Below, piece by piece: positions 1 through 64,000 of a stretch of 64,000 nt of DNA. Position numbers and translations under genes: made by a program. Every line of letters begins with the position of its first letter. Position 1 is the stretch's first letter. Origin of the DNA: Eledone cirrhosa (Eukaryota); NCBI GenBank assembly GCA_964016885.1, contig OZ024741.1, positions 124,248,001 to 124,312,000 of the forward strand. The letters are read 5' to 3'. The notes under the pieces are model-generated. The model searched no databases. It had not been told where the DNA came from and saw nothing but the letters and a program-made list of their open reading frames with translations.

Positions 1-309
1 ATATATATTTCTATTTCTATTATGCACGACTAAAAAGAACTTGTATATGGAAAGCTAAATACAAATAGCCTATGTGACATAGAGAAAGAAACAGAGAGAT
101 ATTGAGCGAGAGAGAGAAAGAGAGAGAGTTGGCATCGATTTTTCTTCAAGAAGTATTAATAATATTTAACACTATTATTAGTTAGATCGGTAATTATTAA
201 TTAAGAGGAAATAAATAACTGCGCAATTATAGGCATTGTATAATAGATAGTTGTTACTAATTTCTAATAATAGAAAGAAATATGTAAACAATACTTTCCT
301 CTATTTTCT

Positions 310-1255
310 ACTAGCAGTGGTACCCGGGGTTGCACGAGATAAGGTATTTTGGAACGCGGGCCGCCAACAGACCTAATCGTGGAGAAACTGAATGCCTGGA
401 CAATATGTAAAGAAAATAAACCGAATACTCTGATGGCTGGATAATCTTTAAGATTTTACTCGATGAAGCAGGAAAAATGCACGTTTTCACCTAATGCAGG
501 CCCTAGGGGATCAAGAAAATGAATTTTTGATGTGCATAATATGCCTTGAAATTTCGGGAAAATTCTGCTAAATGTAACGCCTGAAAAAAGCCCTAAAAAG
601 CTGAAAAAAGGAAGTTTTTCACCTAATCCGGGCCCTAGGCCATAAAAAAGTTGGATTTTTTTTGCTAATGGTATGAAGAAGAGACTGACTAATACACAGT
701 TACAATTTCAAGGAAATCAGTCTGACGTAACGCCTCAAAAAGACCCCTAAAACCTGAAAAAACGCATTTTTTCACCTAATGCGGGCCCTGGGGAATCAAA
801 GTTGAATTATTTTATGCGCATAATACTTCCTGAAACATGTAATACACATGAAAAGTTTGAAAAAAGTCGGGTGGGTACTTCTCGAGTTTTAGGGATTCAA
901 ACTCACAAACACACGCACACACACCCACACAAACACACACACACACACAGACATCTTCAGGGAAGTGACGCAATGCAAACAGTCAGACATACAGACAGAT
1001 TTATAAGGGCGCGATGTTATATGTATGTATCTATCTAAAAAGAGAAAGACTAAGAATTATAGAGAGGGATGGCTAAATCGCCTAATGCCGTCCCTAGGGC
1101 ATTGAACATTTGAAATGGTATTTGCTCAGAACACTCCCTGAAACATAAGTATTACATGTGTAAAGGTTGAAAACAGTTGGTTGGGTGCTTCACGAGTTTT
1201 AGGGATTCAAACTCACACGCACACAGACAGACATCCTCAGTTTTAGATAGATATC
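310..1255 (+). mobile_element. Non-autonomous Helentron/Helitron-like (HINE/DINE-type) element with internal ~140-bp subrepeats
   Basis: Starts ACTAGCAGTGGTACCCGGGGTTGCACG; the same terminal motif is inverted at ~41743-41773. TTTTCACCTAATGC/CCGGGCCCT recurs near 484, 617 and 770. Ends in ACAGACAGAC...TTTTAGATAGAT. Family assigned by motif resemblance only. Confidence 0.45.
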
Positions 1256-3234
1256 TATAGAATGTTTTAGATTCTGAGTTCGATTGCCTGCGGCGCGTCG
1301 TGTCATTAAGCAAGGCATTTCATATGAAGATTGGTCCATTCTACTCTGTTAAGAAAAAACATCAATCCTAACTGTACTTGAATGGGCCACCCATGTCACC
1401 CAGAGCGTCACGGTGATTCCTGCTCAAAACTACGTTAAATGTACTCGTGTATATGAAAGTCCCAGCAACTTGCACCTTAAATTCACGTGAAAAAAAGTTC
1501 CGTTGCTCCAACAACTGCAATACGCGATTTCGGAACCGATGGAAGTTGAACTCACTGTAATGTTTGGATGTAAAAATATTCTTGTGTATCCTGACATTTT
1601 TGTTTGGATTCATTCACAATAACCTGGACCATAAGAAATCATCCCATTTTACGAAAGACAAAGTAATAAAAGCATTCCCTTATTTTATACAAATCTGAAT
1701 GAAATGCTTGCCTTTTGTCAAATGTATTTTCATTTTATAGCTGCACCACTTTCAGGATCTGGCAACGCATTCATTTCAAATGATAGAAACGAAGCGTGCT
1801 TCACTGCACGTAATCGTATAGATTATACAAAAATATTGAGCCAGGCAAACTGGCTCTTAGCTGTTAAATACAATTTCTGATTCTGAATGCGATATATCTA
1901 AAAGGATCATTTTATTGTTTTGTTTTGTTTTTGTTTTCAGTTTTTCTAGATATTTACAATTGAATCATTCATTGGAAGAAACGAAAAGGTTGTGGAATAA
2001 TATATTGATAGGCGTGTATTAAGATATCTAATATTTTTTTTCCCCAATATGTAAAAAATAACCAACACTGCATCATAGTGAATAATATAACCCCCCCCAA
2101 AAAAATAAATGTAGTTAATATATAGAAGTAAGGTTGTCGCAAACCGATTGCATAATCGAAATTGAACACATTGCACCCGTAATTATACATCACTCCCACG
2201 ATGGAGATGTTTACGCCCAGGCAACTATCTTTGTATTTGAGCCTACTGCGAATATAAAGGATACTAATTTCGACACAATGTCAACAATTTAGGGATAGAC
2301 TGAATCGAGTAAATTGACCTTGTACTTGACTAGTACACTGTTAAATCAACCTCGAAAGGATGAAGGCCAATCTGAACACAGAACAATGCGAGTTGCACCA
2401 AATAAAGCAAACGTTTTTGTCTGATGGTAGCAACTCTAAAAATTCACTGCGAATATATTATTTCTACCACTGTATTACATGCTTTAACAAGAGAGGAATT
2501 AAAAATGTAGGTTTCATGCAGGGGAGGGGGGGGGGGGGCTAACGGTCCATTAATCTAAGGCTGAGACAAGAATTAGTTTTTAAAATGCATAAATTGTTAA
2601 TAATTCTGTCAATATCGCTGTTTCAATTACAGAGGATTTGTTCAAAAGCACACTTTAATCCAATTAAATAGTAGGAGTAAGTGTGTTAGTGACGGCTAAC
2701 AAAGAGTGCGACAGAAAGTTCCACACAACGAAATATGATGGACATCCTCGGTTTCGACAATGAGTGATCCAGTTGTTCGATCAACCTGCACGTGAAATTA
2801 CCATCTATGAGTAAGAATACGAGCATTGCATAGACACGTGTACTATTAACTTAGTTCACAGGGAGAGTCAGCCTTGAACTGTGTGCGATAAGGCTGTACA
2901 ATTGGATTACAGAGATATTCAAACCGAAGATCTTCCAAACAGGTTTCGTCTACCCAATTTTATTCACATGCATAGGTCGACCTGAGGCTAAAGTAAATGT
3001 GACTTACCCAAGCTGGGTTGAACGCTGGGTTGAACGCGAAGAAAACATTCTAAACATTTGGTCATTCTCCTCCCTCTAACACAATATAAGGAGAATTTAA
3101 AAGTTATTATGTGTATCTTGCTCCTTGTAATAATTTTTGTTTCGACAAATGGTTCCAAATCAATTCATTTCCAAAGAAGTAAATCTCCGAAATAACATTA
3201 AATGAATATAACTGTATGAGCTATTTTAAGAACA

Positions 3235-3835
3235 TGTGTGGTGGGGGAAGAGTCGTTAAACACTGCTTCCATCGAGTCCTGTCAGAGAGAACCGTCTTCA
3301 ATTGATCCGGCTGGATCCGCAAGAGAGATAAGCCAAGCTCATGGATGATATCCAATCATCATGCTCGGAGTCTACTCCTGTAATTTCTGTTGGTTGGTTT
3401 TGCCCGTAAAATCTGTGCCCTGTGATTCTTTTTTGAGACATTCTAACCCCATATCCGTAGTATCGGAACTGTCATCTATTAATTCTGAGAAATAGTGACA
3501 CTACCTGGACAAACTCTCTGATGTCCGGGCTACGCACCCGATTGAGTAAGGTTATTACAAAGACTCCTCGGAAAAACTTGCATTCGCGATCGTATCCTTT
3601 CGGTTATTACCTAAGGTACGCGACCATAGTTAAGGGTTGGCACGAATACTGAATAGAAGATGGGAAGTTTAGTGTTTACACTTACCTCCCTTTTTGTTAT
3701 TAGCGAATGCTGAAACTGGAGCATTAATGCACCAGCTCCTGCAAATCTTGCACTTAATTCAGCCTTCTACCTTCCATCACGCTTGAACACGACCCCAAGA
3801 TACTTGAACATATCCACCTGCTTCAGAACAGCTCT
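3235..3835 (-). pseudogene. RTE-clade LINE fragments (RT thumb piece and C-terminus)
   Basis: Minus strand 3715-3835 reads LKQVDMFKYLGVVFKRDGR*KAELSARF. 3235-3365 is the reverse complement homolog of the RTE C-terminus at 26670-26800. Confidence 0.55.
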
Positions 3836-4188
3836 GCGAAAAATAACTTTGTGTTAATATATTCAAACATAGATTGGACAAAAATTATTTTTATATGAAC
3901 AAATTATCATCCAAAATGTTTCCATACAAACATTAGTATATATGTCGGCATTCTACTGAATATATGAAGTGAACATGTTAGCAATGATATGTAGCATGTA
4001 GTTATAGATTCATAGATTCTTTTTTATATATCAGTTAAGTTTTGTTATGAACAAATTGCAACGTAGCAACAGATATAGAGATCGAAGTTTATAAAGATTT
4101 TCACTGATTCTAGATTTTAGATTTCCTGTCCACGTCCGCCTACAACAGCTTGCAAACCCACTTCTCTCTCTCTCTCTCTCTCCCCCCA

Positions 4189-4257
<69 letters not shown>

Positions 4258-4263
<6 letters not shown>

Positions 4264-5272
4264 ATAATTTGGGAGGGTCATGTTGCCAATAATAAACACA
4301 CGCACCATCTGTCTCATTTTAATTTATTATAATAAATTTAGGAATTTAGGAATTTATAAATTTCCGGTTGGTCGGTTGGTTCCATAACCAGATGATTGTT
4401 TATATATTGTCAATGTTCTTTCGTCACACATTCTGTGACCTCTTCAGTGACTGGGGATTCTTTTCTTTGTTTTTTAAGCCTCTCATTTATTCTTTCCTAC
4501 GCCATCTTGTTTTTGAGTGTGTTGTGTGCTTAGTTTACGCATGTGTTACACCCGGGTGTCTGTGTGTGTTTATATTTGTTTATTTATTTGTTTATTTACA
4601 TGTTACTGGTTGGTTGTTTGTCCTATGTGCGTGTGTGTTTTCATTTTGTCCTTAATTGTAAGTTGTGATGTTGCTGTTCCACTCATGTTTTCTATTTAAT
4701 TTTGGTTGGAGTCCATTTATGTTTATTGCCTCTGTGATTTGTCTAAACATTGCGTCTTTTCTGTGTGTAGATTCTATTTTTATTTCTATGTTCTCTAATT
4801 TACCCTTATGTTCTATTTTAGCATGTTGGTAGAGTACAGATGATTATTTACTATCTTGAAGTTCTCGCCAGTGTTCATTTATCCGTTCCCCTACACTACG
4901 AGCTGTCTCACCTATGTACACTATATTTTTATCTCTACATTGTCCTTCAGTACATCTTATGCTATATACTACATTTCTAGTTTTACAGTTAATATGGGGG
5001 CTTAATTTACAGATTATACATTTCTTATCTATACAGGGAGTTCTTTGAAAAGGGTATGTATTGCTAATAAGTGGAATTTATGGAGGTACCTGGTCTTTCT
5101 ACTATCTTAATATTGAGTTATGTTTATCTAGGGCCCTTCTAAATTTGTAAGCTAATTCACCTCTAGGGGTTGTATCGATGAACATTACACTCTGGTATTT
5201 ATTGCTATCATACCATGAGTTTATTCTATTAACCCTATTCATAGTCCTTTCTATTCTATTCCAAAATTTGCT
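4258..5272 (-). mobile_element. Penelope-like element 3' fragment: frameshifted GIY-YIG endonuclease plus pseudo-LTR
   Basis: Minus strand reads SWYDSNKYQSVMFIDTTPRGELA...CIDKKCIICK...NVVYSIRC...YIGETARS...LNRKHEW, paralogous to 33293-33877. pLTR at 4258-4690 abuts (TA)n. Confidence 0.85.
4409..4451 (-). ncRNA. Type I hammerhead ribozyme motif in Penelope pLTR (degenerate at cleavage triplet)
   Basis: GUCA-CUGAAGA-G-GUCACA-gaaug-UGUGAC-GAAA-gaacau-UGAC. Same family as 51555-51597. Confidence 0.65.
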
Positions 5273-5489
5273 CCAAAATTTGCATATTAACGGCTGAGCA
5301 CCCTAATTTGCATATCGAGTGAGTTAGTCGGCCGGGCGTACCTAAAACGATAAATGGAAAAAATGAAATTTCATTTCTCACTCTGAGTATGGCTGATACT
5401 TAAATATAAGTATGTATACGTACATACTTATATGTACAGTAGTATGTATATACATACATGCATATATATATATATATATATATATAAAT

Positions 5490-6055
5490 ATATGACTCAT
5501 GCGCACCAGCATAGCAACATACAACGCACTAACACACAACCACATCCCCGCCAAACTATCCAGGATTCTACTGCAAAACATAAAAATAGTTGTAACTGCA
5601 CCAAACCAGGTACGTGCCCACTGAATAACCTGTGCCTAGCACGCAATATTGTCTACCGGTGTACAATAAATTCCGGGACCAGTAAATGGTATTACGTCGG
5701 ATGTACCGCAACTTCTTTCAAGGCTCGCCTATACCAACATCGATCTTCGATCAGGCACGAGAAAATGCGCTCCGTAACAACCCTCGCCGATAAAGCCTGG
5801 CAGCTTCGGAGGAACAATCAAGCGTTCTCCCTTGATTGGCAAATTATTGCAGCTGCGCCTGCATATCAGCAAAATCATCGATTCTGCAAGTTATGCAATT
5901 TAGAGATATACTGCATTTTAACGTCGGTAAACAAACTTTTGAACAGCAAAATTGAACGTTCTCTATACTGTAACCATCGTTTGAAAACGACTTTTTCTTT
6001 TTTAAATGCATATAATGTTACCTTTTTACACCAACGTTTGCAAATTTTTGTCTGA
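5490..6055 (+). pseudogene. Naiad-type Penelope-like GIY-YIG endonuclease, 5'-truncated
   Basis: CNCTKPGTCPLNNLCL..NIVYRC..YYVGCTATSFKARLYQHRSS..CKLCNLE..LLNSK..CNHR carries the CNC/CPL, GIY-YIG, CxLCxxE and terminal CxH motifs. The ORF-track start lies in (TA)n. Confidence 0.85.
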
Positions 6056-6425
6056 TATGTTTATACACTAGATATGGCTTTCTATAATAATAGTACTAAA
6101 CAGTGTTTTTCTGGACCCCTTTAGAAATAACCTGCTACTATAATAGCCCTAATAACTTGTCTGTGACACTGTACCACTTTGACCCCTCTAACTAAATTTT
6201 GTCCGAACAGCACCACTAGAAGAATTTACTTCCCAGCCAACCTTAGCACGCCTCATTAAGCTAACTGCTGCCAAAACATTCTCTCTTCACAATCTCTACT
6301 AGTCTGACAGTCTTAAACCCTAAGACTCCCTCCACCTTACTCACTTCCCTCTTCCCCTTCTCTTCCTACCTCCTTCTTTATCTTTTATCTAGTGTATAAA
6401 ATGTTTTCATATCATTCTAAAACAA

Positions 6426-6534
6426 AGGTCTGATGACATGGTATGTTGGTTTACAGTGTACTTTCGGTTTATTTGTGTATTATTCAAATAGCGAAGTATA
6501 GGTAGCTCATACACTATAGAAACAATTGTTACCT
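6426..6534 (+). ncRNA. Hammerhead motif with long (~80 nt) imperfect stem II at the 3' end of the Naiad fragment
   Basis: AGGU-CUGAUGA-[long hairpin]-GAAA-CAAUUG-UU-ACCU followed by AAUAAA. Stem I AGGU/ACCU; palindromic stem III. Confidence 0.6.
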
Positions 6535-6604
6535 AATAAATCCTATATACCCGCATTTCCATTTCGTAAATTTTTTCTCCATATATATATATATATATAT
6601 ATAT

Positions 6605-7000
6605 GTACGTATGGGTTTCATTTTTTCCATTTATCGTTTTCGGTACGCCCGGCCGACTATCTTACTCGATATACAAATTAGGCTGCTCAGCCCTTAATAT
6701 GCATAAGGAAAGTATATACTTTCAAACGCTCAATCGACTGACAAGAAGGTATACGTTGCTGATGACAGCTAATAAGCTAGAAACTAGTTCATCGTTCCTT
6801 TGTCAGTGTTGAACAAAAGGGAAACGATGGTTGCCGAACACTGTACAGCTAATAATTCGGGCTGTTTGTTTACAAACAAACCGAGCATTGTAATAAATGT
6901 TCGGTAAACCCATACGTACATATATATATATGTGTGCATGTATGTATGAATATACATACTACTGTACATCTGTATACATATATGTATGTACGTATACATA

Positions 7001-7006
<6 letters not shown>
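6605..7006 (+). mobile_element. Non-coding HHR-bearing repeat family B monomer
   Basis: Homologous to minus-strand copies at 28038-29073 and fragments at 5277-5460 and 8220-8370; flanked by (TA)n. Confidence 0.75.
6753..6795 (+). ncRNA. Type I hammerhead motif (family B)
   Basis: ACGUUG-CUGAUGA-C-AGCU-aaua-AGCU-A-GAAA-CUAG-UU-CAUCGU. Stem I extends via CUGACA..AAGG/CCUU-UGUCAG. Confidence 0.75.
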
Positions 7007-7062
<56 letters not shown>

Positions 7063-7250
7063 ACACATATATATATCTATATATGTGTGTATGCGGATAT
7101 ATAATTGATAGAAAACCAATATGAGAATACCTAAGCTGTGTTATATGTCTTAGGCATGATTCAAGAGAAAAGAGAGGTAAATGGTGAAAACCTCTTCGTA
7201 ACTACATTGATCTGGATATTTTCTAGGAATAACGTTCCTCAGCTAACCTT

Positions 7251-7354
<104 letters not shown>

Positions 7355-7590
7355 TATGAATAGGTAAATAGTTAAATTGTATCTTAATTTATTTTAAAGT
7401 AATTGTTTCTACTTTTGGCACAAGGCCAGCAATTATCCCAGTGCATTAAATAATGTTTAAAGTTTGCTTGTTCCGCTCATCTCAATTTTATAGTTTTGGT
7501 ATCTCAAATTAATTCTATTGAACAACAACTGTATTATAGACACCCTATATATTTCCGTGGGTACTTAGTACCTGTGGGGATATTGATCTC

Positions 7591-7662
<72 letters not shown>

Positions 7663-7663
<1 letters not shown>

Positions 7664-7992
7664 GGCTTCGATATAAATACCCCCTCCGCCTCTGTGGTAT
7701 TTTCTTCGGGGTTATAAGAGGCTTGGCTCTGTTTCTCGACCGTTATATCGCGTGACTATCTCCCCCTCCGCCTTTTGGGATTCTTTCTAACGTCGTGTAG
7801 ACGCGTTCTTGAGACTAGTAAAATGAGGTATCCTCTTGATAAGTCGGCAGACCTCGCAGGGACTCTATATCTTTATGATGTATTGTTTTTGTTTATGCCA
7901 CGAAACTACGTAGTCGAGGAATCTAGGAACAGTTTAGGTATGATACATTTTATTACTTATTATATCTAAATGTTTCTTCTCTCTTCATAATG
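7663..7992 (+). mobile_element. Non-coding HHR-bearing repeat inserted in (TA)n
   Basis: Near-identical inverted copy at 46290-46556. Confidence 0.75.
7831..7920 (+). ncRNA. Type I hammerhead motif with U3-A8 variant core
   Basis: UCCUC-UUGAUAA-GU(C)GGCA...UGCCAC-GAAA-CUACGUAG-UC-GAGGA: perfect 5-bp stem I, palindromic stem III, GUC site. Confidence 0.75.
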
Positions 7993-8743
7993 TATATATA
8001 TATATATATATATAAATATATATATATAACTGATCTGGAAGCTCAAACTGGACAGGACCCCGTACGCTCTGGCCTGGTCCAAAATGAGGAAAGTACCACC
8101 TGATAAATGGGGATCTGGCCTCTGCAAACTATGTCTGAGCGAGACCCTCGAGATACTCAGCGGTGAAAGTAGCCTGATAAACCTCAGGACTGACTTCTTT
8201 GGGACATGTAGACACCTCAGGGCGTACCGAAAACGATAAATGGAAAAAATGAAATTTCATTTCTCACTCTTAGTACGGCTGATACTTAAATATAAGTATG
8301 TATACGTACACACATATATGTACAGTAGTATGTATATGCATACATACATGCACACATATATATATATATATGTATGGGTTTAATTGTTTCCATTTATCGT
8401 TTTCTGCCTCAAGCTATATGGTCAGTAACAACACATTGGGATGGGAACTTCCCTCGAGCTATAGGGACTTCTCCGGGACGTGTAGACACCTCAGGGCCGG
8501 GATCTTCCTCAAGCTATATGGACAAAAACAACAGATTGGGATGGGAACTTCCCTCTAGCTATAAGGACAGCAGCCCCACCACACCGAGCCCACCATAAAC
8601 CACCCCCTGCACAATCACCACCCTCCCCTGCCTCGATCGACTACTGTGACCGCACATACTTATGCATATGTCCATACATAGACACTGTTATATAAGATTG
8701 TACATGCTCAGATACTTACATGTGTGGGTGTGTGTGTGTGTGC

Positions 8744-8801
<58 letters not shown>

Positions 8802-9675
8802 ATAGGGGATGCACCTGGCTATCTGCTCGTGCGTGTGTGCTTGGAACGATGTGAGTTGACACACACGCATATGTACACTATGCCGAAATAGGAACTGTAG
8901 TCCTCTGAATTCCTGGTTTTTAACACTCGGGGTCTGGTGTTTTACACTCCACCCTTGTCTCATTTGCTCTTAAAACGCACCACACCAAGATAGTGTAAAG
9001 ATTGTGACCCTTTGCACTTCCCGATCCTGACACACAGCCTTTCTACTTCAGTCAATATTTTCCAAATCTTTCAAACTTTGAGATTGGTTATAACACACAC
9101 GCATTTTATTTTATTCTTTTATTTTTATATAATATTATTCTTTTTATTATTTTATTATTTTTTTGTTTATTTTTTTACTTTTTATCCTTTTATTTTCTTC
9201 ATTTTATTGCCTTTAATTCTTTATTTCTCCATTTTACATTATCTTATTTCTTCATCTGTTTGGCACCCCCCCCCCCCCGCCCAGACCACCACGGGAAATG
9301 GTGGCAGGATGGATGCCAACCCACACACACACATTCTTCTAAACATAGCAGCAGCCGAACTAAAGCTGACCTGCCTACTTATCCCTGACCCCCTAACACC
9401 AATACAAGGGAGGAGGTCAGGTGTACTTAATAAAAACAACCACAACAGATTGCCTTGCCTCAGAAAAATTTCTATAGACTTTTGACTGAGGAATGTTCTC
9501 ACAACTGACCAATGGGATGAGAGAGTTCCTTTGACACCGAAATTCGTTTGCTCGAATTCATATGATTCCAGTTCCTCAGAGAAATAACAACCAAACCAGG
9601 ATCTGAGCATATCGAGTATTGACGGAGTTAAACACTTCAACAACATGTGTACCTGTCTCTACCACAACAATTCGG

Positions 9676-9730
9676 ACTGCCTGAAGAGGTCACAGCCAAG
9701 GATGGCTGTCACCGAAATATATATAGCGGT
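9676..9730 (+). ncRNA. Type I hammerhead motif
   Basis: ACUGC-CUGAAGA-GGUcACAGCCA-agga-UGGCUGUcACC-GAAA-UAUAUA-UA-GCGGU. Covaries with the copy at 42490-42545. Confidence 0.85.
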
Positions 9731-9811
9731 ACACCTTTAATAAACGAACTCAAATTTTAAATATTTGACTTAATTATTTTATTTTATATATATATATATT
9801 TCGTTTCTGAA

Positions 9812-10113
9812 TTTGTTTAGCAAGATTCTTTATCTGAAAACGTGTGTTGAAACCGATTTTGTTATACTTTGGGAGGGTCATGTTGCCAATAAGAAACACA
9901 CGCACCAGTTGCTTTCACTTCAATTTTTTATAATAAATTTATAAATTTAGGAATTTATAAATTTCCGGTTGGTTGGTTGGTTCCACAACCAGATGATTGT
10001 TTATATAAACAATCATCTGGTTGTGGATAATAAATTTATTATAATAAATTGAAGTGAAAGCAAATGGTGCGTGTGTTTCTTATTGGCAACATGACCCTCC
10101 CAAAGTATAACAA
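9812..10113. mobile_element. Head-to-head palindrome of Penelope pLTR 3' ends
   Basis: Arms match the pLTR at 4258-4405 and 51600-51750. Perfect symmetry centre at TTATATAA 10001-10008; flanked by (TA)n. Confidence 0.8.
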
Positions 10114-10130
10114 TATATATATATATATAT

Positions 10131-10176
<46 letters not shown>

Positions 10177-10749
10177 TATTTGTTTGGAAATCTCGTAATG
10201 CAGATTCCTTCAAATACAATCTGAACAGCAGAATATCCTGCCCAAGAAATTTAAATATAAGTCTCAGCATTCACAGGCACATGTACACTTGACGAAATTC
10301 TGAGGCTGGAGTTTGAATTACATATGTGCACTTTAAATAATTACCAACATGAGTTCTATTTATATGCAAATTAGTATGTCCATTGTAGAATAATATTAAG
10401 TGAATGTGTATATAACCCCATCAAATCCATTGATGTGCATTGATGTGGCTCATTGAATGATATACATGCCTGTATCTGTGTATCCCATTAGGTATGAATA
10501 AGGTGTTTATCCTTACTTCAATTTACAGGGGAATTCGTATTTGTTGGTATGCTTATAAGTCTGGTAGTCTACATATGAAAAACATGTATAATTATCTATA
10601 CACTGTATTTACACAGATATAACTTTATCATTTTTCGACCTGTCAACTTTCCCCTTCCGATGGGGACATCACCCACCCACTTTGGGGTGGATGAGAGATG
10701 TCTTCTCTTGTGAAAATGGGTCTAGCTTTCATTATGTAAAACCTCCCCA

Positions 10750-10940
10750 GGGGCGGTGGATTGGCAGTATCGGTAGAGGGTCGGATGCCATGCTTTGACG
10801 TATAGAGTTACGGCCCTTGCCATTCTGAGTTCAAATCCGCCGAGGTTAACTTTGCCTTTCATCCTTACGGGGTCGATAAAATAAAGTACCAGTAATACAC
10901 TGGTGAATTGCTGGCCTTGTGCCTAAAGTAGAAACAATTA
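10750..10940 (+). mobile_element. tRNA-related SINE with GCCTTTCATCC..GGGGTCGATAAAATAAAGTACC core
   Basis: B-box-like GAGTTCAAATCC plus conserved core. Further copies at ~11140-11345(-), 11540-11700, 18284-18400, 25330-25530(-) and 58360-58530. Confidence 0.75.
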
Positions 10941-12185
10941 TGTAAAACCTCCCCATTTCGGCTCGTTTTGGGGCACTTTTTTCATGGTGCTCTCTGTTTT
11001 GGTTTTAGAGATGGGCAGGTCTGCATTTTGAATGACATGTACAACTCATTTCTTCTATAGTGAGTGGGCTGGAGCTTCGTCATAACATTATAATCATGAG
11101 TCGAACTCGCTAGCAACAACTACAGCAGTACTTACGCAATGGTTTCTTATTTAGGCACATGACCAACAATTTTGGAGGGAGGGAAAAGTCAATTAAATCG
11201 ACCCAAGTAGGTTGCTTTATTTTATTGACCCCGTAAAGATGAAAGGCAAAGTTAACCACTGCGGAATTTGAATTCCGTACGTAAAGAGGCCTAACTGTCT
11301 GCCACAAATAGCTTGTTGTCCGATGCTCTACCGTTACTGACAATCTATCTCTCTAGAGGAGGGGTCTTTACATATCATAATATGTTTGAGGACAAACCGC
11401 CTCATTTATGGTTAACTAGAATATACACTTTCATTCTGAATCACTCTGTGTTAGTGCTATCTCTAATGCTAACCAGCCAGGCTCTCAATATAATAAGATG
11501 TATATAAAAATATTTACAAGATCTATACAACTTTCCAAGGCAGCAAATTGGCAGAATTATTAGAACTTTTGATAGAATATTTTGCAGTATTTGTTTCGAC
11601 TCTCTGCTCTCAGTGTTTAAATTCCTCCGAGCACAACTTTGCCTTCTAATCCATTCGAAGTCGACAAAACTTTACCAGTCTGGATTTGAGGTCGATTCGC
11701 CCTCTATATCGCTTATTTCAATTATCTCACTCTCTATCCTTTTATGGAGGTGAGATCCTGAATTCAGAATTGCAGAGGAGAATAGGCTCCACCAGGTGTT
11801 AAAAATCACTAGAATCACCGTAGGTCAATACGGCACCCCTAACACTCCCTCATGGTTTACGGGACCATCCATCCATACAACGTTCAATTTATTTTGTAAT
11901 GCAGTATCATGGAGTAAATATCACCCATTACTCTAGGTAGCTGGTATATGATCACATGTAAACATACAGCATGATTATGAGCATATTTATTACGAGATTC
12001 GTGGCCGTCTGATTGGGAGTCGGGGTCACCATTGGGAACATCAAATTGGTAATGTCTATTCAGTTCCATATTCTCTTTCTGATTGAAGGCGCTTGGCTCC
12101 GTGGTTTGTCTGTTCTTCACACAAACACGCCCGTATACATGTACAGTCACCAATCACACACATATATATTTATACAATGCAAACA

Positions 12186-12239
<54 letters not shown>

Positions 12240-12302
12240 TACATATAAATGGGTGTGTTTGAATGTGTATTGTTTATGCAGCAATATCTTGAAACCTTGG
12301 GT

Positions 12303-12334
<32 letters not shown>

Positions 12335-12492
12335 TCATTTTGTTAAGGCTAAATAGTGAGTCTTGTTATTCCCGAGAAACTCCAGAATAAAAAAAACTCA
12401 CTATTTAGCCATAATAAAATGAATAAAATGAATATCAAAACTCTACTTCAGTATTGAATGCTTGTATTTCTAAGACATCAATGATATACAGC

Positions 12493-12542
<50 letters not shown>

Positions 12543-13174
12543 GTAGGAGGTGAGTTTTATTGTAGTACAATAAAGCAATGCAGATATCGGATAAGAATAA
12601 ATATAGATAAGAATATAAGAATAAATAGATATGCATAAATTCCATAGAACTTTTCACAAAGTATACAGTTAATATTCAATTCTTTATCAATTTAGAATCT
12701 TTTCTCAAAGGCACATATACATACACCTCTTTAAAATATACCCATCTTCCTACCATACTCTATAATACTTGTTTACTCATTACCCTCATTCTATCTTCAC
12801 CTTGTAAAATCCTTCATAACATATACATTTGTCTTTTTGACGTTAGAATATTCATCCGCAATCATTATTATTTTTTCTCTCTATCATAAATCTTTTTAAT
12901 CTCAATTTCATCCTTAATTTATTATTTTTTTCTCCCCATCAACGAACTCATTCTTAATACATATTAACTCTTTATTCGCATATATTATCGATTCCTTCAA
13001 TATACAAACTTTAACTTCACATTATTTTTCTCAAATCCTTCTACACACAAACCTTAATAATTTTTCTCTTCGTTAATTTTGAAATTGCCACAATACTTAT
13101 CATCACACACTTTTTTTGACGTTAGAATATTCATCCACAATTATTATTTTTTCTCTCTATCTTCATACATAAAT

Positions 13175-13592
13175 TCCCTTCGTTAATTTTCAAATTCCTT
13201 TAATTTATACATTATCTTCCAACGCTTCTCAACCTCTCTATGTAAAACAATATATCTTCTTCTCAGTTATAAAAACTATCTCTTTCTCTCTATCACCCAT
13301 CTCTCCCTCTCCACCTTCACTCTCATCTCCTCCCTCTTTGTTCATCCTTTCCACCCCCCCTCCCTAAATAAAATATTTTTTCCTTGCACATATCCTCCCT
13401 TCGTCAATTTTCAAATTTTTTTAATTTATACATTATCTTCCAACGGTTTTCAACCTCTCTATGTAAAACAATATATCTCCTCTCAGTTATAAAAACTATC
13501 TCTTTCTCTCTATCACCCATCTCTCCCTCTCATCTCCTCCCCTTTTTCATCCTTTCCAACCCCCCCCCCCTCTCTAAATAAAATATTTTTCC
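13175..13592 (+). repeat. Two diverged ~215-bp tandem units within an HHR-terminated element (~12540-13790)
   Basis: TCCCTTCGT..AATTTTCAAATT...TAAATAAAATATTTT occurs twice. Confidence 0.7.
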
Positions 13593-13682
13593 CAATATCA
13601 CACATCAATCTAAAACCACTTTTCATATGTTGATTTAAAACTGCACTATCCACAAGTGTTTTTTAGCCTTCATATCATGTTC

Positions 13683-13753
13683 TGTTTTATCTGATGAAAA
13701 CACAAATATTATTGCATGATGATGTTTGTCTTTGAAATGCGCATAATAAAATA
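13683..13753 (+). ncRNA. Type I hammerhead motif
   Basis: UGUUUUAU-CUGAUGA-AAAcACAAAUAU...AUGUUUGUcUUU-GAAA-UGCGCA-UA-AUAAAAUA: 8-bp stem I, palindromic stem III. Confidence 0.8.
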
Positions 13754-13783
13754 CATGAAACTCCTTTAACCATCTTTTGATCT

Positions 13784-13837
<54 letters not shown>

Positions 13838-14231
13838 TTTTTCATATAAGACTCTCTCCGTAAGTTCATTAAATAAATAAATCTCGCTACCTTAACCTTT
13901 AATTCTCTAAAAACTTATTTTTCAATTTATCATTTTGCAAATTAATATTTTTAATTTAATTTAATTTCATCCTATAACTCGCAACATAATTTTAACGTTC
14001 CAATCTTCGGTTCACACATTAGACCATACAGACACCAAATGTTCATTAGTAGATTCAGTTGGCACCACTTTGAGGGCGACTGGCCGAGCAGCTAGTTGGT
14101 TTTTTACATATTCTTGTGTTATATTCCAATACTTGATGATATCACCGGATTCATATGGAACCCGGTCATTGAAATGATCATAGTATAATAAACCTTTCAA
14201 GGATTTACACCAGTCCAGCCTCCTGTTATTT

Positions 14232-14387
<156 letters not shown>

Positions 14388-14462
14388 TCTTTCATGAATG
14401 AATTTTTATCTGCACCGAAATACATGTTTGTTGCATTAGATAAATATCCATTATGTATATAT

Positions 14463-14544
<82 letters not shown>

Positions 14545-15286
14545 CAAAGTAGTGGATGTGTATTATACAAAAGGTTTCCTCCAGCCTCCAGTGAGTAAAT
14601 ATATTGATACCCTGGAATATAGAGATTAGCATTTTGTCTTAGAGTATTTTTTATTTGAGATATAATGGTTTTCCTTAGAAAATCAATACACTTTTCATTG
14701 CAAAAACGCTGAGAAACTTAAAACTATTCACTAAAATACTTTTGACAGAATAATAAATCATTAAGGAAGCACACCAGGAAATATCTATTGAATTGTAAAC
14801 TTGTTAATTTTCTCAAACTCTTAAATACTCTAATATTTTAAATCATATTTTTATGTCTGGTGTTAAAATGAAAATATCTTACGATAAAATCCTACACGTT
14901 GACAAATATCTTTGGTTAAAATTAGGTTAGCTATTCTATTTCCATATACAACTATGTCCAGGCATAGTTACGTTGCAATCGCAACAATGCGGTTTAGAGT
15001 TCAGTCCACTGTGTGATACTTAGGCCGAATTTATTCTGCTATAAACAAATACTGGGAAATGCAGTGAAGGAAATTTGACTGACGGGATACTTGTGCATCT
15101 CGTCGCATATATACATTTATATATATATAGTAAGTAAGTTAATTTTATAATTTTCTTATTTTACGTCTCTCATATTATTGTTCTGCATCCCCATGCATTG
15201 AACCACAAAGTTACTAAGACAAAACCTATATATTTGCTAGCATAAGTATGCATCTGTGTATATATATGTTACTAGATATACTAATT

Positions 15287-15336
<50 letters not shown>

Positions 15337-15595
15337 GTGTGTATGCATCCATGCATGTATGTATATATGTTCTTCTGGTTTTATAATTTTACAAATTGCT
15401 GCCAATAGAGAGAGTGTCGGTTTCTAACATAGATATAAGACTCTCTCATTGGAATTTACACATCAACTAGGTAGATATGTATGCATGTCTGCATGCATGC
15501 ATGTGTGTGCAGGTATGGATGTTATTGAATGTGTGGATATGGATGTTTTGAGTTGTACGTGTGCTTTATATCTGTTCATGTGAATATGCACTTAT

Positions 15596-16423
15596 TAGAT
15601 GCAGAATTTTTGGAATGATTTACATATTTCTACTGTTCCATTAATGGATTGTACTTGTAATTTCCTAACTAGTCATGTTATTTCTGTTTCTGTGAAGTCC
15701 AGCTTCTCAAAATTTGTACTGAAGCAGTTACTAACATATCCCAGTGCCCCAATATATACAGGCATAAAGCTGAAGGTATAGTCAGGATGGAGTATCTGCA
15801 GATTTCTCATTAGTTCTGCATAAATATTCTCCTTTTCGCTAATATTTGATATTATATTGGCATCTGCTGGGCAGCTAACATCCACTAATGTGCATGCCTT
15901 CTTTTCCCTGTCCCATATCATTATATCTGGTCTGTTATGCCTGCGTTTTAGGGGGGTTACTGGAACATTCCACCAGTACTCCTTCATATTATTCATATGT
16001 ATGTCATCCACATTGCTGTAGCTTTTAATGTGTTTATTATCGGGGCTATCTTTTCTACGGATTGCATTGTACAGTGTTTTGGCCACTACATCATGCCTCA
16101 TAGGTAGATAGTACCGCGATGACATCTTTGGACAGCTGATTATGACATGGGTGATATCTTCGATGTTAATTCTACAGAATCTGCACTTGTCACATCTAGG
16201 AGTTGCGCCTGCATACCTATTTCTTTTGTGAATTAGGTATTCTTGGATTGCAAATGCGTATCCTCGAAAATGAGAGTCAATACAGCAGTTGTAGGTCCAA
16301 GATAGACTACTTTTTTTATCTATATTACCCTCAGTCTGGAACTTCCTAGCAACATATCCATGCATTAATTTTTGTTGAAAAGCATGCAGTTCTTCATCCA
16401 TGGATTCACTGCGGTACTGCTGG
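15596..16423 (-). pseudogene. R4/Dong-like non-LTR retrotransposon 3' part (CCHC knuckle plus restriction-like endonuclease)
   Basis: CRFC...HVIISC, RHDVVAK, RPDIMIWD..LVDVSCP..EKENIY, VYIGALG. After a stop the frame continues LQVQSINGTVEICKSF. Confidence 0.85.
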
Positions 16424-16444
16424 GCATATATATATATATTTATT

Positions 16445-17405
16445 ATTACATGTAGAAGACCCACCACGCCCTCGACGGTTTCGGCTAATTACCTCTTCTA
16501 GCCTTCGTCAGGTAAATTTTTCCAATTTAAGGGAGAAATTTATGAGGAGGAAGGGAGGTTGAGGGGAATCGTGGAAGAGGAGGAAGAGAGAATGAGAAAT
16601 ATACAGAAGGCAAGATAGTAGAGAAAAAGGAAGAGAAGGAAAATGAAAAAATGATAAAGATGACTTTATAAAAAGCAATTCCAAGAGGATGTGTAGGGAT
16701 GGGTCACACTGGCTGGTCACCTGACTATTGTTGGCATGGGTAGAAGGTAAGTCGAGGTAAAAGGAGGAAAGGAGAAAGAGTGAAGGGAAAAGGAGATAGA
16801 GAAAATTAGCTATGTTGGATGGATGTGACCGCAAATAAGAGATGGAGGAGGGTAAGATAATTGGAGGTGGAGAATGCTTGTTCGGTCCTTCTATATGTAT
16901 ATGTATATATATATCCATACACAAGGCAGGTTTAAAGTTTAAAAATTGAAATTTAAAGAAAATAGAATACAAAATATAAAAAATAAATACAATTAAACAT
17001 ATAAAATGATTATTTAAAAATGAAATGAAAAATAGATAAGTACACAGAATTTAAAGTTGAATGAAATAAAAACGTAAAAAGCAACTTAAAATGTAAGTTT
17101 GGACGAAGTACATCGGTGAGAGATAGGTAGAAGCAAGCGAGTATTCACGTATGAAGATAATTAGAGAAAAGTGATAGGAGGTTCAGGATTGGGGACACTC
17201 AGTGCAAGGAGGGTTGGCTAGTGTAGGAATACTCGGGTGGGAGAGTTAGGCAAGTTCTTTTATTTGCTTCCGGGTAAACTCGGGTGCCGGGGCGTCGGTT
17301 GTAAAGGTTGAGGTGGTGCACTCTATTATTATATGTAGGTTTGAAGCAGAGGTACCATTTCTGGCTCTGGTGTTTGCATTTGGAAACTAGTTCGGATTTT
17401 TACAG
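16445..17405 (-). mobile_element. Naiad-type PLE extreme 3' end and pLTR with decayed HHR (16469-16516)
   Basis: Minus strand near 17400 reads KSELVSKCKHQ. CUGACGA-A-GGCUAG..UUAGCC-GAAA-CCG-UC lies near the 3' end. Confidence 0.6.
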
Positions 17406-19178
17406 AATAAGTTGCTGTGATATCTAAAGGAATAACTAGATATTCTTCAAATCAATTCATACGGCAAACTCTTTTGATTTCAAACCACCTAGTGGCTTTT
17501 CAATATAAACTTTTTTTTTAATTTTACTGTTTATGATTCTAAAAAGACTCCTTCATAATTTTATATAAGAAACGTTAAAACGTTAATCTGTGCTCCAAAC
17601 ACAAGCTTCGTTATGAGAAGTTTAGATATATTATTTCCTTTTTTCATCCCATAGAACATTTCAAAACTCCAATAGACCGATGCAATAGAAGTAGATGAAC
17701 TTCCATCAATTTCAACGATTATTGTTCCAGTTGTTCGATTAATGAGGTAATCGTTAAGTGGGCAACCTTTGATTTACAGGTACAATCTATCCCTCTATCC
17801 CGATCAAATCACAATGGTATAGTTTGGTTCCAGGCTATGGTAAATAACATCTCCACAAGATACCAGGCGACTTATTTGTTGCAAAGCAGACTTCTTACCT
17901 ATTCATCCACGCTGCATTCACTGCAATAGAAAGAGGAATAAATAAAAGTAATTATAAAGCGAGTAATCCAGCTCATCGATAATAGGACAATTTCAGTAAT
18001 ACAAGATCCGGCTCAATCAATAGCAAAGTTTCACAATGGACAGTAGTGTAAACAGTAACGGTGGTAGCCTTGTACTCTAACCTTGTAACTGCAAATACTT
18101 TTAAACGGTAGAAGGATAGTTTAATCACGGTGTTTCAGTACACTCAATATGTAAAAATTAATTGTACATACAATTCAAAGTGGCTAGAAGTCAGACGAGC
18201 AAGACAGTTTAATTAACGGTCCTCCAACCCACTCAGCTGGTAAACATTATTTGTTCTTGCAATTATAAAGTAATTATAAAGCGAGTTCAAATCCCGCCGA
18301 GGTTAACTTAGACTTTCATCCTTACTGGTTTGATAAAATAAAGTACCAGTAATGCACTGGTTAATTACTGGCCTTGTGACAAAAGTAGAAACAATTATTT
18401 GTTCTTGCAATTCAAAGTGGCAACCCTAACCGTAACCCTCTATAGTCACTTACTGAACCGGACTAAAATTGTCTGAGAATTGCGTTATGAGTAAATTTAT
18501 CCTTGGAATCCCCGGCTACTGGCACATAAGTTTCACGAGTAGGCTGCTCCTTTGATCGAATAACTGAAGTGCAACACTTTCGATAGAATATATATTTCTC
18601 TTGTTATGATCGCTTAAATCTCTATCTGACGTTACTAGCAGATGTTGCAATATATGTGTACAAATCTTTCTGAACAATATCGTTGGTTTAATGGTTATAT
18701 TAACGGATATTATTTCTTTCTCTGTCAACAAATATATACTTTATTTTAATAGCCGATTTATGTTGTGGTATTTCTGTTTTCAATGAAATACGGTGGAGTC
18801 TGAATAGGTATTGATTTACTACTAAAACTTCGCTTCTTAATCTCTAGTTGTATGGGCCTTTGTGTAACTTATTATGTAGTGAGGGATCAGTACATTGCAC
18901 ACACACACACAAACACACACGCACACATACATGCATACGCACACACATATATATGAATACACACACACATATATATATATAAATACCCACAAATACACAC
19001 ACACATACCCATATATACTATTCTACTATGTCAAGCGTTAAACTAATGTATATGATCGTTATACTGGATTGTTACCTTTTGTTATTTTTCTTCGTTGACT
19101 TTTCGCATATATCTACAGAAAAATGCTCATACACACGTATATATATATATATAAATGCACATACACACGCCTACACAC

Positions 19179-19224
<46 letters not shown>

Positions 19225-19246
19225 GCACATACACACGCCTACACAC

Positions 19247-19318
<72 letters not shown>

Positions 19319-21338
19319 GCACATACACACGCCTACACACGTGTGTATATATATATATATATATATGTAAACATATCTATTTATTTGAGACTAGAAATGA
19401 CTGTATATCTTATATATCTTTAATAATACATCTGTTTATATTAGTATGGCTGGCGAGTTAAAGCTATCGCTTTAGATCATGGGTTCCTTCCTACTTTGTG
19501 GCATCCTGCGCAAGTAACATTTACCGTAACTTTGTGAGGGAAATTTGGTAGGTAGAAACTGTTCGGGAACCCATCGGATAGATTGTACCTCTAACTCAAA
19601 TAACCAGCCTAGTCACACACTTTCACACTGAAACTTTCTGAGAATTACGTTACGGATCTTATCAATGCCCAGCCACTTACACGTTAATTTCACAAGCCGA
19701 CTCTTCCGTTGATCGAACAACTGGAACACTTATCATTGAAACAGATGGAGTGGTATTCCAGCTCCACTGGCTATGACTTTAAAATAATTTTTGAAAATAA
19801 TCAAGGATTTGACAAGCTTTAATTTTATTCATTTCCTCATAATTAATAGCCTAATTTTTCCTTCATCAAATTATAATAGAAGAGCTTTTTAATGAAAATA
19901 AGTACTTTAAACTAAATAATATTGTACCCTATAATAAAGGAGGTTTCTAGAAGCGTGGTATCAAAATGGTTGATGGTTTTTTACTCATCGTGGCAAACGT
20001 TGTCTATCTATCACGTATACAATGATTTAGGCTATATTTTTCTTACCATTTAAATCCACTCAGCAAATTATAGTTTGTTATTTCGTCAATTTCAAATATA
20101 TAAAATTGAACGTAAACCACTATAAAATACAAATACATCATAGATACAATGATCCAATGACAAATGGATATTTAGATTATTGAGTATCGATCTAACCCGT
20201 TATTATCCCCTCCTCCAATTGTTTTCTTTAATTATAGTCGTGTTTCCATATTTGTGAAGACATTCTGCTATATTAAGCATTAATGCCGACAGCAACGAGT
20301 CAGCAACTAATGCTCTCATTTTCTGACTGACTAGCAGTTAATGCCATACGTGCGATACCGGCACCGACCTGAAAGTTCAGTAGTCGGATCGATTTTAGCA
20401 AAACCCTTATATGACTGCAGGACGATGATAATTCCGTTGTTCAGAATTAGCTGGTTGTAGATTTATTATTAATCGATGACCAGCAGATTCTCCACGGAAT
20501 GTGAAAGAGTACTGTACTAGCTTGTAATCCGACTGTTTTCAGAGATTAGCCTTCTGGATGAGAATGTTGTATTAACATTAATCCTATATGTGTGTTCCTT
20601 TATTTATATACCATATATGCTATACTAGAATATTTCAAGTATCTGAATACATGTAAACGACATAAAGAATTGATCATCAGACCCTCCCAGGTATCTATAT
20701 CGCCATTGCTTTAGCCAATACTAATTGTGGTTATTTGCTCGTTGCAACTTCTGCAAAAAGGAGATGGAATTTGAATTCAGAACGCATAGAACCGGATCAG
20801 AAAACATAAATCATTCCACTGCTCCTCGACCGCTAATTATTTACCCGACCCTGAAAGGATGAAAGGCATACTTGAACTCAATGGAATTTGAAAGAAATTC
20901 AAATTCGACTGTTGGTCGAGCAATTTGCCGCCAATAAACATAGCACGGTTGTTATATTTTGAATCTAGATTTAAGCTCAAATCGTTTTCATTTAAGCACG
21001 ATATTCTGACGGCAGTCTGTTAATTATAAATGTATTTTATTTTATTTATTATTTTTTTTTTTTTACTATGACATCAATTAAAATATCTTTCAGATTATAT
21101 GTACACAATTAATTTGTAATATGCTTTTAATATATTGTGCTGTGAGCTAAAACCATGCTGAGTCAATATCTTTCCTTTCATATTCGAGTAGGGGGTATGA
21201 TATATTTATCATAACCCTTTTATCATAACCAGAGCTTGGATCAATTTTTCGACTCTCTCACCCTCTCTATCTCTCTCTCTCTTTCTCACACACACGCACA
21301 CATATTTTCTCTCTCTCTCTCTCTCTTTTTCTCTCTCG

Positions 21339-21376
<38 letters not shown>

Positions 21377-21579
21377 GACATACAACACACAGACACACAC
21401 ACAATACACACACACAGATATATGTTTGAAACACGAACATGGAGGAAAAACAATTACTTAGTTGGAAAACGCATCAAATCCTTTAAGTTGTTTATTCACT
21501 TATTCTGTAACTGGTTACAATCTCTTGGTGGAGCATAACGTGCCAGAGTACTTCCTGCTTAGGCTTGTAGAGTGGATAA

Positions 21580-21702
21580 TAGGAAAAGAGTCAGGACCCC
21601 GACGGCTGAACTACGGCCGTTTCGACAGCTAGATCCGAATAGTTCGGATCTAGATTTTCAAACGGCCGGAACACAGCCGTCGGGGTCCTGACTCTTTTCC
21701 TA
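21580..21702. repeat. Palindrome made of two HHR 3' halves centred on stem II
   Basis: Arms TAGGAAAAGAGTCAGGACCCCGACGGCTG / CAGCCGTCGGGGTCCTGACTCTTTTCCTA. Same family at 35560-35687, 42308-42431 and 43000-43072. Confidence 0.75.
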
Positions 21703-21703
21703 C

Positions 21704-21757
<54 letters not shown>

Positions 21758-21827
21758 AGAAATACATATATGTAGGTTTTGCACTTTCCTGTTGACAAGT
21801 CTTTTTAGGCCTCATATCATGTTACCT

Positions 21828-21897
21828 TATTTTATCTGATGAGAACACAATTTTTGTCGCAGGATGATGTTGTTTTCGAAATGCACATAATACAATA
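21828..21897 (+). ncRNA. Type I hammerhead motif (family of 13683)
   Basis: UAUUUUAU-CUGAUGA-GAAcACAAU...GUUGUuUUC-GAAA-UGCACA-UA-AUACAAUA. Confidence 0.7.
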
Positions 21898-22023
21898 TAT
21901 GGAACTTCTTTAACCATCTTTTAATTTCTTCTGTAATATATACTCCAGTTCTACCGACTGTTGAGTCCTACTTATCTGATATATGCATAGTTTTATTGTT
22001 CTACAATATTACTCATCTTCTAC

Positions 22024-22070
<47 letters not shown>

Positions 22071-22637
22071 ATAGAAAATAAATAAATGGAAGCCAGGACT
22101 ATACATTATCAGTGGTCTACTAGCCATCATAGGTATTTCTTCGCATTACACACCATATACCTCAGGCTAGGGCGATACAATAACTAAAATAAGTTATTGG
22201 GATAAAAAGAGTTTGGTGGAGAAAGAGAGACAGGTAAACAAACACGAATGGTGAGGCAACGTAAAGAGAGGAAAAAATGAGTAAATCAAGTCAATAATTC
22301 ATTTTGAACATAAGAACGTGCGAATATTGACGAGAAGACGAAAGACACACCTTGGCCGTGTGATTGTGAGCGAGTAAAGAATTTCGTACAGTGTGGGACG
22401 ATGGAGGGAGTCAGAGAGAGAGGGTGAGTAGCAGAGAGTGAGTGAGTGAAAGTGTGAGGAAGAGGCTAGCCGAGAAAGGGCGACTAACAGAGGGGGTGGG
22501 TGAAAGAGGAAGAAGGAGAGAGAAGAGGGAGAGAGAAAGAGGATAGCAGTAAGGGAAGAGAAAAAGACAGGTCACAGAAGAAAATGAGGGTTGTTTTTTA
22601 ATGAAAAAGTAAACGAGATGTCCTACACGAGTGAAAG

Positions 22638-23565
22638 TATAAGGAAAAGAAATCGAAAATGCAACTGGAGTCATTTTAAGAATATTCATGTGTTTCCTTT
22701 ACCGGTTTCACAGTTCTTATGATTTTCAAAAGTAGAATTGAGATGAAGGGTTTGTGGTTTTCCTCGCATCTGGTTGTTGTTCGAACGTTACTTCTGTTTT
22801 ATGTGTAAAAAAAGTGTCTCGAATTGCTAGGCTTTTTAAAAAAGTAATTTGGTTGGTTGAAGACTGTCACGTGTATAAGTACATCAACTTTCGCGCCAGT
22901 TCGTGGATTGAGAGTTCTTTATAGTCATTTTCATTTTAAAAAGTGACTCAAATTGTTTTGTTTTTTTTTATATTTTTGGTTGATGTGCTGAGGTGTCAAA
23001 ATTCAGACTTTCTATAGAAATAAATATAATATTTGTATCGATAGTGTATCAGCCATACTCTCTAAACCAGAACGATTTCTCCCAATCCCTTTTTCTGACC
23101 ATTATCTTTTGTTTCGCTCAAAACTCTCTATGACAAATCATGTGGCTGTGAAAACGTCTACAAAGAACCCTCAAATACGAACTGGCGCGAAATTTAATGT
23201 ACTTATTCACGTGACAGTCATAACCAATCAAATTACATTCATAAAAAAATAATTTGAGGCACTTTTTTTTAAGGCAAATACAATAAAAACTTTGTAACAC
23301 GAACTGGTGTGAAATTTATTATACTTGTTCATGTGACAGTCATCAACCAACCAACTTACTTTTTTTTTTAAATCTAGCAATTCGAGCCACTTTTTTTCCA
23401 CATAAAACAGAAGTAACATTCAAACACCAACCAGATGCGAGAAAAACCACAAAGCCTCCATCTCAATTCTACTTTTGAAAATCATAAGAATGGTGAAACC
23501 GGTAAAGGAAACAAATAAATATTCTTATAAAAACTCCAGTTGCACTTTCGATTTCTTTCCTTATA
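22638..23565. repeat. Diverged inverted pair of HHR-bearing repeats (U3-A8 family)
   Basis: 22638-22960 is the reverse complement homolog of 23155-23565. UUGAAAA...GAAA-CCGG-UA-AAGG motifs at 22696-22733(-) and 23472-23507(+). Confidence 0.75.
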
Positions 23566-23606
23566 TATATATATATATATACATGTGTGTGTGTTTGTGT
23601 GTGTGT

Positions 23607-23717
<111 letters not shown>

Positions 23718-24610
23718 TGTGTATATGTATATATATACAATAGAGAGAGTGAGTTACTTGGTAGACTTACACACAATTAACTTCTTGCAAATTTGCCTTA
23801 CAAGACATTAGTCATTCCAAGGCCATAGTAGAATATATTTGCTCAATATTCTACACAGTAGAAATAGCTAAAACCGAAAGTACGTGTTGGCGAGGCTAAC
23901 ACTTTAACCACGTAGCTATTCCTGCGCGTATTCTGAAACTTAAATTCTTATTCGTAGAAAATTCATTTATTTCACTAATGAGAAAAGGCTCGACGGTCAT
24001 AACTTTCACACACCTATAGGCCTCAAATCAATAGGACATTTCTGATCAGGAACATTAAGTTATCGATTTATCTGCCGCATTAGCTCGCGTCATTATTGCA
24101 CCATGCGAAAATTGTCACGCGTAAATCTCGAAGTAAACAATTTCTTTCCTTTTAATATCTTAACATTGCCGATTCACAGACGCACTCACTAGAACTGAAA
24201 TGGTCTATAACTGAAAATGTGTGTTGGTATTGTGTGAATGTGTAGCGATACTAATAACATCACATGGTGACTTTGAAATCAATTGCCTTAATATATTAAG
24301 AGAATAGATTGTTTGATAATACAGTGATTTTGCCTTGTGGACTTACACACCAGTCGAATGGACATCTAGCTATACTGTTAATATATAATTTAGTTGTGAT
24401 TTCTAGCTCACACATGACATCTAATCACAACTATTATAATGAAAACCGCCATCTGTTACGCTCTATTCTCTTGTTAATCAGTACAGCTACGTGCCTTTTT
24501 CACAAACAAAACAACCGACTTAATACACGCAGCAAATAGCAATGTATTGATGTTATATTCTGTATTTCTTATTTAAACATTTACAACTGACAAATAATTT
24601 AGAAATACGT

Positions 24611-24707
<97 letters not shown>

Positions 24708-24752
24708 CATATGCACATGCATATCATATCATATACATATAAACACACACAC

Positions 24753-24808
<56 letters not shown>

Positions 24809-25849
24809 ATTTTATATATATATATATATACAGAATACATTTTGCTCTGACTGGGACTCCGAGATTCGTTTACAGCGCCTAATTGATCCGGTAAAAGGGA
24901 ATTCAACAGATGTCAGGAGCTTTATAAGTGAACGCTATCTTCTTAAGATGGCAATATTTTCTAGAGGTAGTTGTAGTGGGCAGAGCTGATATACATTACA
25001 GCATTTTATTTTATAAGTTTCTAAGTATTTGGAATTCCGCTGGTTTCGACGATGATCGTTTAATGTTTTGAACCACGAGAAATTTGCACGGGAAATCAAT
25101 GAAGAATTGATTGTTCATTTCACAGATCCGTGCATACTTAACACCCTCTCAGGGAGATTCGGCGTAACAAGGTTGATATTTTGAATCATATATACAAATG
25201 GACAGCAACGTGAATGATGGTTTTGTACAAGCACACAATGCACCGTCAGGAATCAAACCAATACGACATGCATATTTTACAAATGGCGAAATAGAACATG
25301 AATAATAGTTAAATATCAAGATTTAGAAATAGTTGTTTCTACTTTTGGCACAAGGCCAGCAATTACCCTAATACATTACTTATACTTTATTTTATCGATC
25401 CCGTAAGGATGAAAGGCAAAGTGAACCTGGGCGGGATTTGATATCAGACTACAAAGAGGCGTAACTCTATGCTGCAAAGCATGGCGTCAGACCTGTTACC
25501 AATACTGCCAATACCCCATTAGTGAGCGGTGGGAAGGTATATAAATAGGAAATGCAATAAAGGGAGATCTGTGAGAAAAGAGAGTAGAAAACTATGTAAA
25601 GGAACAAGAAAACTAATGAGTTTGAATGTAGGGAAGGTCGGGGGCAAAAATGGAATAGGATATCTAAAAATATATTCATTTGCCGTTCTTGCGAGTTGTT
25701 TCGCCTCCGAAACAAACAATATCAATACTAAGAATTACATAGATATATTTTTTTATTATTGTTTCTGATCACTTCGATTATGTGCTAGATATTCGTTTTA
25801 AGACAGGGGCTGTGCTGTCAACTGATCACTATCAAGTTATCTGCAGCAT

Positions 25850-26905
25850 GAGACTGCCTAAAACCAATGAAGGCCACAGAACTGGCAGGTCCAGGGCGAC
25901 TTACAGGATAAGTGGGAAGCGTTAGAGAATAATGATGTCAGGACCAGGTATGCAAATACTACAGTATCTTCTGGTGTGGGAGCGGTGAATAATCTCTCGG
26001 AGGCTGAAATCACAAGAGCAGCTGAAGAGCTCAAATGTCTCAAGGCTGGTGGGAGTAGATGAAATCCACCCAGAGATTTTAAAAGCCATAAAGAAAGAAA
26101 ATATTCTCTGGTCAACTAGTGTATGCCGAGTGGCCTGGATTTCTGGAAAGGCACCTAAGCAAGGAAGACAAGAGAGAGTGTTCCTATTAGAAGGGTAACC
26201 CCTTGCTAAGCCTGTTCGGTAAAGTATTTGCTAAGTGTCTGGCAAAGAGATGCAGCGAGGTTATCGAGTTCAAGCCAGCTGATGAACAGTGCGGTTTTTG
26301 CCCAGAACACAGGACAGCTGGCCAAATATTCACATTGGGACAGGTTTTCGAGAAATCGTGGAAGTATTACCAAGAGGTATATCTTTGATTTGTAAACCTA
26401 GAAAATGCATATGGCCGCGTTCCTCGCAACCTGATGTAGGAAGCTTATGCGAGCGTATGGGATCGATGGTCAGCTTCATGCTCTTCGTATGTCTCTATAC
26501 GAATGCCCGAATATCTGTATCCGGATAAATTGTGCTAAATCGAATCCCTTCACTATATGATTCGGACTCCGCCAAGAGTGCGTACTGGCACCTTTCCTGT
26601 TCATTATTTTCATGAACAGGTATAAAATCATGCTGCTACTCAACTCGACGGATGGAGAAGTAGGGGCAAACCTGAGCAATATGGTTTGATAACATCCATG
26701 ATATGGGCTGGTCTTCCTTATGGATCCAGCAGGATCAGTTGGAGACGGTTGCTTCTGACCGGACCCGCTGCAACGAGTGTTTGAGGTCTCTTCCCCCACA
26801 ACCCTATCAGGATGAAGGAGAAGAAGAAGAAGAAGAAGAAGAAGAAGAAGAAGAAGAAGAAGAAGAAGAAGAAGAAGAAGAAGAAGAAGAAGAAGAAGAA
26901 GAAGA
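25850..26905 (+). pseudogene. RTE-clade (Rex3/Expander-like) LINE, internally deleted, with (GAA)n tail
   Basis: LLSLFGKVFAKCL..EQCGFCP..QIFTLGQVFEKSWKY; GLRQECVLAPFLFIIFMNR; C-terminal WFDNIHDMGWSSLWI..VASDR..LPPQP; then (GAA)n. Confidence 0.85.
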
Positions 26906-27729
26906 CTATATATAATAGGCAAATAAACAGAATAAAAACAGGCAAGAGGAAGCAAGACGTGTATAAGAGGAAGAGAGAGAAAGAGAGAGAGAGAGAGAGT
27001 GGAGCAAAAGGGCAGGGAGAGCGAAGATAATGGATTGACTTATAGGAAAGGTCAGTGGTTAGTTATTTATAAAGAAATGGTAAAGTTCAGGATAAACTTT
27101 GAATGACTTTTGTACGAGATCAGATAGAGGTCATGGATTACTATTTTTTAAAATAAGATATGCTTATTTAGAAAAACTTAAACCTATCCATATAATCCAT
27201 ATACATGTGGGGTGGGGGTATTAAACGAACGCTATCTACAATCTGAAGGAAACGCAATTCGTAAAACTACACTCAAATATACTCAAGCGATACCTACCCC
27301 ATATATTTTCAGGCGGTTGAATATTATGTTTTGGATTTATTAATGTGAGCATTCGTCCAGATGAATGGAACTATGCAAAGGATTCGTTAGGATCTACTGG
27401 CGACTTCTTCAAAAACATTGGAATTGAAATCAAATTTAAAAAAATGCTGACATTTAATTTGTTCATCCCGAGATGGAAAGCGAAACCAGCAAATGCATTA
27501 TGAGCATGTATATGACAATTGAATCAGCAGATCTCGCTGCAATATTAAGTAAATAAAATCGTCTAATAATAGCGGGTATATTAGATCATTGAACGGAAAA
27601 AGATGGGCATCGGACATCCATGTTTTTCCTAGTTTATTATCAGACTAATGTATTTAGTCAAAGTAACGGTGAGATATACTAATTCAGTTTCCATCCAATT
27701 CCGCATGCTGTTTTCTAAACATATGTGCT

Positions 27730-27785
<56 letters not shown>

Positions 27786-27990
27786 GGGCTCGTAGCTGAA
27801 TGGTTAGAGAATTGGATTTGTAATCGTGAGGTTGTAATTTCGATTCCTAGACCGGGCAGTGCGTTATGTCCTTGAGCAAGACACTTTCTTTCACGTTGCT
27901 CCTTCTGCCTGGAGTTGCGACCAACATATAGTATTAGCAATTGGAAAGGCCGATTTAACGAGCTCTACCACACTCGTTAAGCGAATGATC
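27786..27990 (+). mobile_element. tRNA-derived SINE (CORE/V-like body)
   Basis: A-box-like GTAGCTGAATGGTTAGAG, B-box-like TTCGATTCC, then TGTCCTTGAGCAAGACACTTT. Confidence 0.65.
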
Positions 27991-28037
27991 TTGGAATCTT
28001 GTCGATCGACTATATATATATATATATATATATATAC

Positions 28038-28885
28038 GGACAAAATGAAACGAAATTTCATTTCTCACTCTTAGTATGGCTGTTACTTAAATATAAGTAT
28101 GTATACGTACATACATATATGTATACAGACGTACAGTAGTATGTATATATATATATATACATACATGCACACATATATATATGTACGTATGGATTTACCG
28201 AACATTTATTATAATGCTCGGTGTGTTTGTAAACAAACATGCCGAATTAAGCCGTACAGTGTTTAGCAACCAACGTTGCCCTTTTGTTCAACACTGACAA
28301 AGGAACGATGTAGTATTTTCAAGGTTATTAGCTATCGTCAGCACCGTATACCTTCTTGCCAGATAATTGAACGTCTGAAAGTATATACTTTCCTTATGCA
28401 TATTAACGGCTGAGCAGCCTAATTTGCATATCGAGTGAGTTAATCGCCAATTTATATAATATATATATATATATACATACATACATATATATACGTACGT
28501 ATGGATTTACCGAACATTTATTATAATGATCGGTGTGTTTGTAAACAAACATCCCGAATTAATTCGTACAGTGTTTAGCAACCATCGTTGCCCTTTTGTT
28601 CAACGCTGACAAAGGAACGATGTACTAGTTTCAAGGTTATCAGCTATCGTCAGCACCGTATACCTTCTTGCCAGATAATTGAACGTCTGAAAGTATATAC
28701 TTTCCTTATGCATATTAACGGCTGAGCAGCCTAATTTGCATATCGAGTGAGTTAATCGGCCGGGCGCACCGAAAATGTTAAACGGAAAAAATGAAACGAA
28801 ATTTCATTTCTCACTCTTAGTACAGCTGTTTCTTAAATATAAGTATGTATAAGTACATACATATATGTATACAGACGTACAGTAG

Positions 28886-28950
<65 letters not shown>

Positions 28951-29073
28951 GCACAGATATATATATGTCCGTATGGATTTACCGAACATTTATTATAATG
29001 ATCGGTGTGTTTGTAAACAAACATCCCGAATTAAGCCGTACAGTGTTTAGCAACCATCGTTGCTCCTTTGTTC
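28038..29073 (-). mobile_element. Tandem oligomer of HHR-bearing family B
   Basis: Blocks repeat at 28038/28785 and 28185/28495/28970. HHRs ACGGUG-CUGACGA-...-GAAA-(AUAC/CUAG)-UA-CAUCGU at 28305-28347 and 28617-28659. Confidence 0.8.
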
Positions 29074-29869
29074 GTTTTCCGAAAATCGCCAATTTATATA
29101 TAATAAATAATATAATATGTACAATGTATAAATAAATATTATATTTTGTTTATTTTACTACACTTATATATATGTATCATTTGATATTTAATATACATTA
29201 TATCATCTCTACCCCTACCCACCGCACCCTGAGGCCCCAGATCCCCGGGACCTTCTCTGCATCCCCGGCGAGAACCTTTGGTTTGGATGGGAGGTGTTCA
29301 AAATGTTCAATAAAATAAATAAGCTCATCAGATTCCACTCACGCATTGTACTGACGTGCGTATATTTAAAGTAATTCTCAAGGATATTCAGTCATACAGT
29401 GTGTGCGTGTCTGTATGTGTGTCTCTGTGTGTCTGTGTCTCTGTGTGTCTGTGTGTCTGCGTGTGTGTGTGTCTGTGTGTGTGTTAGAAGTTGGCACTTT
29501 GAATTACAGCAGCAGTAGCCTAGAACGTCTTCGAGTTTCCGTCTCCCAATTTCATTCACAAGGCAAGGGTTAACCCGAGTTTATGGAAAATGACAATTAC
29601 CTACAGTGCCAGGTAGAGAGATTTAACACCGAGACTATTTAATTGCAGTATCAACCTTGTAACTTTTTTTTTAAGGTACCCAACAAGCATTTTTTATTTC
29701 TATAAATATACATCGATGTTTATTTTTAAAATAAAATTTAGTAAGAAAAAAAGGTGTGTGTGGGGTGGGGTGGGGGGAGGCAAAAAGAAAGAAAGACTGG
29801 GGAAATATAGAAAATAAGAGAGAAAGAAAGAAGAAAAAGAACGAGAGCTCAGGTGACGCAGAAGAGAGT

Positions 29870-30915
29870 GGAGGGTGAGGGTGATTGGGCTTTGGTCAAG
29901 ACGGCCAAAGCATTCCTCCGCGCGATGACCAGTCACACCCACTGCAACAACCACCCAACTTCCTGGGGTTCCCTCCTCAGACGGACCGCCGACGTCCCGA
30001 TCTTGCGGAGGATTTGGCAATACGGTGTCCAAGTACGCCTGAGGTCTCGACGGCAACCGGTGCGAAGAGGAAGCGACCGGACAAACCCCGGTATCTTTTT
30101 TTACTTCTTCTGCGAAGCGGGCTGCGATGCCGGGATTTGTGGTCGAAGTGACTAAGCTGGAGCCAGAGAACGTGTTACAGCAGGTGGCGTCCCAACATGA
30201 GGTATCTACCTCCTTCGAATGGGAAGAGGGCGATTCCGTCGGGGGGATTACCAACTCTGCGATATAGGCCTGCTGGCTCCAGGTGAGATGGAAAGTCAGC
30301 TGCGTCTAGGCTCCTTCTCAATATCTCGTTGAGAGCGGCGTATCGAGAAAAAATACGCCGCTCGGGAGAATCTGGCCGCAAACCAGAGGGTGCAGGCTGA
30401 ACTTGTCAACAACTGCCCCGCAGCGGTATTTATGTGCCTCACACACATGGAGGCCAAGGCGTTGGGCTACTCCGATGCGAGGGCAGTCATCATCAAGTAT
30501 TTAAGCGGTTAGGGAGGAGGGCACCGAATTGAGCCACACGCCGCTGTTGTGCGGAGAAGTGGATTGGTGGCAGGCGAGGCGGTGTTGGTCAAAGCCAGAC
30601 GCGATCCGCCTGACAGAGGACATGCAATTGATGTCATCCCAGCCACGTTGGACCGTAGTATACTGGGAGGATATAGAGGCATTCGCCTATCCAGTAGGCC
30701 AGAGCCTGTTCAATCTCAAAGAGCAGGCCAGATTTGGCCGTCTGGCTGAGAACCTCGGTGATGAGAGCGTGACAAGAGATAGAGGAGGAGTAGGCAAGTA
30801 AATTAGGTCCGAATCTGATTGGAGGTCGAGGCCACTGAACCTCGCTGGGAATGTCACCTATTACCAGCCTGTACTATCGAGACTGAAATTGAAAATGCTA
30901 TTCAGCTACTTTTGT
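29870..30915 (-). pseudogene. CRE-clade non-LTR retrotransposon 3' fragment (restriction-like endonuclease)
   Basis: Frameshifted minus-strand motifs SGVWLNSVP..DDDCPRIGVAQRLG, CGAVVD..HPL, RYAALNEILRRSL..LEP..PDG, WDATCCNT, FAPVAVETSG. GC-rich relative to flanks. Confidence 0.75.
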
Positions 30916-31299
30916 TCATTAAGGCATAAACTAGATTAGGTGTCAAGTTTAACATATTTATTTGAACAAGTTTAACATATTTATTGAACACGTTTAACAT
31001 ATTTATTTGGAGCAAAGATTGGGAAATAAAAAATGGATGCAGACTCTGCACACGGAGTATGTAAAACCGCAATCAGATCCGCATACTCACTTATTGAAAG
31101 GAATAAATCTCAAATATTTGAAAATCGAATTAAACTGCGTTTTCTATTACGAATGTTGTTAACGATTATTTTCATACAGTTAATATAGAAAATTCTCACT
31201 GAAATAAATAATCTTAACAAACAGTTATAGACATGAATATTTTCACGGGACATCTTACTCCAAATAGATTTGCTTCGCAGTACTTAAATAATAGAGAAG

Positions 31300-31406
<107 letters not shown>

Positions 31407-31421
31407 TATATATATATATAT

Positions 31422-34140
31422 ATTAGTTTTGCGAGGTTTTTTATATGAAATCGTGTGTCGAAACAGATATTGTTATATTTGGGGAGGGTCATATTTGCGT
31501 AATATTGCCAGAATTAATAACAGAACACACTCACTGTTTGGTTGGTTTTCGCTTCTCGCTGTCTTTTATATATATATATCTGCGATCTAACTTACTCGGT
31601 CCTCAATGTTGCCATTGACTGACCGGCGGTCAAAAATAATACAGATACAATATAGACACAAACACATATATATAGTTTACATAATTTACATAAATCTTTC
31701 GTTGCACATCTGCAACATCGTCAGTGGTGTTATATTCATTGTTCCTCCTGTTGTGTTGTATGTCTACGCCATTTTTTTTTTGTTCAGTCTGTCTATATAT
31801 TTATTTATTTATTTGCTTGTTTGTTTATCTTATTTTATTTTGCACAACTAACACACGATGGGAGAGAAAAAATCCTCAACGCTCACATGATGATGTGGAC
31901 TGACATCCTAAAGCCAAGCAGACGCACTGCCAACAACTTCCAGGCGTCTAACAATGGCATACCACCCTTGTATGGGCTCCGCAAGGACCACAAGACAGTC
32001 GACGACCCGACAACAGGACCACCAACAAGACCCGTATGCGGAGCTAATATAGCTAGCAACTACAGGATCTCCTACTTCCTCTCAATGGTTATACGCCCCA
32101 TAATCAAGATGTCCCCAGATGTATGTGAAAGTACAGAGGACCTCCTCAGCAGAATCAGTGAGTGCAACAAAAACAGGAGCCTATCCAACTGCATAATAGG
32201 CAGCATGGATGTGGTGTCACTGTACCCATCCATTAACATTGATTTTGCTGTGAAAAGATGTGTGGAGATGATCATTGAGAGTGAGGTGGAGTTCTGCGAC
32301 GTCGACACAGACGAACTGGGCCTCCTACTTAGACTTACCTACGACACTGACTACCTAGACAGCCATGACCTTAGATGTTTCTGCCCTAGTAGACCTATAA
32401 GAGGTAGACCCCCCACCATAACCTCAATGGCTAAAAAGACTCCCATAGGAAGGTGGATTGGGTGGACCAAAGCTATACGGACCCCCCAAAACACTGATCA
32501 GGTAAGAAAAATGGTCGCACATGCAATAGGGGCTAGTATCAAAACTACCCTAAAGGGCCACATATTTAAGTTCAATGAGAAAATCTACACCCAAAATGAG
32601 GGAGCAGCCATCGGCGTCAGCATAGCTGGTGATGTTGCCAACCTTTTCATGGTATGGTGGGAAAGGAGACTTAAAGATCTCCTTAATGAAAGCTCCATAG
32701 ACCTCATCATGTACTCTCGTTATGTAGACGATATCAATATAGTTATAAGAACACCCCCACTAGAGAGCACTAACAAGTTTGATTTAGAACGTAGCACGAT
32801 GGAAAGCATCCAGCAGATAGCTAATTCCATACACCAGAGTATAACTGTAACTATAGACTTCCCTTCCAAACACCCTAACAATAGACTACCTGTATTAGAC
32901 ACAGAACTCTGGATTAACACTATAGACGAGAGAGCCCAAATTCTCCACTCACACTATGCTAAACCCATGGCCTCCAAATACCTGATACTCAAAAACTTAG
33001 CAATGTCCAGTAGTGCTAAGTTTAATATTCTGATCGCAGATTTGGTACGAGTGATGAAGAATGTGTCCAGCATGTGCGACCCAACAGAAATGGAAGGACA
33101 CATCCAACACTTCATCAACCGCATGCAGTTCTCTGGCTACAACCAAAGAGACAGAGTCAGAGTATACGAAGGAGCCATGGAAAAGTATAAGACCCTCATA
33201 GAACTGGACATGAAAGGAATTTGCCCACTATACAGGAGCAAATCATGGAATAGCTTAGATAGGGCTAGACATAAGATAGGGAAGGCCACATCATGGTACG
33301 ACAACCAGAGATATCAGAGTGTCATGTTTGTGGACGCCACCCCTGGGGGAAATTAGCTAACCAGTGTAGAAAGGCCCTGAGAAAGACCCACTTAAAAATA
33401 AAGGTGGTAGAAAAGCCAGGAACCACCATAAAATCCCCGATCAGCAAAACCTACCCTTTTAAGAAAACCCACTGTACCAATAGGAAATGTATCATTTGTA
33501 AGGTGAACCCCCGGATAAACTGTAAAACTAGAAACGTAGTCTATTGCATAAGATGTACAGAGGGTACTTGCAGAAACATGACAACAACATACATAGGTGA
33601 GACAGCTCGTAGCATAGGTGAAAGGATAGACCAACACTGGGGGGAACTAAAAGGACGAAAAAACGGGTCAGTACTATACGAACATGCTAGACAACAACAT
33701 GACGGTAACATAGACAACATAGAAATTAGAATAATATCTAAACATAGGAATGACCCAGCAGATAGGCAAATCAGAGAGGCCAGTGAAATAGAAATTAGAA
33801 GACCAAAGCTAAACAAAAAGAATGAGTGGAACAACAACAACACCCAAACAAACAACACTGACCTAAGAGAAGTATAAATAAGTAAATAAAATTAAATAAA
33901 ATAAAATAAGATAAATAAATACATACACAAGCACATAAACACACACTAGTCACCCAGCAGACACAACACTATACACACTAGTCACACATCACACTATACA
34001 CACACGCAAACGCATGCGCAAAGAAGACAAACTAAAATAAGATAAACAAACAAGCAAATAAATAAATAAATATATAGACAGACTGAACAAAAAAAAAATG
34101 ACGTAGACATACAACACAACAGGAGGAACAATGAATATAA
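31422..34140 (+). mobile_element. Penelope-like retroelement: inverted 5' pLTR, 5'-truncated RT-EN ORF, partial 3' pLTR
   Basis: 31422-31840 is the reverse complement of the pLTR (matches 34030-34140 and 49960-50322). It contains an HHR motif at 31687-31728(-) and abuts (TA)n. Confidence 0.92.
31842..33877 (+). CDS. Penelope-like reverse transcriptase plus C-terminal GIY-YIG endonuclease; one frameshift at ~33350
   Basis: LYGLRKDHK, RPV, SMDVVSLYPSI, GAAIG, YSRYVDDI, LPVLD. Second frame gives CxxxxCxxC, NVVYCIRC, YIGETARS, H, RQIREA, LN. Confidence 0.92.
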
Positions 34141-35089
34141 TGATGACATTTTATTAAGTCACAAAATTAGTCAGTCAGCCATAGAACAAGGATCAGGTGG
34201 CAAAAACATTGGCAAAAATGTGTGTCAATCTAAGATTTCCAACATTGTTCAAATGAATCATATCTGGTTTGAAGGCAGATTTGTCAAATTTTGACCAATT
34301 TTCAATGTTGTGAAGATTGGGCAAGTTCAATTTTTGAATCATGCAGTAATTAAACTTTCCCAAACGTCGTCATTTCTGGATTACCTCCCCTAGCGTCACG
34401 CTTACTACTCACTCACTTGAACACAAGATTTATCAGCAAACTTTGATTATAAACTTTTTCCCGCTGGACCAAATTTCTAGATTTTTAAGCCAAAAGATCC
34501 GTAATGATCTACTGTTCATGCTCATATAAGCTTTATCTCAGTTAAATAATGTAGAGCCGCGCTGTACTGTCGTAAACGGACGATTGCCAACGAAAACACG
34601 ACCACAACAATATTACTAAACGGACTACCGTCCGTTTAGGATATATATATATAATACTTATAAAATGGAATTTTCTTTGTTTGTAAGTTAACCGCTAATA
34701 GAACTAAACCAAATAGGTAATATGTAAGATTTTTCGTGTGGTTTCATCTAATCTGAACTCCGATATGTTCACAATCGACCTTTTTCCTAAAATGGAATGA
34801 GGGCGTGGTATGGGAGACAGTGGTATGTTCCCAGGTTCAGAGGTCTCTTTAGTGGGAATTTTCTTTTTTTTTTAACTTTTTTTCGACCGATCTGACTTCC
34901 AACTCACTCGCCAACGACTCCTTTTCCCTAAAATGAAGGTGGGATGGGTGATAGACACTCAGAGTTATAGATTAGCATATCTCGGCCGCTTAAATACACA
35001 CACATATATATATATTTATATTCACACACATATCTATCTCAATATATATATATATATATACACACACACATATATATATACACACACAC

Positions 35090-35156
<67 letters not shown>

Positions 35157-35177
35157 CACACACGTATATATATACAC

Positions 35178-35247
<70 letters not shown>

Positions 35248-36346
35248 TGCTCGGTTTGTTGTTTTTTTCACTGCTTTTTCACTGTATTCTTTTCCTTCCC
35301 TTTTGTTTTCCTTCCTTCCCTCCTCCGTTTTCCCAATAACCTATCCAATTACTGACGCTCTGGGCGGTAGATATATTGTCTTTAAAGCGTAGAAATATCC
35401 GAGACCCCCTGTAGACAACTGATTAGGAAAACTCTCCCCCGTTCTTGCTTTCTTCTTACTGCCACTCCATTCTAAGCTACCTTAAATAGCAACTACACAG
35501 CCATTTCTATTCTCCATATATATATATCAGCTAGACCATTATATATATCAGCTAGACCATTACTCACCAGAGTACTCGATACTTGGGGTAGTAGAGTGGA
35601 CAATATGAACAAATTCAGAACCCCGACGGCTGAGCTCCGGGCGTTTCGACAGCCAAATCCGAACGTGTTTCCAGATCTAGCTGTCTTTATAATATATATA
35701 CATATATATGATATAGATGTAGATGTAGTGTTAGTACATGTTTAATTAGTTGATAGTTAGGCTTGTGTTTTTAATACTCCAATTAATTAATAGATTTGAA
35801 GTTAGCAAAATATTGCACTTCACGTCGTATGCATCTTTCCTGCAGTGTAGCAACAATTGGGAAATGGATGACGTAGCATGTGTAAAATAATTAGTATGAA
35901 GATAAGATTTATATTATTCCATTTATTAGGTGCTTCACGGACATACGTATTTCTGTGGTGTCAGCTTTTGTTATGCAATGAAACTACTATGTAATTATGA
36001 CAACACCTCTTCAGAGAGCCACGTTCCATGTAAATATACTGATATGGAAATGGACCAATTTTAGATGCTGTACTTTCAAGATTTAATCTCTAGATGATTT
36101 AATAATACTTAATTTCATTCTGCGTAAATGTAATATAGCACATTATACATTCGTTGTCAAATAACATATATTTTATTCGTTAACACAACACAACACAGAA
36201 GAATTAGCATGAGACGAAACGCACACATACACATTTATTTATGTACATGTTACCCAGGCACATATTCATATCTACACAAACAGATGCATTACTGTACATG
36301 GCATATTCAATTTCTTGATGCACTCGTGTATATATATATATATATA

Positions 36347-39300
36347 TTGGATTAAATGCTCTGAAATAGCGATATATATGTGAAGATAGACATAGAATAT
36401 TCGAAAATATTCTGTATGTTTATAATAAACATTTTGAAGACCTAATCGCTATAGAATAGAATACGTCACGTATTACAATTAGATTCTCGATAAAAGCAAG
36501 GGAAGTAACCTACGCGTTTCATTCTTATTAGAAATCTTCAGGATTACATATCCAGTGCTTTTATCGAGAATGACACAGCTAGAGACTTATAGAATACTTA
36601 GCTGTGTACAGGAACTGGTTTGAAAGAGCGGTTGCCGGTCCGGCAGAAATTAGAAATTGGATTAAATGCTATGAAATAGCGATATATATGTGAAGATAGA
36701 CATAGAATATTCGAAAATATTCTGTATGTTTATAATAAACATTTTGAAGACCTAATCGCTATAGAATAGAATACGTCACGTATTACAATTAGATTCTCGA
36801 TAAAAGCAAGGGAAGTAACCTACGCGTTTCATTCTTATTAGAAATCTTCAGGATTACATATCCAGTGCTTTTATCGAAAATGACACAGCTAGAGACTTAT
36901 AGAATACTTAGCTGTGTACAGGAACTGGTTTGAAAGAGCGGTTGCCGGTCCGGCAGAAATTAGAAATTGGATTAAATGCTATGAAATAGCGATATATATG
37001 TGAAGATAGACATAGAATATTCGAAAATATTCTGTATGTTTATAATAAACATTTTGAAGACCTAATCGCTATAGAATAGAATACGTCACGTATTACAATT
37101 AGATTCCCGATAAAAGCAAGGGAAGTAACCTACGCGTTTCATTCTTATTAGAAATCTTCAGGATTACATATCCAGTGCTTTTATCGAGAATGACACAGCT
37201 AGAGACTTATAGAATACTTAGCTGTGTACAGGAACTGGTTTGAAAGAGCGGTTGCCGGTCCGGCAGAAATTAGAAATTGGATTAAATGCTCGGAAATAGC
37301 GATATATATGTGAAGATAGACATAGAATATTGGAAAATATTCTGTATGTTTATAATAAACATTTTGAAGACCTAATCGCTATAGAATAGAATACGTCACG
37401 TATTACAATTAGATTCTCGATAAAAGCAAGGGAAGTAACCTACGCGTTTCATTCTTATTAGAAATCTTCAGGATTACATATCCAGTGCTTTTATCGAAAA
37501 TGACACAGCTAGAGACTTATAGAATACTTAGCTGTGTACAGGAACTGGTTTGAAAGAGCGGTTGCCGGTCCGGCAGAAATTAGAAATTGGATTAAATGCT
37601 ATGAAATAGCGATATATATGTGAAGATAGACATAGAATATTCGAAAATATTCTGTATGTTTATAATAAACATTTTGAAGACCTAATCGCTATAGAATAGA
37701 ATACGTCACGTATTACAATTAGATTCCCGATAAAAGCAAGGGAAGTAACCTACGCGTTTCATTCTTATTAGAAATCTTCAGGATTACATATCCAGTGCTT
37801 TTATCGAGAATGACACAGCTAGAGACTTATAGAATACTTAGCTGTGTACAGGAACTGGTTTGAAAGAGCGGTTGCCGGTCCGGCAGAAATTAGAAATTGG
37901 ATTAAATGCTCTGAAATAGCGATATATATGTGAAGATAGACATAGAATATTCGAAAATATTCTGTATGTTTATAATAAACATTTTGAAGACCTAATCGCT
38001 ATAGAATAGAATACGTCACGTATTACAATTAGATTCTCGATAAAAGCAAGGGAAGTAACCTACGCGTTTCATTCTTATTAGAAATCTTCAGGATTACATA
38101 TCCAGTGCTTATATATCGCTATTTCAGAGCATTTAATCCAATTTCTAATTTCTGCCGGACCGGCAACCGCTCTTTCAAACCAGTTCCTGTACACAGCTAA
38201 GTATTCTATAAGTCCCTAGCTGTGTCATTCTCGATAAAAGCACTGGATATGTAATCCTGAAGATTTCTAATAAGAATGAAACGCGTAGGTTACTTCCCTT
38301 GCTTTTATCGAGAATCTAATTGTAATACGTGACGTATTCTATTCTATAGCGATTAGGTCTTCAAAATGTTTATTATAAACATACAGAATATTTTCGAATA
38401 TTCTATGTCTATCTTCACATATATATCGCTATTTCAGAGCATTTAATCCAATTTCTAATTTCTGCCGGACCGGCAACCGCTCTTTCAAACCAGTTCCTGT
38501 ACACAGCTAAGTATTCTATAAGTCTCTAACTGTGTCATTCTCGATAAAAGCACTGGATATGTAATCCTGAAGATTTCTAATAAGAATGAAACGAGTAGGT
38601 TACTTCCCTTGCTTTTATCGAGAATCTAATTGTAATACGTGACGTATTCTATTCTATAGCGATTAGGTCTTCAAAATGTTTATTATAAACATACAGAATA
38701 TTTTCGAATATTCTATGTCTATCTTCACATATATATCGCTATTTCAGAGCATTTAATCCAATTTCTAATTTCTGCCGGACCGGCAACCGCTCTTTCAAAC
38801 CAGTTCCTGTACACAGCTAAGTATTCTATAAGTCTCTAGCTGTGTCATTCTCGATAAAAGCACTGGATATGTAATCCTGAAGATTTCTAATAAGAATCAA
38901 ACGCGTAGGTTACTTCCCTTGCTTTTATCGAGAATCTAATTGTAATACGTGACGTATTCTATTCTATAGCGATTAGGTCTTCAAAATGTTTATTATAAAC
39001 ATACAGAATATTTTCGAATATTCTATGTCTATCTTCACATATATATCGCTATTTCAGAGCATTTAATCCAATTTCTAATTTCTGCCGGACCGGCAACCGC
39101 TCTTTCAAACCAGTTCCTGTACACAGCTAAGTATTCTATAAGTCTCTAGCTGTGTCATTCTCGATAAAAGCACTGGATATGTAATCCTGAAGATTTCTAA
39201 TAAGAATGAAACGCGTAGGTTATTTCCCTTGCTTTTATCGAGAATCTAATTGTAATACGTGACGTATTCTATTCTATAGCGATTAGGTCTTCAAAATGTT

Positions 39301-39961
39301 TATTATAAACATACAGAATATTTTCGAATATTCTATGTCTATCTTCACATATATATCGCTATTTCAGAGCATTTAATCCAATTTCTAATTTCTGCCGGAC
39401 CGGCAACCGCTCTTTCAAACCAGTTCCTGTACACAGCTAAGTATTCTATAAGTCTCTAGCTGTGTCATTCTCGATAAAAGCACTGGATATGTAATCCTGA
39501 AGATTTCTAATAAGAATGAAACGCGTAGGTTACTTCCCTTGCTTTTATCGAGAATCTAATTGTAATACGTGACGTATTCTATTCTATAGCGATTAGGTCT
39601 TCAAAATATTTATTATAAACATACAGAATATTTCCAATATTCTATGTCTATCTTCACATATATATCGCTATTTCAGAGCATTTAATCCAATTTCTAATTT
39701 CTGCCGGACCGGCAACCGCTCTTTCAAACCAGTTCCTGTACACAGCTAAGTATTCTATAAGTCTCTAGCTGTGTCATTCTCGATAAAAGCACTGGATATG
39801 TAATCCTGAAGATTTCTAATAAGAATGAAACGCGTAGGTTACTTCCCTTGCTTTTATCGAGAATCTAATTGTAATACGTGACGTATTCTATTCTATAGCG
39901 ATTAGGTCTTCAAAATGTTTATTATAAACATACAGAATATTTTCGAATATTCTATGTCTAT

Positions 39962-39964
<3 letters not shown>
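36347..39964. repeat. Palindromic tandem array of 310-bp hammerhead-containing monomers (retrozyme-like)
   Basis: Period of 310 (ATTAAATGCT at 36351, 36661, 36971, 37281, 37591, 37901). Orientation flips at 38110/38111; reverse units start at 38111, 38421, 38731, 39041, 39351 and 39660. Both ends abut (TA)n. Confidence 0.97.
38227..38315 (+). ncRNA. Type I hammerhead ribozyme of the 310-bp monomer (representative of 12 copies)
   Basis: GUAAUC-CUGAAGA-U-UUCU-aaua-AGAA-U-GAAA-CGCG-UA|GGUUAC. Distal stem I is 16 perfect bp (AUUCUCGAUAAAAGCA/UGCUUUUAUCGAGAAU). Cores start at 38251, 38561, 38871, 39181, 39491, 39800 (+); minus-strand cores have left coordinates 36505, 36815, 37125, 37435, 37745, 38055. 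Confidence 0.9.
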
Positions 39965-40027
<63 letters not shown>

Positions 40028-40068
40028 TAAAATAAAAGATTAAAGTTTAAGCAAAGAATCGCTGCTTT

Positions 40069-40128
<60 letters not shown>

Positions 40129-40180
40129 AAGATATTAATAAATATTTATAAAACCATATATATATTTATAAAACCATATT

Positions 40181-41100
40181 TATTTTATTATATATATATT
40201 TAAAGGGCGACCAAGCCAGTCTTGGTGCGCTTTCATCAGATAAAATACAAAATTTGTTTTATAAATAACGACATACCCATGGAAATCAACCTTAACTGTT
40301 GGAAATTCGCTGGATGATGGAAACTTATTAGGGGTAATTCAAAGTTATGTGTGAATATGCAAATGAATGTATGAAACATTGAAAAAGCAACCGTGTATTT
40401 AAATTACGCTGGGGAAAGATAGGGAGGAAAAGGAAGTAAGAGAGAGAGATTGAAAAAAAAATTACTGTTATTAGATAGATAGAGTGATAGAGAGAAGAAA
40501 GAAATTTATCAGAGAATGAACACATGTAACGCAAATAGGTCTTAAGTTTATATAAAGTTTATATTGATGTTACGTATATTTACTAATTATTGTTAGAATT
40601 CTAATATAATACTATAATATTTACTATTATAAGTATATAGAAAAAATAGATATATAGAAAAAATAAATATATATAATGATATATTAGAAAAAAAATTGAA
40701 AACAAATAGATATAAATTTGAAAATAAGAGAATCAATAGATAGAAAAATATAGATATAAGAATAGATATATGAGTGGATAAATGGGTATATCATGTTATA
40801 GATAATTGTTTTAATAAGTTATGAGGGATACTGGTTTATATTTAATGTAAGTAATTAAATTAACTGAGTTAATAAGATTATTTATATGTTTTTAAAGTTT
40901 TAAATTGGTAAGATAATGAAAATTCCAGTTTTGTTTATTTATTAGTTAGTATGAGACCATTTTGACGAAGATATAAATGTTGAAAGATATATTTAGCCAG
41001 AATTAGTTATTGGTTATAACTTTAATATTAAATAATTAAAAAATATTAAAAGTATTAAAAAATATTAAAAAATATTAAAAAATATTAAAATATTAAAAGT
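40181..41100 (-). mobile_element. Heavily decayed PLE 3' end with mutated HHR (40181-40248)
   Basis: UAUUUUAU-CUGAUGA-AAGcGCaCCAAG..CUUGG..GCcCUU-UAAA-UAUAUAUA-UA-AUAAAAUA, with G12 lost. Only faint endonuclease-like translation upstream. Confidence 0.45.
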
Positions 41101-41915
41101 TCTGGAAAACATTCTGGAAAACATTTTCTGGAAAAAATTTCTGGTAAAAACAAAAAAAAATTTCTTTCTAAATCTCAGATGATACTCAAATAACCCTTAA
41201 AAAAAAAATTCTTAAAAAGTACTTAAACTATTTAAAATGTTAAAAAACATTTAAAATATTTAAAAATATAAAAAAATATTAAAAAAAAAAAAAAAATTTA
41301 AAATAATCTTTAAAAAGTAATTTTAATCTAAAACGAAATAAGTAACTTTTAAAAATAAGTAATTTTTAAATATATGAGATATTTTATAAATAAAATAATT
41401 AATGAGATATTTTAGAAGTAAAATAAAATAATGAGAGATTTAAGCAGTAAAAAATAAAGATTTAAGAAGTAAAAAATATTAAAATTAGAGTTAAACTTAA
41501 AATTAAAAAAATGTTAATAAGTTAAATTATAGGCATTGGAATAAAGTAAACATTATGTAAAAAAAATTTATAAGTGTAATTATATTTTATATATTATTCT
41601 AAACGTGCTTTGAATTCAGATCATACAGGGAGGTAATTCTATGCTTCAAAGCATGGCGTCCGACCCTCCACCGATACTGCCAATCCACCAATAATGTTCT
41701 TCTTTTACTTCCTAGCTGTATATTCTTAGCATAATTTCAAACCCCGAGCAACGCCGGGTAAATCTGCTAGTATATAATAAAATAAATATAGTTTTATAAA
41801 TATAGTTTCCATTTATTAATATCTTGGAATATTTACTCCAGTAAACTGATGAGTGCCCTATATTACTTATAAACATCTTTGTTTGTCGGAATTCCAACAA
41901 ATTAAATATAACTTC

Positions 41916-41979
<64 letters not shown>

Positions 41980-42242
41980 AGTATCTGTGTGTGTGTGTGT
42001 GAGTGTGTGTGTTATTTAGTAAAGAGTAACAGAAACACAAGCATAAACACAAAGATAATTCCCGCTCATTGGCTGTCTTCTGTGATCAATGATGTTTCGA
42101 ACGCATTAAAGACAGTACACCTCACCACACTGCGTTGATAACTAAGGGAAATAGTCATCCGGGAAAAACAGGTGATATCGGGGAGAACGACAAAAAAAAG
42201 AAAACAAAATAAGAAAAACATACCGATAGAGAAGAGGAAACA

Positions 42243-42307
<65 letters not shown>

Positions 42308-42308
<1 letters not shown>

Positions 42309-42413
42309 ACGAGTATGACCCCGACGGCTGAGCTCAAGCCGTTTCGACGGCTAATTCAGTACAGAATTAGCCGTCGAAACGGCTTGAGCTCAACCGTCGG
42401 GGTCCTACTCGTT
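42308..42413. repeat. Palindrome of HHR 3' halves centred on stem II
   Basis: GACCCCGACGG..CCGTTTC-GACGGCTAATTC-agtaca-GAATTAGCCGTC-GAAACGG..CCGTCGGGGTC, between TA tracts. Confidence 0.8.
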
Positions 42414-42489
42414 CCTATTACCCACTCTACTATATATATATATAGTGGCGAAACATAAGTCAATTGCTTGAACTCATAATCCTTTATTT

Positions 42490-42545
42490 ACTGCTATATA
42501 TATTTCGATGATAGCCATTGAGTGGCTATGACCTCATCAGGCAGT
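42490..42545 (-). ncRNA. Type I hammerhead motif (family of 9676)
   Basis: ACUGC-CUGAUGA-GGUcAUAGCCA-cucaa-UGGCUAUcAUC-GAAA-UAUAUA-UA-GCAGU. Confidence 0.85.
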
Positions 42546-42900
42546 TAGTCAGTTCTTTGATATGCCAACTCTGTGTTCATGGTCTTGATTGTATCAGATC
42601 CTTGGGACATATATACATATATCATAACTCATGTCTATAGAATCAATCAGATATTAAAATATATACTATTTCTTCTTCTAATCAGCATAATTAACCATAT
42701 ACATAATCAAATCTAGCAAGCTTTAAGAATAAATTTTCTAACGGGGAAATCTCCGACAAATAATTGATCGCAGCCAGTTCGCGGTAACTCCGTTCACTAT
42801 TTATCAAACACTTCGGCAGCATGCAGAATCCGATCAAATATATCGTCAACCGCACGTAATTAGTAGTAAAATTAAACTTAGAAGAAATGCGCACATACCG

Positions 42901-42979
<79 letters not shown>

Positions 42980-43209
42980 CGAAGGAAATGTGGTAAGGAA
43001 CCAGATGGACCATAACGCACCAAAGTACTCAATACTTAGGGTAGTAGAGTGGGTAATAGGAACGAGTAGGACAATTAGTAAAAAGGAAAGGACAAATTTT
43101 TCCCGGTGAAAAATAGTTTAATTAGGAATAAGTATAAATTAGTAATATGTATTAGTTAGTATTCAGTTTTAGTTTTAAGTTTTTACCAGTTGCGTATTTC
43201 TAATGCACA

Positions 43210-43320
<111 letters not shown>

Positions 43321-44004
43321 CTCCGTATAAGACAAGAGCTGAAAAATATATTTCAACATGTTAAAATAACCCCCACCCCAAGCATTTTCTTTTTCTTTTT
43401 ACTAATATATAACAACTCGTGTGTCACACCTCTATTTTTTTAAATATATATATATATTCATGCATAAAACTTACGAATATGTTCATGTCAGACTTAGTTA
43501 AATAAGCGAATACCACTGGGGGGCGTTACTGAAGTTAACACATTGGCAATAGCCAGAGACGTAGGAGATTGCGCAATTGAGCCAATTCGAAACGACAGAG
43601 GGTATTTATTAGCTGAATCCAACTTGTTCACAGTAGCCCTAATTCTTGAATATCTTATCCTGTATTATACCCGAGGTCAGGGTAATTCTGAGGGATGTAG
43701 TGGTGAAATCTGTCAGAAATCTCATTATTCAAGTTGGGAATCAGACTTCATTAGCAAATAAACAACGCCTACCTACAAGCAAAGTATGGTTAAGGATTCA
43801 TTTATCATATGGAGAAAAAGAACCTGGAAAAAGCAGCATTGAAAATATATCCGCCTTCAAATCAACAGGAGTCTTACCTCAGAAATTATTGTCTGAGGGT
43901 GTCATCCTATATCTGCGTTATGCTGCCATGGCGTAAAAGCGAAGGACACAAGAGAAATGCGTATAACTGCAAATTGCTTTATAAATTGAATTATGCTAAA
44001 CCTG

Positions 44005-44097
<93 letters not shown>

Positions 44098-44306
44098 AGG
44101 TGTATTATTGGTTGTGTACAACAGTCCAATAAATTTATGTTAGCAATATTAAGTTCTCCACGCATTTGTATAACTACTATTCGATTCAAGGAAACAGCTA
44201 GATGATGTAAAACGGAGTATAAGTATCAAAATGAAAATCTGAAGGCAAGGTAAAATTCCAATCATTTTAATGATTGGTATTTTACCTTGCCTTCAGATTT
44301 TCATTT

Positions 44307-44377
<71 letters not shown>

Positions 44378-44388
44378 GAGAAACGGAA

Positions 44389-45029
44389 GTATCTAGTCTT
44401 TAATGCGAAGAAATACCAATGAAAATCAGCAGACTACTGATGATGGACAGTCCTGTTTCTCGGTCTATTTTCATTCATATGTATCCCATTCGAAACAACG
44501 CAGCACGCCGTCTTTTTCATTTACAGATATTTTTGCCCCTCGTTGTCGTTCTTATTCTTTCTATCACTTTACTGCTATTCTTTTTCTCCCTCCCCCTTGT
44601 CTCTCCTTGTAACTCTTGCTTTCTTTCACCCCCTCTGCTGGTCTCACACTCTCGGCTGGCCTCTTCCTCACACTTTCACTCACTCACTCTCTGCTACTCC
44701 TTCTCTCTCACTTCCTCCCGTCTGACCTGTGTGAAATCCTTTCTCTCTCACTTTTCACGTGACTCGCACGTGTCTGCCTCTTCTCGTCGATTGATTTGTT
44801 CGGACTTAAGCCCACAAGATTCATTGACTTGTCTCTCTTTTCCTCTCTTTACGTTGCATTACTACCATGTTGTTTGTTTATTTTCCCCTTCCAATTCGCT
44901 CTGTCCCGATAACTTATTTTAGTTATCGCCCGCACTGATTTTAGGTATCTAGTCGTTAATGCGAAGAAATACCAATGATTATCAGCAGACTACTGAGGAT
45001 GGACAGTCCCGTTTCTCGGTCTATTTTCA

Positions 45030-45036
<7 letters not shown>
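44389..45036. repeat. Element with ~90-bp terminal direct repeats (period 556)
   Basis: GTATCTAGTC.TTAATGCGAAGAAATACC...CTATTTTCA at 44389 and 44945. Inverted homolog at ~22080-22600. Confidence 0.7.
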
Positions 45037-45079
<43 letters not shown>

Positions 45080-45678
45080 CTTGAATAAATTGGCAACATG
45101 ACCCTCCCAAAGTATAACAACTTGAAAAAATTGTTCATATACAATCATGACATTCCACGTGTACCTCTCTACACAGTATTGCGCGATTTTGTATTTATAT
45201 GAATATGTGCATGTGCACCGAGAACATAATTGCATATGTGTTTATTTCGACACATGTTAATTGTTCTGTGTTCTGCTCTGATAAACCCTTAGTGATCATT
45301 AGCGAATATTCCCTAGTTTTATCATTAATAGAAGTTCAAATAGCTGCAAATTGCACAAATTAAAACCAATTACAAGCCAAGTGGCTGCATTTGAAATTAA
45401 TTGTCTCAACACGTAAATAGATTTTCTCAATGTAAATTAATAAATCGATATCATTACATGTCTTTTCATATATCACGATCGACTTTTCAAATATTGTATT
45501 TCTTTACGTTTTTTGAAGTTCATCAGAAAACAAGTATGATTTCTTTCTAAATTTAAGACTGAAGGAGAGACATTGTTAAAACTAATTAATGTATTCGAGT
45601 GATTTGAAGATATATGTACCTATATACATGTATGTTGTGTAAGTGTCATGTCCTGTATATATCTTTCTCTCTCTCCCT

Positions 45679-45755
<77 letters not shown>

Positions 45756-45922
45756 CATACATACATACATACATACCTACATACATATATATATATATAT
45801 ATACATTCAAACACACACCTGTGTGTGTATGTCTGACGCTAAATTATGAAAAAACATTTGATTTAAAGCACTTCAGACATTACGATGTCTGCCGAAAATA
45901 CACACAGACACACTCGTATGTG

Positions 45923-46289
<367 letters not shown>

Positions 46290-46292
<3 letters not shown>

Positions 46293-46556
46293 TATGAAGA
46301 GAGAAGAAACATTTAGATATAATTAGTAATAAAATGTATCATACCTAAACTGCTCCTAAATTCCTCGACTACGTAGTTTCGTGGCATAAACAAAAACAAT
46401 ATATCATAAAGATATAGAGTCCTTGCGAGGTCTGCCGACTTATCAAGAGGATACCTCATTTTACTAGTCTCAAGAACGCGTCTACACGACGTGAGAAAGA
46501 ATCCCAAAAGGCGGAGGGGGACATAGTCACGCGATATAACGGTCGAGAAACAGAGA
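46290..46556 (-). mobile_element. Second copy of the 7663-7992 repeat with U3-A8 HHR at 46362-46451
   Basis: Near-identical reverse complement of 7725-7992. Confidence 0.8.
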
Positions 46557-46758
46557 TATATATATATATATATATATAATATACATATATATATATGAAT
46601 ATATATATATTGTTATATAAAATGTCATCATACTAGTAATGCACAATGGTCATTTTTAAATTTAAATTTTATTAAATAGTTGTTGCTTGCATTGCCTTAA
46701 AATAGTAACAAGAATGTACACATACTTTTTAAAAATACATCATTATCAGTCAAATCAG

Positions 46759-47118
46759 TCAAATGTCACTAAAAGCCAGGTGGTCGATAACAACTTCTAT
46801 AAAATTAGTTACATGCTCACACATTGGATCACCTCTCATCAATGGCATTGGGTGTCTGAGATAATCGTGGAGATAACTGATGAAGTCACAAATGAAGTGA
46901 TGGTCTTCCAGTGTGAACAACTCCCTATATCCATTGATATATGTGATGGCTTCCGATTCATAGGTGCATTTTATGAGGAATTCCATGCATCCGATTTTCA
47001 GTGATTCAATGGGCATGTTATCAGAGATGATAAGGTATTTGACCACGTTTTGCTTTGTAAGTAAATTGGAGAGAATCACTGCAGTCAAAGTCATTTCTTT
47101 GCATGGGTTTTTGTCCAT
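46759..47118 (-). CDS. Candidate 119-aa ORF of unknown function
   Basis: Non-repetitive, protein-like composition; ATG directly preceded by a TTTTTAG acceptor-like site. No recognisable motif. Confidence 0.3.
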   Translation of the reverse strand: MDKNPCKEMTLTAVILSNLLTKQNVVKYLIISDNMPIESLKIGCMEFLIKCTYESEAITYINGYRELFTLEDHHFICDFISYLHDYLRHPMPLMRGDPMCEHVTNFIEVVIDHLAFSDI

Positions 47119-47391
47119 TCTAAAAAGTTAAAATGATAAAGTATTACTACTATATAACTTACATCTATTGTTGTAACACCATTGAAATGCACAAGTTTCA
47201 CCAATTCACTATTATGCACTAATCATCTCAAAGGCCTTCATGATTTACTAGCTTTGTCATTAAGCCAGTTGCCTCAACTAGATTGCAATTATATTCAAAA
47301 GAACTTTAAAATGTCAATCACTTGTCAGTAATTCACTATGATCATTTATTTATTAGATAGTTGTTGCTTGCATTGCCTTAAAAAATAGTAG

Positions 47392-48483
47392 ACCAGATAG
47401 AAAAACGCGTACAGCAAAAAAAAGTAATATTGTTGGAATATAAACCTTTAAAAATACAGGACAAGAAACTAAAATAAAACTTTAAAAGAATAGGACAAGA
47501 AACTAAGATAAAACTTTAAAAGAATAGGACAAGAAACTAAGATAAAACTTTAAAGAATTGGACAAGAAATAAAAAAATTTACAATAATATTAGTGGCAAC
47601 ATTTTTTTATTCGTTTCCTGTGCTATGCCCCAGTATCTTCTTGATTAGTGCATAATAATTGTCATGCTCTCATTGTGCGTTGCCCCTGAGCGGTTGGTTC
47701 TGGTTGGGGTTGGTTGGCTGAGAAGTTCTGCTCCGCTAGAATGACCATTGCAAGACGAATTGGCAGATGCAGCTGCAGGTCTCCTCCAAGAATGCACTTC
47801 TGGTCCCGCAACACCAGATGAAGATGGAGAAGACGACCGGGACAGGATGTCGACTCTGACCACAGACTACGGCACCTCCCTCAACCACCGGTCCTCCCTC
47901 CCTCTGTCCCGTCATCCCTCCAGTCCTCCTGCTCCCCCTTCCTGTACCAGAAAGCTGTGGCACGCATTCATCTGGACTGCCGGACTTGAACTCAAGGACA
48001 AGATGCAAGGAGAAGATGGACGGGTTGGTCAAGATCAAGGATGAGCGGGACGACAAGACCGTCCGCTGCTGCTCAAGATCTGTGCTCATGGGCCCATGGG
48101 TCCATTCACATTATGCATGACACATGAGGCGTGTCGCCGAATGATGAAATAGGGGTATGGTTATGGCCCAATTGGTGTTCAAACCAAGATTAAATGATCC
48201 CCCGGTCTGACGACCACCTCTGAATGTGGAACCCAGAGCCTATGAATGTGGAACTCGATTTTTTACAAATAAAAATGTTGCCACTAATATTATTGTAACA
48301 TTTTTTTATTTCTTGTCCAAATCTTTAAAATTTTATCTTAGTTTCTTGTCCTATTCTTTTAAAGTTTTATCTTAGTTTCTTGTCCTATTCTTTTAAAGTT
48401 TTCTTTTAGTATCTTGTCCTTTATTTTTAAAGGTTTATATTCCAACAATATTACTTTTTTTTGCTGTACGCATTTTTCTATCT

Positions 48484-48486
<3 letters not shown>
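47392..48486. mobile_element. Element with ~220-bp terminal inverted repeats containing 34-bp subrepeats
   Basis: ACCAGATAGAAAAA...GGCAACATTTTT (47392-47612) is the reverse complement of 48268-48486. Subrepeat GGACAAGAAACTAAGATAAAACTTTAAAAGAATA. Confidence 0.85.
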
Positions 48487-48520
<34 letters not shown>

Positions 48521-48525
<5 letters not shown>

Positions 48526-50322
48526 TACTTGGGGAGGGTCATATTTGTGTAATATTGCCAGAATTAATAACAGAACACATTCACTGTTTGGTTGGTTTTC
48601 GCTTCTGTGTCTTTTATATCGGTCAGTTTAATTTATTCGGTCCTCAATGTTGCCATTGCCTGACGAACGGTCAAAAATACAGATACAATATAGACACAAA
48701 CACATATATGTAGTCTATCAAAGTTCTTTCGTTGCACATCTGCAACATCGTCAGTGTTGCTATTATGTTTCCTCCCGTTGCATTGTATGCTTACGCCATC
48801 TTTATTTAGTCTGTTTATTTTTTTTTTGTCTTCTCTGCGCATGCGTTTGCGTATAGTGTTTTGTTTGATGTGTGTTCTTGTTTGGGTGACTGTGTATTGG
48901 TTAATGTATTCTATCTTTACTAGTGTGTGTTTTTATGTGTTTGTTGTTATTGTGCTTGTGTATGTATTTATCTATTTATTTATTTATCTTTCTATCTATT
49001 TATACTTCTCATAGGTCAGTGTTGTTTGTATGGGTGTTGTTGTTATTCCATTCATCTTTTCCCGTTTAGCCTTGGCTTTCTAAGTTCTATTTCGCTGGCC
49101 TCTCTGATTTGCCTATCCTCTGGGTCATTTCTATGTTTAAATATTATTCTAACTTCTAGGTTGTCTATGTTACCGTTGTGTTGTTGTCTGGCGTGTTCGT
49201 ATAGTACTGAACCGTTTTTTCGTCCTTTTAGTTTCCCTTGGAGAGAAATTAGCTAACCAGTGTAGAAAGGTCCTGAGAAAGACCCACTTAAAGATTAAGA
49301 GGTAGAAAAGCCAGGAACCACCATAAAATCACTGATCAGCAAAACCTAGCCTTTTAAGAAAACCCACTGTACTAATAGGAAATGTATCATATGTAGAGTA
49401 AAGCCCCGGATAAACTGTAAAACTAGAAACGTAGTCTATAGCATAGGATCTACAGAGGGTACTTGCAGAAACATGACAACAACATACATAGGCGAGACAG
49501 CTCGTAGCATAGGTGAAAGGATAGACCAACACTGGGGGGAACTAAAAGGACGAAAAAACGGTTCAGTACTATACGAACACGCCAGACAACAACACAACGG
49601 TAACATAGACAACCTAGAAGTTAGAATAATATCTAAACATAGAAATGACCCAGCAGATAGGCAAATCAGAGAGGCCAGCGAAATAGAACTTAGAAGCCCA
49701 AGGCTAAACAGAAAAAATGAATGGAATAACAACAACACCCAAACAAACAACACTGACCTAAGAGAAATATAAATAGATAGATAGATAAATAAATAAATAG
49801 ATAAATACATACACAAGCACAATAACAACAAACATATATAAACACACACTAGTAAACTAAGATAGAATACATTAACCAATACACAGTCACCCAACCAAGA
49901 ACACACATCAAATAAAACACTATACGCAAACGCATGCGCAGAGAAGACAAAAAAAAACAAATAAATAAATAAATAAACAGACTAAATAATGATGGCGTAA
50001 GCATACAATGCAACGGGAGGAAACATAACAGCAACACTGACGATGTTGCAGATGTGCAACGAAGGAACTTTGATAGGCTATATATATGTGCTGGTGTCTA
50101 TATTGTATCTGTATTCTTGACCGTTGGTCAGTTAATGGCAACATTGAGGACCGAATAAATTAAATTGACTGATATAAAAGAAACAGAAGCGAAAACCAAC
50201 CAAACAGTGAGTGTGTTCTGCTATTAATTCTGGCAATATTATTACACAAATATGACCTCCCCAAGTATAACAATATTTGTTTTGACACACGATTTCATAT
50301 CAAAAACCTCGCCAAACTAATT
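48521..50322. mobile_element. Head-to-head palindromic Penelope insertion (two EN-pLTR 3' fragments)
   Basis: Left arm 48521-49236 (-) and right arm ~49240-50322 (+), both highly similar to 33345-34140. HHR motifs at 48717-48758(-) and 50033-50074(+, GAAA>GAAG). Confidence 0.9.
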
Positions 50323-50517
50323 CATCGCCGTTATATATATATATACGTATGTTTGTTTTTGCGATTGTGTATAAACACTGAAACCAGCGCACCCAAACAT
50401 ACCCACATATATGCATTTGTGATATACAGAAATAGAGACACATATACAGGTATAGAGAAAAAGTGATAGTGTGGGAGAGAGGTGGGAGAGAGATAGACAT
50501 ATATACAGACTAAGATT

Positions 50518-50643
<126 letters not shown>

Positions 50644-50995
50644 GACAGAGACAGAGAGAGAGAAAGATAGAGATAAAAGGTGAAGTTGGAAATAGCATGG
50701 AAAATATATTTAAGGGTCTGTTTTTCTTTTTTGATTCGTCAAAGTGACATTATTGAAAAGATAACATTATTGAAAGGACGATTCTTTATTTAAAAAATGT
50801 TTATAATGTATATAAAGTATATAAAGTATTACCAGCTTCTATGTATTATTAAAATTCATCTTATCAAATGTTGAGTATTGAAATAAAAATTCAAAGGAAT
50901 TAATAAGAGTTAAAAACTAAAAATTAAGGATTTAGAATTAAAATCAAATGTTGGAGTAAGTTTTCTTCCATCCTTCTTGCTCAAAATTTGGTGGT

Positions 50996-51069
<74 letters not shown>

Positions 51070-51318
51070 ATTATATGAATGTATATACCAGCTATACCAG
51101 CACGAGTACCTGCCACAGACGCATTGCGCTAGAAAAAGCAGTAAAATCTTCCCATTTCCGGAGAAAAAGTCAATGGGGAGCATGTCAGATGTCACATTTG
51201 TTGAAACCAAGAAATATTTATCTTTTGAAATTATTATTAATTTTATTTCGCCTTATTAGCAGTCAACGTACAAGCAAACACACTTCTTTTTTTATAAGAG
51301 CTATATATATATATATAT

Positions 51319-51750
51319 TTGTTTAGCAAGATTCTTTATCTGAAAACGTGTGTTGAAACCGATATTGCTATACTTTGGGAGCGTCATGTTGCCAATAAGA
51401 AACACACGCACCATTTGCTGTCACTTCAATTTATTATAATAAATTGATAAATTTAGGAATTTATAAATTTCTGGTTGGTTGGTTCCACACACAAAAACAA
51501 GATGGCGTAGGACAGAACAAAGGAGAGGCACAAAAACAAAGAAAATAATCCCCAGTCACTGAAGAGGTAACAGAATGTGTGACGAAAGAACTTTGACAAT
51601 ATATAAACAATCATCTGGTTGTGGAACCAACTAACCAACCGGAAATTTATAAATTCCTAAATTTATAAATTTATTATAATAAATTGAAGTGAAAGCAACT
51701 GGTGCGTGTGTTTCTTATTGGCAACATGACCATCCCAAAGTATAACAATA
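51319..51750. mobile_element. Head-to-head Penelope pLTR fragments with HHR at 51555-51597 (+)
   Basis: GUCA-CUGAAGA-G-GUaACA..UGUGAC-GAAA-GAAC-UU-UGAC. Arms match 9812-10113 and 4258-4520. Confidence 0.8.
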
Positions 51751-53594
51751 TATGTATATATATATATAAGTGACGTCAATCCTGTTACCATGTAGGTGTA
51801 ACTTCCCGCTCCTCTCACGCACACACACAAACAGATTGGCCATCACATAGGCTTTCTTCTCTATCTTGCTATTTTTACGTTTTTTAGTACACCCGAACAC
51901 ATTTACTCTTTTGAATGGATACTTATTCATAAAATCATTCGTATGCTTGCAAACTACATCATATTGTCGTCTTCTCAAATATTATATTTCTTTTATAGTA
52001 ACCTATTTGTTCTATCAATCTTCAGACAATGCTCGCGGCCTCTTTACAACTATCTTCAGGCAAAAATACAAGCAAATGATCAAACGATTTCACATCATTA
52101 ATCTAACATTATCTCTCGAGCGAGACATTTCTGAATTTGTTATGTGAACTGATAGCCGTCTGGACATGAATTAATAATAGTTTTTTTTTTTTTTTCTAAT
52201 TAAAAATCTTAACCGATATCAAATTTACATTTCCACCTTTACTGTAGCCAGATTAATAGCTAACACGAAGTTGTTGATAAAATAGTGTTGTTAATTTCAC
52301 CTATGTTATACCTGATTAAGCATGTTTACCATTTAAGTAATTTTAGTCACGACAATCTAGGAGGTTTTTTTAAATTATATTATGTATAAAATTATATTTT
52401 ACAAAGCTGTTTATATAAAAATAAAACACATATTAAAACACATATTAAAAGGAACTAAAAGGAAAGAAAACAATGGAAATGAAAAAAAAAGAAAGAAAAA
52501 AGAATCAAGCAGTGAAAGAAAGGATGAAGTGGGTATACATTACAACCCAGTGTGAGAGGTACCTCAGTTGCGCCCCGCATACACAATGGCCAGAGATACC
52601 CGCTGCAACAGCCACCTCTCCTTACGGGTCTACTGCCTCAAGTGGGTCACCAGTTTTTCGATTTTACAGAGTAAAGATATGAATACACGAACATGAAATC
52701 TGGATCGAAGAAAGCGGCCAATTGTCAGGCTAAATTTCTCGGTATTGATTCCTGGCCCTGATGCTGAAATCATGTTGACGTAATTTTATATATTCAGGAT
52801 TGAGAAATAAAGTACCAGTCCAGTTCAAGGGTAACGGATTAACAGATAGATTGTTGAAGCGTGTTTCAAATCCAGTCGCCTCGCACCAAAATAACCGTGA
52901 CGTGTCTGCCAGGAGCCGTGGCTTTCCGATAGTATCAGTAATGAAAAAAGTAATGGGCTCATAGTTTATTACCTCAAGTAGTGTATCGGCTTATTTTACT
53001 TCTTTTTGCCAAACGAAAGTTTCTATTGCTGATATTCCTGTTTAGCTACATGCCAATCATAATTGAGTTGGCCTATACGAACAAAGCCATTCCAATTTGA
53101 AGGTGTATTTGACTATCATTTCTAACACATCTTATTCTTTAATGTACCAAATTTTACTTGTGTCAGTCATTAGACTTCGGCCATGCGTTGACACCGATGG
53201 GAATAATGTTTATTTTTTAGACAATCAAATAGACATTTGTATTTGTTTTTCCGACTGGTATATATTTTATTAATCTATGTATGACAATCCGCTGTAGTTA
53301 TGACTTGACTGCTATTGCTAGCAGATAGATTTATCCACGTCAAGGCTCATTTATTAGCCAATTGTCAACCTGATTTTGTCCTTTTTAATTCAAAACTGCC
53401 ATGGCTGCCCTGCCATTGTTTAATGAAATTGGGAGAGAAAATATGGAGTCTTAGTTATGTTGCAAGCAATCATTTAAAATTATCTACTCCTAAAACATTG
53501 ATTCTGTAAATGTACCATCTCAAAGTATAAACATCGATACGTGAGACACTCCATCTGTAGTATTTTTAATAGGATCTACTAGCTCTGATTTTAA

Positions 53595-53660
<66 letters not shown>

Positions 53661-54544
53661 TATATATAAAAGACAAAATGATGATTTAAATACAATATCG
53701 CTAACAATAGAGACTTGTTATGAAATACATTTCTGAAGTTGTTGAAGCAATCAAACTAGAAATAACTTCTTTCCATTCATCTTAAAATTCAATTTAATTT
53801 TAAAATAATTCATCTTTGCGAGTGTTGATTTCTTCATACTCTTAGAAACTGATCAAATAATTTAAAAAAAATTAATATATGGAAGTCTACTTAGAAGAGG
53901 CTTGAAATACTAAACTTTGCTAAAAATTGAAACAAAAATAGAAAATGAACAATCGTAACTTTTTTGTATTATAAACCTCCCAGACCCGATACGCATAATA
54001 TTATGTTCATAAATCTACTCATATATAAGTTTCTTTTTTCAGGCACCAATTTTATGACTGTTCTCTAAGAAAACGGGGACGTATATGAAAAGTTGTGGCT
54101 GCAATAAACAAAATGTTATGATGAAAAGTTATCACTTCCACAGAAAAATATAAACAGAAAAGTTTTATCGAAATATTTAAGATTTTTATGAATGTTATGG
54201 CATTCACAAAGAAAACAAAAGCACATTTAACCTGAATTGAGCGCGGAAGTGCTATAAAGAACAGAAATAATATTCTCTTATATCTAGCGATAATTATATA
54301 TATACAAAAGTCTAGAAATAAAATCCGCTAAGAGAGTTTGTTTGAAACAACTCTGGTTTGCATGACTACATTAATTCGATGTCAAAATAAAATAAAGGCG
54401 TTACTAGCACAAACTATATAAAATAATATAAAATAATATTGTAATATTGTGTATGGTAAAGATTGTAATATACCTATCTATTTATATATATATATATATA
54501 TAAACATATATATAAATTTATAAATATATATACATATATATATT

Positions 54545-54605
<61 letters not shown>

Positions 54606-54790
54606 GTTATTCCGGGTTGAATCGGAGGTAACCACAGTAAGTAAGGTACTCAATACATAGCAGAGTATAACAGTTTTAATATAGATGAGATTCTACAGGA
54701 CTAGAACTGTTTCATTCATTAGAAATCATCAGATGATTTCTAATGAATGAAACAGTTCTAGTCCTGTAGAATCTCATCTATATTAAAACT
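54606..54790. mobile_element. Asymmetric palindromic HHR element, second insertion of the 46052 family
   Basis: Same outer termini as 46052-46245. Perfect palindrome 54672-54790 centred on 54731 inside the CUGAUGA core. Confidence 0.85.
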
Positions 54791-54976
54791 ATATATATAT
54801 ATATATATATGTATGTATATATATATATATACAGATATATATATATATATGTATGTATATATATACAGATATATATATATATATGTATGTATATATATAT
54901 ATACAGATATATATATATATATATGTATGTATATATATATATACAGATATATATATATATGTATATATATATACAG

Positions 54977-55017
<41 letters not shown>

Positions 55018-55020
55018 CAG

Positions 55021-55112
<92 letters not shown>

Positions 55113-55167
55113 GTGAGGTTTTTTTTACAAAATGAAAAATAACCGAGGTGTCCTACACGAGTGGAAG

Positions 55168-55464
55168 TATAAAGAAAAAGGGATGAAATCGAAAATGCAA
55201 CTGAAGTCTTATTTTTTTAAAAAATATATATATTTATTTGGTTCCTTTACCGGTTTCGCAGTTCTTCTGCTTTTCAAAAGGTGAGTTGAGATGGAGGGTC
55301 TGTGGTTTTTCTCACATCTGTGAGAAAAACCACAGACCCTCCATCTCAACTCACCTTTTGAAAAGCAGAAGAACTGCGAAACCGGTAAAGGAACCAAATA
55401 AATATATATATTTTAAAAAAAATAAGACTTCAGTTGCATTTTCGATTTCATCCCTTTTTCTTTA

Positions 55465-55466
<2 letters not shown>
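55168..55466. repeat. ~150-bp-arm near-perfect palindrome carrying two U3-A8 hammerhead motifs
   Basis: Centre TC at 55317-55318. CCUU-UUGAAAA-GCAG-aagaa-CUGC-GAAA-CCGG-UA-AAGG at 55354-55391(+) and 55244-55281(-). Confidence 0.9.
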
Positions 55467-55507
<41 letters not shown>

Positions 55508-57166
55508 AGTATATGTTGGTTGTTTACCGACACCTCACTATGCAGATTGGAGCACTCGACAAAGTACGCAGGTAGGTTTGTTTACTCTGGAATGTAAAAT
55601 AAGTAAGCCAAACATGCAAAATTTGGCTTCGTTTGTTATAAATTATAAACTTTCTGCTATATATATTTCGGTGACAGCTAGATGGTTTCAAATCAACTCA
55701 ATTTCCAGACAAATACAACACCAATATTTATACCGTAAATCTGAAATCCAAAGAAACTGATCTTGTTCTGCAACGAAACCAATAAATCCATAGGAGAGTT
55801 CATGGAACTCTTTGATCAATTCAGATGACGTGAGATCTGATGACTCTAACGTTCTGTATTTTTTATATTTGTTTGAATTAGAAAGATAGATAGACTAGGA
55901 ATGGAGTTGGAATTTTCTAAAATTTTCTGCACATAAAACAATGCTTTTACAAAACTTTATTTCTAACAGTCTACCTTCTCTTGTGTTTGAACAAGGGAAA
56001 TAGACTAAGAATATTGTATGCAATAACGTGCAATTGTTTGTACATCCATGATCAGAGCTCCAACATGGCCGTTGTCTAATTAGTGGAACCAGTGAAACTA
56101 TAAAATAACATGAAATAGTGGTTTTGTAACGGTTTAGGTTATGTGGACAGGAATGTTGTGGAAAGAGATGAAGAGGAGAAGCAGAATTAAAGGTTCGTGT
56201 CTCTAATTGGTTATTAGAAGGCAGTTTGAGAGGTCAATTAATTTATATTAGTGTCGATTGAAGTTAAGGATTGCTGATTAATACATAATCTCTAGGGTTG
56301 AATTGTCTGGTGATATTTGTAAATATCTGTTGTGAAATGATGTGATAAAATCTAAAATCAGTGAGAGTCGATAACGGCCTGTACCGAAACCAATTATTCC
56401 ACATGAAAGATCATGAAGCAGTTTGATCGGTTCGGATGTTGTAAGGTTTCACGGATTTATTGTTTTGTTTACTTTTTCATTTTAGTGAGTAAAAGGTAGA
56501 AACAAATTGATATTATAAAGTTGTCTGAAGGGAATTGCGTATTGATTAGGGTATTGGACTCCCAATATTAATGCTGTATATTCAGTCCTGGACTAGACGA
56601 TGCGATTATTTTTGTTATGGAACTGGGACACCTATCATTGAAAAACCTTAGAGATTCAGACTCGTAGGAGGCCAGCATGGCTGGCAGAGGTGTTTATGAA
56701 TTTTCATTCATTTCTCTTCTACATAAATCAATGGATTCATAATACTCCCTGTTATAAAATCTGTTATTTAGAATCTTTAATATTTACAGCCAGGTTAAAT
56801 GTTAAGTATTTTTAGCAGCGACTACTTCTGATCTTAAGTTTTGAAAAACAAACAAACATAAAGGTTATAACAAAAATAAATTGAAATAATGATTAAATAC
56901 AATATTGCTAACAATAGAAACTTGTTATGAAACATATTTCTGAAATTGTTGAAGCAATCAATCTAGAAATAACTTATTTCCATTGATCTTAAAATTCAAT
57001 TTAATTTGAAAATAATTCATCTTTTTGAGAGGTGATTTGCTCATACACTTATAAACTGTTCGAAAAATTTCGAAAAATAGTGTAAGGCTGAATGCATCGG
57101 TGAGACTAGAAAAAATAAAATTTTACTAGAAACAGTAGCAAAATAGAAAATAAGCACCTGTTATGC

Positions 57167-57235
<69 letters not shown>

Positions 57236-57239
<4 letters not shown>

Positions 57240-57627
57240 GCTCCCACAGGAGCACTGAGTGCAATGTCAACTCTGGATGTCGCTGAGCATGTCCAGCTAG
57301 CCTCAGTCTCCTTTGTGTCACTTTTGAGCTGACTTTTGGGAGGCTCCCATACAGCTCTGAGTTTTTCATCCTCAGTGTATACTGATTAATGTTCAGAGCC
57401 ATCCTCAGCATTCTCGTGTAGCACCCATGCACCATCTGAGTGAGTTTCTTGGTCAGTGTCCAAGTCTCAATCCCATACAGCAGCACAGACTCCACTACAG
57501 CAATGAAGAGGCGGATTTTCAGGTCTTTACGAACACTGGAAGAGGAATACCAAGGTTAACGTATGTTGATGCCCTAAGGATAGACACTGGTCTGTTGGAG
57601 ACGCAGGACATGGCTAAAATCTTATAA
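57236..57627. pseudogene. RTE/RTE-X-like LINE C-terminal fragment with 5' inversion
   Basis: Minus 57236-57535: ESVLLYGIETWTLT..RMLRMAL..RRLRLAGH..LLWEP. Plus 57538-57627: GRGIPRLTYVDALRIDTGL. Confidence 0.8.
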
Positions 57628-58359
57628 TTGTAAGTTGTTTCCTTGTAGATTTATTTTGCTTTGTTTTTATAATTCAAGCTGAATATTATTTGACTTTCTA
57701 CAACAATGGTGACGTATATGTGAAGTTGTGGTTGCCAGATATAAAAGTTTATGATGGCAATGTGCACTATTAAACGAAAATGGGCATTAAAATATTTTAA
57801 GAAAATATTCAAGACATAACATATAAATGTTATGATATTCATAAAGTAATGTTAAGGTGAAGTAGTCTTGCAAGTGCTTTAGAATACGAAGATATTCTAC
57901 TCTATCTAGCCATAATCATAGAAATAAAATGTAAACATTAGAAATAAAGAAAATGGGAAGCCATATTTTGAAAACGATCTTTACATGACTACATTAATTC
58001 TATCACAGTGAAATAGCATAAATATGTTGGCGGTACATAGTGTTTATCCTAGACTAAATACGTATGTACGGTAGCATGAAAAAACGGACATTAAACGATG
58101 ACGACGATGATGTTGATGATGATGATTTATACTTATATATGAATACCGGTTGACTTAAGAAGCAAAATTGAAAAGATTTGAAATGTGTGCGTCACAAAGC
58201 AAATGTCCAACATAAAGGTCGATCATTTAAGATTTGGTAATCTACATCTTGGAGAAATTTAGCCCCATATTTCTTGGGGCTTTATTCGTCGCTAGCATCT
58301 CCACATATTTCAGTTTTTTACCCAATTTTTGCAATCGTTATTAATCAATTATTATTATT

Positions 58360-58530
58360 CGGTAGAGGGTCGGACGCCATGCTTTCCAGCATAGTTACGT
58401 CCGTTTACGATCTGAGTTCAAATCCCGCCGAGGTTGACTTTGCCTTTCATCCTTACGGGGTCGATAAAATAAAGTACCAGTAATGTACTGGATAATTGCT
58501 GGCCTTGTGCCTAAAGTAGAAACAATTATT
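58360..58530 (+). mobile_element. SINE, same family as 10750-10940
   Basis: GAGTTCAAATCCCGCCGAGGTTGACTTTGCCTTTCATCCTTACGGGGTCGATAAAATAAAGTACC. Confidence 0.75.
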
Positions 58531-58604
58531 AGGGTTATTTATGTTTGGATCCAAACATTACATATACATACATATATGTATATATATTTGGGTGTGAGAG
58601 AATT

Positions 58605-58635
<31 letters not shown>

Positions 58636-58838
58636 GTGGGGGTCTGTGTGTGTGTGTGTGTGTGTACGAGTCCGTACAGATATACGTGCGTATATATGTG
58701 TATATCTATAAATATATATGTACGTACACTATGTATCTATCTATCTCGCCCCCTCACCCTCTCTCTCTCTCTTTCTCTTTCTCTCTCTCTCTACACGCAC
58801 ACGCATATATATATCTGCATGTGTGTGTGTGTGTATAG

Positions 58839-59294
58839 TAACTAAATAAATAATCTATTAAACAGAGCTAAGTCCATAATGTAAGTTTGAAGAAACAATA
58901 GATAAATGTTTACCAATATTCCCCTAGGCCCGACTCTCGACAGTTTCACTTGTAATATGTGGAAACGTATAAGTGTTGCATTATCCACGAGGCTTCAATC
59001 TTATCAAAAGATTCCCTCAGTTAGGACCGGTTGTTTCCTAAGTGATCGCTACCAGTAACAAATTCGAAATGGATGAAGATTATCCGGTGACTAGCAGTCA
59101 CGATAGAAGTATTGTGAAGGATAGATTTGTGGTCAGTAAATTCATTTCTAGAAGAAGCACTTAGTTACCGCTTAAATTTACTCAACCGTAAGGGAGTTAG
59201 AGGGGCTAGAGGAATATTGGTAAATGTTTACCTATCATTTTTTTAAACTTACATTTTAAACTTAGCTGCGTTTAATTGATTATTTATTTAGTTA
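58839..59294. mobile_element. MITE-like element with ~90-bp imperfect TIRs
   Basis: TAACTAAATAAATAATC...TTTACCAATATTCC vs GGAATATTGGTAAA...GATTATTTATTTAGTTA. Confidence 0.7.
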
Positions 59295-59359
59295 ATATCT
59301 ACGGACTGAGGACAAAAAGTAGGTACATTTTATCTGCTTGTCCTTCATACTTATAATTT

Positions 59360-59434
<75 letters not shown>

Positions 59435-60844
59435 GGGATAAGGTTCTTTTCTTTTTTTTTACAAAAATTATTCGTACGATAATAAATTTTGTATAAGCGA
59501 GAAGAATTTTCCATGTGTGGACATCAGCATTTATCTTTCGTTAATTTGAGGTCAGGAACTGTTCACTCTTTACCATGCAGTCTTAATATTATACTGCTCA
59601 ATAAGTTCTATCTTGTATGTTTATTCAGGTGTTTTCTCGCAGCATATCTTAGCATTTGCAATTCAATCATCAATTTCCTTTTTTCTTCTATTTTATATAA
59701 TTTGACCTCCGTGAATCGCTAAAGGCCACGAAAGGACCCCAGTGTATTTTGTTTGTGGCTATGTATATATATCTACCCTTCACCAGGTATGTTGCCCACG
59801 TCGTTGAGTCTTTTCGTCTGAATACGCCACAGTTTTTGGATTGCGTGTATCAACCATTCTTTATATATATATATATATATATATATAGTATTAAGGATAC
59901 TATTTATGGTTATGTATGTAATAAAACCTTTTATGATTATATCTTTTTTATATATAAACCCCAAATAGTGAAAGATAGTCATTCATTACTATCTTATTAT
60001 GGGTCAATATATGCATATGTTTTTATATGTCTCTTGTATTGAAAAGGAGATCAAGTATGTTATAGATCACGAAATAGTTGCTCCGAAGAATCCAAATCTC
60101 GGTTTGTAGGAAACAATTGTAAGCAAATAAATGATTTAAACTGAACTTTGATTATTGTAATCTCTCTCTCTATATATATATGTGTGTGTGTGATATATAT
60201 ATATATGAGGGTAAAAACCTCCTTCGTTCATGATTGGCCATGGACTTTGCACTTAGAAGTTTCCACTCGAGCGCAAAAGTCTGTAGAATGTGTTTTGTGG
60301 GAGACCTGCAATCGCTCAGGCAAACTATTTTCTCATTTCTTCTCTCCACGTCACTGATGTTGTACAAGAGAAAGACACAGGCTGATACAGCTTGGCACCA
60401 GAGACGTCGCAAACCATTCTACGGATGAGTGGACTACAGAAAACACCACTGGAATAGGAACAGCCCGCAACTTAACGACTGAAGATAGAATAGAGAAAAA
60501 TAAAGACACAAATAGCAAAATAATAAACGATGCAACACGCAAACAAATAAAACGCACATAAACATGACAAACGCAAAATCACTGCACATACACACAGAGT
60601 CAAAAGCGCAGATGCAAACCCATTCGCAGACACGAATCACGTAAAATCCACCACAAAACAAAGACAAGATGGAGTCCATGAAAAAAGCACACAGAGGGTA
60701 ATCATTGAGGCAGTCACAAAATATATGGTAATAGAACTTTGGCAAACGAGCGAATAGCGAACAATAAATATAAAGAAAATGTGATAAGTATATGGTACGT
60801 GTGTTTTTGTCTAATTAACAATTTTGGCAATAGTAGCAACATGA

Positions 60845-61138
<294 letters not shown>

Positions 61139-61839
61139 TAACTTATGACAAAACTCAATATTTACACCTTAATATTGAGAACATAAGAAAACATAATACA
61201 ATCAATAGAGAGAGTGTGAGTAATATATTTTAAGAAATACATGGCATCAATATAACAGTTATAGAATTTTTAATATTTAAAAACTACTAGAAAAATATGA
61301 GGGAGAGGAAAGCATAGAGGAAGAAGTAGCTGATGTTATAACTTATTTAGTATTTAGCTTGAGAAGACAGATGAAAGATGATTAAAGAAAGTGATAGACA
61401 AAGGGGAGTAATGTATGCTCAAGTTTCTACACACAGATATTCATATATAGCATATTTGGCGGTTAATTTTCAAAACATTTAATTTATGTTATTTCAGGGT
61501 AAAGAATCAAATTTTAGGTTTTAAATGTTATTAGGTATTTGTATTAATATTATAATATAATTATGTTAAATTTCTAAAATTCAAATTTTATAAAGACAAA
61601 TTTAAAGGAGTTACGAAACCCGCGAAAGAAGGAAAATATACATATAATGTTCGATATCCAAAAAGATCATAGGGCATGCATATCTATCAAGTAAACAAGT
61701 TATCAAACAAGTGTCATTCATTCAGACATTAATTACATTATAAATGATTAGAAGATAAAGCATTATTAAAGTTTTATAAACCGTTATGACTTATATGTTC
61801 AACAGTTGATGATAGTCGTCGAAAATCAGACTTGATTGC

Positions 61840-63403
61840 TTACTGTTTTTTCCTGACCTTTTGCGAGGCTTGGAATGTAGACAAAGCTTTATGAAGGCAG
61901 TTTGAAAATAATTCACTTTTTTTATTAATTAAGTGTTCATGATTATTAATTATTAATAGGGTCTCCTTTGTACAGAGGCTGCAGTTAATTGATATTGTAG
62001 AGTTTATATAAACTCCACTATTACAAAGCTTCCTCCTAAAGATCGAGTATTTAAAATTGTTGTCCTTTAATGACCATGTAAGCTGTGACAAAGACGTCGA
62101 AGACTTCCTATTAGAATTCGAAAATGAGCATTTGTGATTCGCAAATCTTGCTTTAAATGTTGAAGAAGTTGCTCCTATGTAGTTGTATGTGTTGTTATTT
62201 GTTTTTACGGTGCATTTATACACCAAATTTCTATCCAAACAAATATTTTGCAGAGGGCAATCTGGTTTATTTCTGCAATTACATTTTGATTTATTATTAT
62301 TTATATTAACACTATTATTAATATCGTTATGTTGATTTTGATTTAGAATTTTACTGTTTATTTTAGCGATGTTTTGGGCTATATTCATAGTTGTAGAATA
62401 AGATAATTTAATAGTGTGTCTATTAAAAATGGAATGGTATTTATATTGACTAGGGAATGAACTATCCAAAGCTTTAAAAAATAGATAGGTTATTGGTGTT
62501 CTTACTGCTACAGAAGTAGGGGTGGGGGCAAACCATATAACTGATTTAGTTCTGGTTCTTTACCCCGATTTATTCATAGTACAGACGTTTGAATTATGAT
62601 TACTAGAATTTACAGAATTTCGTTTCTATATGCCATTACTTTTATCGGGATTAAAACTTGGATTATTATTGTCTATATATTCTATATTATTTTTATAACC
62701 TGCCTTTTTCAGCGCATCATTGTAATATCCTGCATTTTCATCAAATATTAATTTATTGGCAGAAATTCTATTAATGCGTTTTTGCACGCTATTTACAATT
62801 GCTTTTTTCACTGACTTAGGGTGGTTGGAGTAATAACTAACGTAATTTAAGTTTTCGTCGGGCTTGTGGAAAGGGTAATAAAAACCAGAGTTTAAGTTAA
62901 AGGTAACATCAAGGAAATTAACTATTTTGGTACCACATTCTACCTCTAGTTTAAGGTCGTAAATTTTAAAGAATTCAATTATATTTTTCTTTACTCTATT
63001 TAGTTCTATATTGTTGTGTTTAACTACCGTAAATAAAATATCGTCCCTTCATTGTCGAAGTTAATAAGAGTTCTTCTAGCAGTTAATATGATAGCAATTT
63101 CATCCGTAGTTAGATCAGTATGTTTGTAAGCGTATGATAAAGCCTTATTTAGTAGCTTGGGTGTTATGGAAGAGTAATAGCTTGTTATGTCCATCTAGAT
63201 GAATTTGCGGTTTTTCTTATCAGCTATATTCTTATACCATTCAATGACTTCGTTTGTATCCTTCCACAAGCTCAATTTAGACCTCAATTTCACAGTAGGC
63301 AGAATTCTATCAATAATATTTTTACTGATTACTCCAATATCCGATTTGGATGGAACAATCAGTCTAACTGGCAGGTCTTCCTGTGGATCATTCATGCGTT
63401 TGC

Positions 63404-63408
<5 letters not shown>
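61840..63408 (-). pseudogene. Naiad-type Penelope-like RT + GIY-YIG ORF, truncated and internally deleted
   Basis: VRLIVPSKSDIGVISK; DITSYYSSI; RDDIL; NFLDVT; SNHP; IFNRHTIKLSYS; CNCRNKPDCPL; YIGATSSTFKARFANH; CSLCTKE; SELFSNCLH. Stops and frameshifts present; RT motif B region missing near 63050. Confidence 0.88.
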
Positions 63409-63460
<52 letters not shown>

Positions 63461-64000
63461 CTCATTTTGAGATGGTTTGTGGAGACTCAGAAAGTTGGAT
63501 TTGCACTTTGTTTTTTATGTATATTTAACAAACCATAATAGCTGATTAATATTGGTCTATTTCTCCACTGAACTGGAGGTAAAACTACTAACAATTATTA
63601 TAATTATTTTTCTTTATTAAATGTATACCGTTTCATTAATACCTATTATATCTATATATAGTTTGTACAATTGTACAAATATCTTTATCGTAGTTACATT
63701 TATAAATAATTTAAACACTCAAATGACATTATTATAAGTGTTTGGTTTTCCCTGGAAGGCTGAACTTATATAATTATATAATCATTTACTTAATACAATA
63801 TATGAACAAATAATAAACTATAATCTTGGTATATTATGATCAATATGATATATATAGCTGAAAATTCTGACTTCTTTAAGTTTAATTATAAGACCTATTG
63901 ATACGTTAGGCACTCAAACTATTTAACAATAAATTCTTTAATAGTTATAACTATAAATATCTTATAAATTATATTATAGATTATAAGTAATTTTGGTAAA

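Follow-up and report, generated by a model that had tools for sequence, protein, structure and literature searches.

The window analysed here, a stretch of 64,000 nucleotides of Eledone cirrhosa DNA, contains two arms of a 310-nt hammerhead repeat that point away from each other inside a (TA)n tract. This raises the question of how a head-to-head array of a non-coding repeat comes to stand there, and of whether its mirror layout is a functional property of the locus, able to yield monomers from either direction as well as long dsRNA, as a sequence-only reading had proposed, or a trace of the way in which such elements insert. Animal non-LTR retrozymes are defined in PMC7229834, where their linear and circular RNAs are shown and where circle-templated tandem cDNA and Penelope-like element (PLE) helpers are proposed. 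The family to which the window locus belongs provides nucleotide-level footprints that bear on how animal retrozymes move, a matter in which circles and PLE helpers have hitherto been proposals, and likewise on the origin of the inverted copies and one-sided tails of PLEs. These footprints are two fixed start sites, one per arm, a single template per insertion and the use of the sense strand as template.

Architecture of the window locus

With phase 1 of the 310-nt unit taken as the first base 3′ of the predicted GUA cleavage site, the locus comprises the following features.

36329..36346, no strand: left (TA)n target tract (sequence and end analysis); the A at 36346 is common with unit phase 165
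36347..38110, minus strand: left arm of 5.7 units, running from an inner 5′ end at phase 261 to an outer 3′ end at phase 164/165 (...UUUAAUCCAAU), which is site B
36511..38091, minus strand: six left-arm cores, at 38091, 37781, 37471, 37161, 36851 and 36541
38110..38110, no strand: head-to-head junction with 1-nt microhomology, a single T common to both arms
38110..39964, plus strand: right arm of 6.0 units, running from phase 133/134 on the inside to site A at its outer 3′ end
38227..38315, plus strand: first right-arm type I hammerhead, core at 38257, with 16-bp distal and 6-bp proximal stem I
38416..38452, plus strand: example, in one unit, of the "tail" between the putative priming sites A (phase ~129-139) and B (phase 165), from family-wide end mapping
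38567..39836, plus strand: five further right-arm cores, at 38567, 38877, 39187, 39497 and 39806
39965..40023, no strand: right (TA)n target tract (sequence, TRF and end analysis)

TRF delimits a left 310-nt array at 36346-38114 (5.7 copies) and a right one at 38110-39975 (6.0 copies), with 98% matches, the left arm lying on the minus and the right arm on the plus strand, head-to-head within (TA)n. The 310-nt period and the 12 cores of the sequence-only reading are both there, but the arms amount to 11.7 units and not to twelve whole monomers. Its junction near 38110/38111 is where the arms meet, with the T at 38110 in common, and end analysis confirms that both 3′ ends are fused to (TA)n; at the outer end of the right arm, unit-specific sequence stops at phase 128, and a TA tract stands in place of CACATATATAT up to phase 139. 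The unit has about 33% GC and, as had been stated, no ORF, none of at least 120 aa overlapping the array, and no homology to it was found in the remaining window sequence, including the PLE-like ORFs at 31656-33877.

The term palindrome fits this architecture in part: the arms do diverge, with six cores each way, but they form an imperfect mirror, with a fold-back identity of 30% at the junction. Long palindromes arise as a long-read sequencing artefact, and among the contigs of run X1, in which 10 other minus/plus junctions are present, none was seen with the exact window junction. A fold-back chimera of sequencing or assembly would, however, have to produce two arms that differ in start phase, end phase and substitutions, between unrelated flanks, and to do so by the same rule at about 90 loci; the 10 junctions in X1 are further evidence against it. 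We judge the artefact excluded on these grounds, with a negligible probability left to it.

Hammerhead cores and predicted fold

The array holds 12 cores of the form CUGAAGA...GAAACGCGUA, six in each arm, and all catalytic bases are kept in 11 of them, among these the six of the left arm. The CUGAAGA core and the 6-bp proximal and 16-bp distal stem I described earlier are present; in the first right-arm hammerhead, the first pair of stem II is U-U, stem III is the palindrome ACGCGU and cleavage is predicted after 38287. That every unit has a complete type I hammerhead holds for most units and fails in three: core 38877 has lost G12 (GAAA>CAAA, i.e. G12>C) and is predicted to be inactive, the stem III palindrome is broken at 38567 (ACGAGU), and the innermost left core (38091) is truncated, most of the 5′ strand of its distal stem being missing. 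At 39187, a stem I G-C pair has become G-U.

The ribozyme fragment 38217-38320 folds at -33.4 kcal/mol (z -5.6), a value equalled by none of 200 shuffles, and the whole 310-nt monomer gives a fold z of -3.7, with the three extra hairpins of the sequence-only reading all present in the predicted fold. The Rfam check that had been suggested gave no hammerhead match in the window at the gathering score; E-value mode returned two weak, sub-threshold HH9 matches (17.1 bits, E 0.27, against a cut-off of 52). A 316-nt sister family has the same hammerhead layout with different, compensated stem sequences, the catalytic residues being conserved between the two families, and its A and B ends are homologous to those of the 310-nt family. 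Hammerhead dimers formed by a palindromic helix III are described in PMC4209133, and bioRxiv 10.64898/2026.07.22.740005 gives eight of nine predicted Xenopus hammerhead dimers as being without cleavage.

A dispersed family with two fixed outer ends

A genome search with the 310-nt unit gave 290 matches from the 40 scored of 405 candidates, at 99-100% identity among the matches listed. Exact core motifs occur 2,549 times for the window subfamily and 8,801 times for the major subfamily, at least 11,350 in total, and exact end motifs number 1,485 for A ends and 1,138 (1,034 + 104) for B ends at phase 165, from which we estimate about 1,500 insertions. Flanks at different loci are unrelated, as befits a dispersed, multi-locus family. 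Our sample of 110 loci consists of 36 best hits (window included), 13 consecutive loci on C1, 21 loci picked by their B end, one of them for its B/B appearance, and 40 picked as A/B pairs, which are no test of pairing. The complex C14 array (L031, L032, L071, L072) was excluded from the counts; considered as a possible master locus, it turned out to be a decayed higher-order array with TA spacers.

A simple minus/plus palindrome is present in 90 of the 110 loci (40 of which were chosen as pairs), and a simple plus/minus pair in none. The outer 3′ ends fall at one of two sites about 26-36 nt apart, site A at phase ~128-139 or site B at phase 160-172, mostly 165. Among the 49 loci that were not selected by their ends, 34 have A and B, one per arm, and one has B/B (binomial p 1e-9 against independent choice); three have one end elsewhere, in non-TA flanks, and the others are single-armed. 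The same one-A-one-B rule is seen in 16 of the 20 loci picked by their B end alone, which have an A-ended partner arm; in the other four, a second arm was not detected.

TA repeats adjoin 188 of the 202 outer ends at A or B. The insertion L042 has (TAA)n as its target, yet ends at the same two sites, which suggests that the RNA, and not TA pairing alone, determines where these lie. Often, the terminal unit at site A has C>T changes that bring it into agreement with the TA target (18 loci have 131C>T), as would be expected if target DNA annealed there as primer. Comparison of the flanks of 90 loci, in which (TA)n masks any TSD, found no general TSD. The same search turned up mirrored flank pieces in four of the 90.

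Under other organism codes, runs X4 and X12 each hold one 340-nt contig with the six defining substitutions of the major subfamily, at a depth of 10-26, and X12 has traces of a flanking repeat as well. We read these contigs as probable trace DNA rather than as horizontal transfer.

A probable single template per insertion

Variants within the units bear on what was copied. Both arms have G at site 295 in 18 loci and A in 19, with no mixed locus, so that all 37 are concordant. In their arm-fixed variants, 49 of 49 loci open to the comparison agree between arms; one site, in L180, is discordant. In 21 loci, a rare allele is found in every covering unit of both arms, in up to 25 units (L178), and in L178 and L184 alleles seen in one sampled locus each are fixed in 18-25 units of both arms. 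The two arms of an insertion thus have a haplotype in common, which supports the view that each insertion consists of copies of one monomer template, consistent with a circle.

The inner ends are scattered over the unit: four of 180 lie within 5 nt of the cleavage site, against 5.8 expected, and no enrichment of arm 5′ ends at the cleavage site was found among these arms. At least one cleavage site is crossed by 164 of the 180, with a maximum of 27, so that the template would have been either a circle or an uncleaved multimer. Two-site PLE priming on an uncleaved linear multimer, transcribed from a parent array of homogeneous units, with circles, if any, as a side product, accounts for these crossings too. 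Homogeneous parent arrays do exist, within-locus divergence in the major subfamily being 0.08%, and in vitro a PLE used unprocessed RNA, with hammerhead mutants having no effect on insertion (PMC11167929). However, single-locus alleles fixed throughout both arms, as in L178 and L184, would demand that at some step the template had passed through a single monomer and then been amplified, a multimer, if edited, would show patchy units, and the hammerhead has kept its catalytic residues and stems in both the 310- and the 316-nt family. Since the private alleles fixed in 18-25 units favour a circular template, we regard the multimer as unlikely, if still a serious alternative. The earlier proposal of a reverse-transcribed circular RNA is in keeping with the single monomer template, with the linear multimer remaining as its rival.

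At the window locus itself, no locus-fixed private allele was found among the units, and the case for a circle there comes from the family. Three substitutions are common to left-arm units 2 and 4, which points to DNA-level duplication or conversion, or to a mixed template. Judged by its sequence, the locus is an older copy of its subfamily, with 16 substitutions in 3,600 nt where the median for the subfamily is 0.17%.

The kind of change that is fixed is also informative. Sense-strand A>G makes up 7 of 17 rare locus-fixed changes and 19 of 255 non-fixed ones (Fisher p 3e-4), in a test that rests on 17 sites and on a definition of rare, at most six loci, that was set after the table had been inspected. 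On the hammerhead-sense strand, rare locus-fixed T>C occurs at one site only and A>G at seven; all seven are predicted to be paired, and four recur on different haplotypes. The excess would fit A-to-I editing of the sense RNA before copying, and the family suggests in this way that RNA editing may become fixed in germline DNA via a circle. The only locus-wide indels seen are two 1-nt insertions, each 2-3 nt 3′ of the cleavage site, which are loosely compatible with ligation scars.

Junctions and arm length

Microhomology of at least 2 nt is found at 61% of 57 insert-free junctions, against 19% in the null (p 1e-12), the excess spanning 2-9 nt; the 29 junctions scored as inserts, several of which are probably nearby substitutions, were left out of this test. 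Some of the inserts are inverted copies of nearby sequence (L044, L118, M3738). Such inserts are what a self-priming fold-back could leave, in which one cDNA or antisense RNA loops back and copies itself, as in the antisense self-priming proposed for PLE inverted junctions in PMC3846280, and this would also yield head-to-head arms, junction microhomology and common alleles. It predicts, however, that the second arm is never the longer one and that both arms have the same end site. The A arm is longer than the B arm in 35 of 86 loci, the end sites differ, and A>G is in excess on the hammerhead-sense strand and not on the antisense strand (seven sites versus one). We find self-priming hardly plausible for this family.

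Arm lengths correlate in the pooled sample (rho 0.52), but the correlation is mostly gone within sampling sets (0.08, 0.33 and 0.04) and was dropped as evidence for this reason. It is tempting to ask whether short two-armed insertions were lengthened later by DNA slippage or unequal exchange and homogenised by arm-to-arm gene conversion. Periodic private variants in the left arm of the window and, similarly, within arms of L049, L053, L061 and L069 speak for such expansion, as do non-fixed variants common to both arms of L046, L056, L058, L069 and the window (109G>C) and the large higher-order array at C14; local amplification is also favoured in bioRxiv 10.64898/2026.07.22.740005, which ties retrozymes to pLTRs. 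However, the least diverged, major subfamily, with its 0.08% within-locus divergence, has the longest arms, up to 27 units, and in older groups, sampled by their ends, arms are mostly shorter than two units. Age adds no length, which makes later expansion a poor candidate for its main source, and as an account of the arms we consider such expansion quite improbable.

A candidate helper with the same end rule

The sequence-only reading had attributed the insertion to a PLE, and the two fixed 3′ ends, the 5′-truncated head-to-head arms and the (TA)n target support the idea that the 310-nt family was inserted in the PLE manner. An inverted 5′-truncated copy with a 30-40-bp tail at one end is given as typical of PLEs, together with a (TA)n bias, in PMC8557442 and PMC3846280. 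In PMC11167929, a pair of neighbouring RT start sites is equated with the PLE tail, and cutting and extension are shown for both strands, with a predicted dimer.

The genome holds an intact 784-aa stop-to-stop frame with RT, a CxxC linker (CxxxxCxxC) and GIY-YIG, in many near-identical copies, which we read from its motifs as a PLE of Neptune type. Two-armed copies of this PLE have their ends in (TA)n at two positions separated by about 35-40 nt, with one position to each arm, in nine of nine cases located with an exact anchor; 16 stretches were examined, those beyond the nine being single-armed, tandem or not matched by the anchor. No homology of the 310-nt unit to this PLE or its pLTR was found (one PLE family was examined), and a motif scan found no hammerhead within it. 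With no detectable sequence in common, the PLE serves here as a candidate helper and as a positive control for the end rule only. A chimera (L068/L070), in which an arm of the sister family is joined head-to-head to a PLE body, indicates that two arms need not always derive from one RNA.

Because most insertions of the family and an autonomous PLE share the two-armed layout, the palindrome is best read as a by-product of integration, generic to the family, and not as a design. The locus-specific role once ascribed to the mirror arrangement, with monomers from either direction and long dsRNA, is not supported by this comparison.

Proposed mechanism

Our preferred explanation, which we hold with a probability of roughly 0.7, is that the locus belongs to a young, non-coding family of non-LTR retrozymes in which a PLE enzyme would have cut (TA)n and, primed by each of the two DNA ends, reverse-transcribed one monomer RNA, probably a circle. 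By analogy with known retrozymes, transcripts of the array would cut themselves at GUA, paired as dimers through the ACGCGU palindrome, and a host ligase would circularise the 310-nt monomer. The stems of some circles may then be A-to-I edited. A PLE RT/GIY-YIG complex would cut both (TA)n strands, one 3′ end priming at A, through long UA microhomology, and the other at B, 26-36 nt away, and both RTs would go round that one template, as many as tens of times, through the ligated cleavage site. The cDNA ends would be joined at arbitrary phases via short microhomology or small templated inserts, a step partly visible in the junctions, to give the divergent palindrome. Later point mutation and local unit duplication, seen at some loci including the window, would follow. 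What the sequences display directly is the two-armed architecture, the rule of one A end and one B end, a haplotype common to both arms, and the agreement of the intact Neptune-type PLE with that end rule.

We give slightly better than even odds to a more specific version, in which a PLE dimer holds one ribozyme-made circle at the two fixed sites, both (TA)n ends prime RTs that chase each other round it, and the circle's edits and ligation scars enter every unit and found new lineages. If so, the family would represent a viroid-like RNA population that evolves via circle bottlenecks and has left about 1,500 snapshots in the genome, and the PLE "tail" and head-to-head copies would be two sense-strand cDNAs and not the outcome of antisense self-priming. 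The ingredients of a direct in vitro test are at hand in the 310-nt RNA, (TA)n as its target and the intact PLE as candidate helper.

Comparison with known systems

By every sequence test run, the window element is a metazoan non-LTR retrozyme, and it appears to behave as a PLE passenger. Its assignment to the retrozymes, already made in the sequence-only reading, is supported by unit size and GC, the absence of an LTR or ORF, consecutive intact type I hammerheads and dispersal over many loci. As in the coral, mussel and axolotl retrozymes of PMC7229834 and those of the vertebrate survey in bioRxiv 10.64898/2026.07.22.740005, the units are non-coding, tandem (170-400 nt in that class) and of low GC, with one type I hammerhead each, a short palindromic helix III, thousands of copies and PLE co-occurrence, and the U-U at the base of helix II recalls axolotl HHR_Amex2. 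Retrozyme TSDs, when present, exceed 4 bp; here (TA)n leaves a TSD unreadable. The family adds two-armed head-to-head insertions with two fixed 3′ ends, haplotypes that are uniform within a locus and an excess of A>G, features on which the descriptions consulted are silent. The words "inverted" and "opposite" do not occur in the main text of PMC7229834, and a literature search, to which most subscription journals were closed, found no report of two-armed, two-site retrozyme insertions.

With the EN+ PLEs of the Neptune and Naiad clades (PMC8557442, PMC3846280, PMC11167929), the family shares the inverted 5′-truncated copy at the 5′ end, a tail of 30-40 bp on one side, the targeting of (TA)n, junctions with microhomology and two internal RT start sites. 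The marks of PLE insertion found here are thus an inverted 5′-truncated head-to-head copy, a tail on one end, an AT-rich or microsatellite target and an intact autonomous PLE in the same genome; the 310-nt array itself has no ORF and so no RT + GIY-YIG frame such as defines an autonomous PLE. Unlike EN+ PLEs, the family is without an ORF, both of its arms are multimers of a 310-nt unit, it shows no homology to the examined PLE's pLTR, and its hammerhead is canonical where theirs is minimal.

Newt satellite 2, Schistosoma SMalpha and cricket pDo500 are tandem hammerhead repeats with a weak helix III that have been described as satellites, whereas the 310-nt family is dispersed over about 1,500 small insertions. 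In the twin priming of L1, reportedly described by Ostertag and Kazazian, both target ends are said to prime cDNA on one RNA, the products being joined head-to-head via microhomology; the stretches of linear RNA copied into the two cDNAs reportedly do not overlap, and the position of the second site is said to vary. In the 310-nt family, by contrast, neither site varies, the two arms copy overlapping stretches of template, and the inner end of one arm bears no relation to the start of the other. The retrozyme class itself is already known, and the new part is this coupled footprint of two sites and one template.

Variants and relatives of the 310-nt hammerhead unit

Within the family of the 310-nt hammerhead unit, we found 311-nt sublineages at several loci of the same genome (L147, L150, L163 and L169; L167 and L175), which carry a 1-nt insertion shortly 3' of the predicted cleavage site, and one 311-nt form has 1,393 exact matches. 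The unit also occurs in a higher-order array, which is broken up by TA-rich spacers:

G000:C14:25240000-25275400, same strand throughout: higher-order array of the 310-nt unit, at least 35 kb

At four further loci (L064, L124, L133 and L184), mirror-image flank pieces of 32-49 nt, with the TA run counted in, lie outside the element on both sides. The unit of the major subfamily is present as a single 340-nt contig in each of the sequencing runs X4 and X12, filed under other organism codes, which may reflect trace DNA, a shared organism or transfer.

A sister retrozyme family with a 316-nt unit (L093-L112) is older, with a divergence of about 5%, and is homologous to the 310-nt unit over its whole length. 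Its hammerhead differs from that of the 310-nt unit, the stem III loop being AGAUCU, and its arms terminate at the same two fixed 3' ends, sites A and B.

Other elements in the window

Other features accompany the 310-nt array, including remnants resembling Penelope-like elements (PLEs):

5387-6055: PLE-like fragment
28147-28758, minus strand: a second hammerhead family, present as two tandem copies of 312 nt whose CUGACGA cores lie at 28341 and 28653
31656-33877: broken PLE-like copy
47389-48489: MITE-like element, 190-nt terminal inverted repeats around a 721-nt core
49350-49772 (near 49.4 kb): second 3' fragment of a PLE-like copy
61840-63048: PLE-like fragment

The 312-nt copies show some decay, and undamaged relatives are found at L032, L052, L206, L209 and L217. 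In the broken PLE-like copy at 31656-33877, a frameshifted reverse transcriptase (weak RVT_1 match, E 7e-5) precedes a frame in which a GIY-YIG-like motif was spotted by eye. The MITE-like element has terminal repeats that are 96% identical and contain 34-nt subrepeats, and a TA tract adjoins it.

A Neptune-type PLE and a candidate chimeric insertion

L205-L220 represent a Neptune-type PLE that is young and has a stop-to-stop frame of 784 aa; a motif scan found no canonical hammerhead in the element. Both tandem and inverted copies are present, and the element has two 3' ends, each arm using one. At L068:8800-9901 / L070, a 5'-truncated Neptune-type PLE is fused head-to-head to an arm of the sister family that terminates at site B, with about 3 nt of microhomology, judged by eye, at the joint; this single case is possibly a chimeric insertion of two RNAs.
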